Source: Thermoprotei archaeon (lineage in GTDB: Archaea; Thermoproteota; Thermoprotei; Thermofilales; B15-G2). Taken from it: a DNA stretch of 50,023 nt. Numbering within the stretch: the first letter of the stretch is position 1; every line of letters begins with the position of its first letter. Below the pieces are notes generated by a model. It saw only the letters and a list, made by a program, of their open reading frames with translations, had not been told where the DNA came from and ran no database searches. The stretch lies in assembly GCA_003650815.1 (NCBI GenBank), contig QMSB01000003.1, forward strand, positions 1-50,023, written 5' to 3'. The translations under genes and the position numbers were made by a program. This document shows positions 1 to 50,023 of the stretch, in pieces.

Positions 1-39
1 ACATATATCACCTATTATCTACATAATAAATGTATTAAG

Positions 40-387
40 CTAACTTTTTCCTCTTTTGCTTAGAACACTCAGCCAAGGATTATTCTGCAGAAAGGATGGA
101 AGGTCTCCTGATGTAAAAGTGACTGTACCGAAGTCCTCCTCTTTTTCGCCCACTATTCGTGTTTCGCTACAGGATATTTTTTCTAGAAGATATTTTATTT
201 CGCCTATCTCATTCGATAAATCCCTTAACTGTTTTTCTATCTCCTGTAATCTTTTTAAGACTACATTAGCTTTAACTACAATAACCATGCTTCCATGCTT
301 CCTAGCAATATGTCCAGCTAGAGACTCTCTCTTAGAGAAAGTTTTTCCACATATCGGACATACATATAGTTCACTAATCACTGTCAC
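40..387 (-). CDS. C2H2 zinc-finger + coiled-coil protein
   Basis: CPICGKTFSKRESLAGHIARKH is a classical C2H2 finger, followed by a heptad-rich segment (LKRLQEIEKQLRDLSNEIGEIKYLLEKI). Last gene of the minus-strand operon. Confidence 0.8.
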   Translation of the reverse strand: MTVISELYVCPICGKTFSKRESLAGHIARKHGSMVIVVKANVVLKRLQEIEKQLRDLSNEIGEIKYLLEKISCSETRIVGEKEEDFGTVTFTSGDLPSFLQNNPWLSVLSKRGKS

Positions 388-697
388 TCTTGCTCACCAT
401 TGAGTAAAGTATCACAGCTCCAACATGCGTACACATACTCTTTCTTCTTCTGCCAGAGTAATGCCTTTCAAGAGACTGACATGAACATCTAAATTTTCCT
501 CTATTTTCGTCATACACTACTATGTACATCGAGTACCAGTCTCCGAGACTAGCTCTCCCCCTCACTATCCACATAGTCTTTGATACCTCGACTACATCTC
601 TGAGCCTTCTTTTACATCGCTTAATAAAGCTAAGACTTTTCCCCTCTTTTATCATTTTATCTTCAAATTCTTTAATAGGGTCTTTAGGCTTAGACAT
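374..697 (-). CDS. Stand-alone SWIM zinc-finger protein
   Basis: WIVRG...YIVVY...CSC-x16-CTHVGAV matches the SWIM motif CxC-xn-CxHxxA. Overlaps the end of the radA-like gene by 8 nt. Confidence 0.85.
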   Translation of the reverse strand: MSKPKDPIKEFEDKMIKEGKSLSFIKRCKRRLRDVVEVSKTMWIVRGRASLGDWYSMYIVVYDENRGKFRCSCQSLERHYSGRRRKSMCTHVGAVILYSMVSKSDSD

Positions 698-1631
698 CTT
701 CTACTCCTCTCTCTGTTATCTTAAAGACCGCACTAGCTTTGTAGGGGAGTCTTGGAGAGTCCAATACCTCCATTATTCTCGTAGAGTCTTTACTCCTCTT
801 GAGGAGAAGCCTATGTGTACACGCATGCGCCATTATCATTCCTCCAGCAGGTCTCTTTGTTTCACCGTAGGATAACGGGACTTCAAGCACTTGATTTGTC
901 ACAACAACGTATACTCCGTAAATTTTGGCTATTCTAAGCAGCCAGTCTAAGACATAGTTTAGTCTCTGCTGCCTTGCAGCTAGCATTTCTCTTCCTTTAA
1001 ACTCAGCCCTGTATAGAGAGATTATGCTATCTACAAGAATTAGTCTCACATTCTTTTCTTCAATTAGTTTAATTGCATCTAGTTTTATTGAATCCTCTAG
1101 GTCTGCGACGTTAATCACCTTTATTACATTAATATTTTCTAATGCATGTGAAGGATCTAAGTTGAATCTTAAGCAAATTGCAGACACTCTGTTTGGAGAA
1201 AATGCTTCCTCAGTATCTATGTACAAACAAGCGCCCCCGACACCTCCCCTGTTTCTCGATAGTTGAACAGTGACTGAGAGTTGGTGACATATCTGCGTCT
1301 TTCCGCTACCGAACTCTCCCGCCAGCTCATATATCACCCTAGGCTCTATTCCTCCTTCTAAGAGCTCATCAATAGCTTTTACTCCAGTCGTAAGTCTAGG
1401 ATGATCTTTCATTTTTTCAGCGTAATCTTTCGCTGTAGTGCATATTCTAGTTCTAACAAGTCTTCGAGCTGCTCTAGTTATTCTTTCAGCACGATCAGGA
1501 GTGAGCTCTACTAGCTCAATCAGCTCCTCTGGATTAAATAGAGCTAGGTGCCTCGGACTCATAATACCTTTGCTAGAAAGTAATTTTGCTGTTTTAGGTC
1601 CCACTCCTGGCACTTCTTCGAGACACTTCAT
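690..1631 (-). CDS. radA: RadA/Rad51-family recombinase, divergent and probably a paralog
   Basis: N-terminal HhH (VPGVGPKTA), Walker A GEFGSGKTQ, YIDTEE, Walker B ILVDS, RQQRL and TNQV. The ATG at 1631 overlaps the upstream stop (ATGA); the ORF track start is GTG 1640. Confidence 0.9.
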   Translation of the reverse strand: MKCLEEVPGVGPKTAKLLSSKGIMSPRHLALFNPEELIELVELTPDRAERITRAARRLVRTRICTTAKDYAEKMKDHPRLTTGVKAIDELLEGGIEPRVIYELAGEFGSGKTQICHQLSVTVQLSRNRGGVGGACLYIDTEEAFSPNRVSAICLRFNLDPSHALENINVIKVINVADLEDSIKLDAIKLIEEKNVRLILVDSIISLYRAEFKGREMLAARQQRLNYVLDWLLRIAKIYGVYVVVTNQVLEVPLSYGETKRPAGGMIMAHACTHRLLLKRSKDSTRIMEVLDSPRLPYKASAVFKITERGVEDV

Positions 1632-1954
1632 TGAGACCACCTCTCAGCTATTCTTTCTTTAATCGAGATGAGGAGATTGATGACCTCTTCCAAGTCAGAT
1701 AACGCATCGCGATCTTCCTCCATGGCTACAAGCGCTTTCAGAGCAGAAATTATCTTTCTGTAGTCACTCAAAGTATACCATTCTTCTAGAATCAGTCTAT
1801 AATCACCTCTCTTCCCTCTAAGAAGTACTTTCTCAACTATCATAGGTCCAGACCTCGTGTGTACAAGCTTTACTCTCGCGAGTAGCACCCCCTTATTAGG
1901 TACTACTTTTATAGCCCATTCTACTTCTCGATTAGTTTTCCAAGTAACTCTCAT
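1628..1954 (-). CDS. Hypothetical protein (beta-rich N-terminus, helical C-terminus)
   Basis: 108-aa ORF coupled by ATGA overlaps on both sides within the operon. Confidence 0.7.
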   Translation of the reverse strand: MRVTWKTNREVEWAIKVVPNKGVLLARVKLVHTRSGPMIVEKVLLRGKRGDYRLILEEWYTLSDYRKIISALKALVAMEEDRDALSDLEEVINLLISIKERIAERWSQ

Positions 1955-2832
1955 TTTCTCACAACTCTCTCAGCTATAAGAAAACCTTTCCTCGTTAGAG
2001 ATAGTACTGCCCTACCGTTTGGCAGAATTCTCTCAGTGATAAGACCGTAACTAATGAGCTTCGTAGTTATTCTCCTTACTAAGAGCTCGTCAACCTTCTT
2101 ATCTATAACAAGCGCGTCTATCAACGCTCTATCCACGAGACTTCCTTCGCTTAGCAACGCCAGTACTGTTTTCGCAATTTCTCCCTCAACTTTCTCGGGG
2201 AAAATTTTATCTACTAGAGTGACTGGCCCCTTAATTGGTACTTGAGGCTCTATATACTCGTATACTTCTTCTTCAGACACCTTTAGCACTCTCTCCGCTA
2301 GACTAGCTAAGAGCGGTGGAACAACTTTAGTCGAGGGATAGACTAAAACTGCTCTCTCAAATGGATATAAGCAGACGATCATTAGTGGTGTTAGCATTCT
2401 CTTACTAGGAGTAGCTAGATAAGCGTCGCATACAGTTACCTCGTTGACTCTATCTCTCAGAGACATTAAGCCAAAGACGTATGATAGGTAGCTGTAGGGC
2501 GGAGCGTATCCAGTAAAAATACTTGTAGAGTCAGCATACTCTGAGAATAGCCTACGGATTGACCAGAAGACTTGAGATATCTCTAGCGGCAGTCTCTCTA
2601 CCACTGTATCGACATCAAGATATTTCCATCCTTCTTCAACAAGCTCCTCGAGGATGTTCTGTAGCTCTATGGCCAGCTTAAAGGGCATAGAGAAAGCCTG
2701 AGCTATAGCCTGAGAGAGTATTACTGCTCGATAGTAGTCTAAAGGTATCTTCCACGGCGGCGGAGACTCACCATATACGCTGAGCGAGTTCTCGGGCGAG
2801 TAATATCTTTTAGCTATTATGACCTCTATCAT
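1951..2832 (-). CDS. Hypothetical protein, possibly an inactivated HerA/VirB4-like P-loop fold with a C-terminal winged helix
   Basis: No Walker A. Degenerate Walker-B-like VTVCDAY, then VVPPLLASLAERVL. The C-terminus LISYGLITERILPNGRAVLSLTRKG is wHTH-like. ATG 2832 overlaps the upstream stop. Confidence 0.6.
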   Translation of the reverse strand: MIEVIIAKRYYSPENSLSVYGESPPPWKIPLDYYRAVILSQAIAQAFSMPFKLAIELQNILEELVEEGWKYLDVDTVVERLPLEISQVFWSIRRLFSEYADSTSIFTGYAPPYSYLSYVFGLMSLRDRVNEVTVCDAYLATPSKRMLTPLMIVCLYPFERAVLVYPSTKVVPPLLASLAERVLKVSEEEVYEYIEPQVPIKGPVTLVDKIFPEKVEGEIAKTVLALLSEGSLVDRALIDALVIDKKVDELLVRRITTKLISYGLITERILPNGRAVLSLTRKGFLIAERVVRK

Positions 2833-3401
2833 AGCTTTACCCCGTCTAAGCTTGCTGGGAGACAAGATAGTTCATATGATTCTGCATACTCGCTTAATAC
2901 AGCTAAACGTGCCGCTAATCCTCCAGCGAGCTCTTCAAGAACCTCGTGTGAGAGTCTTATAGCCCTGATTGAGTACTTAACTAAGAGAATAGCCGAATCT
3001 CCCTCACATATACAAACAGAGTCTATGTTCAATTTATTAAAGGCTTGTATTACTTTAGGGAAGTCTTTTCTGCTAATTTTTATAGGCATATAGCCAACGA
3101 CTTTCAGAGGCTTTAGTACAACTATAATATTTTTTGTAGGATATAAGTAGAGCTCGTTTACTACTACTTTGCGGCATAAGTAGCTACTAGAGTCCCCCTT
3201 AAGTATCTTAGTCAGTAACTTATCTCTGCTATCATCTATCTCTTTGCTAAATAAGATCCTTTTAGTAACATAATATATTGCAATACAGACTACTACTGTT
3301 ATGATAATTGACTGTGATAAAGCTAAGAGTATTAATGCGAGTACGGGGAGCGCTATTTTCTTCAAACCTCTCTTAAATAGGTCTTTACCGAACATTTTCA
3401 T
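2829..3401 (-). CDS. Membrane protein (N-terminal hydrophobic hairpin + soluble domain)
   Basis: Hydrophobic stretch IALPVLALILLALSQSIIITVVVCIAIYYV. Likely start ATG 3401 with a TATA-like element 25-30 nt upstream; the ORF track extends to 3443. Confidence 0.7.
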   Translation of the reverse strand: MKMFGKDLFKRGLKKIALPVLALILLALSQSIIITVVVCIAIYYVTKRILFSKEIDDSRDKLLTKILKGDSSSYLCRKVVVNELYLYPTKNIIVVLKPLKVVGYMPIKISRKDFPKVIQAFNKLNIDSVCICEGDSAILLVKYSIRAIRLSHEVLEELAGGLAARLAVLSEYAESYELSCLPASLDGVKL

Positions 3402-3437
3402 CAATTCTTTTAAAGCTCTTTTATTTATTAATGTTTG

Positions 3438-3469
3438 TTGCATAAAGACGAAATTGCGTCATAATGCAA
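3438..3469. promoter_or_regulatory. Imperfect 32-bp palindrome, candidate operator
   Basis: TTGCAT-aaa-GACG-aaattg-CGTC-ata-ATGCAA in the divergent promoter region. Confidence 0.4.
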
Positions 3470-3529
3470 TGTTGTGTAGTCAAGCAACGTTTAGTTTATA
3501 AAGGACTATACACAATTAACTAATTTAAG

Positions 3530-4510
3530 ATGAGAGAATACGAAGATTTTCATAAACTTATAGGCGATTTAAGAGATGGAAGGATATTTGGCTCGACTGA
3601 AGCCGCTGAGAAAGCCCTTACTTTTATTAAGGAGCAAGTCGGTCTCTGTAGCTCTCTAAACGAGATAAAGAATACTCTCATAGAGTATGTACCACCTCTC
3701 GTTAAAGCTAGGCCTACTTCTGCATTAACTGTTAACTGTCTTAGGGAAATTGTTGAACTGACTATTGACTGCATTAAAAGAAAGATGGATGCTCAAAAAG
3801 TTAAGGAAAACATATGCAGTAAAATAGATGAAATGCTACGAAAAGCTCATGAGAGTGTAAAGATGATAGCTGGAATAGGAGCCAAGAGAATTAAAGACGG
3901 AGATACTATTTTAACTAATACCTACAGTTACACTGTTTTAAACGTCTTAGAGAAGGCTCGAGATGAAGGAAAGAAAATCTCGATATTTATCCCCGAGTCT
4001 AGGCCGGGTGGAGAAGGTATAGACATGGCTGTAGAGCTTTACAAGAGAGGATTTCCTGTAACGCTCTTCGTAGACTCGGCTGTGAGGTATATGATGAAAG
4101 AAGTGGATTTAGTGCTAATAGGAGCTGAGGCTATAGCCGCTAATGGTGCTGTTGTTAATAAGATTGGTACTTCTATGATTGCTCTTGCAGCACATGAAGC
4201 AAGAGTAAGAGTATTCGTAGCTGCTGGAACATATAAGTTTAGTTTAGAAACATTTCTTGGCGAAATAGTTGAACTGACGTACCGCAGGCCTGAAGTACTT
4301 CTATCTTCTCATGAGCTAAGAGCCTTAGGAAACGTTAAGGTATTATGTCCTGCTTTTGATGTGACTCCCCCAGAATACATAGATGCGATAATAACTGAGA
4401 GAGGAGTGTTCGCTCCTCAAGCAGTTCCTTTGATAGTTAGAGAGATCTTCGGGTGGCCTCCTTTAGTTAAGGATATTAGTGTGCTCATAGAAGAGCTAAA
4501 GAGGTGTTAG
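3530..4510 (+). CDS. eIF-2B/ribose-1,5-bisphosphate isomerase family paralog, catalytic residues substituted
   Basis: RPTS, ESRP, NKIGTS and FDVTPPEYIDAIITE are present, but TNTYS and GAE replace THCNS and GAD. Confidence 0.85.
   Translation: MREYEDFHKLIGDLRDGRIFGSTEAAEKALTFIKEQVGLCSSLNEIKNTLIEYVPPLVKARPTSALTVNCLREIVELTIDCIKRKMDAQKVKENICSKIDEMLRKAHESVKMIAGIGAKRIKDGDTILTNTYSYTVLNVLEKARDEGKKISIFIPESRPGGEGIDMAVELYKRGFPVTLFVDSAVRYMMKEVDLVLIGAEAIAANGAVVNKIGTSMIALAAHEARVRVFVAAGTYKFSLETFLGEIVELTYRRPEVLLSSHELRALGNVKVLCPAFDVTPPEYIDAIITERGVFAPQAVPLIVREIFGWPPLVKDISVLIEELKRC
4134..4226 (+). repeat. 93-bp exact direct repeat, copy 1 (copy 2 at 5125-5217)
   Basis: tagccgctaatggtgct...gtattcgtagctgctg is identical in both paralogs; offset 991 bp. 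Confidence 0.9.
4348..4400 (+). repeat. 53-bp exact direct repeat, copy 1 (copy 2 at 5339-5391)
   Basis: tcctgcttttgatgtgactcccccagaatacatagatgcgataataactgaga is identical in both paralogs; offset 991 bp. Confidence 0.9.
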
Positions 4511-4511
4511 A

Positions 4512-5504
4512 GTGAACTACAAACTTCCAAAGGAAGTTCTTGAGATAGCTGAAGGCATAAGATCTATGAAAATAAGGGGTGCAGGAAGAATAGCTAGAGC
4601 AGCAGTGAAAGCGCTGAAAATAGCGGCTCTTGGCTACCGCGGGTCTAATGTGAAAGACTTCTACGACTACATGATGTATGCTTCTAAGCTTCTTCTGGCT
4701 ACGCGTCCCACGGCTGTCTCATTACCTAATGCCGTAGCGTATGTAATGTCTAGGCTCTCTAGGAACATAGAGGCTTTCTCGCTGAACGAGGCAGTAGATA
4801 GTGTTGTCAAATGGTCAGATGAGTTTATTGAATACTCGCTTAAGGCTACTCAGCTTATAGGAGAAATAGGAGAAGGTAGGATAAAGTCAGGAAACATTGT
4901 CCTCACTCACTGTAACAGCTCAGCAGCACTCTCTGTCATAATAACGGCACACAGAAAAGGGAAAGACATCAGAGTTTACGCGTGTGAAACTAGACCTAAG
5001 TTTCAGGGCAAGATCACAGCAAAGACTTTAGCCAAAGAAGGCATAGACGTAACCCTCATTCCAGACTCTGCTGTCCGCTTCTTTATGAAGGACGTAGATT
5101 TAGTGATAGTAGGTGCAGATACAGTAGCCGCTAATGGTGCTGTTGTTAATAAGATTGGTACTTCTATGATTGCTCTTGCAGCACATGAAGCAAGAGTAAG
5201 AGTATTCGTAGCTGCTGAAACTTATAAGTTTAGTCCAGCTACAGTTATCGGCGAGCTAGTCACTATAGAGGAGAGACCTCCTACCGAAGTTGTCGACAAA
5301 GATTTCTTAAGAAGATATCCTGGGATAAAGGTTAGGAATCCTGCTTTTGATGTGACTCCCCCAGAATACATAGATGCGATAATAACTGAGAAAGGCGTTA
5401 TCTCGCCTCATGCTGCCATACTAGTTTTGAGAGAAGAGTTCGCCTGGACACTTGAGGAGAGAATGAAGAAGTTGAAATTGACTCTAAACTATGAAATTGA
5501 GTAG
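4512..5504 (+). CDS. Ribose-1,5-bisphosphate isomerase
   Basis: IRGAGRIA, RPTAVSL, THCNS (catalytic Cys), ETRP, GAD (catalytic Asp), NKIGT, NPAFDVTP. Confidence 0.9.
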   Translation: MNYKLPKEVLEIAEGIRSMKIRGAGRIARAAVKALKIAALGYRGSNVKDFYDYMMYASKLLLATRPTAVSLPNAVAYVMSRLSRNIEAFSLNEAVDSVVKWSDEFIEYSLKATQLIGEIGEGRIKSGNIVLTHCNSSAALSVIITAHRKGKDIRVYACETRPKFQGKITAKTLAKEGIDVTLIPDSAVRFFMKDVDLVIVGADTVAANGAVVNKIGTSMIALAAHEARVRVFVAAETYKFSPATVIGELVTIEERPPTEVVDKDFLRRYPGIKVRNPAFDVTPPEYIDAIITEKGVISPHAAILVLREEFAWTLEERMKKLKLTLNYEIE

Positions 5505-6780
5505 TCTTGAAGATAAGCTAGACTTCAGAGTAGCTGCGCTGACTATAGAGATAATTTACCGCAGAAAGCTCGGATTTGATAAAAGCTTTTTAGAAGCCTG
5601 CAAGAAAGCTGGGGTTCGTGGCAGACCATCAGCGTACGACATAGCTTATAGATCTCTTCTCTCATCTTATTTAGCTGAAAAAGTTCTTGTTGATAACAAG
5701 TTAGGGACTCTGCCCCTACGAAGAAAGTCTGCGTTTATAGTAGCATTTAGGCTCATAGTTGTGGAAAAAATTAGGTGTTCTCCCTTCATTTTCGGAGGTC
5801 TTATTCCGGGTAGACTTCAGAAGATACTCCACTCCCTGAGGAAAGCATATGTTGAAGAAATCGCTGAATCGGATAATCCTATTGAGAAACTCTCACTTAT
5901 ATACTCTCATCCAAAGTGGCTTGTAGAAAAATTAGTTAAAAATCTAGGGCTCCGCGAGACTGAGCGAATCCTCAAGTCGAATGAAACTGAGGTGATGTGG
6001 CTTAGGGTAAATACTCTGAAAACATCGCTAGAAAACGCACGCAGAAGACTAGAAAAGGAAGGAGTATGTGTTGCAGAAGATAGAGAATACCCTATACTTC
6101 TGCGGGTTATTGAAAGCAAGAAGAGTATTGATGATTTAAGGACTGTTAAAAGAGGATATGTAATACCCCAGGATAAAGCCAGCGTCGCAGCAGTCTACGC
6201 GCTTAATCCACGTCCGGGCGAAACTGTTTTAGACGCGTGTGCAGCACCTGGAGTTAAGACAAGCCTGATAGCTCAGCTCATGGAAAATAGGGGGCGCATA
6301 GTCGCCTTAGATATTAGCGACAGTAGACTAGACTCTATGAAGAGTCTTTTAAAAAGACTAGGAGCTCAAGATATTGAAATAATTAGGGCAGACTCTACTA
6401 AGATCGCCTTTAGAAGAAAACTCGATAAAGCGCTAGTAGATGCTCCATGCACTAACAGTGGAGCTATTAGGAAAGACCCAGCTCTAAGAATTACTTTAAG
6501 AAAAGTAAACTTGAATAACTTTACTAGTCTTCAGAAATATCTTCTTTCAAATGCATTAAGATACTCAAATGAAGTTGTTTACGCTACCTGTTCCTTAGCA
6601 CCTGAAGAGGGGGAAGAAGTAGTTGAGAATATGCAAAATAGCTTAGTAGAGCTAAAATATATCGGTGGCACAACTGGCTATAGGAAGTATTCTTCAAGTA
6701 AACTTGTTAGGAGATTCTTTCCCCATATGCACCAGACTATAGGCTTTTTTATAGCGAAGCTCAGAGCTAATACTCGATGA
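5491..6780 (+). CDS. RsmB/NOP2-family RNA m5C methyltransferase
   Basis: YSHPKW, LRVNTLK, QDKAS, DACAAPGVKT, DAPCT, YATCSL. Confidence 0.9.
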   Translation: MKLSSLEDKLDFRVAALTIEIIYRRKLGFDKSFLEACKKAGVRGRPSAYDIAYRSLLSSYLAEKVLVDNKLGTLPLRRKSAFIVAFRLIVVEKIRCSPFIFGGLIPGRLQKILHSLRKAYVEEIAESDNPIEKLSLIYSHPKWLVEKLVKNLGLRETERILKSNETEVMWLRVNTLKTSLENARRRLEKEGVCVAEDREYPILLRVIESKKSIDDLRTVKRGYVIPQDKASVAAVYALNPRPGETVLDACAAPGVKTSLIAQLMENRGRIVALDISDSRLDSMKSLLKRLGAQDIEIIRADSTKIAFRRKLDKALVDAPCTNSGAIRKDPALRITLRKVNLNNFTSLQKYLLSNALRYSNEVVYATCSLAPEEGEEVVENMQNSLVELKYIGGTTGYRKYSSSKLVRRFFPHMHQTIGFFIAKLRANTR

Positions 6781-7087
6781 TAAAGCGAGGCGGTGTTATT
6801 CGCTCGGCCTTGCACTTAGGGCATTTACTGGGTTTATGCGGCTTTGTCAAATTCTTAAAGATGTAGCCACAGTTAGCACAGCGTGGCGGATCCATGTAAA
6901 GTACTCCTCCTTTACGCCTTATGGTTTTGGCTATATGTCTTAGGTCCTCGTAGATCGTTTTAGCTTCCCTAGGGTCATAGATCCCTATGGCAGCTGCTAT
7001 TTCGTATACGCTTAGCGGTCTTGAAGTTCCAGATAGCACTTTAATTATTTTCTCTCGTCTACTTTCTTCTAGACTCACTTTTATCAA
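6767..7087 (-). CDS. HTH + Zn-ribbon transcriptional regulator
   Basis: SRREKII...YEDLRHIAKT HTH, plus PPRCANCGYIF...PSKCPKCKAERI. Confidence 0.85.
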   Translation of the reverse strand: MIKVSLEESRREKIIKVLSGTSRPLSVYEIAAAIGIYDPREAKTIYEDLRHIAKTIRRKGGVLYMDPPRCANCGYIFKNLTKPHKPSKCPKCKAERITPPRFIIEY

Positions 7088-7763
7088 ACTTCTTTAAATT
7101 CTCTACCTTTATAACATTAACTATACAGTCGGGTGGAACATAGTCTGCTAAGTAAACTGTCCTAGACGCCTTAAATATCCTGTATCCTTTTCTCCTTAAC
7201 TTATCGGCGTCTATTATTAAGACCACAGAGGTTCCTCTTTTTCTACGAGCGTTTATCAGAGCGTCTTCTATAGAAGTAGTCATATGCACCTTTAGCCTCT
7301 TCATAGGTTTGAGTCCCTCTTTAAGAATTCTGCTCAATACTTCTCTTGAAGTTCCATGGTAGAGTACAGTGACATTATTGTCTTCTACTAGTCGAATATC
7401 GACCTTTATGCTATGTCCATATCTGGCTCTTATTTTATCTCCCTTTATCTCGAATCTCTGCTTAGGACAGAGTTCTGCTACTGCTCTTACATGCTCTTCG
7501 TGAAGCCATGAATAAAGCTCTCTTCTCGGCCATCTCTCTTTGATTGCTCTGACAAGTGCTGGTATTTTAACGAATCCTTCACTGTCTAGTTTTATACCTA
7601 CGCTGTCAGGTATATGCCTCAAAATAGCTGAAAGAAGCTTACTTAGTCTTAGTCTTCTTTCGCTGTCTAAAATTAGCTTACAGGGTCTTCCGCAGTGAAA
7701 AGAGTCTTCTGTAAACACTCCGCAGACTGAGCACTTATATATGTTTTTAAGTTTTTTATCCAT
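7059..7763 (-). CDS. kptA: RNA 2'-phosphotransferase KptA/Tpt1
   Basis: LSKLLSAILRH, IRARYGHS, LYHGTS, GLKPMKRLKVH; N-terminal Zn-ribbon-like CSVCG...HCG. Confidence 0.95.
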   Translation of the reverse strand: MDKKLKNIYKCSVCGVFTEDSFHCGRPCKLILDSERRLRLSKLLSAILRHIPDSVGIKLDSEGFVKIPALVRAIKERWPRRELYSWLHEEHVRAVAELCPKQRFEIKGDKIRARYGHSIKVDIRLVEDNNVTVLYHGTSREVLSRILKEGLKPMKRLKVHMTTSIEDALINARRKRGTSVVLIIDADKLRRKGYRIFKASRTVYLADYVPPDCIVNVIKVENLKKFDKSESRRK

Positions 7764-7768
7764 TTAGC

Positions 7769-8179
7769 TTATATGGGCGAAGGATATCTTGGAGCTCCTC
7801 TTGAAGTTCTTTCACGTAACGGTAGTCTAAGCATTAGTGGCAATTTTCCCTCCTCTTTAAGCTTCTTTAAGTAATTTCTGTACTCACTGGTGTGTTTTAT
7901 ATCAAATTTTATGAGCTCGTACATTACGTCCCAAAGCTTTGCCCTAAGTTCTTTAAGCATTGGCTCAGGCATAAGATAAAGTACTGTAGGATTTTCAAGC
8001 CATGTATCGAAGTCTCTAATTATGTCATTAATATACCTGCAGGCAACTCTAGTCGCTAACAGCAGAGAGAGCCTGTCGGCTTCTTCGAGCTCTTTCTCCA
8101 TATTTTTAAGTAAATCTAGGTTCTTCTTTTGGGTCTCTATCCAAGAATCCAATCTCGTGAAAATATCTACTAGGCTCAT
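7769..8179 (-). CDS. DUF2153-family conserved crenarchaeal protein
   Basis: ADRLSLL, FDTWLENP, MPEPMLKE, DIKHTS. Confidence 0.8.
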   Translation of the reverse strand: MSLVDIFTRLDSWIETQKKNLDLLKNMEKELEEADRLSLLLATRVACRYINDIIRDFDTWLENPTVLYLMPEPMLKELRAKLWDVMYELIKFDIKHTSEYRNYLKKLKEEGKLPLMLRLPLRERTSRGAPRYPSPI

Positions 8180-8261
8180 AATCTGCGATTATCTCTCGCT
8201 TTGCCTCTATTTAAGTTTTCTACTCAATGTAAAAGATTTTGTGGAAGACCGCAATAATTAA

Positions 8262-9017
8262 ATGTTCTCTAGGCTAGTATGCTTACGAAGAGAAGATATG
8301 AAGATAGTGAATACGATAAATGTTTCGCCCTCAGAAAGGGGCGATGTTTTAAAGAGTATTACAGCGTACTTAACCTCAAGTAGTAATCTTAGTGGAAATT
8401 TGCTACTCACTATTCACGCACCTTTAGATTTTATCCCCTCTTCCTTTCATCCCGAGCCTCCCCTTTTCATTAAAACAACAGCCAGAAGGAAGATAATGGG
8501 TTGGAGAATAACTCCCTACTTGAGAATTTTAGGCGGTAAAGCTGTGTTATCATATGGCATTAGGATAGATGCAAAGTACCTATTACCAGAAAACATTTTA
8601 GAAACCAATATGATTGAAGTAAAATGTATCAATGAAAATATCTTTAAATTAAATATATTCATGTGTTCTAAAATTTTGAAGAAGTTTAGGCTTATAGTAG
8701 GTCCTTTACCTTCAAACTACTTGGGCTTAAAGTACTCTGTTTTGAGTAAGAGAGGGTGTTCAGAAAAGAAATGCGATATGGCTGAGTTTGGAGCAACAAG
8801 AGTTTATATTTTTAAGAGTAGGAGAAATACTCTCGCGGGACATCTCGTAGTAAAGATAGAAGGCAAAAGATTTCTTAAAACAATACTTCCAATATTTCTT
8901 CAAGGTATTTTATCTAAAGAAAATAGTATTATTAAGACTAGGATTCCGGGTATGCGTCCTTTAGTACTTAATAGGGTAAATTACGACCTCCCAGACTTTT
9001 ATTTAACTGTGTCGTAG
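8262..9017 (+). CDS. Hypothetical protein
   Basis: 251-aa ORF filling the gap; no motif recognised. Confidence 0.55.
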   Translation: MFSRLVCLRREDMKIVNTINVSPSERGDVLKSITAYLTSSSNLSGNLLLTIHAPLDFIPSSFHPEPPLFIKTTARRKIMGWRITPYLRILGGKAVLSYGIRIDAKYLLPENILETNMIEVKCINENIFKLNIFMCSKILKKFRLIVGPLPSNYLGLKYSVLSKRGCSEKKCDMAEFGATRVYIFKSRRNTLAGHLVVKIEGKRFLKTILPIFLQGILSKENSIIKTRIPGMRPLVLNRVNYDLPDFYLTVS

Positions 9018-9866
9018 CAAACCTTTCTCTCTTAAAACGTCTATTAGAATCTGCTTCATTACAAGAGCATCCTCATCCAGTAGAGGGGACTCTGAGATTA
9101 TTGTAGAGATGAAACCTGTTTCAGCTATTGCTTCTGCAAGGTCTCTAAATTCTGGACCAAAGTCTTCCTCGGACATTATGTGGTGTCTTCTTTCTCCAGC
9201 CTGAGTATACTCTACTCTAGTGAAATGGCAGTGTAGGTTCTTGGCTACGTCGGTTCCGAGCTCATTTTCTATTCTCTCTAACACGATAATAAAGTCTCTT
9301 GGCTCATTTAGCGCGCCTACGTCTCTAGCGTGTAAGTGGGCCCAGTCAATCACCGGAACTAGTATGTCGATTTCTTGTGAAGCTTTTATGATCTCATCCA
9401 AACTGCCGAACTGGTTCTTCTTACCCATTGTTTCAGCTCCAAGCAATATTTTCTCTTTAAAAACACTTATTTTATCTTCTATTTCCTTTAGAGACTTTAT
9501 GAATATTTCAAAAGCCTTGCTAGGATCTAAGCCCTTATATGCTCCAGGATGGAAGACTACTAGTTCTGCTCCCATCCATACAGCTGCTTGAACAGAACTA
9601 ACTACTCTCTCGATGCTTTTTTCCAGCTTCTCCTGCTCCGTGCTGCATAGGTTTATGTAATACGGTGCATGAATACTTAGCTTTACATTGTATTTTCTTG
9701 CCTCTTCTCCGAGTTTTTTCGCGTCCTCCTCCTTTATTTTTACTCCGTAAACAGCCTGATATTCGAAAGCGTCAAGCCCCCTTTCCCTCAGGTATTTTGG
9801 TATGCCCTCAATCTTACCCTTATACTTGAGGGGCTTGCCTGCTGGACCAAATCTCGGTACGCGCAT
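9003..9866 (-). CDS. nfo: Endonuclease IV family (TIM-barrel AP endonuclease)
   Basis: FGPAG, SIHAPYYINL, VFHPG, ETMGKKNQFGSLDE, IDWAHLHAR, HCHF, GERRH, ISESP. Confidence 0.9.
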   Translation of the reverse strand: MRVPRFGPAGKPLKYKGKIEGIPKYLRERGLDAFEYQAVYGVKIKEEDAKKLGEEARKYNVKLSIHAPYYINLCSTEQEKLEKSIERVVSSVQAAVWMGAELVVFHPGAYKGLDPSKAFEIFIKSLKEIEDKISVFKEKILLGAETMGKKNQFGSLDEIIKASQEIDILVPVIDWAHLHARDVGALNEPRDFIIVLERIENELGTDVAKNLHCHFTRVEYTQAGERRHHIMSEEDFGPEFRDLAEAIAETGFISTIISESPLLDEDALVMKQILIDVLREKGLLRHS

Positions 9867-9868
9867 AT

Positions 9869-10747
9869 CTACTTAAGTTTACATAAGAGCCCTCTATACG
9901 CTTTTCTGAATACTTCGGGGAATATTCTTGTGGAATATTCTCTTTCAACTGAGACTACTTGAGGTGAGTTTATATCCTTGGTAGTCCCCAGAGCCGATCC
10001 TCTTTTTTCAGCGTAGTCTCTGTAAGTTTTTTCTATTAGCTTTATTTCAGGTTCTTCGACTTCAGCCTCCTTAGCTATATCTATTATTCGTTTTGCTAGT
10101 GACGCGAATACGAAAGCTGAATACTTTTCTTCTAATCTGTAGATATGTAAACTTTCTTCACCATACTTTGCTACAATTTTTTCTCTAAGCTTAATGAATT
10201 CATTTACCTTATCTAGTGCCTGTTTTAGTATTTTTAGAATTAGTTGAGCTGTTACTTTGCCCTGCCCCCAGGTCTCGTAGTACACCACCTCCTCCGGAAA
10301 TCTTTTCGTGGGATCTGTTAGTTCTTCCTCAGGATATCCTATTGTCACTATATAGTGCACTTGAACATTCGGTGGTACGGAGAGTATTTTCTTTACTTCT
10401 GCTTCATTAAAGGCCCCTATCCAACATCCCTCTAATCCTAGCGCGTGAGCCATGAGAAGAACATTTTGTATTGCCGCAGCTACGTTAACTACTCTCCCTC
10501 CGCAGAACACCATTACTACTGGAGCTTCTTCTATAAACTCTTGGTTTAAAGAGACTTTGGTGAGCTTCTTTTTGGTTTCGGGGTCTTTAACTATGATTAC
10601 TTTCCATGAAGCTTTGTTCCCTCCAGCTGGTGCGTATACAGCGGATTCGATGAGCAACTGGAGTTGTTCTTCAGGGATTGGTTTAGAAGAGTATTTTCTA
10701 GCAGTTCTTCTCTCCTGAATGAGCTTTAGAACTTCCTCAGGTGTCAT
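9869..10747 (-). CDS. Nitroreductase-family protein with a long C-terminal helical extension
   Basis: RRTARKY, APAGGN, QNVLLMAHALGLEGCWIG, IGYP; about 130 extra C-terminal residues. Confidence 0.85.
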   Translation of the reverse strand: MTPEEVLKLIQERRTARKYSSKPIPEEQLQLLIESAVYAPAGGNKASWKVIIVKDPETKKKLTKVSLNQEFIEEAPVVMVFCGGRVVNVAAAIQNVLLMAHALGLEGCWIGAFNEAEVKKILSVPPNVQVHYIVTIGYPEEELTDPTKRFPEEVVYYETWGQGKVTAQLILKILKQALDKVNEFIKLREKIVAKYGEESLHIYRLEEKYSAFVFASLAKRIIDIAKEAEVEEPEIKLIEKTYRDYAEKRGSALGTTKDINSPQVVSVEREYSTRIFPEVFRKAYRGLLCKLK

Positions 10748-10779
10748 AGATATTTTGAATCACTGATATAAATAATAGT

Positions 10780-11817
10780 TTACACTGTGGGCTCAGCTAT
10801 GTATAGGTTATGTTTATTTGAAATTATTCTTACGTACATTCGAGTTCCGGGGCTAGCATGTACTCCTATAACTGTTATTAAACGCATTCTTCTCTTGTCT
10901 ACTGCTAGCAACTCTCCTTTTAGCCATCCATCCTCTATTACCTCTACTAGAACTTTTTCTCCCTTTTTATAAATTATTGGAAGCATTGGACGCTTATGTA
11001 TGCCGAAGTCTTCCGGTCTGAGAATTAACTTCACCTTGTATTTATTTTCAAGCTCTAATAATTTTCTGTAGAAATGTCTCCAAGTCATAGGCTTCACTCC
11101 TCTAGGTTTTCTTCCTCTCTTATGTGCTTCATATTTCTGTATTCCTAAAGGAGGCCATTTTTTGCCAGCTCCTATTTTGATAGCGTACTCGATGATTTTA
11201 GGTATTTCTTGGTCATTTAGCCCAGGGACCCATACAGGAGCTATGAGGAGATCTATGTCTGGTCTTTCTGCTATGTGCTCGGCTACCTGAAGAACTCTTT
11301 CTAAATCGTACCACTCAGTATCTGCTAATTTTTTCGCTAGTAGAGGATCAAGCGCATCTATCGATAGATTTATTCGAGAAAGACCTGCATCAGCTAGCTC
11401 GTCGACAAGCCTCTCGGTGAGCAGAGCTCCGTGAGTCTGCATTGAAATGACTTCAACTCCACGTATTTCTGAGAGTTTCTGTACGAGCTCTACTATGTGA
11501 GGATAAGTCAGGGGGTCTCCAACAGTATCTATATGTGCTTCAATATGTTTTCTTCCCTTGTAGTCTACTACGTACTCGAACCATTCGATGAGGCTTTCTA
11601 AATCTACGATATATTCGCAGAGTCTGTGTTTAGACTTAGGTCCTGCGTCTGTTGAACAGAAAATACAGGAAAGCACACATGCAGAGGATGGTCTGACTTG
11701 AATAACATTAGTTCCTCTATCTATGAGTCCAAAGGCTATGCATCCTACTAAAGGGACGTCATCTATGAAGACTATTTTACGCTTTTTCACAGACGCTTCC
11801 TCAAGTAGTCTGAGCAA
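10780..11817 (-). CDS. Radical SAM protein with a C-terminal TRAM-like domain (conserved archaeal family)
   Basis: FGLIDRGTNVIQVRP, CVLSCIFC, EAHID, GIQKYE. Confidence 0.9.
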   Translation of the reverse strand: MLRLLEEASVKKRKIVFIDDVPLVGCIAFGLIDRGTNVIQVRPSSACVLSCIFCSTDAGPKSKHRLCEYIVDLESLIEWFEYVVDYKGRKHIEAHIDTVGDPLTYPHIVELVQKLSEIRGVEVISMQTHGALLTERLVDELADAGLSRINLSIDALDPLLAKKLADTEWYDLERVLQVAEHIAERPDIDLLIAPVWVPGLNDQEIPKIIEYAIKIGAGKKWPPLGIQKYEAHKRGRKPRGVKPMTWRHFYRKLLELENKYKVKLILRPEDFGIHKRPMLPIIYKKGEKVLVEVIEDGWLKGELLAVDKRRMRLITVIGVHASPGTRMYVRIISNKHNLYIAEPTV

Positions 11818-11851
11818 ACAAGACTATATATTTTAAAATTCCGTTAATCTT

Positions 11852-12649
11852 GTGCTCAAATATGCAGCTAAAGTATTCTATGATGGCCGCTTAGGCGACT
11901 GGAGATATATGCAGAACAGGATAAAACGTGCACTATTAGCAAGTAAGGTGTCTTCTCCTCCATTTAAACTCCCTTTGGCATCTAGAACGGACAGCGGCGT
12001 ATGGTGTCTAAGCCAAGTAATCTCTTTTAATTCAAAGGTGAAGCTGAAGTCACTTCGTAGAATCAACGCCTATCTTCCTAGAGGAATAAGGCTTTACGCC
12101 CTAGCCGAGGTCTCTTCAGACTTTTCTCCTCGAAAAGCTCTCAAAAGAGTATATATTTACATAGTTCCTTATAGTGGAGAAAACTTAGACATTATGCGAA
12201 AAGCTGCTGAGCTTTTTATAGGCAAACATGATTTCTGGAACTTCTGCGTCGCTAAGAGAGAAGAAAGCACTGTGAGAGAAGTAACAAATATATTCGTCAG
12301 CGAAGCTGCGGAAACAATAATAATGATTTTCGAAGGACCCGGCTTTCTGAATAAAATGATAAGAAAAATTGCGTGGACTATATTGGCTGCAGGAAGAGGG
12401 GAAATAGACTTAGAGTTTATTCAAAATAGACTCGAGAGAAAGGTGGACTCTAAGGTTCCATCATTATCCCCTCAGGGACTTATCTTATATAGCATTGAAT
12501 ATCCTCAACCTATTAAATTTAAGTACGATAATTCAGCACTAACTGATATTAGAGAGTATTTAACTAAAGAGAAAAGAAATCTAGAAGTATTCTATGCGCT
12601 CACAAATCTCTCTCTACTCAAACTAAGCACTACTAGAAATTTTAAATAG
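11852..12649 (+). CDS. truA: tRNA pseudouridine(38-40) synthase TruA
   Basis: YDG, SRTDSGV (catalytic Asp), IGKHDFWNF, GFLNKMIRKI, GLILY. Confidence 0.85.
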   Translation: MLKYAAKVFYDGRLGDWRYMQNRIKRALLASKVSSPPFKLPLASRTDSGVWCLSQVISFNSKVKLKSLRRINAYLPRGIRLYALAEVSSDFSPRKALKRVYIYIVPYSGENLDIMRKAAELFIGKHDFWNFCVAKREESTVREVTNIFVSEAAETIIMIFEGPGFLNKMIRKIAWTILAAGRGEIDLEFIQNRLERKVDSKVPSLSPQGLILYSIEYPQPIKFKYDNSALTDIREYLTKEKRNLEVFYALTNLSLLKLSTTRNFK

Positions 12650-12691
12650 AAAAACTTTAATCTGACATCAACGCAGTATAGTGTTAGACAC

Positions 12692-13186
12692 ATGCGAAAA
12701 TACGAAGATTATCTTAAAGCCGAGGTTAAAGGAATATACCGTGTAGTATTTAGAGATAAATATCTCTCTCGGCTGAACATTTACCTAAGACCCGTCTATG
12801 TAATTCTTCTCGCATGTCCTGAATGGGGAGACCTCGTTCTCCCAATATATATTAATGAGCCAGAAGCAATGTCTATTCAAATGGCGTTAGAAGGATTTAA
12901 GCCGCAGAGGCCCATGACCCATGATCTAATACTTTCTATGTTAGAAACTCTGGGAATAACTATAGAGAAAGTTACTGTAGATGGAGTAATTAGTGGGGTA
13001 TATGTGGCAACAATAGTTCTTAGGGATTATAGAAAAACTAAGCCTGAGTATAGATATGTTGATGCACGCCCTTCAGATTCCATAGCACTGGCAGTAAGAG
13101 CTGGAGCGCCTATATATGTGGCTAGTCACCTTGTAGAGTATGCTGTCCCCGCAGATCAGTTCGATTATGAAGAAAGCTCCTCTTAG
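12692..13186 (+). CDS. Bifunctional nuclease family protein (DUF151)
   Basis: LPIYI...EA.SI, RPMTHDL, DARPSDSIALAVR..APIYV. Confidence 0.9.
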   Translation: MRKYEDYLKAEVKGIYRVVFRDKYLSRLNIYLRPVYVILLACPEWGDLVLPIYINEPEAMSIQMALEGFKPQRPMTHDLILSMLETLGITIEKVTVDGVISGVYVATIVLRDYRKTKPEYRYVDARPSDSIALAVRAGAPIYVASHLVEYAVPADQFDYEESSS

Positions 13187-13188
13187 TA

Positions 13189-13740
13189 TTATTTAGCAAC
13201 AGATTTACTACATATGAAATAGAGACCTAGTCCCTTACCTCTCTCTGTAATAGCTTCTATAGTTTTTGCAGGAATTTTTTCTCTAAATATCTTGAGAATC
13301 AAGAATGCTGTGATATCTACCACCCTTTTAAAGTCTTCACAGTACTCTGCGGTATCAAAGCATTTTAGCTCAAAAGGTGGATGAAGTTGTGTTGCTATAC
13401 TAATGTAAGTTTTTGCTATCTTCTTTTTAAATGGCCCCGGAATCCCTTTAACTTGATTTATTATTTTTAGTGTAAAGGCACGACCTTTTCTTTTTAGTTT
13501 TAGCAACTCTTTTAATCCCTCACTTGATATCTGAGAATATCTGCTGTAGATATAGTATAGCTCAAGAATATGTTCTAGGCAGGCTCTTAAATAGACGTAG
13601 GCCGCTAAAGAGTCCCTTCTTTGAGCGTGACTAAACGATGATTTGAGAAGAAAGTAGCATACATCTATGCTTTTAACATGTATGGAGTCTTTGAGTAGCT
13701 TTATAATACTTAAAGCTTTAACAGCGGCGCTTAAATCCAT
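13189..13740 (-). CDS. Hypothetical helical protein, HEPN-like
   Basis: AAYVYLRACLEH and Y..IATQLHP resemble HEPN-superfamily helices. The ATG shares 1 nt with the PCNA stop. Confidence 0.55.
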   Translation of the reverse strand: MDLSAAVKALSIIKLLKDSIHVKSIDVCYFLLKSSFSHAQRRDSLAAYVYLRACLEHILELYYIYSRYSQISSEGLKELLKLKRKGRAFTLKIINQVKGIPGPFKKKIAKTYISIATQLHPPFELKCFDTAEYCEDFKRVVDITAFLILKIFREKIPAKTIEAITERGKGLGLYFICSKSVAK

Positions 13741-14480
13741 TATCCTGCTCTAGGAGCTAAGAAGTACCTTAAAATGCCCCCTCCAGCTATTTCGAAGGTA
13801 AGTGAGATAGGCTTTTCTGTTGCGAATTCTACAGTAACTACATCTGATAGAGCTGAAGCCTTCTTAACCATGTCAAGTAGATACTCTAAGCTATAAGATG
13901 CTACGCTGTTTTCTTGTACCTCATACTCTAAGAGAGAGCCGCTTATAAGAGAGAAGTCTACGGTAACTTCTCCCTTATCACTTGAAGCATATACTCTTAA
14001 GAGGTCTTCAGTTGCCTCGAATTTCACAGCGTCGCTTACAAGATTAGCGTCTGAGAGAGCATCTTTAAGAGAATCGCTTAGCATTCTAGCTCTGACTTTA
14101 AAGTCTACTTTGACTGCTGGCAGCTCTTCGCTAGGTATATCGAGTATTGGAAGAGAAAAAGTTCTTTCAGCTCTTCCAATTATTTTTACCTTAAATCTTC
14201 CTGCAACAGTAGACAATTCTACTTTCTCATCTTTCCTAGCTCTCTTCATTACCTTCCTTAACTCCTCAAAGTTTACTCCAATGATAGTCTCTTCATCGCA
14301 CTCAAATTCATCGAAAGCAGTTTGAGGAAGTGAGAGATCTACCATAGCTATTCTAGATGGATCTAATGCCCTTAGGGTCAATCCGTCAGGAGTCACTTTA
14401 AAGCAAGCCTCATCTATGAGAGCGGCTAAGCTTTCTACTAAGTACTTCCACTCCCTAGCATCACCAAATACTAATCTCAT
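13740..14480 (-). CDS. pcn: DNA polymerase sliding clamp PCNA
   Basis: LIDEACF, ALDPSRIAMVDL, YSLEYL, LRYFLAPR; ORF track start 14495. Confidence 0.95.
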   Translation of the reverse strand: MRLVFGDAREWKYLVESLAALIDEACFKVTPDGLTLRALDPSRIAMVDLSLPQTAFDEFECDEETIIGVNFEELRKVMKRARKDEKVELSTVAGRFKVKIIGRAERTFSLPILDIPSEELPAVKVDFKVRARMLSDSLKDALSDANLVSDAVKFEATEDLLRVYASSDKGEVTVDFSLISGSLLEYEVQENSVASYSLEYLLDMVKKASALSDVVTVEFATEKPISLTFEIAGGGILRYFLAPRAG

Positions 14481-14558
14481 CAAAGAAAATAGCATACTCC
14501 CTTTATTTAAATCTAAGCTTTAATGGAAAAGGATATTTCAAACATGTTTAGAGGGAGA

Positions 14559-15104
14559 TTACCAGGGAACATTTTTAAGCCCTAGTTTGAATGCAAGGAA
14601 GTTAGAGAGCTTATGAAAAGCATACGTTAAAATCACTAGCAACAGAGCCTCTAGTGAGAATATATTTATTTTAAAAATCAGGTAATCTGCTATTAATGCT
14701 ATTATTATGAAACTTAACTGGTCGACTAAAGGTAAAGGAGCACCCCTCGGTATTCCTAGTCTCCTCTTAATGAAAGAGCCCAGCATATCTCCAGTAAGAG
14801 CAGCTATAGACGTAACTATAAAGAAAAAACTATTAAAAACTATTTCACTTAAATACTTTAAGTATAATGCTTCAAAAACAACTTTAGCAGGATAGTAAGT
14901 AGATGCTCCAGCTAGTACACCTGCTATAAAGCCTTCTATGCTTTTTCCGTCACCTAGTATTCGGCGCCCATCTACAAAATTTTTACCCATATCTATTGGA
15001 GTGCGCTTTTTCAAAATTTTCGCTACGATGACTGGAACTGCGTTAGCCACATACGCGGGTATAGCTACAGCAACCATCTGAAGGACAAGGAACTCGTTTA
15101 ACAT
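14559..15104 (-). CDS. carS: CDP-archaeol synthase
   Basis: PAYVANAVP, PIDMG...DGRRILGDGKS.EG, GDMLGSFIKRR, DQL, GLKNVPW. Confidence 0.92.
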   Translation of the reverse strand: MLNEFLVLQMVAVAIPAYVANAVPVIVAKILKKRTPIDMGKNFVDGRRILGDGKSIEGFIAGVLAGASTYYPAKVVFEALYLKYLSEIVFNSFFFIVTSIAALTGDMLGSFIKRRLGIPRGAPLPLVDQLSFIIIALIADYLIFKINIFSLEALLLVILTYAFHKLSNFLAFKLGLKNVPW

Positions 15105-15238
15105 TTCTCTACTCCCTGTCTAAATCAAGTAAATACTAAAGTGTTGGTATTTAAAGAGTTCTCCTCCGTTGAAGTACTTATAAGTCATTGACCCGACTGA
15201 AATTACTAATTTATTTAACAGTTCACATAAAGTAATTA

Positions 15239-15679
15239 GTGACTGGCCCTGGTCCTGGAAAAATACCGCTTAAGGCAAGAGTACATTTGTTAGGAAGTAG
15301 ACTTGTGGAGGTTCCTGCAGACGTGTACCTTCATGTGAAAGGATATTCTTTAGCTAGGGTTACGCATCTAGATATAGAAGACCCCCTCCTCAATAAAATA
15401 ATTCCTCCCAGCTCACATAAATATCTAAAAATAATTGGTCTTCCTACAGGATTTAGAATATTATTAAAAAACATCATAAAAATAAATGTAAACAAGGAAA
15501 GTATATTAGTCAACTCTATTGACATACATTGTAGTGAACTCTCCGATCTTCTTAGTAGTGGCGAGAGTACTATAGCCTATGTAGGTGGAAAAAATGGAGG
15601 TATATTCATTGGTTTCAAGAAAATGTATGTAGAAAAGTTAGAGAAAAAAGCTATAAAAATGGGTGTTAGGCCTCTGTAG
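15239..15679 (+). CDS. Hypothetical protein
   Basis: 146-aa ORF with motif-like segments (PGPGKIPL, KGYSLARVTHLDIE, YVGGKNGGIFIGF); function not recognised. Confidence 0.7.
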   Translation: MTGPGPGKIPLKARVHLLGSRLVEVPADVYLHVKGYSLARVTHLDIEDPLLNKIIPPSSHKYLKIIGLPTGFRILLKNIIKINVNKESILVNSIDIHCSELSDLLSSGESTIAYVGGKNGGIFIGFKKMYVEKLEKKAIKMGVRPL

Positions 15680-16355
15680 CTTCGATTAGCCTTTTATACT
15701 CTTCCGCTATAATGACTCCGCTACTCGTGCCTATTCTGTCGGCTCCAGCTCTTATGAACGTTAAGGCATCTTCCGCGTGCCTTATTCCTCCAGCCGCCTT
15801 TACTTTTATCTTGCCCTCGCTCACTTTCTTGAGCAAAGCCACATCATGTATAGTGGCTCTGCCTGGACCAAAGCCTGTACATGTCTTCACATAGTCCGCG
15901 CCTGCTTCAATAAGTAGTCTGCAGGCTTCTGCTTTTTCTTCATCGTTCAGATAGTCCGTTTGAATGATAACCTTTATAATAACACCACTGCTATGAGCAG
16001 CTTCAACGAGAGCAGTTAATTCTCTTTTTAGATCATCTATTAGACCAGACCTAAGAAAAGAAATGTTCATAACTACGTCTACTTCTTCGGCTCCTCTAGC
16101 TGTTGCCTGCTCAAGTTCAGCTAACTTTACCTCTGTAAGGGAGTATCCTAAAGGAAAGCCTACTACTGTGCAGGGTTTTACATCACTGCTGGCCAGTATT
16201 TCTGATACTTGTTTAATATAAACTGGTGGTGCCACAAATGCAGCAAATCCTATTTCCATAGATTTACGACATTCATTTATAATATCATCTAGTCTCGCGT
16301 TTGGTTTCAGAACTGTGTGATCGATCTTCTTCACAAATTCGCTTAGGCTCAACAT
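15666..16355 (-). CDS. deoC: Deoxyribose-phosphate aldolase
   Basis: IDHTVLKP, VVGFPLG, GAEEVDVV, VKTCTGF, VKAAGGIR, RIGTS. Confidence 0.95.
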   Translation of the reverse strand: MLSLSEFVKKIDHTVLKPNARLDDIINECRKSMEIGFAAFVAPPVYIKQVSEILASSDVKPCTVVGFPLGYSLTEVKLAELEQATARGAEEVDVVMNISFLRSGLIDDLKRELTALVEAAHSSGVIIKVIIQTDYLNDEEKAEACRLLIEAGADYVKTCTGFGPGRATIHDVALLKKVSEGKIKVKAAGGIRHAEDALTFIRAGADRIGTSSGVIIAEEYKRLIEATEA

Positions 16356-16503
16356 CTAGCTCCACCTTAAGGAATACTGTCGAAATATATCCGCATTCCT
16401 CACAAATATATTGTTGGGGAGTTACTACTCCGCTTAGCGGAGTAAAGGGCTTAACTTTAAGTGATCCACATTTTGGACATATTAACGCCTTTATTTTCTT
16501 CAA
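16285..16503 (-). CDS. Small Zn-ribbon protein
   Basis: CPKCGS...YICEECGY, with a GGGTGA SD-like element upstream. Overlaps the deoC start. Confidence 0.7.
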   Translation of the reverse strand: MKKIKALICPKCGSLKVKPFTPLSGVVTPQQYICEECGYISTVFLKVELDVEPKRICEEDRSHSSETKRETR

Positions 16504-16569
16504 TGTATCACCCTTAGCCTAGAGGTACTATTGGATTGAAAATATATAGGTCTAATGCTATCTCTTCTT

Positions 16570-16627
16570 GTGATGAGGAGGAGGGCTGTTGACCCTCCTG
16601 GGGGATGATCCTTAGGCTGCGGACTGA
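16570..16627 (+). ncRNA. C/D box sRNA
   Basis: C GTGATGA 16570, D' TTGA 16589, C' GGGATGA 16602, D CTGA 16624. GC-rich island with a TATA-like element about 25 nt upstream. Confidence 0.8.
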
Positions 16628-16629
16628 TG

Positions 16630-17787
16630 TTAGTAATAGTCTCCTAGAAGCCATATGTTGCCTATATTGACATTTTCTAAGCCTGCTCTCTTTGCTAGAG
16701 CATATGCTTCCATAGCATGTTTCCTACTTGTAGGGGGCAGATCATCAATTAAATAGTCTGGGTGAAATGCTAGAAGGGATAGTGGAATAGACGTGTCTAT
16801 ATCGGCTATGAAATTAACTATTTTCTCTACCTCGTAGTAGTCTACATAGCCTGGAACAAGGAGAATGCTTGCTACTACGAGAGGGGGTTCCTTTCTTTCA
16901 TTTATTCTCTTAGCAGCTTTTCTGAAGTTCTCAAATAATGAACTGTTATCACAGCCTGTTAACGCCTTATAGACTGGGGGGGTCCACGCTTTTACGTCGA
17001 ATTTTATGCATCCTCCGCTCTCAAGAGATAGTTCTACTGCTCTTTCAAGAAAAACAGGATTCATGAGACCATTAGTTTCCCAACATATCCTTAGAATACG
17101 ACCTTCTCGAACAGCTTGCTCAAGAGCTATAGTGCTTGCTTTTAACGCGTGAGGCATTTGGGGAGAGGGGTCTCCTCCAAAGAAACATATACATGATACT
17201 CTTCGAGTAATTTTACTGGCTAGCTCCTCTGAGCTCATGGTAGGAGACAGCCTAAATGTATTTTCCCTATAGTGCCAGTTTTGGCAGAAGAGACAATCTA
17301 AATTACAGGCACCGTAAAAAACCGCTAAGTTATAGTATCCTCTCTCTGCTGATGGCTCATAGGCATACTTAGGGTAACCTCTCCCTGTGCATCCAGGACA
17401 TGTCCATTCGGCCACACAGTTTGTTGGTAAAGGATCATAGTAGCAATCAACAATAGCCTTATCGGGAGTCCCTGCTAATCTGATAAGCTTATTTCCCTGG
17501 TTTCTAACTAAACCGCAAAAACCGTACCCTTCTTCAGGTATTTTACACTCATTGGCGCAGAAGGTACATTTAATTCCTTTAGGGTCTCTGGGGGGCTCAG
17601 AGGGTAAACCATATTTGCCTCTACTTATTTCATGTGCTTTCATAGCTACTTCTAAAGCTTCTTTAGGAGAGTCTCTTAGACAGTCAACACAGACACCGAT
17701 TATTCTAGATATTAGCGCTGATTTCTTGCCGCATATTGCACACTCTTTCTCTTTTTTAAGTAAATACCATGAAATTCTAAATATCAT
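16630..17787 (-). CDS. Radical SAM protein (PFL-activase-like / AmmeMemoRadiSam-related)
   Basis: CNLDCLFCQNW, FFGGDPSP, WETNG, FHPDY; Cys-rich N-terminus. Confidence 0.9.
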   Translation of the reverse strand: MIFRISWYLLKKEKECAICGKKSALISRIIGVCVDCLRDSPKEALEVAMKAHEISRGKYGLPSEPPRDPKGIKCTFCANECKIPEEGYGFCGLVRNQGNKLIRLAGTPDKAIVDCYYDPLPTNCVAEWTCPGCTGRGYPKYAYEPSAERGYYNLAVFYGACNLDCLFCQNWHYRENTFRLSPTMSSEELASKITRRVSCICFFGGDPSPQMPHALKASTIALEQAVREGRILRICWETNGLMNPVFLERAVELSLESGGCIKFDVKAWTPPVYKALTGCDNSSLFENFRKAAKRINERKEPPLVVASILLVPGYVDYYEVEKIVNFIADIDTSIPLSLLAFHPDYLIDDLPPTSRKHAMEAYALAKRAGLENVNIGNIWLLGDYY

Positions 17788-17843
17788 TACAAATTATTTT
17801 ACTCGAGAAGATTGATATATTTGTCTCTCGACAAGATTGTGAA

Positions 17844-18377
17844 ATGAGAGTGAAATATGCAGAAGCTATAATCGAGGTAGTTAAAGGAGACATAACAGAA
17901 CTAAGTGTTGACGCTATAGTTAATCCAGCAAACTCACTCATGGTGATGGGAGGAGGTGTAGCAGCTGCAATCAAGAGAAAAGGTGGCAGAAAAATAGAGG
18001 AGGAAGCATTGAAGAAAGCACCAGTACCTGTAGGAAAAGCAGTCGTTACATCTGGCGGTAAGCTCAAAGCAAAATATGTTATTCACGCCCCAACTATGAA
18101 AAAACCTGCTCAAAGAACTACACTAGAAGCAGTCGCTAAAGCGGTTACAGCAGCCTTACAAGCAGCTTCGTCCCTCAAAATAAATAGCATAGCTTTTCCA
18201 GGCATGGGAACTGGAGTAGGAGGTCTAAGAATCTACGATGCCGTTAAAGAAATGGCAAAACAGATTAAGAGACATCTAAAGCAGAACAGCTACCCAAAGA
18301 AAGTAGTACTAGTGGCTTATCGAGAAGAAGACTTAGAGGATTTTATAAAGGCGGTATCTGATGTCTTTGGAACATGA
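17844..18377 (+). CDS. Macrodomain (ADP-ribose-binding/hydrolase) protein
   Basis: GDIT, DAIVNPANS, MGGGVAAAI, VIHAPTM, AFPGMGTGVG. Confidence 0.93.
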   Translation: MRVKYAEAIIEVVKGDITELSVDAIVNPANSLMVMGGGVAAAIKRKGGRKIEEEALKKAPVPVGKAVVTSGGKLKAKYVIHAPTMKKPAQRTTLEAVAKAVTAALQAASSLKINSIAFPGMGTGVGGLRIYDAVKEMAKQIKRHLKQNSYPKKVVLVAYREEDLEDFIKAVSDVFGT

Positions 18378-18925
18378 CGAGCAGTACTTTCCCCTACATA
18401 TCACTTTACGCGCTTCACTACCAGTTGCAGACACCGTACTTGCCGACCCCTACTCGTGTTGCCCGTTGTATGTTACAGCTGGCTGAAGCGAAACCAGGGG
18501 AGCTAGTAGTGGACCTCGGGTGTGGTGAAGGCAACGTACTGATAGCCGCAGCCAAGTACTTCAAGTGCAGATGTGTAGGCATAGAGATAGATCCAAGGCT
18601 TGCTAAGAGGGCGAAGAAGAGAGCAGAAGAAGAGGGAGTAGAAGACTTAGTTGAGATAATTATGGGAGACCTTTTCCTCTATGACTTAAGTTCAGCTGAC
18701 ATAGTGACCCTCTACTTACTGCCGAAGACCATACGCTTACTTCAGTACAAGCTTGCTGAAGAGCTGAAAGATACCGCTAAAGTGGTATCACATGACTACC
18801 CGTTAGAAAACACTCCTCCGGCTAAGGTAGCTAAGATCAAGTCATATTCTCCTATACATACTCACAAAGTATTCTTATATTACGCGAAAGACTTAAAGAG
18901 ATTCCAGAGGTCATCTCCAACATAG
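18374..18925 (+). CDS. Class I SAM methyltransferase, aKMT-like protein-lysine methyltransferase
   Basis: PYLPTP, DLGCGEG, GIEID, ADIVTLYL, VVSHDY; same layout as Sulfolobus aKMT. Confidence 0.8.
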   Translation: MTSSTFPYISLYALHYQLQTPYLPTPTRVARCMLQLAEAKPGELVVDLGCGEGNVLIAAAKYFKCRCVGIEIDPRLAKRAKKRAEEEGVEDLVEIIMGDLFLYDLSSADIVTLYLLPKTIRLLQYKLAEELKDTAKVVSHDYPLENTPPAKVAKIKSYSPIHTHKVFLYYAKDLKRFQRSSPT

Positions 18926-19383
18926 TGTAAATTTTTAAGCACTTTACCTCTCCGCATGTTTCTTATCTCGTCACTAGAGTACATAGCAGAGCAGACAGCT
19001 ATAGGCTTGCCATGCCTCTCATCGACCACAACAACAATGTCTTCTTTAGAAAAGTCTCCCCTGACTTCAGTTATTCCAGGTGCCATAACGTCAGCTCCAT
19101 TAGCTATATGAGGAACAGCGCCCATGTCAACGACGACTTTAGGTAAGATGTCCTGGTATTCTGGTTTCAGTAAAATGAAGAGAAGAGGATAAATTCTCCC
19201 ACTTCTCTCTATAGCTATGCAGGGTGTCTTATCTACGATAATTACTGTTCCTGTCTCAACCGAGGCTTTTTCTACCTTCTCTCCCTTCCTTATAAATTTT
19301 ACAAGTCTAGGATATTTACTTTCCAGCTCCTTAGCTAAAGCCTTGCGGTCTTTTTTACTGAGTATATGTCTTTTGATCTTCAC
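18880..19383 (-). CDS. PUA-domain RNA-binding protein (DUF1947, MCT-1/Tma20-like)
   Basis: RHILSKKD, VVDMGAVPHIANGADVMAPGI, LHYVGD. Confidence 0.92.
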   Translation of the reverse strand: MKIKRHILSKKDRKALAKELESKYPRLVKFIRKGEKVEKASVETGTVIIVDKTPCIAIERSGRIYPLLFILLKPEYQDILPKVVVDMGAVPHIANGADVMAPGITEVRGDFSKEDIVVVVDERHGKPIAVCSAMYSSDEIRNMRRGKVLKNLHYVGDDLWNLFKSFA

Positions 19384-19473
19384 AATCTACTCATTATTTA
19401 ATAGCTTATAAACATTGCATTAGATGAATTTAAGCTTAAATAAAGAAGAGGCATATTTCTTTAAGGGAAAAGC

Positions 19474-20151
19474 GTGGTTAAGGTAAGATGTAAACTAGTC
19501 TCTTGGGACGAAGTAGTAGAGTGGTGTAGGCAGCTCTCGCTAAAAATCAAAGAATCTGGCTGGAGTCCCGACACTATTGTTGCCATAGCTAGAGGAGGCT
19601 ACGTTCCAGCTAGGCTCCTGTGTGATTTCTTAGATATCCATGAACTTTTAAGCGTACAGGTGCTTCACTGGGGGAAAGCTGCTGAAATAACAGCTAAGGC
19701 TCATGTGAAATATCCCCTTAAAGTAAATCTCTCAGGAAAAAAAGTGCTTTTAGTAGATGATATAGCTGATACTGGTGACTCAATTATAGTGGCTAAGGAA
19801 CACTTAGAAAGCGAGTGTAAGCCCTCTGAGATCAAAGTAGCTACTATGCAGTGGATAAGCCCTGTCTGTAAAATAAAACCAGATTACTACGTAGATGAAG
19901 TAAAGGAGTGGATCTGGTATCAATATCCATGGACAAGATTAGAAGATACGACGCAGTTTATCACCAAAATGCTTGATGAAGAAGGTAAGAAGAAGAAAGA
20001 GTGGACACTTGAGGAGATCGTAGAGAAATTTAAGGAGTGGTACGGCATTGATGTAGGAAAATCATACTACGAGCTAGCTCTAGAAATATTAGTAGGTGAG
20101 GGAAAGCTTAAGAAAAGGACTCGCGATAGAGAAGTAGTCTACGAACTCTAG
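19474..20151 (+). CDS. Type I phosphoribosyltransferase (purine PRT-like)
   Basis: AIARGG, VLLVDDIADTGDS, PDYY, WYQYPW. Confidence 0.9.
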   Translation: MVKVRCKLVSWDEVVEWCRQLSLKIKESGWSPDTIVAIARGGYVPARLLCDFLDIHELLSVQVLHWGKAAEITAKAHVKYPLKVNLSGKKVLLVDDIADTGDSIIVAKEHLESECKPSEIKVATMQWISPVCKIKPDYYVDEVKEWIWYQYPWTRLEDTTQFITKMLDEEGKKKKEWTLEEIVEKFKEWYGIDVGKSYYELALEILVGEGKLKKRTRDREVVYEL

Positions 20152-20198
20152 TGATGAAGAACCGGGATCAGAGTAGTGACGAAGCCACCCATAGCTGA
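20151..20198 (+). ncRNA. C/D box sRNA (first of a tandem pair)
   Basis: C GTGATGA 20151, D' CAGA 20169, C' GTGACGA 20176, D CTGA 20195; guides of 11 and 12 nt. Confidence 0.85.
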
Positions 20199-20202
20199 CG
20201 AG

Positions 20203-20255
20203 GCGATGAGGAGGCAGGGCGTGCTTACCGGTGACGAGGGACGTGGAGCGTCTGA
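20203..20255 (+). ncRNA. C/D box sRNA (second of a tandem pair)
   Basis: C GCGATGA 20203, degenerate D' CTTA 20224, C' GTGACGA 20231, D CTGA 20252. Confidence 0.7.
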
Positions 20256-20297
20256 GCCCTAAATTATCTTTATAAATTTTTCTTTAGATAATTCATC

Positions 20298-20876
20298 GTG
20301 GCCCTAGAGGAGAAGACTGTATATTTTGAGGAGTTCAAGGAGGAAGAAAACACTGAAGCTACTCTGAAGATAGCTAAGGAGTATGCATTGAAGTACAACA
20401 TAAAGAACATAGTAGTCGCCTCTACTAGAGGAAAAGTAGCTGAAAAGGCTCTCAAGTTCTTTGACCCAGCAGAATATAACTTAGTTATAGTAACTCACAC
20501 CAGCTGGTTTAGAGGAAAAATACGGCAGGAACTTGATGAAAATATTAAAAAGAAACTAATTGAAAGAGGAGCTCATATAGTTACTGCAGCTCATGCCTTT
20601 GGAGGAGTCTCAAGAAGTATTGAGAAAAAATATGGTGGAATAACTTTAGTGGGACTTGTAGCAAATGTCCTCCGTAGATTTTGTGAGGGAATGAAAGTAG
20701 CTGTAGAAATAACTTTAATGGCAACAGATGCTGGGTACTTTGCTCCAGGTGAAGAAGTTATAGCTATTGCTGGTACAGGCAGAGGCGCAGATACAGCTGT
20801 GATTTTAACTGCAGCGCCCTCTCACAAATTCTTTGATACAAAAATAAAGAAAATACTTGCTAAACCCATCTTTTAA
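20298..20876 (+). CDS. Pyruvate kinase C-terminal (alpha/beta) domain-like protein
   Basis: NTEATL, IVVASTRG, VTH, GMKVAVEI..MATDAG, AGTGRGADTA. Confidence 0.85.
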   Translation: MALEEKTVYFEEFKEEENTEATLKIAKEYALKYNIKNIVVASTRGKVAEKALKFFDPAEYNLVIVTHTSWFRGKIRQELDENIKKKLIERGAHIVTAAHAFGGVSRSIEKKYGGITLVGLVANVLRRFCEGMKVAVEITLMATDAGYFAPGEEVIAIAGTGRGADTAVILTAAPSHKFFDTKIKKILAKPIF

Positions 20877-20913
20877 GATAAGAATTTAAATTAGTTTTTT
20901 ACCTAAATTACTG

Positions 20914-20963
20914 GTGATGAGTACTCCCGGAAGTGAGTAGATGACCTCAACTTACCCGGCTGA
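20914..20963 (+). ncRNA. C/D box sRNA
   Basis: C GTGATGA 20914, D' GTGA 20933, C' TAGATGA 20938, D CTGA 20960. Confidence 0.85.
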
Positions 20964-20999
20964 CATCTTTCTATGTTAAGCTTACTTGTGTTCGAGCTA

Positions 21000-21255
21000 A
21001 ATTACCCGATGTTTCCCAAGCATCATCAGTAAATATCGGTAAAATCTCCATAGGAAAAGTAGGTTCAAGAGGCTCGTTTCGTCTGAATACATCAGTAAAG
21101 TACATCACTTTCCATTGATACTGATTAACGGCATCTATCATCGGTAAAATGTTTACTTCGGTAAAATTAATGTAATTTACTGATGTTTTTACTGATGTAA
21201 TGTCTTCATAAATTCATTAATTTATGACATAAAGCTACGCGAATTTTACCGAGAT
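21000..21255. repeat. Cluster of oriented CATCRGTAAA-type repeats with mini-ORB-like boxes, candidate replication origin
   Basis: Forward copies at 21024, 21034, 21090, 21139 and 21156; reverse copies at 21176, 21188 and 21243. TCCATAGGAAA at 21047-21057. AT-rich 21160-21235. Confidence 0.6.
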
Positions 21256-21327
21256 TTTTCTCAAGCAGTTTTCACTACTCATGCTTCGAAATACATTATA
21301 GTTTCCTTGCTAACATATTTACAGGAA

Positions 21328-23046
21328 ATGCTTGCTGTAATTATTGATGGCTATACAGATGAGCCTGCTGGGCTAGGCGTCCCTCCCTACTTAGACGTTT
21401 ACCCACGATACACTGCTGGTGCTATATGGACTTTGTATCCCGATGCTACGGTAAAGTATTTTACCGTAGATATTGCAAGGAAAAATCTAGATGCTCTCCA
21501 GAAAATATGTTCTAAAGCCACTTTACTAATTATAGTTGCTGGAGTATGTGTTCCTGGTAAGTACTTAGGAGGAGATCCTATTAGATTAGATGAGCTCATT
21601 AAGTGGAGCTCTATTCTTGGCGCTAAAATTAAGATACTTGGAGGCCCTGTCGCTAGATTTGGTTATGGAAGCGAGGGCGGTAAAATAGCTATTGAGCCTA
21701 AGTTTTTTGAGAACTACTATGATATTGTTGTTCGCGGAGACGTGGAAATAGTAGTTAGAGATCTCATATTGGAGAAATTTTCTGTTGAGAAAATAGATCC
21801 ATTTGCCCAGCGAGTAGACTACAGTGAAATAAGGGAGTTCGCCATAAGGGGTGCAGCAATAGCTTCTCAGCATCCATGCTTTGGTAAAAACCTTATTTGT
21901 GAGATAGAGACTTACCGAGGATGCCCCCGCTATGTTGTTGGCGGATGCTCGTTTTGCACTACTGTCAGATATGGGAGAGTAGTTTACAGAAATGTAGAAG
22001 ATATAGTGGCGGAGGTTAAGGCGCTACATGATATTGGTGTAAGACACTTCAGAATAGGGAGACAAGCTGACTTTTACACTTACATGGCTGTAGATACTGG
22101 TAAGACAGAGTTTCCTAAACCCTCGCCACAGGCTATTGAAAGACTTCTCCGAGGAATAAGAGTAAACGCTCCAATGATAGAGACTCTTCATATAGATAAT
22201 GTCAATCCGGGAACTGTTTACCATCATGAGAAAGAGTCTATCGAGATCACTAGGATCATTATGAAGTATCATACCCCTGGTGATGTGGCTGCCTTCGGTA
22301 TAGAGACAGCTGACCCTAGAGTTGTGAAACTGAATAACTTGAAGGTTATGCCTGAGGAAGCTTTTGAGGCTATTAAGATACTAAATAAGGTCGGGAGAGT
22401 AAGGGGATTGAATGGCTTACCAGAGATTCTTCCAGGAGTAAACTTTGTTCTGGGTCTCATTGGAGAAACTAAGGAGACTTACTACTTGAACTTAGAGTTT
22501 CTACGGAGAGTTTTGAGAGAAGGTTTACTATTGAGAAGGATTAACATAAGACAAGTTTTAGCGTTTCCCAATACTCCTATGTGGAAAATAGGTAATAGGA
22601 TCATAAGAAAACACAGAAAGTATTTTCAGTGGTTTAAGAGTAAAGTCAGGAGGGAAATAGATCAGCCTATGTTGATGAAGCTTGTTCCACTGGGTACTGT
22701 GCTGAGGAAGGCGTTTACTGAAAGTTATTATGGTAAAGCTACCTATGCTAGACAGCCCGGGACATATCCCCTGCTTCTCTACTGCCCTGAGAGACTTCCT
22801 CTTCATCGGTACATGGATTTTGCCGTAGTCGGCTATGGCTATAGGTCAGTTACTGTTGTTCCTTACCCGTTAGACGTTAATAGAGCTCCTCCTGTTCTTC
22901 TTGAGCTTGTTCCAGGGATAAGTCGGAAGAAAGCTTTTGAGATAAAGCTTAAGAGACCCTTTAAGTCTCTTAAGGAGGTAAGAGAAATAGTTGGCTCTGA
23001 GGAGCCTCTTAAGTACCTTAGTTTAGGCGATAGCAGTGAGGCTTAA
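21328..23046 (+). CDS. Radical SAM protein with a C-terminal helix-hairpin-helix (conserved archaeal family)
   Basis: IDGYTDEPAGLGVPPY, ETYRGC..GGCSFC, LHIDN, RRINIRQV, C-terminal VPGISRKKA; ORF track start 21307. Confidence 0.9.
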   Translation: MLAVIIDGYTDEPAGLGVPPYLDVYPRYTAGAIWTLYPDATVKYFTVDIARKNLDALQKICSKATLLIIVAGVCVPGKYLGGDPIRLDELIKWSSILGAKIKILGGPVARFGYGSEGGKIAIEPKFFENYYDIVVRGDVEIVVRDLILEKFSVEKIDPFAQRVDYSEIREFAIRGAAIASQHPCFGKNLICEIETYRGCPRYVVGGCSFCTTVRYGRVVYRNVEDIVAEVKALHDIGVRHFRIGRQADFYTYMAVDTGKTEFPKPSPQAIERLLRGIRVNAPMIETLHIDNVNPGTVYHHEKESIEITRIIMKYHTPGDVAAFGIETADPRVVKLNNLKVMPEEAFEAIKILNKVGRVRGLNGLPEILPGVNFVLGLIGETKETYYLNLEFLRRVLREGLLLRRINIRQVLAFPNTPMWKIGNRIIRKHRKYFQWFKSKVRREIDQPMLMKLVPLGTVLRKAFTESYYGKATYARQPGTYPLLLYCPERLPLHRYMDFAVVGYGYRSVTVVPYPLDVNRAPPVLLELVPGISRKKAFEIKLKRPFKSLKEVREIVGSEEPLKYLSLGDSSEA

Positions 23047-23887
23047 GGACTACTTCAAAGGAAAAATTAGTGATAATTTACTCAAGTACATTCCCTCAAG
23101 TTACGAGATAATTGGATCTAGGAGTAAGGCAGTGGCTATAGTTGAGATACCGTGTGAAGTTGAGCATCTGAAGTACGAGATTGCCGAGGCAATTGTGAAG
23201 ATAAATAAGCATGTAAAGACTGTTCTTAGGAAAAAGTCTGGTAGGCAGGGAGTGTTTCGCATAAGAGACTACGAAATTTTATGGGGAGACCCTGACACTG
23301 AGGTTGTTCACAAGGAATATGGGTATCTGATTAAGCTTGATCCTCGTAAAGTATACTTTTCGGCTAGAGAGGGCACGGAAAGAATGAGAATAGCTCGCCA
23401 GGTTAGGCCAGGAGAAGTAGTAATGTATATGTTTGCTGGTGTAGGTCCCTTTGCTATAGCGATAGCTAAGCACCAGCCTTTAGTGAGAAAAATAATTGCT
23501 GCCGAAATAAATCCCGACGCATACAGATATCTGCTAGAGAATATTAAGCTAAATAAACTCGAGAGTGTTGTTGAAGCTTATCTGGGGGATGTTAGGGAGA
23601 TTTGTCCCAAATGGTATGGCACTTGTGACCGAGTATTGATGCCCCTTCCTAAAGGCGCTCACACCTTCTTAGACGTCGCTCTTAGCTGTCTAAAGCCCGA
23701 AGGCGGAGTAGTCCACTTCTATCACTGGTCACACGAGAACACCCTTTTCCGAGACGCCGAGAAGATAGTGGGTGAGTGGTGTACGAGGCTTGGATACAAA
23801 TATAAAATTCTGTCAAAGAGAATTGTCTTACCTTATGCTCCGAGAGTATATAAAGTATGCCTAGACTTTTTTGCTATTAGAAATTAA
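23036..23887 (+). CDS. Trm5/Taw2(TYW2)-family tRNA-37 modifying SAM-dependent transferase
   Basis: SYEIIG, HKEYG..KLDPRKVYFSAR..ER, MFAGVGPF, EINPDA, RVLMPLP, YAP. Confidence 0.88.
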   Translation: MRLKDYFKGKISDNLLKYIPSSYEIIGSRSKAVAIVEIPCEVEHLKYEIAEAIVKINKHVKTVLRKKSGRQGVFRIRDYEILWGDPDTEVVHKEYGYLIKLDPRKVYFSAREGTERMRIARQVRPGEVVMYMFAGVGPFAIAIAKHQPLVRKIIAAEINPDAYRYLLENIKLNKLESVVEAYLGDVREICPKWYGTCDRVLMPLPKGAHTFLDVALSCLKPEGGVVHFYHWSHENTLFRDAEKIVGEWCTRLGYKYKILSKRIVLPYAPRVYKVCLDFFAIRN

Positions 23888-23920
23888 TGCTTATATTTAT
23901 AGACAGAAAATAATCAACGG

Positions 23921-24325
23921 ATGTCGAGAGTCATTTTTCATCCAGATAAGTGCTCGGGATGTCACATCTGTGAAGAAGCATGTAGTTTTCAACACTTCGG
24001 CGTAATCAATATTTCTAAGAGCAGAATTCGGGTGTCGACTAGGTTTTCGCCAGAAGGAGTATTTCATGAAGCCAAGGTATGTTTGCAGTGTGAAGGAGCT
24101 CCCTGTACGCGTGTCTGTCCTACAGGAGCTCTTCAAAAGAACGAAGATGGTCACTTAGTTTTCAACGAAGATAAATGTATTGGATGTATGCTATGTGCTA
24201 AGGCCTGTCCCTACGGACTCATATTTAAACACCCGGAGCTGAAGATTCCTTTAGTGTGCGATATGTGTGGAGGAGATCCTCTCTGTGTTAAGTGGTGTCC
24301 TATGGGAGCTCTTGAGGTGAGATAA
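23921..24325 (+). CDS. Poly-[4Fe-4S] ferredoxin-like subunit coupled to AOR
   Basis: CSGCHICEEAC, CLQCEGAPCTRVCP, CIGCMLCAKACP, CDMC...CVKWCP; 1-nt overlap with AOR. Confidence 0.9.
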   Translation: MSRVIFHPDKCSGCHICEEACSFQHFGVINISKSRIRVSTRFSPEGVFHEAKVCLQCEGAPCTRVCPTGALQKNEDGHLVFNEDKCIGCMLCAKACPYGLIFKHPELKIPLVCDMCGGDPLCVKWCPMGALEVR

Positions 24326-26196
24326 TGGATTTTAAAGGAGGGTGGATTGGTAAGATCCTTAGAGTAGATCTTACCTCAGGTAAAATTAGGGAACAGGAGC
24401 TTGATAAGGATCTAGCACTTAATTTTATTGGAGGACGAGGGTTTGCTATAAAAATACTGTGGGACGAACTGCCCCGAGGAATAGATCCTCTTTCACCACA
24501 AAATAAGCTGATCATAGCTACTGGTCCAGTTACTGGAACACTAGTTCCGAGCAGCGGTAAGATAGTGATCGCCTCTAAGTCTCCTCTAACAGGTGGATAT
24601 GGTGACGGAAACATAGGTTCCCTTATTTCAGCGAAATTAAAGATGTGTGGGTACGACGCTATAGTCATAGAGGGAGCTTCACCTAAGCCAGTTTACCTGT
24701 ATGTGACTCCTGGTACTGTTGAATTAAGGGACGCTGGCCACTTATGGGGTAAGGGGGCGATTGACTCTGATGTAGCGTTACGTGAAGACTATGGACACGA
24801 CATTGGCACGCTAATTATAGGTCCGGCTGGAGAAAACTTAGTTAAAATATCTACGGTTATCTCTGAATTTGGACGAGCTGGTGGACGGCCGGGAATGGGA
24901 GCTGTTTTCGGGTTTAAGAAACTTAAAGCCATAGTATGTGACGGGTGGAAGGACATTCCAGTGGCCGACATAGAGAAACTAGCTGAGTTATTTAGAGAAG
25001 CTGTAGACTTCCTTAAGAAGTCTCCTGCTTACGAGAAGTGGATACATCAAGGAACAATGATGACTATAGAGTGGAGTCAGGAAGCCTCTGTTCTACCCGC
25101 CTTTAACTTCAGTGAAGGAGTTTTCGACGGATATAGTAAGATAGGAGGAGAGACTATGGACAAAGAGTATAAAGTGTTGCGCAGAGGCTGTCTATTTTGC
25201 CCAATGCCTTGCGGCAATGTCTGTATAGCTAGAAGAGGAAAATATGCGGGAAGCTGGGGAGAACTGGACTACGAGAATGTAGCCATGATGGGATCCAACA
25301 TAGGCGTAGACTCCATGGACGCGGTCGTTAAAATGAACTTCATGGCTGACCAACTCGGACTAGATGCTATCTCAACAGGCTCTGTAATAGGCTTCGCTAT
25401 GAACCTATACTCGGAGGGAATAATCTCTGAAAAGGACACGGGCGGGCTTAAGCTAGAGTATGGAAATCCTGACGTAGCTCTGTCTTTAATGGAGATGGTG
25501 GCTTATAGAAAAGGTTTTGGAGATCTGCTTGCTGAAGGTGTTAAGAGAGTCGCGGAGAAGTACGGAGGAAGAGCACTTGAGATAGCCATGCATGTTAAGG
25601 GATTAGAGATATCAGCTTACGACTGTCATGCTGCGCCAGGAATGGCTTTAGCTTATGGCACGTCTCCTATAGGTGCTCATCACAAAGATGCTTGGTTCAT
25701 AGCCTGGGAGTTAAAGATGGGAAGAGACCTCATTTCAAGAGAAAAAGCAGAAAGGCTTATCGAAATGCAGAGAATTAGAGGAGGTATCTTCGAGACATTT
25801 ACGGTCTGCCGCCTTCCGTGGATAGAATTAGGACTAGAGTTAGATTACTATGTCAAGGCATTTAATGCGGTTACAGGTTTAGATTACACTCTTGAGGACC
25901 ACTATAAGGTGGCTGACAGGATATACCATCTGATAAGAGCTTTCTGGATAAGAGAATATGGCGGCTGGAGCAAGACATACGACTATCCTCCCGAGAAGTG
26001 GTTCAAGGACCCACTATCTAAGGGACCGTTAGCTGGAAGAAAGCTTGACAAGGAGAAATACGATAAGCTACTGATGTACTACTATGAGACTAGAGGCTGG
26101 GATGAAAATGGTATTCCTAAGAAAGATACACTGAAATCCTACGGATTAGATTACGTTATACCAGAGTTAGAAAAAATTGGAGTTAAGTTAAAGTAA
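24325..26196 (+). CDS. Tungsten-dependent aldehyde:ferredoxin oxidoreductase family protein
   Basis: ILRVDL, KSPLTG, IGPAGEN, GRPGMGAV, CLFCPMPC, DQLGLDAIS, HVKGLE, YYETRGWD. Confidence 0.95.
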   Translation: MDFKGGWIGKILRVDLTSGKIREQELDKDLALNFIGGRGFAIKILWDELPRGIDPLSPQNKLIIATGPVTGTLVPSSGKIVIASKSPLTGGYGDGNIGSLISAKLKMCGYDAIVIEGASPKPVYLYVTPGTVELRDAGHLWGKGAIDSDVALREDYGHDIGTLIIGPAGENLVKISTVISEFGRAGGRPGMGAVFGFKKLKAIVCDGWKDIPVADIEKLAELFREAVDFLKKSPAYEKWIHQGTMMTIEWSQEASVLPAFNFSEGVFDGYSKIGGETMDKEYKVLRRGCLFCPMPCGNVCIARRGKYAGSWGELDYENVAMMGSNIGVDSMDAVVKMNFMADQLGLDAISTGSVIGFAMNLYSEGIISEKDTGGLKLEYGNPDVALSLMEMVAYRKGFGDLLAEGVKRVAEKYGGRALEIAMHVKGLEISAYDCHAAPGMALAYGTSPIGAHHKDAWFIAWELKMGRDLISREKAERLIEMQRIRGGIFETFTVCRLPWIELGLELDYYVKAFNAVTGLDYTLEDHYKVADRIYHLIRAFWIREYGGWSKTYDYPPEKWFKDPLSKGPLAGRKLDKEKYDKLLMYYYETRGWDENGIPKKDTLKSYGLDYVIPELEKIGVKLK

Positions 26197-28176
26197 TTAG
26201 CTCCAACTTTTTCCTGTTATTTTCTCGAATTCTTTAAGGAATCTTGTCCAGTATTCTTTTGCTGCTTCGACTTTGCTTTGCTTAACCTTCTCTAGCCACT
26301 TGGCCGCAGTCTCGTTTCCTTTCTTTGCTTCATCTTCAATATATGTTGCAAATATGTCTACTGTGCGCTCACTCTCCCAGAATACTGGCTTACATCCTGC
26401 TTTAATGTCATACTCTATGACTTTTTCTACAAGCTTCTTGCTGTGCTCGTAGAAGTTTATGTTTGCTCCTAGTACTGTGTTGAATAGTTTTTCAGATAAT
26501 TTCTCCCACCAGCCTCTGTGGAATCTACAGAAACCAAAGTTCTCCGAGTATAGCTCTTTGAATAATCTATCTGCGCACGCCTTAGCGAATTCTTCGGGCT
26601 CCATAAATGGTGCGTGGTACTTTGTCATGAATGTTCCTTGGAAGGGTAGTGGAACGATGAAGGCCGGGTCCCAGTACTGACAAGGAGTTATTGCTCCGTC
26701 TTCTCCGAATGGCACGTAGACTGCTATGTCTTTGAACTCTTTGCCCTTTTCTTTGACTCTGGTAGAGAATATTTCTGAGAGTTTCCTTGAGGCTCTTCTA
26801 ATGCCCTCTCCTATAGCTTTTAGAACTTCGTTTTCCGCGAAAGCTATTTTCTCTGCTAGCTGAGCTACGATCTCGGCGTTGTGTTTTGAATATTCTAGCT
26901 TAAAGCTTGCGACATCAAAGTACGGTTTGCCTGATACTCCTAAGTCGTCTGGTGTTAGCAGTCCTATGTGCAGTGCCTCTAGTACCCACGCAGCAGTATT
27001 TCCGAACTCTATTGCATCAAATCCCATTGTGTCTACTGCGTGTACTGCTGTATGTGCTGTGTCGAAGTCAAAGATTCCGCACAGAGGACCGTTGGCGCTG
27101 TAGGGCTCGTAGTCTACTTTATAGGGTCCTTCTACTTTCTTACATACTGCTACACAGGGTTCTCCGCAGGTCTTGAAGCTCTTCTTTTCTATTATTCTTT
27201 CATTAAACTGTTTAAGGTAGTGGTTTACAATATACTCGCTGTATATTTTGGTTCTAGTCTCTATATCTAGGTACATCTGAGTCCAGTTAAATAGTAGTGT
27301 TCTATCCTTTAGTGTGGAGTAGTTTCCTCCAAATGTTCCGCCCGACTTTATCTTCTCATTGTAGCGGTACTTGACTGTAGCTGAGGTCACTGCCTCCATG
27401 TATTTCTTACCTAGGTTTGCTGTGAAGACCTCGTCTAATTTGCTTACATTTTTGAGCATGTCTACTTTTCTCCAGTCGTAGTCTCCTCCAAAGGCTATTG
27501 CTACTACTCGGTGTGCCTTATATAAGACAGAGCCTCCACCACCTCTAGCCATCCAGTCCTCTGCGCCCTCCTCTACTTTATCTCCACGTAAGACAGCTGA
27601 AAACACTGCTCCGTTGTTAGTATTAACTGCTGCTGGTCCTATTACAGCTATTCTGAATGTCATATATTTACCGTCTTTAATATAAAAGTCTTTTACTTTA
27701 TCTAGAACATACTCGTGGAGAGCATAAACTCCTTTTTTGTCTTTGTAGCCTTTGAATATTTTGATAAGCTTCTCTTCGCTTATCGTCTCCCATTTAGCTT
27801 CAATTCCGTGCTCTGTTCCCTTGAGAGCAACTATTAATGGCTCACTGCTTTTTCCTTCGACTACTGAGAAGTCTACTCCTAGGTACTTGAAGGCATATGC
27901 AGCTCCTCCCATTGTTGACACGAAGAATCCGCCAGTGAGCGGTGATCTAAAGCATCCGATTAGCCTGTGCGATCCTGGTAGTACTCCACCTGCTAATTTT
28001 CCCATGCCTAAGCATATTACGTTGTGTTCATCGTAAACGTCGTACTTGTAGCTCTTATATAATTCTAGGTGACAGTGGATTCCCCAGTCGACGGGGCCTA
28101 TGATGTCTTCTTCATCCACCTCCTTTACTTTAACTGTTCGGCTGGCTACGTTTAGAAAAGCTACTTTATTCTTCAT
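26197..28176 (-). CDS. gor: Glyceraldehyde-3-phosphate:ferredoxin oxidoreductase (GAPOR)
   Basis: GPVDWG, STMGGA, ARGGGGSVL, GGTFG, TCGEPCVAVCKK, DYEPY, MGFDAIE, GFCRFHRGW, FWESER. Confidence 0.93.
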   Translation of the reverse strand: MKNKVAFLNVASRTVKVKEVDEEDIIGPVDWGIHCHLELYKSYKYDVYDEHNVICLGMGKLAGGVLPGSHRLIGCFRSPLTGGFFVSTMGGAAYAFKYLGVDFSVVEGKSSEPLIVALKGTEHGIEAKWETISEEKLIKIFKGYKDKKGVYALHEYVLDKVKDFYIKDGKYMTFRIAVIGPAAVNTNNGAVFSAVLRGDKVEEGAEDWMARGGGGSVLYKAHRVVAIAFGGDYDWRKVDMLKNVSKLDEVFTANLGKKYMEAVTSATVKYRYNEKIKSGGTFGGNYSTLKDRTLLFNWTQMYLDIETRTKIYSEYIVNHYLKQFNERIIEKKSFKTCGEPCVAVCKKVEGPYKVDYEPYSANGPLCGIFDFDTAHTAVHAVDTMGFDAIEFGNTAAWVLEALHIGLLTPDDLGVSGKPYFDVASFKLEYSKHNAEIVAQLAEKIAFAENEVLKAIGEGIRRASRKLSEIFSTRVKEKGKEFKDIAVYVPFGEDGAITPCQYWDPAFIVPLPFQGTFMTKYHAPFMEPEEFAKACADRLFKELYSENFGFCRFHRGWWEKLSEKLFNTVLGANINFYEHSKKLVEKVIEYDIKAGCKPVFWESERTVDIFATYIEDEAKKGNETAAKWLEKVKQSKVEAAKEYWTRFLKEFEKITGKSWS

Positions 28177-28246
28177 ACAGCACTACTTACAGCGAGTAAG
28201 TTATAAGAGTTACTAAGCAATATGTAAAGAAAATAAATTAAAGTAT

Positions 28247-29824
28247 CTAGATTACTCCCGCTTTTTTAGCCCAGGATACGTAGCCTTTGCGGGCGAGCGT
28301 GAATAAGTTTGCTCTTGGCTTAAAGCTTAGCTCTTTTTGCTTATACATTGTCTTGAAGGTCTTCATGTATTCTTCTTTGTTCTTCGCTGAAGTTAGTGCT
28401 TCAACAGCCTTCTCTGAGACATATAGGTCTATGTCTGCTTTAGGATGTTCTCCGAACTTTACTTTTATTGTGTCTTTCAGCCTTTCCACGTGGAACACTT
28501 TTCCTGAGACATGGTAATTTAACACCGAGCCCTTCTTTAGCTCACTAAATATCTCAGGGTGTGCTACTAGATACTCTGCTAGCTTCTTGCTAACGTCTAC
28601 CACTACTTCAGCAGGTTTCTCTATTTTAATTAAGTCTTTTACAAATACTATAAGGTCTACCATTTTATAGGGTTTCTCTTCAAGTTTTATTCCGTAACTT
28701 AGGTTTCTGTAGCAGAAGGGACAGCATGATAAGAGTACATCTGGCTTCACTTCATCAAAGTCTTTAAGCCTGTATTTCGCTACCTCTAGCGAGAGATCTG
28801 GATGGGACGATATTATAGACCCGCCGCAGCATATAGTGTATTCTCTAGTGCGTAGGGGCTCTACAAATTCTACTCCGGGTATTGCTTTTATCACATTTCT
28901 TGGCGCCTCGTATACTTGGCTGTGTCTTCCAAGGTGACAGGGATCATGGTATGTTACTCTGAGTTTCTCTTTCGGGCTTGTAAATGAAATTCTATTTTCC
29001 TTCAGTGCTGAGTCGAGGAGTTCTGCAGAATGTATTATCTTGAAGTCTAGTTTGAAGTACTTCGGGTAATATTCTTTGAATACTCTGTAGCAGCCTGCAC
29101 ACGATGTTATGACATATTCTGCTCCGGTTTTCTTTACTTGCTCGAGGTTATGAGATATAAAGTCTTTGATTTCCTTTTCTCCTCCAAAAATCATTGCCGC
29201 GAACCCGCAACACCACTCGTCTTCTAGTAGAGTAAAGTCTACTCCTAGCTTAGATAACACTTCTACAGTTGCTTGCGCGATTTCTGTTGTCACATGAGTG
29301 GCCGTGCACCCTACAAAGTACGCATATTTAGCACGTTCTCCTATTTTCACTGAAATGTTCTCAGGTAGATCTTCTAGCCACTCGAGTCTGTCTTCGTGAA
29401 GCTGTTTATATGGGTTATAGTTTTGTTTGAGAGACTTGAGAACTACTCTGTGAGAATCCATTATTAAGCCGTTCTCATAAAGGTCTTTTCTCAGGGCCTC
29501 CATTATTGATACAAAGTCTACTCCTTTACCCATTTTCGCTATACAGACTTCACGGCATAAACCGCATTCGAGACAGGTGTACATGTACTCTGCAAATTTC
29601 TCGTCGGGCTGTAGTCTTCCCTCGATTACTGCCTGAATATTTAATATTCTTCCTCTTGCAGTATAGGCATCAAAGCCTAGTAGCTCGCGTATTGGGCATA
29701 CTTTATATATGTTCTTGCCTGTTGAAGCTATTTTAATTGATTCTCTGCACTCTTGGCAGCGGGCACAGCTATATATTTCTTCTAAAACTTCTCTAATGTG
29801 TTTAAGTTTCATATATATCACCAA
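28247..29824 (-). CDS. Fe-S/CCG-domain oxidoreductase subunit (GlcF/HdrD-like) with an extra C-terminal SCP2-like domain
   Basis: CARCQEC..CP, CLECGLC..C, FVGC, WCCG, SCAGC, YHDPCHLGR, CCGG, CCPFC. Confidence 0.88.
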   Translation of the reverse strand: MVIYMKLKHIREVLEEIYSCARCQECRESIKIASTGKNIYKVCPIRELLGFDAYTARGRILNIQAVIEGRLQPDEKFAEYMYTCLECGLCREVCIAKMGKGVDFVSIMEALRKDLYENGLIMDSHRVVLKSLKQNYNPYKQLHEDRLEWLEDLPENISVKIGERAKYAYFVGCTATHVTTEIAQATVEVLSKLGVDFTLLEDEWCCGFAAMIFGGEKEIKDFISHNLEQVKKTGAEYVITSCAGCYRVFKEYYPKYFKLDFKIIHSAELLDSALKENRISFTSPKEKLRVTYHDPCHLGRHSQVYEAPRNVIKAIPGVEFVEPLRTREYTICCGGSIISSHPDLSLEVAKYRLKDFDEVKPDVLLSCCPFCYRNLSYGIKLEEKPYKMVDLIVFVKDLIKIEKPAEVVVDVSKKLAEYLVAHPEIFSELKKGSVLNYHVSGKVFHVERLKDTIKVKFGEHPKADIDLYVSEKAVEALTSAKNKEEYMKTFKTMYKQKELSFKPRANLFTLARKGYVSWAKKAGVI

Positions 29825-31229
29825 GGATCATAAATGCTCCAGGATTCATTATCATGTTCGGATCTAGAGACTTCTTTATCTTGACTAAGGTGTTCCACCA
29901 CTCTTTTCTGAGCAGTTCTACTACTATTGGGTACAATCCTACTCCTGTCCAGTAGAAGCATCCTCCATACTTTATTACTTCTCTTTTTCTCTCTTCCCAG
30001 TACTTCAGTACTACTTCTTTCTGCTTTTTATCTAAAGGATTAAAGTAGGGATGTGCTGTGAATACGCATACAGTTCTTCCCGCACACATAGCCGTTATTA
30101 TGTACTTTATTCCTAGTTCGTCGAATTTGTACTTCTTGAAGAGTTCAAGGGATTTCTTCGTTGCCTCTACTAGTCTGCTTGTCTCAAGTAAATGACACGA
30201 GCCAGCCCACTCTGAGCCCCATTCGAAGAGCGGCGTTATCATCTCATATTTCGATGTCCAGAAAATCTCTGGAAACATTATGCCTAAATCTACTCCTCCG
30301 TATTTTTTAGCAATAGAGTCCAAGTACTCTTTGATAGCTTCACCTATTTTCCTAGTTTCCGCCTCGATGACGTATACGAAAAGAGCCTCTATTCCAGCGA
30401 AGGCGACAGCTGCGTCTGGTAATATATACTCTATGCTTTTTCTGTTACAGAGTATTACCATGTCTTCTGCAAGTCCTGTTCTCTGAATACTGTAGAAAGC
30501 CTTTGCGCAGGACTCTAGGTCTTTGTATCCAAAACACCCATAGAGCACAGCTTCAGGTTTTGGGTAGATTCTCAGAGCTACTTTAGTTTTTACTCCGAGC
30601 ATACCGTGGTCTCCCAGAAATATTCCTGTTAGGTCAGGACCAAAGCAGTATCTTGCAAAACGCTTAGCATAAGGATTTACAGCAGTTCCTGTCTCGAGGA
30701 TTTCTCCCGTTGGAAGCACGACCTCTAAGGAGACTACACTATCTGGCGCTTGACCCCACTTGGCTCCTCCAAGCCCTGTTGAATTACATGAAATAGATCC
30801 TCCAACTGTAGCCGCGTGACCACTGTAGGGTCCTCTATATCCTAACTTAAATCCCTTTTTCTCTACTTCGTATAGAAGAGCCGCCCACGTTATTCCGGTT
30901 TCTGTCTCAACTATCAGTCTCTCTTCGTCTATGTCCAGTACTTTATTCAGTCTGGTCATGTCGATCACTATGCCTCCTTTAGTCGGGAGACAGGCGCCGC
31001 ACATCGAGGCTCTGCCACCAGTAGCCATTACCGGAGTTCTGGTCTCATTGGCTAGCTTCACTATATCTACTACTTCCTCTACTGAGCCTGGCCGCACTAC
31101 TATATCTGGCTTATGCGGAGGTAAAGGAGAAGCATCACGAGAATACGCGATTAAAACATATTCTTCATCGCTGGCATACTGGTCTCCTACAATCTCTTTG
31201 AGCTTGCTGAGGAGAGGATAGTTAGACAT
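29802..31229 (-). CDS. FAD-binding oxidoreductase (GlcD/D-lactate dehydrogenase/alkyl-DHAP synthase superfamily)
   Basis: PDIVVRP, IVIDMTRLNKV, ATVGGSIS, LEVVLPTGE, GPDLTGIF.G..G.LGV, KKSLDPNMIMNPG. Confidence 0.9.
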   Translation of the reverse strand: MSNYPLLSKLKEIVGDQYASDEEYVLIAYSRDASPLPPHKPDIVVRPGSVEEVVDIVKLANETRTPVMATGGRASMCGACLPTKGGIVIDMTRLNKVLDIDEERLIVETETGITWAALLYEVEKKGFKLGYRGPYSGHAATVGGSISCNSTGLGGAKWGQAPDSVVSLEVVLPTGEILETGTAVNPYAKRFARYCFGPDLTGIFLGDHGMLGVKTKVALRIYPKPEAVLYGCFGYKDLESCAKAFYSIQRTGLAEDMVILCNRKSIEYILPDAAVAFAGIEALFVYVIEAETRKIGEAIKEYLDSIAKKYGGVDLGIMFPEIFWTSKYEMITPLFEWGSEWAGSCHLLETSRLVEATKKSLELFKKYKFDELGIKYIITAMCAGRTVCVFTAHPYFNPLDKKQKEVVLKYWEERKREVIKYGGCFYWTGVGLYPIVVELLRKEWWNTLVKIKKSLDPNMIMNPGAFMILGDIYET

Positions 31230-31326
31230 GATGATCTGAAGTTAACTGTATGGTCGGCGTATAAATTATTTTCCACGTAAAAAGTAATGTTTAATAAGCT
31301 AGTCTACTATTGAACATTGTTGCTAG

Positions 31327-31374
31327 ATGATGAAGAATATTGAATGAACTGGTGATTGTCCGGATGCTCGCTGA
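31327..31374 (+). ncRNA. C/D box sRNA
   Basis: C ATGATGA 31327, D' ATGA 31344, C' CTGGTGA 31349, D CTGA 31371; TTTAATAA about 30 nt upstream. Confidence 0.78.
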
Positions 31375-31418
31375 TTTTGATAGAAATTCATAAAAACTTA
31401 GATAACGTTTAATACTCA

Positions 31419-32387
31419 ATGATATGGGCTGGAGTAGACGGCGGCGCCACAAAGACATTAGCACTAGTCTTGTCGGATAAAGGTGAAGTAGGTGTCGGAA
31501 TAAGTGGTCCGTCTAATTACCATGACGTAGGACTTGAGAAAGCGGTCGCAAATATCAGGGAAGCTATTGAGGGATCTTTAAAGGACATAGGGGAGCTCCC
31601 TGTTTTCGCCGCATGCTACGGACTAGCCGGATTAGATTCTCCCAGCGACTTTAAAATCGTAGAGAAGGCGATAGTTGAGGCAAATATAGCTGAGAAAAAT
31701 TTTGTAGTGCATGACTCTGTCATAGCTATCTATGGGGCTACAGGAGGTGAAGCAGGAATAATAGTTATAGCTGGGACAGGCTCTGTTGCTGCCGGAATAG
31801 ACGACGAAGGCAATTACGTTAGAGTAGGGGGATGGGGTCCCTTGCTGGGAGACGAGGGTAGTGCTTATATGATTGGAAGAGAAGCCTTAGCTCGCGCTCT
31901 AAAGGCATACGATGGTAGAGGAGAAAAAACTTCTCTACTTAATAGAATTAAGGAGAAGTTTGGCTTAAGTCAAGTAGAAGAGATAATTGACGTCTTCTAT
32001 AGGAAGGGTGTGAGTGTGACTGAAGTAGCTTCCCTAGCCAAAATAGTTAGCGAGGAAGCGCTCAAAGGAGATAGTGTCGCTATTGATATTTTAAGGAAAG
32101 CTGCAGAGGAGATAGGAATTCACATAGAGGCCGTATATCGTCGTTTAAATATGTCTGGCCGGGTGGATGTTGCTTTAATAGGAGGAGTCTTCAGAGCGGG
32201 AGAACTTGTGTTAGGACCTCTGAGAAGCTATTTATCTAGAAAAGGTATTGAAGTTAACTTGACTAAGCCTAGGTATCCTCCAGCCGTCGGAGCTTTAATA
32301 ATTGCTTTAAAGAAGACTAAACCTGAGCTCCTCTCCGTAGAGATTCTCGAGAAAGTAAGAACTATTGCAGAGAGATACTATGGTTAA
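31419..32387 (+). CDS. BadF/BadG/BcrA/BcrD-family sugar kinase (N-acetylglucosamine kinase-like)
   Basis: GVDGGATKT, GLAGLD, IAGTGS, GGWGPLLGDEGSAY, LIGGVF. Confidence 0.9.
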   Translation: MIWAGVDGGATKTLALVLSDKGEVGVGISGPSNYHDVGLEKAVANIREAIEGSLKDIGELPVFAACYGLAGLDSPSDFKIVEKAIVEANIAEKNFVVHDSVIAIYGATGGEAGIIVIAGTGSVAAGIDDEGNYVRVGGWGPLLGDEGSAYMIGREALARALKAYDGRGEKTSLLNRIKEKFGLSQVEEIIDVFYRKGVSVTEVASLAKIVSEEALKGDSVAIDILRKAAEEIGIHIEAVYRRLNMSGRVDVALIGGVFRAGELVLGPLRSYLSRKGIEVNLTKPRYPPAVGALIIALKKTKPELLSVEILEKVRTIAERYYG

Positions 32388-32640
32388 GTGCTCTGAATGC
32401 ATGTTTTTTGAAGAAATATATGAGGGGACGGGAAACTGCTTAAAGAAGAAAGTATATATTCTGCAGCCTGATCGTGAAAGAGACTGTGAGTTCTTCGTTC
32501 CTAGGGATGTTACTAGAGAAGATTTCTATGATAGAGTAATTCCGCTGATACTAAAGGAGAAGAGAAGAGGCGCGAAGAGAAGTCTATTTGATAGATTCAA
32601 AAAGTTTTTAAGTAAGTATGGTAAAGAGAGGGGGAAGTAG
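32380..32640 (+). CDS. Small Cys-containing hypothetical protein
   Basis: CSECMFF...GNC...CEFF, a putative metal site; overlaps the kinase stop. Confidence 0.65.
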   Translation: MVKCSECMFFEEIYEGTGNCLKKKVYILQPDRERDCEFFVPRDVTREDFYDRVIPLILKEKRRGAKRSLFDRFKKFLSKYGKERGK

Positions 32641-32645
32641 GTCGA

Positions 32646-32930
32646 GTGATATTCATGTTTGCGGCTAGTTATGACGAAATCGTCATAAGTTCCAGGAAAG
32701 GTATCACGATCTTTAACTTTCCGCTAAGATTTTATAAGAAATACTTAGCTGATAAGCTCAAGTTCGTGAATGTTTTATCAATAAAGAGAAGATACGATTA
32801 CTATGCTGGCCCCAGAGTGCTAGTCAAGGTAAAAGACCAAGACGCCGCAGAAATACGGGCGTATTTGCTTGTGGTTTTAAGCGAAGACTATGACTGGAAT
32901 CTATTAGAGTACTACGAGGAGAGTCTCTAG
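32646..32930 (+). CDS. Hypothetical protein
   Basis: 94-aa ORF tightly packed within the operon. Confidence 0.6.
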   Translation: MIFMFAASYDEIVISSRKGITIFNFPLRFYKKYLADKLKFVNVLSIKRRYDYYAGPRVLVKVKDQDAAEIRAYLLVVLSEDYDWNLLEYYEESL

Positions 32931-32932
32931 CA

Positions 32933-34087
32933 GTGATGAAATATTCTTTTTGTGTGACTACTAATAGAGGTCTAGAGGATATAGTAGCGAGAGAAATTTC
33001 TGTACTAGTGCCAGATGCCGAAAAACTGGAAATAGGCAAGTCTAGAGTATATTTCGAGGCAAATAAGGAAGCTGTTTACCTGCTCAATTTGTGGTCTAGA
33101 ACTATACATAGGCTTCTAATGGTCCTAGGCAGAGAGAGATGCAAGTCTTTAGAGGATATATACTGTTTCGTATCTTCTCTTGACTTCACAGGTATTATTG
33201 ATAGAAAACAGACGTTCGCTGTAAGAGCTGAGAGAAGCGGGAAACATAAGTTTTCGAGCCCTGAGATAGCTGCTACAGTGGGTCAAGCAATTATAGATAG
33301 TTATCTAAGAGATACTGGAGCAAGCCTGCGTGTTAACTTGAAGTTCCCGGACGTGGAGTTCATGTGTTACCTCGTAAACGATGATTTTATGATTACTGTT
33401 AATACTACTGGAGAGTCGCTACATAAGCGGAACTACCGAGTATATAATCATCCAGCAGCTCTTAAAGCCACGATCGCCTCTTCACTTATCATGCTGTCAG
33501 AGTGGAAAACAGAGGAGCCATTTCTTGACCCCATGTGCGGAGGAGGAACGATAGCTATAGAAGCAGCACTTATCGCTCGAAATATCGCTCCAGGACTCTT
33601 TAGAAAAGCTTCCTTTTTCTTTGAAAGACTTCTTCCTTTTGATAGAGATGAATATCTCAAGGTTAGAGACGAGGCTGAAAGAAGAGCCAATCATGGAGTA
33701 TACTCTATCACAGCTATCGATATATCGCCAAGGCATCTTAAAGGAGCGCACTTAAATGCATTAAGTGCAGGTGTACACGATACTATTAGATTTATTAAAG
33801 GTGATGCACGGTTTCTAGAAAAGTACATGGATATTCAGCCGCGGGTCGTAGTAGTTAATCCCCCTTACGGCATTAAGCTTACGAGAATGAAGCATGTCCC
33901 CATCCTTTATAGGGATTTCTTGAAATCCTTGAAAAAAGTTACTGAAAGAGCATGTTTAGTCGTGATTACAGCGGCTACTAGGGTATTTAGAGAAGCCTGT
34001 AAGGAGGCTGAAATCTCTATTGTTGAGAGAAGACTCATCTTACATGGAGCTCTGCAGACAACTGTATTTAAGTGTGTAATCGGGTAG
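32933..34087 (+). CDS. trm14: tRNA (guanine-N2)-methyltransferase, Trm14-like (THUMP + MTase)
   Basis: GLEDIVARE, THUMP TFAVRAERSGKHKFSS, SLHKRNYRVYNHPAAL, DPMCGGGTI, NPPYG. Confidence 0.88.
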   Translation: MMKYSFCVTTNRGLEDIVAREISVLVPDAEKLEIGKSRVYFEANKEAVYLLNLWSRTIHRLLMVLGRERCKSLEDIYCFVSSLDFTGIIDRKQTFAVRAERSGKHKFSSPEIAATVGQAIIDSYLRDTGASLRVNLKFPDVEFMCYLVNDDFMITVNTTGESLHKRNYRVYNHPAALKATIASSLIMLSEWKTEEPFLDPMCGGGTIAIEAALIARNIAPGLFRKASFFFERLLPFDRDEYLKVRDEAERRANHGVYSITAIDISPRHLKGAHLNALSAGVHDTIRFIKGDARFLEKYMDIQPRVVVVNPPYGIKLTRMKHVPILYRDFLKSLKKVTERACLVVITAATRVFREACKEAEISIVERRLILHGALQTTVFKCVIG

Positions 34088-34142
34088 CACCCGCTTTCAT
34101 CCTAGCCTCAAGAGGGGGTGTCGGCGGATGTCGCGGGCTCAG
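34088..34142. other. GC-rich structured element, candidate ncRNA or hairpin
   Basis: cccgc/gcggg, catcc/ggatg and gcc/ggc stems; the minus strand carries K-turn-like TTGA..GGATGA. Confidence 0.4.
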
Positions 34143-34196
34143 TCTTAGAGTCTGCTTCACAAATATATTTTTATCACGCTGCTCGATAGCCAAAAT

Positions 34197-34871
34197 ATGA
34201 TAGATATCTCGATAGCCGCTGATGTTAAAAGAGATTATGAAGGTATAGCTCTAGGTATAGGGATAGTCTCAGGTGTTACTGTTAGAAAGAGTGGAGATAA
34301 AGAGAGAAGGCTTCTAGAGAATATTACTTCGATTATCAGGTCTAGGTATTCGCTCGAGATTCTTAAAATAGATCCTGTTGTCCGTGCTTACCGAGACTTT
34401 TATTGGCGATTAGGCATAGATCCTACTAAGACTAGACCTGCTAGTGAGGCTCTTGTGAGACGGGCTCTGAGAGGGAAAATTCCTCTAATAAATAATGTTG
34501 TGGATGCTGGGAATGCTGCTTCTATGGAGACCTTAGTGCCGATAGGGCTTTATGACGTAGATAGGATAAAAGGAAATGTACTGCTTCGCTACGCAAAGGA
34601 GGGAGAATTCTTTCTTCCTATTGGTGGAAAGCCCGAGAAACTTACTAGGAAGAGTATTGTACTAGCCGACGAGGAGAAAGTACTTCACGTCTTTCCGCAT
34701 AGAGACTCTCAGTTTACTATGATAAGAGCCAGCACAAAAACTGTGCTGATAATATCGTGCGGTGTTCCTGGAGTACCTTTAGATTTAGTACAATCTGCTC
34801 TCAAAAAGACCATAAGGTATATTTTGCTACTAGCTGGGGGCAAGGTTTCCTTTGAGACCATTAGGCAGTAA
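34197..34871 (+). CDS. B3/B4-domain (PheRS beta-related) protein, putative tRNA trans-editing factor
   Basis: AYRDFYWRLGIDPTKTRPASEALVRR, INNVVDAGN, PIGLYD, HRDS. Confidence 0.9.
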   Translation: MIDISIAADVKRDYEGIALGIGIVSGVTVRKSGDKERRLLENITSIIRSRYSLEILKIDPVVRAYRDFYWRLGIDPTKTRPASEALVRRALRGKIPLINNVVDAGNAASMETLVPIGLYDVDRIKGNVLLRYAKEGEFFLPIGGKPEKLTRKSIVLADEEKVLHVFPHRDSQFTMIRASTKTVLIISCGVPGVPLDLVQSALKKTIRYILLLAGGKVSFETIRQ

Positions 34872-35417
34872 ACTGATGAAATTTTCAAAGTTCTCAAATT
34901 TCGACAAATAGTTTTCTATAATTTCCCTCTTCTTCTCTTTAGTTACATAGACTACTACCAGTCCTTCGCGGGGTTGTCCGTAGACAACCGCTGCCCCTAA
35001 AGGAGCCTCAACAATAGCGGGAAGTGTTAGCAGGTCTTCTTCTCCTTCAACTAATATTACATACTTTTCACAACTCTTCACCTCTCTTAGAGCCTTTCTT
35101 ACTGCTAAGTAAGCGTCAATAGTAATAGTGCTTCTCGGGTTACGTACTTTCAGAATTTTATAAGACGATAGAAGTAGCTCTGCTCTAGTATCTTTTTCCC
35201 TCAGAGTTCTTCTGTCTATTATACATACTTTGGGTTCTAGGCCAGCAGTTATGATATTATATGTGACAAAGTCTCCTACGGTGATTAATAGCCAAACACA
35301 CCACTTCGAAAGTTTCTGCTTCAGACATACTATTGTTTCAGAGGGGTGACCTCTAATTAAGAGACCTAGCGGCTTTCTTAGCGCAACTCTGAGCTCTTCT
35401 GTTAGCTTTAGCGACAT
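34830..35417 (-). CDS. GTP-dependent dephospho-CoA kinase family (DUF359)
   Basis: LRKPLG, TVGDFVT, IIDRRT.R, NP..TIT, VEGEEDLL, VYGQPREG. Confidence 0.88.
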   Translation of the reverse strand: MSLKLTEELRVALRKPLGLLIRGHPSETIVCLKQKLSKWCVWLLITVGDFVTYNIITAGLEPKVCIIDRRTLREKDTRAELLLSSYKILKVRNPRSTITIDAYLAVRKALREVKSCEKYVILVEGEEDLLTLPAIVEAPLGAAVVYGQPREGLVVVYVTKEKKREIIENYLSKFENFENFISLLPNGLKGNLAPS

Positions 35418-35558
35418 TACTTTTTCAATTAGTGTTAGGGAGAGACTCTCTAAAATACTTTCGGAAAAATATTACATCTAAAATCATTGAGAGAAATTTG
35501 ACCAGAGCATGAATAGCTAAAGATAAATATTATTTCACTTAGGAGTATCGAGGTAGTA

Positions 35559-37136
35559 GTGAAAATTTATCCAGCTGAGAAGGAAGCAGGTCCTGTAGAG
35601 TATAAGCTTAAGATAAGAAGGTCAGCTGAAAAAATTGAGAAGCTCGCTACTCAGCTCAAATATAGATTAGGGGAGGGAGGAGGGGAGGCATTTCTAGTTA
35701 TCGGAGTAACTGACGAAGGAGAACCTCTCGGCTTAAGCGAGGAGGAGCTTGAGGAATCACTGAGAGTACTTGATGAAGCTTCTAAGAAAATTAATGCCGT
35801 CTGGAAAATAGTTCAAGTAGCTCAGGGTAAGCGAGGAAAGGTTGTTGAAGTATTCCTACGTAGAAGTAGACTTGACACGCCTCCTATCTTTCTAAACATT
35901 CCTGTTCTAGGAAATGTAGACAGCGGAAAGTCTACACTAATAAGTGTCTTATGCACAGGAGAGCTTGATGATGGAAATGGTCTGGCTATGTCTAAGATAG
36001 CTAGGTATCTTCATGAGATAGAAAGCGGTAGAACTTCTTCAATTACGCCAAACTACTTAGGATTTGATGTCGACGGAAATGTAGTCAATCATAGGTTATT
36101 AGATCCCCTGGAAGAATCTGAAATATTTTTAAAAAGTTCTAAAATATTGATATTAATAGATCTAGGTGGTCATGAAAGATACTTAAGAACTACGTTAAAG
36201 GGCGTCATGGGTCGTGCACCTGATTACGCTATGTTAGTTGTAGCTGCAAACGCGGGTCTTATAGGAACAGGGAAAGAACATCTAGGATTATTAGTAGCTT
36301 TAAAGATACCTTTCTTTGTTGTCGTGACGAAAAAGGACTTAGTTCCTCATGAAATTTTAGGGAGAACACTTACTGGTCTTTACGCACTACTCAAGATGCC
36401 CGGTGTTAGGAAGATACCTTTACTTATAGAAAATGAGGACGATATAGTTTTAGCGGCAAGACTTGTTCCAAAAGCGCGAGTGGTTCCGATATTTATAGTG
36501 TCTAATGTTACTGGTGAAGGATTAGATCGTTTGAACAAGTTTTTGAATCTACTTCCTCCGCGAATGAGATGGAAGGAGAAAAGAAAAAGAGAATTTTTAA
36601 TGTATGTCGAGCATGTATTTAACGTCAGAGGAGTAGGATTGGTGGTAAGCGGGCTTGTTCTGGAGGGAGAAGTCAGAGTAAATGAGAGGGTATTAATAGG
36701 TCCTGATAGCAGAGGACTGTTTAAGTCTGTTCGAGTGAAGTCTATTCATGTGAATAGAGTAAGTGTTGATAGTGCTCAAGCGGGTCAGGAGGCATGTTTA
36801 GCTATTCAGGGAATAGGTTTTGACGAAGTAGTAAAGGGTATGTGTCTTACCTCAAAGCGTCTTCAACCTAAATCCATAAGGTCTTTTGAGGCTGAAATTA
36901 AGATTCTTCACCATCCCACTATGATCAAGAGAGGTTATCAAGCAGTATGTCACATACACACGATACGTCATGCAATTGTTTTTGAAAAAATGTCCAAAGA
37001 ACCTCTTAGGACAGGAGATAGTGCTATCGTTCATTTAAGGTTTCTCTACCGACCATGGTATATCAGGAAAGGAGATGTCTTTATTTTTAGAGAAGGGAGA
37101 ACCCGAGGATTAGGTGTAGTGACTCGAGTTAGCTAA
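35559..37136 (+). CDS. GTPBP1-like translational GTPase
   Basis: EYKLK, LATQLKYRLGEGGGEA, GNVDSGKST, HEIESGRTSS, DLGGHERYLRTT, TKKD, FREGRTRGLG. Confidence 0.93.
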   Translation: MKIYPAEKEAGPVEYKLKIRRSAEKIEKLATQLKYRLGEGGGEAFLVIGVTDEGEPLGLSEEELEESLRVLDEASKKINAVWKIVQVAQGKRGKVVEVFLRRSRLDTPPIFLNIPVLGNVDSGKSTLISVLCTGELDDGNGLAMSKIARYLHEIESGRTSSITPNYLGFDVDGNVVNHRLLDPLEESEIFLKSSKILILIDLGGHERYLRTTLKGVMGRAPDYAMLVVAANAGLIGTGKEHLGLLVALKIPFFVVVTKKDLVPHEILGRTLTGLYALLKMPGVRKIPLLIENEDDIVLAARLVPKARVVPIFIVSNVTGEGLDRLNKFLNLLPPRMRWKEKRKREFLMYVEHVFNVRGVGLVVSGLVLEGEVRVNERVLIGPDSRGLFKSVRVKSIHVNRVSVDSAQAGQEACLAIQGIGFDEVVKGMCLTSKRLQPKSIRSFEAEIKILHHPTMIKRGYQAVCHIHTIRHAIVFEKMSKEPLRTGDSAIVHLRFLYRPWYIRKGDVFIFREGRTRGLGVVTRVS

Positions 37137-37172
37137 ACTTTTTCAGCATTGCTACCTATATATCGTGAGAAC

Positions 37173-37631
37173 ATGAGTAAAAAGAGAATCGTTACCTTAC
37201 TTGATGAAACTCAGGCTAAGCCCGGTTATCGATTTGTAATCTATAGTATCCCGGATAAATGTAAGAAGTGTAAGCTGTATAAAGCCTGTCTCTCTAAGCT
37301 CAGGCCTGGAAGAACTTATAGAGTAGTTTCTGTCAGGAAAAAGAAGCATATTTGTCCTCTTACAAATAGGGAAGTAGTTGTAGTAAAGGTGGTCGAAGAA
37401 CCCATGTATATAGCTTTACCTTCATCTAAGGCTATAGAAGGAGTTACTATGACTTATAGAGAAGACTTAGCCTCATGTCCTAGTAAGGTTTATTGTAGGT
37501 ATCGTAAGTACTGCGACCCCTCGCCGGGCATAGTAAAGGGAACTAAGGTAAAGATTAATAAGCTAATATCTAAGATAAAGTGCATGAGAGGTCTTGATTT
37601 AGTCTTAGTTGAGGTAGATGTATTGAAGTGA
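37173..37631 (+). CDS. UPF0179-family protein
   Basis: VTLL..QAKPG.RF, CKKCKLYKAC, L.PGR.Y.V..VR...H.C; ORF track start 37149. Confidence 0.85.
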   Translation: MSKKRIVTLLDETQAKPGYRFVIYSIPDKCKKCKLYKACLSKLRPGRTYRVVSVRKKKHICPLTNREVVVVKVVEEPMYIALPSSKAIEGVTMTYREDLASCPSKVYCRYRKYCDPSPGIVKGTKVKINKLISKIKCMRGLDLVLVEVDVLK

Positions 37632-37675
37632 TGAAAAGCGGGCTAGAGATAGATGATCGAAACGGTTTGCTCTGA
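37628..37675 (+). ncRNA. C/D box sRNA
   Basis: C GTGATGA 37628 (contains the upstream TGA stop), D' GAGA 37646, C' TAGATGA 37650, D CTGA 37672. Fills the convergent gap exactly. Confidence 0.82.
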
Positions 37676-38665
37676 TTATAACTCTATTTTTACTCTGAGT
37701 TTAACCGCATGTCTTCTGCTAAGGTACACTAAGGTCTCTAGTATTTCTTCTTGGGATAGTCCTGTGCTTCGAGATATTTCATCTATGAGAGCATGTAGTG
37801 GAACTGTTTTTGAGCCTTTAGAGATTAGTGAGAGAACCGCCATTATTCTCGCATATTTTTTAGAGGAGGATTCTTCCATTATTTTCTCAAAGTACTCTAT
37901 TATTTCCTTTATTTGATTCTCTAAATCAGATACTTCAGCGAGATATACTCCGTTAGCTAGCTCAGCAGAAGCCTTTATTATATTACTTCTTATTACTCTT
38001 ATCCTCTCAAATCTTACTCTAGCTTCTTCGGCTTTCTCAAGTGATATAAGTGGCTTGATTTGATAGTAGAGCTTAGCGGCTGCTTCGCAAAGTTCTAGGA
38101 CTGTAGTTAGCCTCTTCTTGTAGTTCTGGTCAAACCTATATAGAAGGCACTTTATTTCTCTATAACTCTTTTTAAGTTCATCTGCTAAAGCATAGGGATC
38201 CGGGATATCAGGATTTTGTAGTATGCGCTGACTTTTCCTCTCTAACCGCATTAGATTAGAGTATATATTTTCATCTAGTTTTCTTACTACCTCCTTGTTT
38301 TTATCAATTTTGCTTAATATTCTTTTTAACTCTTTTTCAGCCTCTAGACATTCCTCAAGTCCTTTAGCGTATCTAGTTAGTAGTTCTAAGTAGCTCCTTA
38401 ACTTTGTCCCGTACTCTTCTAGGTTTTTCTCCAAATTCCGAGAAATCCCATAGACTGGTGGAGGCTGTGGGGGAGTGTTCGACTTGATAAAGTTTTCGAA
38501 AAGTGGTTTTACTACAGAATCTTTATTGCTCGAGTATCTCTCGTTAAGCAGATTGATTATGCTCTCTACTTGTTTCCTAAGCTCTGATACTTCATTTACT
38601 TTTCTGGACAGTTCGTTTAAAAGCTGATCTAGGGTTTTCTCCTTAGTTACTACTCTAAGTTTCAC
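37676..38665 (-). CDS. Coiled-coil/helical-bundle protein with a C-terminal winged-helix-like domain
   Basis: Long amphipathic helices, a PPQPPP linker, and the C-terminus LHALIDEISRSTGLSQEEILETLVYLSRRHAVKLRV. Confidence 0.7.
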   Translation of the reverse strand: MKLRVVTKEKTLDQLLNELSRKVNEVSELRKQVESIINLLNERYSSNKDSVVKPLFENFIKSNTPPQPPPVYGISRNLEKNLEEYGTKLRSYLELLTRYAKGLEECLEAEKELKRILSKIDKNKEVVRKLDENIYSNLMRLERKSQRILQNPDIPDPYALADELKKSYREIKCLLYRFDQNYKKRLTTVLELCEAAAKLYYQIKPLISLEKAEEARVRFERIRVIRSNIIKASAELANGVYLAEVSDLENQIKEIIEYFEKIMEESSSKKYARIMAVLSLISKGSKTVPLHALIDEISRSTGLSQEEILETLVYLSRRHAVKLRVKIEL

Positions 38666-38706
38666 ACTGTCTACTTTGAGTAGAGAGCTATTTTAAGTAA
38701 CGCTTA

Positions 38707-39252
38707 CTATACTGTCGTGATTTCAGGATATATTGTGGTGAATCTGTTTCCTCCCACATGGTATATTAGTTTAACTTTGCTGAGATTCCATGCTTTTTCG
38801 AAAAGATCTTCGTTGACATAAGCTTCCACTACTTCTCCTACGAAAAGCACGTGGTCTCCTGTCTTAAGCTCTGCTCTAACTACACATTCAAGATTCGCTA
38901 CACAGTCTTCGATTAGTGGCGCTTTAATTTTTCTGGATTTCATTAACTTGAAGCCATATTTAGCTATTTTATCGACTTCCTCTCCACTTTCTCTTCCACA
39001 TGCAAATACTTTTTCTAAAAGACTCCAGTCAGGTATGTTTACTCCAAAGTCTCCAGTTTCTTTTACAAGCTTATAGGTATATCTCTCAGGAGCTATACTG
39101 ACTGCGATCATAGGGGGCGAAAAGCTTGTAGGCATACACCAGGCGAAAGTAGCTATATTAACTTTACCGTCTTTGCTCGCAGAGGTTACAAGTACTGTCA
39201 ATTTTGGATGAAGCAATCTATATGCAAATGCTTTGCTAACGGTTTTCTTCAT
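38707..39252 (-). CDS. Flavin reductase family protein
   Basis: YRLLHP..TVLVTS, SFSPP, RYT, FGVNIP, CGRESG...DK, LEC, GDHVLFVGEV; ORF track start 39297. Confidence 0.9.
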   Translation of the reverse strand: MKKTVSKAFAYRLLHPKLTVLVTSASKDGKVNIATFAWCMPTSFSPPMIAVSIAPERYTYKLVKETGDFGVNIPDWSLLEKVFACGRESGEEVDKIAKYGFKLMKSRKIKAPLIEDCVANLECVVRAELKTGDHVLFVGEVVEAYVNEDLFEKAWNLSKVKLIYHVGGNRFTTIYPEITTV

Positions 39253-39340
39253 CGATATATCTATCAGCGCACGAAATATTAATCTGGTGATATTCACTAT
39301 CTACGAAATATTTAATTCGAATGCTGCTCTCGCTCTAAAC

Positions 39341-40030
39341 ATGAGACTAGAGGAGGCTAAGTTAAGGGCTGCTGAAAAAGCGCTAAAGATGGTTAAGGAT
39401 GGTATGGTTTTAGGCCTTGGCTCCGGCTCTACTGTGGCTAAATTTATTAAGCTTCTTGGAGAAAAGATTGGCTACGAGTTTACCGAGATTTATGGTGTTC
39501 CCTCGTCCTATGATACTGAAATTTTAGCTAGAGAAGTAGGCATAAAAATAGTTTCCTTAAACGATTACTTCCCAGATCTAGCAGTTGATGGAGCTGATGA
39601 AGTTGATAGAGATTTTAACTTAATAAAGGGGGGAGGAGGTTGCCATACCCGAGAGAAAATCGTCGATTACTCTTCAGGAGAATTCGTAGTTATAGTAGAT
39701 TACACTAAGCTAGTTACCCGCCTCGGTTTAAGAAAACCTATACCCATTGAAGTGCTTCCTTTCGCGCTAAGATTAGTAATTCGTACTCTTTCAAGGCTTG
39801 GCAGAGCGGAGATTAGACGCTGTAAGGGAGGAAAACTTGGTCCAGTCGTGACTGACAATGGAAACTTTATAGTTGATCTGAACTATGGTAGACCAATAGA
39901 GGATATTGAAGCACTTGATAGAGAGCTGAAATCTATACCTGGAGTTATTGAGACAGGACTTTTTTATGGCAGTAAAGTGTCTAAGGTTGTGGTCGGATAT
40001 CCTGATAGAGCCGAAATATTATTTAAGTAG
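39341..40030 (+). CDS. rpiA: Ribose-5-phosphate isomerase A
   Basis: GLGSGST, DGADEVD, IKGGGG..TREK, PIEV, TDNGN, PGVIETGLF. Confidence 0.96.
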   Translation: MRLEEAKLRAAEKALKMVKDGMVLGLGSGSTVAKFIKLLGEKIGYEFTEIYGVPSSYDTEILAREVGIKIVSLNDYFPDLAVDGADEVDRDFNLIKGGGGCHTREKIVDYSSGEFVVIVDYTKLVTRLGLRKPIPIEVLPFALRLVIRTLSRLGRAEIRRCKGGKLGPVVTDNGNFIVDLNYGRPIEDIEALDRELKSIPGVIETGLFYGSKVSKVVVGYPDRAEILFK

Positions 40031-41068
40031 CTTGATGAAACCAGGGTGTTCTCTGGAGCCAACAGCTACTTGATATGTCTTTTCTCCTGAGGACTTGACT
40101 TCAACAAGTACTCCGTTTATCACTACTTTCTCTTCCTCTGAGAATATTCCCGAATAAACTCCATTAAAGCATACTAGTTCTTTAAGAGATTCCCTAAATA
40201 TATGAGAAACATTTAGTGGTTTTATCTTATAGGTATATGGGAAAAAGAGAGATTCCACAGGATCCAGTATTACAGCTTTAAGTTCTATTCTGCCAATAAC
40301 CCTATATACTTTTTCTCCATACTTTTCTCTAACTTCTTCAGGTTTTCTCACGAAAGATACTGAGAAATTCTTGTTAAGAAATACACCTTTATCAACTTTT
40401 CTTCTGTATATCTCCTTTGCGGTCTCTGGAGGCACATTGTATACTTTTATGATCTTGTTTACCCACTCTTTATCGCATTTTGAGATATCCATATTTTTCA
40501 GGACATCTAGTACTTTCCAGGATTCACGCAGCCCGTAAATTACTAGATTTATATCTGAGAACCTTTCGTTATGTATCTTTAAGAGAATAGATCCTGTTAC
40601 CCCTAGGCTTTTTAGCGGGATATTGCTACGAGAAGACAGTTCTTTTGCGAGTTCTACCGCTATGCTTTCTAAGTTGCTCAAATTTTTCTCCTTAAGTAAT
40701 TCACCTAAGCGTTTTTCTGGCATATAGTGCTCATCTATGCATATTATGGGTATTCCTACTACTTTGCAGCCTAATACTTTATCGTAATAAACATATTCTC
40801 TGAAAAGTTCTTCAGCCATTTCTATACTTTTAGAGATCTCTTGAATAGAGTAAGTTTTGATCAACCTTATGTACACCTTGCCCTCTCTCTTCCATACGCT
40901 TTTACCCTTTTCCGCGACTAGATACTTGGGAAATGATATTACTTTAGCTAGAGGATGCAGATAACCTACTACGCACGCAATTAGTCTTCCTGCTTGGATG
41001 TAATCTTTGTCTAGGTAAGGTCTAGTTGACTGAACTTCATGTAAGTAATGTTTTTTCTTCACACTCAT
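40019..41068 (-). CDS. Predicted nucleotidyltransferase (archaeal pol-beta-like family)
   Basis: VVGYLHP, PKY, GVTGSIL...SDINLVIYG, C-terminal OB-like region ending VGSRE. Confidence 0.78.
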   Translation of the reverse strand: MSVKKKHYLHEVQSTRPYLDKDYIQAGRLIACVVGYLHPLAKVISFPKYLVAEKGKSVWKREGKVYIRLIKTYSIQEISKSIEMAEELFREYVYYDKVLGCKVVGIPIICIDEHYMPEKRLGELLKEKNLSNLESIAVELAKELSSRSNIPLKSLGVTGSILLKIHNERFSDINLVIYGLRESWKVLDVLKNMDISKCDKEWVNKIIKVYNVPPETAKEIYRRKVDKGVFLNKNFSVSFVRKPEEVREKYGEKVYRVIGRIELKAVILDPVESLFFPYTYKIKPLNVSHIFRESLKELVCFNGVYSGIFSEEEKVVINGVLVEVKSSGEKTYQVAVGSREHPGFIKLLK

Positions 41069-41140
41069 TCTGAAGCCTATTCACTTTTCCTCAAAAAGTT
41101 TATATAGATTTTATGAGATAGCCAGTAAAAGGGCGGGATC

Positions 41141-42004
41141 ATGGACTTGTATAGCAATCTACTACTTGGCTTCATTGTGACGCTGGCTATAGGTCTTCCC
41201 TCTTATAAAAAGAAATTCGTTAGCTTCTCAGGACTCTTCGCAGGTCTGGTCGTCGGCATGCTAACTTTTGTTGGAGGCCCCGCTTGCTTTTTAGTAATAA
41301 TGGTGTTTTTCCTTAGTTCAAGTATATTAACTAAGCTAGGTTACCACTCCAAGGAGGTTAAGGGAGCAGCTGAAAAGAAAAGCGGTAGAACAGCTCTCCA
41401 AGTAATATGTGCCGGCGGAGTAGCTGGTGTTGCCGCTTTCCTTAAAGGACTTTATGAAGCGAGAGCCCTTATTTGGCCTGACCCAAATCAGCTGTCACAT
41501 GTTCTCACAGTAGCTTTTCTCGGAGCTGTGAGCTCAGCTAACGCTGATACCTGGGCTGTTGAATTAGGTCTTCTTTCAGAAGAAGAACCTAAGCTGATAA
41601 CTAACTTGAAGAAAAAGGTTCCGCCCGGTACTTCAGGAGGAGTCACGAAACTAGGAACTTTAGGATCTTTCCTAGGAGCTCTCTTAATAGCAGCTGTCTC
41701 AGCCGCGCTTTACCAACATGTTTCTCCTCCCTTTGAACAAATGGATCCGCTAGCTATACTTATTATAACTTTCATATCAGGTTTTACTGCCGAGAAAATA
41801 GATAGTTTCCTTGGAGCTACCGTGCAGGTAAAGTATTGGTGTCCCAAGTGTAAGAAAGAGACTGATAAAAAAGTACATAAGTGTGGTAGCTCAACAGAGT
41901 ACCTACGAGGAATAAAGATAATCAGCAATGAGGCAGTCAACTTGATCTCCACTTTAGCAGGAGCTCTTCTGGCGTCCTGCCTCTACATAGCGCTATATGA
42001 TTAA
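41141..42004 (+). CDS. DUF92/TMEM19-like membrane protein with a Zn-ribbon insert
   Basis: FFLSSSILTK, GRTALQV, ADTWAVELG, VPPGTSGGVT, DSFLGATVQ..CPKC...HKCG, NEAVN. Confidence 0.9.
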   Translation: MDLYSNLLLGFIVTLAIGLPSYKKKFVSFSGLFAGLVVGMLTFVGGPACFLVIMVFFLSSSILTKLGYHSKEVKGAAEKKSGRTALQVICAGGVAGVAAFLKGLYEARALIWPDPNQLSHVLTVAFLGAVSSANADTWAVELGLLSEEEPKLITNLKKKVPPGTSGGVTKLGTLGSFLGALLIAAVSAALYQHVSPPFEQMDPLAILIITFISGFTAEKIDSFLGATVQVKYWCPKCKKETDKKVHKCGSSTEYLRGIKIISNEAVNLISTLAGALLASCLYIALYD

Positions 42005-42266
42005 CATGCCTCGACCTAAAGACTTGAGATTTTATCAAGAGCGCTTAGACTTGTTTTATAGACTTAAGTTCTCTAAGTGTACTGTCAGATGGCATGCATA
42101 CGAGTATTTAATATTGTGCAGAGACTTTATTTGCGTCATACTCTTAGAACCTTGGAAAAGCAAAGCATCCTTATATTTTCGCGGAAACACTAGTAAAGTA
42201 GAGAAACTAGCCAGTATTTTGGAAGAGTATTCTCTTAAAGATATAGAGATTGTAAAGCTAGCCTGA
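41997..42266 (+). CDS. Hypothetical protein
   Basis: 89-aa ORF overlapping the DUF92 stop. Confidence 0.6.
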   Translation: MINMPRPKDLRFYQERLDLFYRLKFSKCTVRWHAYEYLILCRDFICVILLEPWKSKASLYFRGNTSKVEKLASILEEYSLKDIEIVKLA

Positions 42267-42291
42267 AGTTATTCAAGCTCGTAGAGATAGA

Positions 42292-42298
42292 TTTATTA
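42292..42298 (+). promoter_or_regulatory. TATA-like element for the candidate ncRNA
   Basis: TTTATTA lies 24-30 nt upstream of G42322, after a purine-rich BRE-like stretch. Confidence 0.45.
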
Positions 42299-42321
42299 GA
42301 AAGAAAAGAAAAATATTACCT

Positions 42322-42473
42322 GGAGCCCGCCGGGGAAAGTGGGGCATTGTTCGGCATCTCAAGTTAAGTGCCTCAGTGAATCATTTTTAAGGAAAACAGC
42401 GATGATGATTCAAGTGATGTCTTTGATTCAAGAAAACATTATTAAGTTTATTAAGCCCCCAATGGCGGGCTCA
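42322..42473 (+). ncRNA. Candidate bulge-helix-bulge-closed ncRNA (circular RNA precursor)
   Basis: GAGCCCGCC/GGCGGGCTC 9-bp helix, GGGG/CCCC 4-bp central helix, and 3-nt bulges AAA and AAT in canonical orientation; internal hairpins. Confidence 0.6.
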
Positions 42474-43142
42474 GAATTCGTACTTTTCTCCAGGCTTCAG
42501 TATTACGACTTTTGTGCCTATACCTTTATCTTCAACAGCTTTCTGGAAATCTTTGGGATCCTTGTCTATAGGTGGGAATGTTCCATAGTGCATTGGTATC
42601 GCTACCTTAGGCTTAATTAGCGTAATGAACTCTGCTGCTTGAAGAGGATCCATTGTATATAGCCCGCCGATAGGCACTAAAGCTATATCTACTGGGTAGA
42701 GATCTGCATATAGTTTAATGTCGTAGAATAGCCCTGTGTCTCCTGCGTGATATATAGTTGCTTCTTTTCCTCTAATTACGTATCCTACTTCTCTACCTCT
42801 TTCTGCTGAGTGAAAAGCTGGTACGAGTATTACTTCTATGTCTTTAATTTTAATACTCCCGCCGATATTCATTCCATAGGCTTTCCGGACTCCCTGATTG
42901 TTCATATAGTTGGCTAGCTCATATATACCCGCAAAGGCCGCACCAGTCTTCCTGGCTATTTTTACAGCATCTCCTAGGTGATCCCCGTGGTCATGCGTTA
43001 CTAAGATTAAATCTGCACGCTTAATCTCTTCTATTTTACACGCTGCCTTGGGATTTCCAGTTATCCAGGGGTCGATTAATATTGTTCTGCCATCTAGAAA
43101 AATCTCAAAAGCTGCGTGTCCGAGCCACTTAACATAGCCCAT
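42471..43142 (-). CDS. UPF0173 metallo-beta-lactamase-fold hydrolase
   Basis: WLGHA, IDPW, THDHGDHLGD, AFHS, YHAGDTG, PMHYGTF. Confidence 0.92.
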   Translation of the reverse strand: MGYVKWLGHAAFEIFLDGRTILIDPWITGNPKAACKIEEIKRADLILVTHDHGDHLGDAVKIARKTGAAFAGIYELANYMNNQGVRKAYGMNIGGSIKIKDIEVILVPAFHSAERGREVGYVIRGKEATIYHAGDTGLFYDIKLYADLYPVDIALVPIGGLYTMDPLQAAEFITLIKPKVAIPMHYGTFPPIDKDPKDFQKAVEDKGIGTKVVILKPGEKYEF

Positions 43143-43155
43143 TTTTATCCCTTTA

Positions 43156-44058
43156 TTACTTGTTTACCTCCAGTCTTAAAGCTTTCTTCGCACAGACATT
43201 AACACAGCTCATGCATTTGATACATCTCTTCGTGGTTAGCTTGTCGTAAGATGTTATATCAATGTTCATCGGACATTCTATTTCACATAGCCTACAGTTA
43301 ACACATATCTCTGAATTGCGTTTAATTGTAAGTACTGAGACTTTATTAAAATAGCCCATGAGAACTCCTAATGGGCATATCCATCGACAAAAGGGTCTTG
43401 GAGTTATAAGTGATAAGAACAGTATTATAGCCACTATTGCTATTCTTAAAATAGCCCACGGAGTAAGCGTCACTACTCCTGTGTATACAGCTTCGAGAAT
43501 ACGCGACGGCAGTATTATTAGGAGAGTGGCTGAGGGGCAGAAGGAACAGAAGGGGCCTTCATAGAATGTCTCGTCTATTATGTTTCCATAAGTAGGTAGC
43601 TTAAGAAAAATCATTCCCGCAGTACTAAGACCATATAGTACTGTTGTAAGCAGCACTACTAGGAGTACTGCATCTTGTAAGAAAGATACTTCAATAGGTA
43701 TTTTATTTTTCTTTCCCGCAATTCTCCATAAAAATTCTTGAATTAGCCCGAAGGGACATATCCATCCGCAAAAAGCTCTTCCGAGAATGGCTCCTATCAC
43801 TAGGAGAGAGCCTATAACTAAGAGCGGTACTTGCCCTCGGGCTAGCATTCTCTGAAGCGCTCCCATCGCGCAGACTACTGTACTGCTCGGCTTATTGACT
43901 ACTATCATGACACCCATCGAGAAACAATTCAAGACTGGCAGTGAGATACCTGTGACACCTGCTCGAATCCAGGGCTCGAAGAATCTTAAGTTCATTAAAA
44001 TAAAGGAAATTATAGCTAATATTACTCTCAAGTGCATTATTTTTCCGCGTGCTTTCAT
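43156..44058 (-). CDS. Membrane 4Fe-4S binding protein (NapH/YccM-like polyferredoxin)
   Basis: GRAFCGWICPFG, FCSFCP, RPFCRWICPLG, CVNCRLC..CP, CIKCMSC..C, and multiple TM helices. Confidence 0.9.
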   Translation of the reverse strand: MKARGKIMHLRVILAIISFILMNLRFFEPWIRAGVTGISLPVLNCFSMGVMIVVNKPSSTVVCAMGALQRMLARGQVPLLVIGSLLVIGAILGRAFCGWICPFGLIQEFLWRIAGKKNKIPIEVSFLQDAVLLVVLLTTVLYGLSTAGMIFLKLPTYGNIIDETFYEGPFCSFCPSATLLIILPSRILEAVYTGVVTLTPWAILRIAIVAIILFLSLITPRPFCRWICPLGVLMGYFNKVSVLTIKRNSEICVNCRLCEIECPMNIDITSYDKLTTKRCIKCMSCVNVCAKKALRLEVNK

Positions 44059-44073
44059 ATAAGCCCCTGAGAC

Positions 44074-44883
44074 TTAAGGAGTTAAGCCTTTAAGACAGCT
44101 CGAGCACGGAATTTTTATTAGGCTCTGGAGGTAACTCCAGTCGCCGTTTATCATCCCCTGGTATATAAGAACACTTCCTATAAGTAAAAATAGTATAGCG
44201 AAGAAAAACCGCTTTCCAGGTTTTCGTTTTTCTTTCGCTTTTCTTTCAGCTCTCGAGGCGAATCTGTAGCCGCAGCGAGTGCATACTTTGCTGTTGGGTA
44301 GATTTAGGGCACCACACTGAGAACACTTTATAGCGCCTTTACTGATAGCTTTTTCTTCTAATTCCTCAAGTTTCCTTCTTTGCTCCTCTATTATCTCTTC
44401 TAGTTCTCTTCTCTGACTTTCATACGCTTCATCACCTATTATATCTCTTAACTCTTCCAAAGTAATTAAATTATTTTTATTTTTTTCTAGATTTTCTAAT
44501 ATACTATTGTATTCTTTTATTAAGTCTTCTACAGCTGGCTCAGGTTTTGACGCAACCTGTACTATTTCTACCGGAGGCTTTTCTGCAGGCAATTCTTCAG
44601 TTTTCTCGCCAATTAGTTCTTCTAGTGAAACTTCCTCTTTCTCTACTTCTACTTCTGCTGGCACTTCTTCTTGTTCGCTTATCTCTGCGAAAACTTCTTC
44701 GACAGATGAGGGTTTTCTTTCACCTATTGAGACTATTTTCTCTAGATCTTCTAGTGATAGAGATACTATTCTGCCTTGTTCTTCTCTAAGACAAGGCGGC
44801 GAGGAAGGATCTTCGATATTTATACCTAATTTAAGGCACCTGTTATTAGAGAAAAATATACATTCCCTACAGTCCTTCGGCAC
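44074..44883 (-). CDS. Multi-domain protein: Cys-rich N-terminus, acidic linker, coiled coil, Zn ribbon, TM helix, C-terminal CxxC
   Basis: CREC..C..C; Glu/Pro-rich linker; CSQCG..N...CTRCG; FFFAILFLLIGSVLIY; IPCSSCLKG. Confidence 0.75.
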   Translation of the reverse strand: MPKDCRECIFFSNNRCLKLGINIEDPSSPPCLREEQGRIVSLSLEDLEKIVSIGERKPSSVEEVFAEISEQEEVPAEVEVEKEEVSLEELIGEKTEELPAEKPPVEIVQVASKPEPAVEDLIKEYNSILENLEKNKNNLITLEELRDIIGDEAYESQRRELEEIIEEQRRKLEELEEKAISKGAIKCSQCGALNLPNSKVCTRCGYRFASRAERKAKEKRKPGKRFFFAILFLLIGSVLIYQGMINGDWSYLQSLIKIPCSSCLKGLTP

Positions 44884-44943
44884 AGTTATCTCCTAATCAC
44901 TCTCCCATTAGCTTATATATTAAGCTATTTGCTTCTGCTAACA

Positions 44944-45813
44944 TTAAACATACTTTAATAAGATACCCACCACTTCTCGCGAAGTTTTAGCTACTGGGAC
45001 TCCTGCCTTTTCGAAGGCTTTGATTTTGCTTTCAGCTGTACCCATACCCATGCTTATGATAGCTCCAGCGTGACCCATACGTTTTCCTGGAGGAGCTGTT
45101 CTCCCAGCTATGTACGCTATTACAGGTTTCGAGTACCTTTTTTCTTTAATCCATTTGGCTAGTCTTTCCTCCATACTTCCACCTATTTCCCCTATCACGA
45201 CTACAGCTTTTGTTTCTTCGTCTTCCTCAAATAGCTTTAGTACTTCAATGAAGTCTGTTCCTACTATAGGGTCTCCTCCTATGCCAACACACGTGCTTTG
45301 ACCTAGCCCTGCTTTTGAAATTGCGTGGGCTATTTCATAGGTTAGTGTCCCGCTTCTTGATACTATTCCGACTACTCCTTTTTCGAAAATATGGCCAGGC
45401 ATTATTCCGACTTTGGCTACTCCAGGAGATATTATTCCTGGGCAGTTAGGTCCGATTATTCTTGTTCCTTTAAGCCGAGCGTATGTTATGAAACGAAGTT
45501 CGTCATGTATAGGGATGTGTTCTGTTATCACCACTATGAGCTTTATTTCAGCGTCTATTGCTTCGTATACTGCGTCAGCGGCGTAGGGTGCTGGTACAAA
45601 GACTATAGACGTGTTTATAGACGGATTTTCACGTAAAGCTTCTTCGACGCTATTGTATACTTTTACGCCATGTACTTTCTGCCCGCCTTTACCGGGAGTA
45701 ACGCCAGCTAGTATTTTAGTGCCATATTCTAGCATGGCTTTTGTGTGAAAACTACCCTCTCTTCCAGTTATTCCCTGGACGAGAACTCTGGTTTCTTTAT
45801 TTACGAGTATCAT
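44944..45813 (-). CDS. sucD: Succinate--CoA ligase alpha subunit
   Basis: [43 protein letters not shown]. Confidence 0.97.
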
Positions 45814-46934
45814 CTTACCACCTTTACAGCAGCCAGAGCGGCTTCTTCCATAGATTCGTAGACATTAATTCCTGCCGACCGTAGTATACGTTTTCCTTCT
45901 TCTTCATTTGTTCCCATCATTCTCACGAAAATAGGTTTTTCTACTGATGCTTCTTTGACTGCAGCCACTATTCCCTTAGCTACTTCATCACATCTTGTGA
46001 TTCCTCCTAAAATGTTTACTAGAATTACTTTAACTCTAGGATGTTGTAAAAGCACCTTTACGGCTTCTTTTACTCTTTCTGCTCTAGCGCCTCCACCTAT
46101 GTCTAAGAAATTTGCTGGTCTTCCTCCGTAGTGAAATACTAGATCCATTGTAGCCATAGTGAGACCCGCGCCATTGCCTATAACTCCTATATCTCCATCA
46201 AGTTCTACGTAGCTGAAGCCTTTTTCTTTGGCTATTTTCTCGTATTCTGTATACTCCTCTTCGGGCTCTTCTATATCAGGGTGCCTGTACTTCGAATTAT
46301 CGTCTATTATCATTCTAGTGTCTAGAGCTATTAAGTCTCCCCGCGTAGTTACTGCTAACGGGTTTATTTCTACTAGTTCACAGTCATATTTTCGCATTAT
46401 TTCATACATCGCCTTGATTATTTTATATAAATCTTTTTTCTGATTACTTGTAAGTGATAGAAAGCTCAGTATTTTCCTTATTTGGTAGTCTAGTAGTCCT
46501 ACTAGAGGATTTATATTTACTCTTAGAAGATCCTCCGGGTGCTTCTTAGCTAGCTCCTCTACATTTACTCCTCCTCTACGTGAAACCAGGAAACAGTATA
46601 CTCTGTTGTCTCTGTCTACAGTAATGCTGAGAAAATACTCTTTTTCAAATTGAACTTTCTCTACTACGAGAACCTTCTTTACAACGCAGCCCTTAATCTT
46701 TTTACCTAATAGATTTCTAGAAATCTTCTCTGCTTCCTCGGGAGTTTCTGCAAAAAGAATCCCACCAGCTTTTCCTCTTCCTGCCACAAGAATCTGTGCC
46801 TTTATTACAACAGGAGATCCTAGTTTTTCTGCTATTCTCCTTACTTCTTGAGGCGATGAGGCGACTTCTCCTTTAGGCACTGGTATGCCGTACTTCATGT
46901 AGATTTCTCTTGCCTGATATTCGTAGAGCTTCAT
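45810..46934 (-). CDS. sucC: Succinate--CoA ligase beta subunit
   Basis: [51 protein letters not shown]. Confidence 0.97.
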
Positions 46935-47015
46935 TATATCACCAAGTGCTCTTGTCTTATAGTGGGGTATGAGATTTAACAGTTTCCTATTTTAGAGACT
47001 TCTGAATAAAATACA

Positions 47016-47813
47016 TTGATAGCCGTGGTTGAGATAAAGCGTTTGTCCACTGGAATACGCGAATTAGATAAAATACTCTGTGGAGGAATACCAGAGGGGT
47101 TCTTCGTTACTCTTACAGGAGAACCAGGCACTGGGAAAACTATAGCCTGTTTACACTTCATCTGGGCGGGATTGACTAATTTAGAGAAATGTATTTATGT
47201 AACAACAGAGGAGAGCAGAGAGAGCATAATTAGGCAAGCTGCTCAATTTGGAATGAATTTTAGGAAAGCTTTAGATAACAATAGATTAATCATAATAGAC
47301 GCTCTTATGAAAGAAAGGAATGATTATTGGAGTTTAAGAGAAGTTACTTTAGAAGAACTTTTAAGAAAAGTTATTGAAGCAAAAAAAGAGCTAGGCTCTC
47401 CGTGTAAAAGGCTAGTAATAGATTCTCTTAGCGCTTTCTGGCTTAAGGCTCCTTCTCTAGCTAGACAAATCAGCTATGATCTCAAAAGAATACTGAATAA
47501 GTGGAGATTTACAATATATGCTACTAGCCAGTATGCTATAACTACTGGTTCTGCATTTGGATGGGGTGCTGAACACATAGCTGACGGGATTATTAGATTT
47601 AAGCGCTCCATCAGAAGGGGGAGGCTCAGGAGATATATTCTCGTCGAGAAAATGAGGCAAACTCCTCATGATCTTAGAGTATATGAGATAGATATTGTGG
47701 ATAAAATTGGGCTCGTGGTGCTGGGTCCTATAGAAGAACGCATAGAAGACCATGTTTTACCGAAAAGAGTTATGGAAAAAATAAGAAGGGTTACTGAGGA
47801 AAGCAGACCTTAG
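47016..47813 (+). CDS. Single-domain KaiC/RAD55-family ATPase
   Basis: RLSTGI..LD..GGIP, GEPGTGKT, TTEES, LVIDS, TSQYAITT, EHIADGII, EKMRQT.H. Confidence 0.92.
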   Translation: MIAVVEIKRLSTGIRELDKILCGGIPEGFFVTLTGEPGTGKTIACLHFIWAGLTNLEKCIYVTTEESRESIIRQAAQFGMNFRKALDNNRLIIIDALMKERNDYWSLREVTLEELLRKVIEAKKELGSPCKRLVIDSLSAFWLKAPSLARQISYDLKRILNKWRFTIYATSQYAITTGSAFGWGAEHIADGIIRFKRSIRRGRLRRYILVEKMRQTPHDLRVYEIDIVDKIGLVVLGPIEERIEDHVLPKRVMEKIRRVTEESRP

Positions 47814-48702
47814 CTTCTAGACACCTGTTTTTCAGAAAGCATATCTTACAGAGTTCGCTCCTACAGTAGATTTTGTCGTGTATATAAAATAGTGTTTGAA
47901 GCCAGCCAGACAGCTTTCCAAAGGTTTGTGAGAAAAGACTTCTTAAACAGTCGCCAGTTAAGGGACATTCTTCGCATGTGTATTTAAGGCAGTACCTTTT
48001 AACTGGTAGTTTACTAAACCTAATTAAGTTAAGCTTCTTCACCATGGATATTAAGTGTTTATCACATGGTACAGCTTCTGTGCATGCTTCAGCAAACAAT
48101 AGATAAGCGTCCGCTATTTTGGGCCCACACCATCTACACTTAAGTATGTTTCTTCTGATCTCCCAAAGATCCGCGCTCTTTCGACTTATATTCAAATCAA
48201 TATAGTCTTTCAATGCTAATGGTAATTGTCTTAATTGAAAACTCGTTCCAATGAGTTTTAAGTTTCCTCGGACTATTTTCCCTAAGTCCCCCTTCGACAT
48301 GAGCCATAGCTTTTTGCACCAATTTACGACATTCTTATGGTAGTCTGTTCTCCTTGAGAGAAATATTGCTATGAAAATGTATTCTTTATCTAAAGGATTT
48401 ACTGAAAGTCCTACATCAGCATAATACTTTGTAAACGCTTTAGCTACCCATAGACTTTCTCCTTTCACTTGTGAAATATATGCGAGGGGATTAAACCATA
48501 GGCCTATAGTATACTTGAGGAGTTCATATGAAAGACTAGTGTAGATTACTCCGTTATCTCTTACTTCAATTAGTTTACCTTCATCTAAGCCGACTAGTTT
48601 AACATATTTATTTTTATCAATCTTCTCATAGAGAGCTAAATTGAATGAAGGATAGAAGGTGCGTTCTAAGTTAAAAGACTTGGAAAACTTTATTTTCCTC
48701 AT
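47791..48702 (-). CDS. HhH-GPD-superfamily DNA glycosylase/lyase-like protein with Cys clusters
   Basis: FLSRRTDY, HhH CGPKIADAYLLF, PCDKHL, plus CLKYTCEECPLTGDC and CRSELCKICFLKNRC. Confidence 0.8.
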   Translation of the reverse strand: MRKIKFSKSFNLERTFYPSFNLALYEKIDKNKYVKLVGLDEGKLIEVRDNGVIYTSLSYELLKYTIGLWFNPLAYISQVKGESLWVAKAFTKYYADVGLSVNPLDKEYIFIAIFLSRRTDYHKNVVNWCKKLWLMSKGDLGKIVRGNLKLIGTSFQLRQLPLALKDYIDLNISRKSADLWEIRRNILKCRWCGPKIADAYLLFAEACTEAVPCDKHLISMVKKLNLIRFSKLPVKRYCLKYTCEECPLTGDCLRSLFSQTFGKLSGWLQTLFYIHDKIYCRSELCKICFLKNRCLEAKVCFPQ

Positions 48703-49157
48703 TAGCTGCTGCTAATATGTCTACCTGTAAATTTTTCCTTTATCTCCCTCATTAATTTGTAGAAAAGAGTTACTTCACTGGTAGTTATTATATACTTATT
48801 CTCTCTTATACCAAAGGCTAAGTCTGATATGCTTTCATCCTTATCTATTAAAACTGATACACCTTCGATTTTATAACCTCTATAAAGAACTTTTCTTAAT
48901 TTCGCTAAACATAGTATTTTTCTCGCATACGGCTCCTTTATCTTTGACAAGTAGTCTTCGTATTTTTCTGGACTTTTTCCACTCTTCGCTGTAATGTATT
49001 TAGCAAAAGCTTCTGCATATTCGGAGATATACTCTATAAAATCAATAATGGCATAAGGTCTATCTTGGTCTGATGCTGTAATCACACTTTCATATGCTCT
49101 CTCCACTCGTTTCCACATTCTCTTTAAAGCGTGCCGTAAAGGAGATAATCTATACAT
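48702..49157 (-). CDS. Hypothetical protein, degenerate HEPN-like
   Basis: P.KYEDY...LAKLRKVLYRGY resembles the HepT/DUF86 R-x4-H-x-Y motif with His replaced. 1-nt overlap with the glycosylase gene. Confidence 0.55.
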   Translation of the reverse strand: MYRLSPLRHALKRMWKRVERAYESVITASDQDRPYAIIDFIEYISEYAEAFAKYITAKSGKSPEKYEDYLSKIKEPYARKILCLAKLRKVLYRGYKIEGVSVLIDKDESISDLAFGIRENKYIITTSEVTLFYKLMREIKEKFTGRHISSS

Positions 49158-49228
49158 TTTCTCAGTTTAACTTCTCTTAATAAGTAATAAATATTAGCTA
49201 TGAGTTGATTCCTTAAATTTAATTGTTT

Positions 49229-49897
49229 TTAAGTAAAAGATAATATATCTACTGAATATATGCTATTTCTTATAGTTCTCCATGATATTCTAAAGAAATT
49301 GTTATATTCTTTTATTATTTTTTTGTCACCTATGATTTTTCTGGTCAGCGGATCAGAGGGATAGCCTGATCCTATGTTTCCTAGGAATCTTTTAATTGAT
49401 GAAATTAACTGATCTCTCATTACCTTGGCAATTATTGATGCGGCTGCTGTTGCTAGATATTTATCATCTGCTTTATGCTCACATACTAGGGTAATGCTAG
49501 TTACATGGAGTCTCTTAGCGATATTTTTCTTAAAGCTCTCAGCGTTTATTGAAGCAGCATCGATGTAAGCTACGTCTGGCTTAAGTATATTTAGAGCTAA
49601 GGCAAATATTTCAGCTTCTAGTGCTGTTAGGGAACTATTAGCTATATACGCGTCAATTGTAGGTGGATTTAAGATTACTATTAAGGTATTTTTTGCTTTA
49701 TTTAATATCATTTTCGATAATTTTTCTCTCTTTTTAGGCAGTAATTTTTTGGAGTCCTTTACTCCAGCCAATTTCAAGAAATATAATGCTTCTTTTTCAG
49801 TAAAGAGTAAAGCTGCTATTATCATTGGCCCGACGACAGGCCCCCTCCCAGCTTCATCTAAGCCAGCTATCTTCAAATCCTCGCTAATAATGCTCAC
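49229..49897 (-). CDS. rnhB: Ribonuclease HII
   Basis: GLDEAGRGPVVGPM, DSKKL, YIDA, EHKADD, AASIIAKVMRD, GSGYPSDP, RISW.T. Confidence 0.96.
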   Translation of the reverse strand: MSIISEDLKIAGLDEAGRGPVVGPMIIAALLFTEKEALYFLKLAGVKDSKKLLPKKREKLSKMILNKAKNTLIVILNPPTIDAYIANSSLTALEAEIFALALNILKPDVAYIDAASINAESFKKNIAKRLHVTSITLVCEHKADDKYLATAAASIIAKVMRDQLISSIKRFLGNIGSGYPSDPLTRKIIGDKKIIKEYNNFFRISWRTIRNSIYSVDILSFT

Positions 49898-50022
49898 CTC
49901 TCAGGCACATAAATTATGTAAGCGTCATTAAAAAGACTCTCCATAAGTCCTGTTACTTGAATAGCTAGGTCTATTGGTATTAAACTTAGACTCTTATCAA
50001 TAATTTCTACATTAATATTAAG
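49894..50022 (-). CDS. Partial CDS (C-terminal end, truncated by the window edge)
   Basis: Open frame ...LNINVEIIDKSLSLIPIDLAIQVTGLMESLFNDAYIIYVPER* whose TGA overlaps the rnhB GTG (GTGA). Confidence 0.55.
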   Translation of the reverse strand, partial: LNINVEIIDKSLSLIPIDLAIQVTGLMESLFNDAYIIYVPER

Positions 50023-50023
50023 T

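Follow-up and report, generated by a model that had tools for sequence, protein, structure and literature searches.

The window, that is, the whole 50,023-nucleotide stretch of DNA analysed here, lies on contig C3 of assembly G000 (1.99 Mb in 175 contigs), from an uncultured, heat-loving archaeon. Its largest non-coding gap, at 20877–21327, had been correctly recognized in the initial annotation, though 56 nt of it belong to an sRNA gene that had escaped notice there. A larger-looking gap at 38666–39232 was rejected as non-coding because it holds a 196-aa flavin-reductase gene. The genes on either side of the 20877–21327 gap share one strand, and the downstream gene string (radical-SAM / Trm5b / ferredoxin / AOR) starts with a 572-aa radical-SAM gene opened by the ATG at 21328; the tblastn alignment of this gene against the relative G001 begins at residue 7 of the TTG-started frame. 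No RNA entry is listed among the public runs. Contigs from four other public DNA runs agreed with the gap sequence except at a single position, 21006, and thus the sequence is not an assembly artefact; as these contigs are near-identical to the window, no footprinting power was gained from them. The gap was compared across three genus-level sequences, namely the window (G000), G001 and L121, whose radical-SAM proteins are 81–83% identical and whose gene order at the locus is the same, with the box columns being defined on one of the three. The following features were located.

20885–20891, + strand: TATA-like box TTTAAAT, read from the sequence, ~23 nt 5' of the sRNA C box
20910–20965, + strand: C/D box sRNA gene with C box (20914–20920), D'-like GTGA (20933–20936), C'-like box (20938–20944) and D box CTGA (20960–20963)
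20968–21016, no strand given: 49-nt insertion of the window lineage only, missing from G001 and L121 (alignments A1 and A2)
21000–21014: degenerate ninth box copy AATTACCCGATGTTT, 80% identical to 21174–21188 (direct repeat D3) and part of the weight-matrix cluster
21024–21033, + strand: box s1, CATCAGTAAA; 7 of 8 core columns invariant in the three sequences
21034–21045, + strand: box s2, TATCGGTAAAAT; 7 of 8 core columns invariant; core start 10 bp from that of s1
21045–21067, + strand: ORB-core-like box TCTCCATAGGAAAAGTAGGTTCA, directly abutting s2 and including TCCATAGGAAA (21047–21057)
21090–21099, + strand: box s3, CATCAGTAAA; window lineage only, 3 of 8 columns invariant
21139–21150, + strand: box s4, CATCGGTAAAAT; 6 of 8 core columns invariant
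21156–21167, + strand: box s5, CTTCGGTAAAAT; 6 of 8 core columns invariant
21176–21185, − strand: box s6, TTTACTGATG; 7 of 8 core columns invariant
21188–21197, − strand: box s7, TTTACTGATG; 8 of 8 core columns invariant
21243–21253, − strand: box s8, ATTTTACCGAG; window lineage only, with another sequence in G001 and L121; 3 of 8 core columns invariant
21254–21263, + strand: conserved block ATTTTTCTCA with a T5 tract; 9 of 10 columns invariant; 31–40 nt 5' of the TATA box
21294–21300, + strand: TATA-like box CATTATA, 34 nt ahead of the ATG at 21328; 6 of 7 columns invariant

The sRNA gene and the box array

Order-wide conservation in the gap is confined to the sRNA gene, which has matches in 8 of 40 other genomes at 78–92% identity over ~50 nt and in which the three genus-level sequences agree in 47 of 56 columns. 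The marks of a C/D box sRNA (boxes in order, a length of ~50–60 nt and conservation among relatives) are all present at 20910–20965, which by its anatomy is a C/D box sRNA gene; its best Rfam match, sR7 (26.5 bits, E = 5e-4), falls below the gathering score of 37, and by that threshold it is not an sR7 member. The TTTAAAT box at 20885–20891 is likely to be the promoter of this gene, while the ATTTTTCTCA block at the other end of the gap could be a terminator, an insulator or an upstream promoter element.

Eight TCRGTAAA cores, five forward and three reverse, lie in the non-coding DNA at 21026–21252, starting at 21026, 21036, 21092, 21141 and 21158 on the + strand and at 21176, 21188 and 21245 on the − strand. 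All motif coordinates given in the initial annotation proved exact when checked against the sequence, the same repeat families were recovered by an independent repeat finder, and the orientation flip described there, with forward copies to the left and reverse copies to the right, is indeed present. The intervals between core starts are irregular (10, 56, 49, 17, 18, 12 and 57 nt) and the orientation is mixed. Block 1 consists of two forward boxes (s1, s2) abutting the ORB-core-like box; in block 2 (21139–21197), two forward boxes (s4, s5) face two reverse ones (s6, s7), and the last forward and the first reverse box are separated by only 8 bp. Boxes s1 and s7 constitute a perfect inverted repeat of 10 bp at a distance of 154 nt (I7), and s3 falls within 26 nt that repeat the s6 region in inverted orientation at 85% identity (I1, 21086–21111 / 21164–21189). 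Altogether, six conserved copies of YWTCRGTAAA(AT) occupy window positions 21024–21197, and two to three lineage-specific extra copies extend out to 21000 and 21253; those at 21000–21014 and s3 may have arisen by local duplication.

Conservation and uniqueness of the array

Of the eight boxes, six are retained in both genus-level relatives, together with one ORB-core-like box and the distances between boxes, whereas the spacers diverge. Invariant columns make up 41 of 48 in the six cores vs 44 of 121 in the remainder of 21020–21200 (Fisher p = 6e-9), and identity amounts to 72–87% in the blocks vs 53–64% in the spacer. The s2-to-s4 distance is 105, 104 and 104 nt in the three sequences and the distances inside block 2 agree within 1 nt, with indels of 49, 11 and 9 nt elsewhere in the gap. 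Judged by these comparisons, the boxes are under selective retention and are conserved about as strongly as the sRNA gene.

The array is known from one genus and three sequences; a check of its conservation in relatives, as proposed in the initial annotation, found it kept within the genus and did not find it outside. In a search of 120 genomes, the exact s6–s7 pair was confined to G000 and G001, and with two mismatches allowed it was found at 17 places vs 10 for a reversed-pattern control, with no cluster at the 10 loci inspected. Outside the genus, the regions upstream of radical-SAM orthologues hold none or one box (28 loci, two of them truncated), and their ORF-free upstream gap is at most 70 nt in 20 of 27 cases; a radical-SAM operator conserved beyond the genus was therefore rejected. 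An array travelling with the sRNA gene was likewise rejected, as the sRNA spans of L003 and L005–L008 (68–429 nt ORF-free), the five relatives' loci in which the sRNA was located (it was not in L004), are devoid of repeated 7-mers. In viral contigs, seven loci matched the pattern, each with just the two copies that it demands and no cluster, and the composite of s2 and the ORB-like box gave no match.

Within the window, TCRGTAAA occurs 17 times, vs 4.09 ± 1.83 times in 100 shuffles (largest count 9, none reaching 17). Genome-wide there are 257 copies, eight of which lie inside 21026–21252, as do 5 of the 13 genome copies of CATCRGTAAA and 4 of the 9 of TCGGTAAAAT. The array is the sole locus with at least three cores per 300 bp in all 175 contigs, so that the few discrete genome clusters anticipated in the initial annotation did not materialize. 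A weight-matrix scan gave nine matches at C3:21000–21243 and four at the runner-up locus; the direct-pair pattern matched the array only, at three of three places in G000 and at one place in the 99%-complete G001. An 8-mer repeated at least four times per 250 bp was found at just 14 genome loci, five of which appear intergenic by inspection. Outside the array, CATCRGTAAA was seen 8 times vs ~11.6 expected from base composition, i.e. at background frequency. Given the shuffle counts and the genome-wide uniqueness, chance does not account for the array.

A decayed or small ORF was also considered and rejected. The 80-aa stop-to-stop antisense frame at 20971–21213 has no Pfam match, is broken into pieces of 21–23 aa in G001, is not kept in L121 and has no counterpart in the 119 other genomes searched within the class; as frames are broken in the relatives and no reading frame is conserved, the decayed-ORF alternative named in the initial annotation falls away. 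No known RNA family was found at gathering scores across the window, nor any tRNA or tmRNA, and a loose-threshold Rfam search returned the sRNA only, every other match having E >1. The array is a real, selectively kept cis-element on duplex, non-coding DNA, and the presence of boxes on both strands is what is expected for duplex DNA recognition.

ORB-like box, A+T-rich tract and initiator genes

The ORB-like core CTCCANNGGAAA within the box abutting s2 has 11 occurrences in the genome, and 10 of its 12 columns are invariant in the three sequences. GGTT keeps its offset in G001 and L121, and its GG lies where an ORB has its G-string. With a matrix derived from six true ORBs of the genus, the box scores 6.5 bits, rank 502 of 596 matches of at least 6 bits, vs 30.7–35.7 bits for the genome's three ORBs; it has neither a full G-string nor a conserved inverted partner. 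Of the 'mini-ORB-like boxes' that had been proposed, one therefore survives as a conserved box that fits the proposed ORB core pattern, with a weak score, whereas TTTCCATTGA (21109–21118) is not conserved. An ORB-type origin would be marked by at least two inverted ORB or mini-ORB elements, and the array holds a single ORB-core-like box. The canonical cluster of three strong ORBs lies at C20:11909–12470 in G000 and on C11 in G001, and comparison of this true origin between the two genomes revealed conserved boxes and diverged spacers. A further match to the ORB matrix, at C46:5308 (27.7 bits), was treated as chance because it lies inside a 576-aa ORF.

The A+T-rich tract noted at 21160–21235 was confirmed: its A+T content is 77.6%, within the top 0.9% of the genome's 76-bp windows, vs 77% in the unwinding region of the canonical C20 origin. 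The tract overlaps and follows the facing boxes instead of lying between them, and contains a perfect inverted repeat (21206–21214/21219–21227), exact in the window. Neither the palindrome nor the position of the tract is conserved in G001 or L121; in G001, a 40-bp tract of 95% A+T lies between blocks 1 and 2, where the window's spacer has 61% A+T.

Profile searches with Cdc6_C and TIGR02928 bore out the earlier remark that no cdc6 lies nearby, a Cdc6/Orc1 gene being absent from the 50-kb window. The G000 assembly contains one full Orc1/Cdc6 gene (C8:34850–36070) and G001 two (C9 and C8); the second G001 paralogue might be a regulator and not an initiator (cf. Sulfolobus Orc1-2). The canonical ORB cluster adjoins neither of the two G001 genes, and hence initiator adjacency is not required in the genus. 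Near the Orc1/Cdc6 genes, no box cluster and no ORB core were found. By inspection, the GC skew of the window seems to go with the strand of the genes and was taken as uninformative. For Sulfolobus, the available part of one source states that each origin depends on an initiator encoded beside it (PMC3607249).

Candidate functions and known systems

The array probably represents a set of protein-binding sites on which a DNA-binding protein docks, and the best single reading of its function, which we hold tentatively and at somewhat less than an even chance, is that of a genus-specific secondary replication origin. The protein that binds the boxes would be sequence-specific, with its gene located elsewhere, and would assemble in several copies on the two blocks; in such an origin, this factor, alone or together with Orc1/Cdc6 on the degenerate ORB-like box, would open the adjacent A+T-rich DNA, and the opened DNA would then serve for MCM recruitment. 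The model would parallel the short oriented repeat arrays that flank the unwinding region of known archaeal origins. The orientation flip, the A+T tract, the 95% A+T tract of G001 and the conserved ORB-core box speak for an origin, and the position of the conserved boxes, ~100–270 bp 5' of the radical-SAM TATA box, fits a plain operator poorly. Against an origin stand the weakness of the ORB-like box, the lack of an initiator gene in the window, the shift of the A+T tract among the three sequences, the 8-bp gap between forward and reverse boxes, the common strand of the flanking genes and the restriction to a single genus. From the interpretation first put forward, a unique, selectively conserved non-coding cis-element with an orientation flip and an A+T tract has been retained, whereas several clusters and multiple ORBs have not. 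In its more specific form, to which we attach a slightly lower confidence, the array could belong to a new kind of crenarchaeal origin, with TCRGTAAA as its word, two blocks ten helical turns apart, one degenerate ORB and a non-adjacent initiator or accessory factor.

Instead of replication, the boxes might serve transcription, as operators of a factor encoded elsewhere whose looped or wrapped complex would control the string from radical-SAM to AOR. The array lies directly 5' of a conserved TATA box and of a conserved T-rich block (21254–21263) that is itself a possible promoter element, the nested facing repeats of block 2 are typical of dimeric regulators, and other private 8-mer arrays, at C83:666 and C99:4891, are intergenic and may be operators. 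Archaeal regulators usually act at or beside BRE/TATA, whereas here the last conserved box stops at 21197 and TATA follows at 21294. An operator would have its sites at or abutting BRE/TATA together with an adjacent regulator gene or the motif at other promoters; no regulator gene was found next to the array, the background frequency of CATCRGTAAA elsewhere in the genome speaks against a regulon, and the orthologues outside the genus, with their short gaps and at most one box, do not share the arrangement, all of which makes this account an unlikely one. We judge it decidedly unlikely that the repeated words act in a non-coding RNA, be it a trailer of the sRNA or an opposite-strand transcript, via hairpins or protein-binding motifs. 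It is true that forward and reverse copies can pair, that single-sequence folds gave z = −2.47 (+ strand) and −3.46 (− strand), that the region starts ~12 nt after the sRNA gene in G001 and L121, and that T-tracts and TATA-like words are present. However, the strongest pairing in the window, that of s3 with s6, needs a box missing from the relatives, and consensus folding of the three sequences, which has little power, gave covariation values of +0.9 and −0.77 kcal/mol and hence no support for a structure; neither compensatory changes nor a match to a curated family beyond the sRNA were seen, and boxes in both orientations are explained more simply by duplex recognition.

A centromere-like or chromosome-organising site, where a partition or nucleoid protein (SegB/ParB or ribbon-helix-helix type) would be loaded at this locus alone, would account for a unique locus with clustered short repeats of mixed orientation that is conserved in the genus, and its trans-acting factor could be encoded elsewhere. 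Partition sites usually adjoin their genes, and the neighbourhood of the array yielded neither a ParA/SegA-type gene nor one for a small DNA-binding partner; the repeats are moreover spaced apart and not contiguous, and such a role appears very unlikely. The order of the copies (forward ones left, reverse ones right), the perfect s1/s7 pair, the occurrence in one genus only and the location at a gene-order breakpoint would also be compatible with the paired ends of a non-autonomous transposon, whose inward-facing transposase-binding repeats were fixed in the genus ancestor and are now functionless. Yet a MITE or transposon end should be repeated in the genome and flanked by a target-site duplication, whereas the array is single-copy in both G000 and G001, no target-site duplication is visible at its ends, and viral contigs hold no matching clusters; a dead element would not be expected to lose its spacers and yet keep its boxes at the sRNA gene's level of conservation, and we regard this origin of the repeats as highly improbable.

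Returning to the secondary replication origin, the array combines compactness, conservation and uniqueness with a clearly recognizable repeated word, and therefore provides a concrete, testable candidate for an orphan origin. Sequence-level definition in Thermoproteales-like archaea concerns only the Orc1-adjacent origin. Of the four mapped origins of Pyrobaculum calidifontis, one has been defined at the sequence level and three have no defined sequence, as far as the available portion of the source goes (PMC4009838); Thermofilum origins figure in the accessible text of a preprint as software predictions only (bioRxiv 10.1101/2021.04.30.439615). If the reading as a new kind of origin is true, the array would give the first sequence-level picture of 'orphan' secondary origins, which in this archaeal branch are known only as marker-frequency peaks. 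If it is instead a regulatory or segregation site, it would nevertheless stand out among archaeal arrays as unusually rich for a single target.

Among known systems, the local operator arrays bound by archaeal transcription factors (such as, possibly, those at C83:666 and C99:4891) resemble the array in having short private repeats, direct and inverted, in an intergenic position 5' of a promoter; the array differs from them in its higher number of copies (6–8), its much greater distance from TATA, the lack of an adjacent regulator and the absence of such a region at orthologues of the target gene elsewhere. With iteron-type replicators (plasmid Rep; WhiP/oriC3 of Sulfolobus) it shares a private repeated word at one locus, which implies a dedicated protein. 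Iterons, however, are helically phased direct repeats of one orientation beside a rep gene, whereas the spacing of the array is irregular and its orientation mixed, and no gene resembling rep or whiP turned up next to it with the Pfam and NCBIfam profiles used, a set that had none for WhiP. According to the available parts of the respective sources, the WhiP repeats are A+T-rich repeats inside the whiP gene (PMC3607249), and the 'ucm' motif, with its binding protein UBP, is a feature of Sulfolobus origins (PMC12141716).

In the array, the ORB-core-like box abuts a distinct box, s2, and this pair is conserved in all three sequences. A similar composite site is found at Sulfolobus oriC2, where, in work by Dueber et al. 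of 2007, the mini-ORB reportedly adjoins a site for a second Orc1 paralogue. Both proteins bind oriC2, as stated in the available part of PMC3607249. The partner proteins of the array are putative; one full Orc1/Cdc6 gene is present in the G000 assembly and two in G001.

From the ORB/mini-ORB origins (Sulfolobus oriC1 and oriC2, Pyrococcus oriC and the genus's own C20:11909–12470), the array is set apart by its word, TCRGTAAA, which is unrelated to ORB, by the low score of its single ORB-like box, which is devoid of the G-string, and by a window sequence with no clear unwinding tract between the facing repeats. The initiator gene expected beside an ORB-type origin was not found within the 50-kb window, and it is likewise missing beside the canonical ORB cluster of the genus. 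What the array has in common with these origins is a non-coding region of 200–300 bp with oriented repeats that flip, an A+T-rich tract of similar richness, conserved boxes separated by diverged spacers, and one box that fits the ORB core.

The box array and its surroundings

The initial annotation had placed an origin-like array in the largest non-coding gap of the window, and all its motif coordinates proved exact in the sequence, the same families being recovered independently by a repeat finder. The gap is indeed the window's largest, an apparent competitor at 38.7-39.2 kb being a flavin-reductase gene. The features at this locus are as follows.

20298-20876, + strand: 192-aa protein with a pyruvate-kinase C-terminal-like domain, bordering the gap
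20877-21327: non-coding gap housing the array
20910-20965, + strand: unannotated gene for a C/D box sRNA (boxes C, D', C' and D), preceded by a TATA-like word
from 21328 (true start ATG): 572-aa B12-binding/radical-SAM protein, bordering the gap on the other side

TCRGTAAA is the invariant core common to all eight copies, five forward (s1-s5) and three reverse (s6-s8). The core occurs 17 times in the window against 4.09 ± 1.83 in shuffles, none of 100 of which reached 17. Within 21026-21252 fall 8 of the 257 cores of the genome, five of its 13 copies of CATCRGTAAA and four of its nine copies of TCGGTAAAAT. A few discrete clusters of the motif had been expected of an origin; instead, the array was the sole place with at least three cores inside 300 bp in this assembly (G000, a metagenome-assembled genome of 1.99 Mb in 175 contigs, 85% complete, the window being its contig C3), and a weight-matrix scan gave nine matches at the array and four at the second-best locus. 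The tract 21160-21235 is 77.6% A+T, placing it in the top 0.9% of windows. Contigs from four other public runs reproduced the sequence of the gap with a single difference, at 21006.

Any 8-mer present at least four times inside 250 bp was found at just 14 loci across the assembly, five of them intergenic by our reading. Private 8-mers occur intergenically at C83:640-900 (GACAATAT, four copies) and C99:4870-5080 (TAGTTTAA, four copies, in palindromic pairs), and these may be local operators. On a 3.3-kb contig, C164:248-600 (L235) carries in ORF-poor DNA a tandem array of at least six units with a 36-nt period, every unit holding GTCTCGTAT and GTTTTTCA boxes, possibly a repeat element, iteron-like or other, from a small replicon. 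The contig ends C61:79 and C68:36 have in common, in opposite orientations, a ∼30-nt sequence with TCGGTAAAAT, suggesting a repeat that broke the assembly.

The gene content of the window is of the housekeeping type (PCNA, TruA, DeoC, a macro-domain protein, a PUA protein, Trm5b, AOR, GAPOR, RadA and RNase HII), and no Cdc6/Orc1, Rep-like or ParA/SegA-like genes were recognized among its genes, in keeping with the earlier remark that no cdc6 lies near the array. By comparison of a radical-SAM protein, the genome is closest among named relatives to an 'uncultured Thermoprotei archaeon' (83% identity), followed by Vulcanisaeta, Thermofilaceae and Pyrobaculum (53-60%). The 572-aa radical-SAM protein beside the gap (21328-23887 region) shows a faint C-terminal helix-hairpin-helix match under the Pfam cut-off, and its gene overlaps the start of the Trm5b/Taw-like tRNA methyltransferase gene by 11 nt, which may reflect a functional link to tRNA modification. 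A 329-aa protein at 37676-38665 (- strand) had no match in a Pfam search; inspection by eye hints at a long stretch of coiled coil and at a winged-helix-like C-terminus.

Conservation of the array within the genus

Within the gap, conservation across the order is limited to the sRNA gene, which the initial annotation overlooked; 8 of 40 other genomes match it at 78-92% identity. It resembles Rfam sR7, its best Rfam match, below threshold (26.5 bits, E = 5e-4). The array was not found in its flanks in other genomes. As 20910-20965 is thereby accounted for, the unexplained non-coding DNA comes to ∼330 nt (20966-21293). No conserved reading frame covers the array on either strand; an 80-aa antisense frame was rejected as a gene, matching neither Pfam nor any of 119 other genomes.

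The order phosphoribosyltransferase, PK_C-like gene, sRNA, gap and radical-SAM gene is preserved in G001, the genus's only other species (proteins 81-85% identical), and likewise on a metagenome contig, L121 (radical-SAM protein 81% identical). Conservation in relatives, one of the checks initially proposed, bore out the array: a three-way alignment preserved boxes s1, s2, s4, s5, s6 and s7, six out of eight, with their spacing, together with a TCTCCAT..GAAA....GGTT box immediately 3' of s2, the block ATTTTTCYCA and a TATA-like CATTAYA. In the six cores 41 of 48 columns are invariant against 44 of 121 in the remainder of 21020-21200 (Fisher p = 6e-9), with the caveat that a single one of these sequences had served to define the cores, to which the alignment is anchored; the corresponding counts are 10/12 for the ORB-like core, 9/10 for the T-rich block and 47/56 for the sRNA. 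Landmark distances are fixed, s2 to s4 measuring 105, 104 and 104 nt and distances inside block 2 (s4-s7, 21139-21197) being equal within 1 nt, whereas indels of 49, 11 and 9 nt occur elsewhere in the gap.

Boxes s3 and s8 are confined to the window lineage, as is a 49-nt insertion (20968-21016) carrying a degenerate extra box copy. According to the repeat finder, the s6 region recurs as a 26-nt inverted copy that includes s3 and as a direct copy at 21000-21014, which indicates that boxes were gained in this lineage by local duplication.

Outside the genus, regions upstream of radical-SAM orthologues at 28 loci of other genera (two truncated) held 0-1 cores each, and the upstream gap was at most 70 nt in 20 of 27 such loci. 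Among 120 genomes of the class the s6-s7 pair matched exactly only in G000 and G001; allowing two mismatches gave 17 matches against 10 for a control, and the 10 loci inspected held no cluster. In the 99%-complete G001 the array is the sole site of the direct-pair pattern, and it was not found in the viral contigs searched.

Origin and rival readings

The ORB cluster and the Orc1/Cdc6 genes of the genus lie at the following positions.

G000 C20:11687-12650 (L212:480-1460): canonical origin candidate, ∼960 bp, mostly non-coding, with three strong ORBs with G-strings
C20 ∼11909-11936, - strand: strong ORB with G-string
C20 ∼12076-12100, + strand: strong ORB with G-string
C20 ∼12444-12470, - strand: strong ORB with G-string
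G001 C9:68954-70024 (L228): Orc1/Cdc6 gene
G001 C8:68872-69969 (L229): Orc1/Cdc6 gene
G000 C8:34850-36070: sole complete Orc1/Cdc6 gene, with weak partial matches on C143 and C58

A 124-bp tract of 77% A+T separates the first two C20 ORBs, which face in opposite directions, and G001 has a conserved counterpart of the region (C11:16.7-17.7 kb). A stretch from ∼C20:12150, highly conserved between the two species in the alignment, may represent a small ORF. Two paralogues of Orc1/Cdc6 exist in the genus, the G000 assembly showing one complete gene and fragments. Both G001 genes are distant from the ORB cluster and from the array, with no ORB core in their flanks. Even the canonical origin of the genus therefore lacks an adjacent initiator gene, and the main objection to an orphan origin loses weight accordingly.

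Six to eight constrained boxes, evenly kept in their spacing at a single locus, suggest that several proteins assemble there on DNA in a dedicated complex, and the boxes are probably protein-binding sites. That the array would serve as a secondary replication origin is the leading, though tentative, reading, somewhat short of an even chance. Repeat number, the orientation flip, A+T-rich DNA at the array and a conserved ORB-core-like box abutting a second, different box argue for it. The ORB-core-like box shows the ORB core CTCCANNGGAAA (11 per genome) and, at the G-string offset, a GG; the initially proposed mini-ORB-like boxes come down to this one conserved box. Its score of 6.5 bits (rank 502 of 596 matches) against 30.7-35.7 bits for the genome's own ORBs, under a matrix overfitted to just six C20/C11 training sites, means that, measured by the ORBs of its own genus, it is a degenerate ORB at best. 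Also against an origin, the facing boxes enclose no consistent unwinding tract, and the A+T-rich tract is not conserved in position: G001 has a 40-bp tract of 95% A+T between the blocks, while the window's inter-block spacer is 61% A+T and its A+T-rich tract sits at and after block 2. Both flanking genes, moreover, share a strand, and the array is confined to one genus. GC skew by our reading tracks gene strand and is hence uninformative.

A regulatory array is unlikely: the conserved boxes lie ∼100-270 bp from the TATA box, a regulon and an adjacent regulator gene are lacking, and the same gene in other lineages has no such upstream region, all of which speak against a plain operator. An RNA is a little less likely again. 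Since forward copies can base-pair with reverse ones, single-sequence folds beat shuffles (z = -2.5 and -3.5), but covariation in a consensus fold of the three sequences lent no support (+0.9 and -0.77 kcal/mol) and the window's best pairing involves s3, a box missing from the relatives. Among the public runs listed with this DNA, none was of RNA. A centromere-like or organizing site would have about a one-in-ten standing by our estimate, and a relic of a mobile element appears very improbable. The observation itself is confirmed and strengthened by conservation, and the interpretation finds partial support. The element is an array of repeated putative DNA-binding sites and may be a replicator.

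In a limited full-text search of the literature, no origin or other element based on a TCRGTAAA box was found. In published accounts, archaeal origins are A+T-rich regions between ORB repeats, usually beside cdc6 or whiP (PMC4010727, PMC3607249), oriC1 is the sole one of four Pyrobaculum calidifontis origins with a sequence-level definition (PMC4009838), those of Thermofilum were predicted with Ori-Finder (bioRxiv 10.1101/2021.04.30.439615), the Sulfolobus 'ucm' motif has a binding protein, UBP (PMC12141716), and Sulfolobus origins each depend on a neighbouring initiator (PMC3607249). The position of the ORB cluster away from the Orc1/Cdc6 genes in the present genus contrasts with that adjacency. 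Sulfolobus oriC2 has a composite Orc1-1/Orc1-3 site, to which the ORB-core-like box abutting a second box in the array may be likened.

Follow-up and report, generated by a model that had tools for sequence, protein, structure and literature searches.

A putative stand-alone gene for a bulge-helix-bulge-flanked, predicted circular RNA in a genus of Thermoprotei

Circular RNAs released at bulge-helix-bulge motifs

Plagens et al. 2015 (PMC4731332) described one of the closest systems, in which Thermoproteus tenax and T. uzoniensis have a permuted gene for a circular SRP RNA. According to that report, a 23-nt leader and the trailer of the T. tenax gene pair into a motif of the bulge-helix-bulge (BHB) type, and a TATA box precedes the start by 26 nt. 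The T. tenax SRP RNA is cut by the recombinant endonuclease, the mature RNA is circular, and circularisation in Thermoproteus repairs a rearranged universal RNA (PMC4731332). A preliminary description of the locus analysed here had named this maturation of a permuted SRP RNA as a precedent, in agreement with the published account.

The locus is located in a stretch of 50,023 nt, referred to below as the window, from the genome of a Thermoprotei archaeon (GCA_003650815.1; G000). It includes a 150-nt inverted structure on the + strand (42323-42472) between the convergent ORF89 and hydrolase genes. Like the SRP RNA genes of T. tenax and T. uzoniensis, this element is free-standing, belongs to the same class and has a TATA box ~26–30 nt ahead of the start; in both cases the leader and trailer form the BHB motif, the endonuclease has two subunits and the middle piece is circular, here by prediction (PMC4731332). 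The cargoes differ: ligation restores the order of the recognisable, G+C-rich universal RNA encoded by the permuted SRP gene, whereas the cargo of the element matches no family and has a G+C content of 37% (PMC4731332). The SRP system was also studied by experiment, whereas the element is known from its sequence alone (PMC4731332).

In archaeal 16S and 23S pre-rRNA processing stems, too, a long flanking helix carries the BHB motif and excision gives a circle, but the rRNA circles are intermediates that are re-opened inside an operon, whereas the element would be monocistronic with a 125-nt cargo (PMC12558985). No 16S gene is present in the assembly of G000 or in that of G001, the second species compared. 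Another small RNA that the tRNA-splicing enzymes release in circular form, as is predicted here, is the box C/D guide RNA of the tRNA-Trp intron, which is functional and persists as a circle; it has a tRNA host and C/D boxes, whereas the element is hostless and its interior has no box D in either species (PMC12558985, PMC3326292). For Haloferax volcanii HVO_1309, Schwarz et al. 2020 (PMC7714728) described a BHB intron in the 5' UTR that is likewise an endonuclease substrate, is neither tRNA nor rRNA and gives a circle. There, however, the spliced mRNA is the product, whereas the joined flanks of the element would form a hairpin of ~26 nt with a tail (PMC7714728).

If excised introns and the intermediates of rRNA processing are set aside, the literature searched has one archaeal RNA that is made as a circle from a BHB scaffold of its own, namely the permuted SRP RNA of Thermoproteus. 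A free-standing BHB gene for an orphan circular RNA is not reported there, the supplementary circRNA tables of PMC3326292, PMC7714728 and PMC12558985 aside. The processing route is already known; both the cargo and the notion of a gene that serves only an orphan circle are new.

Organisation of the element, its promoter and its neighbours

The G000 assembly comprises 1.99 Mb and is 85% complete; G001, the one other species of the genus, is 99% complete. Direct reading of the G000 sequence confirmed the helices, bulges, inner pairs and TTTATTA sequence given in the preliminary description. The features of the locus are as follows.

41997..42266, + strand: upstream neighbour ORF89 (not in the element), conserved, 89 aa
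42283..42298, + strand: predicted promoter by the tRNA-promoter matrix, with a BRE-like, purine-rich stretch and then TTTATTA (42292-98) as the TATA box
42321..42323, + strand: predicted transcription start, 0–2 nt before the first paired base
42323..42331, + strand: outer helix, 5' strand (leader), GAGCCCGCC; 9 Watson-Crick pairs with 42464-72
42332..42335, + strand: central 4-bp helix, 5' strand, GGGG; same sequence in G001
42336..42338, + strand: 5' bulge, AAA (AUA in G001); predicted cut 42337/42338
42338..42462, + strand: predicted excised piece, 125 nt in G000 and 123 nt in G001
42341..42345, + strand: predicted circle-closing helix, 5' arm, GGGGC; partner of GCCCC 42455-59
42353..42372, + strand: hairpin GGCAT / GTGCC, kept in G001
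42377..42412, + strand: hairpin TGAATCAT / ATGATTCA, G000-specific as drawn
42455..42459, + strand: predicted circle-closing helix, 3' arm, GCCCC; overlaps CCCC of the central helix
42457..42460, + strand: central 4-bp helix, 3' strand, CCCC; partner of GGGG 42332-35
42461..42463, + strand: 3' bulge, AAT (AAA in G001); predicted cut 42462/42463
42464..42472, + strand: outer helix, 3' strand (trailer), GGCGGGCTC; in G000 shares bases with the hydrolase stop codon
42471..43142, - strand: convergent metal-dependent hydrolase of the MBL fold (not in the element), Pfam Lactamase_B_3; NCBIfam NF001911, 265 bits
42484..42487, + strand: TTTT run, possible (weak) terminator, antisense within the hydrolase CDS; G000 only

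Both bulges are located 3' of their own strand of the central helix, a polarity that we take, from the tRNA numbering, to be that of a tRNA intron at 37/38. In tRNA introns, the splicing cut falls after the second bulge base, and the predicted excised piece of 125 nt (42338-42462) follows from applying this rule to the geometry of the element. Inside the bulges, the pairs G42339-C42456 and U42340-G42455 are possible; the resulting helix of 2 bp compares with a threshold of at least 2 bp for the inner flanking helix of a BHB motif. In G001, the outer helix is ~50 nt clear of the hydrolase gene and does not overlap it. G001 also lacks a run of four T residues at the position of the G000 TTTT, and no clear terminator common to both species was found.

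A matrix derived from 32 tRNA promoters of G000 was used to score promoter sequences. Upstream of these 32 tRNA genes, A is present at -34 to -32 in 23–30 of 32 and T at -28 in 26 of 32, with an A/T run from -27 to -24. The sequence upstream of the element scores 6.1 in G000 (top 0.28% of genome positions) and 9.9 in G001 (top 0.02%), and +1 is best placed 2 or 1 nt ahead of the first paired base in G000 and 1 or 0 nt ahead of it in G001. The layout in G001 is the same, with TTTATAT as the TATA box, which starts 30 nt before the helix; in the two species, the TATA box starts 30–31 nt upstream of the helix, though the remaining spacer is not conserved. The earlier proposal of a free-standing unit with a promoter of its own is borne out as a prediction by this BRE/TATA placement and by the high matrix scores. 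The placement argues for an independent transcription unit, in which the leader would be just the 5' strand of the stem, as has also been described for the SRP RNA gene of T. tenax (PMC4731332).

No host for the motif was found by tRNA, Rfam and ORF/Pfam searches, in agreement with the preliminary description, which had found no tRNA, rRNA or credible CDS to carry it. ARAGORN detected no tRNA in the whole window, and no Rfam family reached its gathering score there; a sensitive Rfam scan of 42150-42650 returned one noise match, snoZ30, at E=5.4. The sole + strand ORF across the element (42339-42620, 93 aa) has no Pfam match.

The surroundings are of housekeeping character and include genes for an EF-Tu-like GTPase, ribose-5-phosphate isomerase, succinyl-CoA synthetase, a KaiC-like ATPase, a ferredoxin-type protein and DUF92, and no mobile, CRISPR or origin-related genes were found among the scanned neighbours. 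ORF89 overlaps the DUF92 gene at the latter's end and could be assigned to neither a Pfam nor an NCBIfam family; with homologues in 32 of the 41 genomes of the order, it represents an unnamed conserved small protein. Further ORFs of the window without a Pfam match are located on the - strand at 40019-41068 (349 aa), 37676-38665 (329 aa) and 47791-48702 (303 aa), the 349-aa ORF having no NCBIfam match either.

Rarity, conservation and folding of the motif

The G000 genome was scanned on both strands for the strict succession of helix, 3-nt bulge, 4-bp helix, 3-nt bulge and helix using a weighted pair score, with three block-shuffled genomes as the control. At a score of at least 42 and an excised piece of at most 300 nt, the element (score 42) is the single match in 1.99 Mb, as compared with 0, 0 and 0 matches in the shuffled genomes. 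At a score of at least 38, there are 6 matches in the real genome versus 1, 1 and 3 in the shuffles, and loose BHB-like geometries are abundant (2731 in the genome). Other top-scoring motifs, on contigs C8 and C134, were rejected as artefacts formed by oppositely oriented tRNA gene pairs. On C134 (G000:C134:149-4116), divergent tRNA-Asn and tRNA-Arg genes lie between the two endonuclease subunit genes, which are separated by ~3.5 kb; the 5' halves of the two tRNAs resemble each other and imitate a bulge-helix-bulge in the scan. In G001, the two subunit genes are found on C4 with the same spacing.

The element is present in one copy in G000 and one in G001, and a search of the window for its 13-nt arm returned a single occurrence. 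With one copy per genome, it does not qualify as a dispersed repeat, and the many-copy MITE-like inverted repeat that the preliminary description had allowed for was not found.

A homologue, 72% identical, was detected by BLAST only in G001 among 60 relatives. The G001 locus is syntenic, with the order hydrolase, element, an 88-aa ORF and DUF92. A BLAST match in G017 covers 24 nt in a coding region and was judged to be due to chance. Searches with a covariance model in 41 genomes of the order found the element in G000 and G001 and in none of the 39 others; the matches in G008 and G000:C4 (E ~0.9 per genome) were dismissed, having broken pairs, different neighbours or an A+T-rich sequence. When 120 genomes of the class were searched with a pattern, no homologue was detected in the 118 others, the matches in 12 other genomes being all G+C-rich, unlike the element, and dismissed by eye. 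A motif scan 3' of 28 ORF89 homologues gave a best score of 33, as compared with 42 in G000 and 39 in G001. In genome contigs, a 16-nt motif retrieved, among the matches listed, chance bacterial ones only. A 23-nt motif was found only on the G001 contig among genome contigs, on one contig identical to G001 in metagenomes and on none of the viral contigs. The element therefore appears to be confined to one genus, as far as could be searched. As the metagenome contig duplicates G001, there are two distinct sequences only, and covariation amounts to one comparison.

In that comparison, the central helix and the 3-nt length of both bulges are unchanged, and the bulge bases differ (ATA and AAA in G001). 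In the outer helix, numbered inside-out, the pair at position 2 changes from C-G in G000 to U-A in G001, that at position 7 from G-C to C-G and that at position 8 from A-U to G-C; the last two changes can alternatively be read as one paired C/G insertion. The G001 outer helix has 8 bp, one C x U mismatch and then two more G-C pairs. The preliminary description had proposed a check of the motif in relatives, and between G000 and G001 the BHB geometry is indeed conserved with changes on both strands.

Four-fold degenerate sites in neighbouring genes are 33–47% identical between G000 and G001, and the spacer upstream of the TATA box is 52% identical, as compared with 49% when shuffled; hence, neutral DNA is saturated between the two genomes. 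In the interior of the element, 95 of 130 aligned columns (73%) are identical versus 0.50 ± 0.024 in shuffled alignments. For tRNA introns of the same two genomes, used as a control, the values are 28/34 (82%) for Ala and 45/66 (68%) for Tyr. As the interior identity falls within the range of tRNA introns, it indicates constraint, but not a function of the cargo beyond that of an intron.

The G-U pair of the inner helix can form on the + strand only, as can the one that arises from the change in hairpin 2 (GGCAT/GTGCC). Together with the canonical bulge polarity, these pairs assign the element to the + strand. A reading of the minus strand was rejected: the fold has a similar z-score (-3.6, as compared with -3.7 for the minimum free energy (MFE) fold on the + strand), but the bulges have the mirrored polarity and a promoter is lacking.

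The outer helix has a pair probability of 0.8–1.0 at 37–85 °C, and that of the central helix is 0.79–0.81 at 37 °C and 0.36–0.45 at 85 °C. The inner 2-bp helix can be drawn in both species and has a pair probability of at most 0.01 at 37–85 °C, and the strict motif is 2–3 kcal/mol above the MFE when forced. An alternative GGGGC/GCCCC pairing competes with the central helix. In the MFE structure at 37 and 75 °C, the 3' bulge is present as a 3-nt bulge, whereas the 5' bulge opens into a multiloop. The low probability of the inner helix and the cost of the strict motif thus indicate that the robust fold is a relaxed helix-bulge-helix-loop form. The endonuclease geometry called canonical in the preliminary description is accordingly retained for the outer helix, the central helix and the bulges, whereas the term is too strong for the inner helix, the predicted pairing of which is compatible with the relaxed bulge-helix-loop form only.

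The predicted excised RNA, its processing and alternative explanations

The interior of the element has a G+C content of 37–38%, which is similar to that of the genome (40%), the values being 66% for 5S rRNA, 70% for tRNAs and 64–65% for tRNA introns. At 37%, as compared with 66–70% for the structural RNAs, it resembles spacer more than a folded RNA of a thermophile. The preliminary description had drawn the excised piece as a four-arm circle. All four hairpins can be formed in G000, and arms 1 and 2 are kept in G001, whereas arms 3 and 4 are not. The GGGGC/GCCCC helix is the closing stem in both linear and circular folds of the interior, and all 5 of its 5 pairs are invariant in both species, so that covariation is neither shown nor broken. 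In the GGCAT/GTGCC hairpin, 4 of 4 scorable pairs hold in G001, one with an A-U to G-U change, and the fifth pair is gapped. The 8-bp hairpin (arm 3), read in the same register in G001, keeps 2 of 7 scorable pairs and has 5 of 8 unpaired; at its position RNAalifold gives a shorter helix with 2 double and 2 single changes. Arm 4 (TGATGT/ACATTA) loses 2 of its 6 pairs in G001.

An Rfam search with the linear element returned noise only, in line with the earlier view of a non-coding RNA without a recognised family, and searches for known RNAs pointed in the same direction. A tRNA or permuted tRNA was rejected, as ARAGORN was negative in the window and in the doubled interior of both species. For SRP RNA, there is no RF01857 match at E<=10 in 42150-42650, and G001 has a full-length SRP RNA of the linear type elsewhere (164.8 bits); 5S rRNA is present at other loci in both genomes. 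Box C has the consensus RUGAUGA and box D the consensus CUGA, with the guide beside box D. A C-like GTGATGT is conserved in the element, but neither interior contains CTGA on the + strand, and the box C/D match in Rfam had E=5.4 and 14.7 bits, as compared with a gathering score of 50. The best complement for an antisense action, 19 of 20 nt, is A+T-rich and located in a long ORF on C94 (E=0.056), and was judged to be due to chance. RNase P RNA was rejected as well, there being no RF00373 or RF02357 match.

RNase P in this genus deserves separate mention. In G000, the BRE/TATA of the tRNA genes is at a fixed distance from the mature 5' end, the TATA box being centred near -26/-27, and this fixed distance implies leaderless pre-tRNAs. 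These would be consistent with a missing RNase P ribonucleoprotein (RNP) and are reminiscent of Nanoarchaeum equitans. RNase P RNA of the RF00373 family is found in 34 of the 41 genomes of the order, with no match in G000 or in G001 (85% and 99% complete, as given above); there is also no match to the type-T model RF02357, a control for which matched nowhere either. The proteins Pop5, Rpp30 and Rpp29 are absent from G000 and G001 and present in three relatives. Conversely, HARP (TIGR03875) is encoded at G000:C36:13083-13619 (-) and G001:C2:69693-70223 and is absent from the three relatives. Judging from these gene contents, the genus may use a protein-only RNase P. In the account of Daniels et al. 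2019 (PMC6380272), no archaeon was found with HARP but without the RNP proteins, and a 2024 review agrees as to HARP-bearing archaea. In G014 and G018, which belong to another family of the same order, there is no RF00373 match despite the presence of Pop5, Rpp30 and Rpp29; the RNase P RNA of these two may be divergent, split or permuted.

Each of G000 and G001 has two PF01974 genes, one strong (106 and 102 bits, respectively) and one weak (42 and 46 bits), a pattern as expected for the putative catalytic and structural subunits of the splicing endonuclease EndA. RtcB is encoded in G001 (610 bits) and was not found in G000, the assembly of which is 85% complete. The splicing enzymes that the earlier reading presupposed are thus encoded in both genomes as regards EndA, and in G001 as regards RtcB. 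Introns are abundant in the tRNAs of G000, 18 of the 33 ARAGORN calls being intron-bearing. The tRNA-Leu(UAG) gene at G000:C8:8454-8582 has a 41-nt intron that is apparently absent from the best G001 match (C9:39573-39680), in which the matches of the two exons adjoin each other at 39635; if so, two species of one genus would differ in whether this intron is present. The two-subunit endonuclease family has been described as the most relaxed in substrate choice, with a tRNA context being unnecessary (PMC4731332).

From the geometry, rarity and conservation of the motif, its promoter and the endonuclease genes, we infer transcription, cleavage, ligation and any function of the product as follows. 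Transcription would start from the element's own BRE/TATA promoter at ~42321-42323, at the foot of the outer helix. The 16-nt leader and the trailer would pair into a G+C-rich stem of 13 bp (9 + 4 bp) with two 3-nt bulges four bp apart. The two-subunit endonuclease would cut each bulge behind its second base (42337|38 and 42462|63), and RtcB would ligate the ends of the middle piece to give the 125-nt circle, the joined leader and trailer forming a by-product hairpin. In the circle, the conserved GGGGC/GCCCC helix would close across the ligation point, and the remainder, which is A+U-rich and conserved in blocks, would be mostly unfolded at the growth temperature. The circle would presumably act via a bound protein or by base-pairing, and circularity would shield the fragile A+U-rich RNA from exonucleases and heat. 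On balance, it seems probable, with moderate confidence, that the element is a stand-alone gene, the leader and trailer of which serve only as a processing scaffold, that releases a circle of 125 nt (123 nt in G001).

A rather unlikely alternative is a linear small RNA that is not cut at all, with the G+C-rich terminal stem as a clamp at high temperature and bulges that are incidental or bind a protein. The promoter, conservation and strand evidence are equally compatible with it, the inner helix of the strict motif is not predicted, and the alternative GGGGC/GCCCC pairing is as conserved. However, the exact 3-nt/4-bp/3-nt spacing is kept while the adjacent helix and bulge bases change, and a motif of such quality occurs once in the genome and in 0 of 3 shuffles. 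An exposed stable motif should moreover be cut, as the two-subunit endonuclease is the most relaxed (PMC4731332). It is improbable that the element has no gene of its own and is the structured tail of the DUF92/ORF89 operon, or a stabilising or terminating stem between convergent genes. Its position, 56 nt after the ORF89 stop and overlapping the hydrolase stop in G000, with convergent genes on either side and the TTTT run downstream in G000, would suit such a role. Yet archaeal termination requires T-runs, not hairpins, and the T-run is not common to both species; 125 nt of conserved loop would be unnecessary for a terminator, the tRNA-type BRE/TATA lies at a fixed 30–31 nt in both species, and 28 other ORF89 loci of the order lack such a stem (best score 33 versus 42 and 39).

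A DNA-level element, in which an inverted repeat with an A+T-rich core is bound by a dimeric protein, as in a replication origin or recombination site, is considered very unlikely. The G+C-rich inverted arms around ~120 bp of A+T-rich sequence fit this explanation, and parallel changes in the arms would also preserve the symmetry of a palindrome, but 3-nt offsets on opposite strands would be meaningless for a DNA palindrome and the G-U pairs are possible on the + strand only. The element is, furthermore, single-copy, and the 15 neighbouring ORFs scanned (35.5–48.7 kb) include no gene for Orc1/Cdc6, an integrase or a mobile element. A small protein gene, either the linear + strand ORF or an ORF of the circle, is held to be equally hard to credit. 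A 32-codon frame would run in the circle from the ATG at 42417 across the 42462/42338 junction to the TAA at 42388-90, and a frame with the same length, start block and stop block is present in G001. In its 23 ungapped codons, however, substitutions are spread evenly over the codon positions (5, 3 and 5), the four-fold sites are all identical (5 of 5), as compared with 33–47% in neighbouring genes, and the reading frame of one conserved block differs between G000 and G001. The linear ORF of 93 aa, for its part, meets a stop after 21 codons in G001 and has no Pfam match. The circle ORF is read as incidental, and a role of the circle as a messenger, its frame closing only after circularisation, would be very surprising; if it were translated, it would be the first archaeal protein-coding circular RNA from the tRNA-splicing machinery. 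Least probable of all is a functionless inverted repeat formed by chance. The frequency of loose BHB geometries in the genome (2731) lends itself to such a view, against which stand the rarity of motifs of this quality, syntenic conservation amid saturated neutral flanks and the conserved promoter.

On the sequence evidence, the element is thus best explained as a gene for a non-coding RNA, stand-alone and lineage-specific, in a thermophilic member of the Thermoprotei. If its predicted release as a circle is true and the gene has no evident purpose other than to deliver an otherwise unknown RNA in this form, the tRNA-splicing enzymes would offer archaea a general way of making dedicated circular RNAs, and a 16-nt leader and a trailer of ~10 nt would represent a compact natural scaffold for circularisation.
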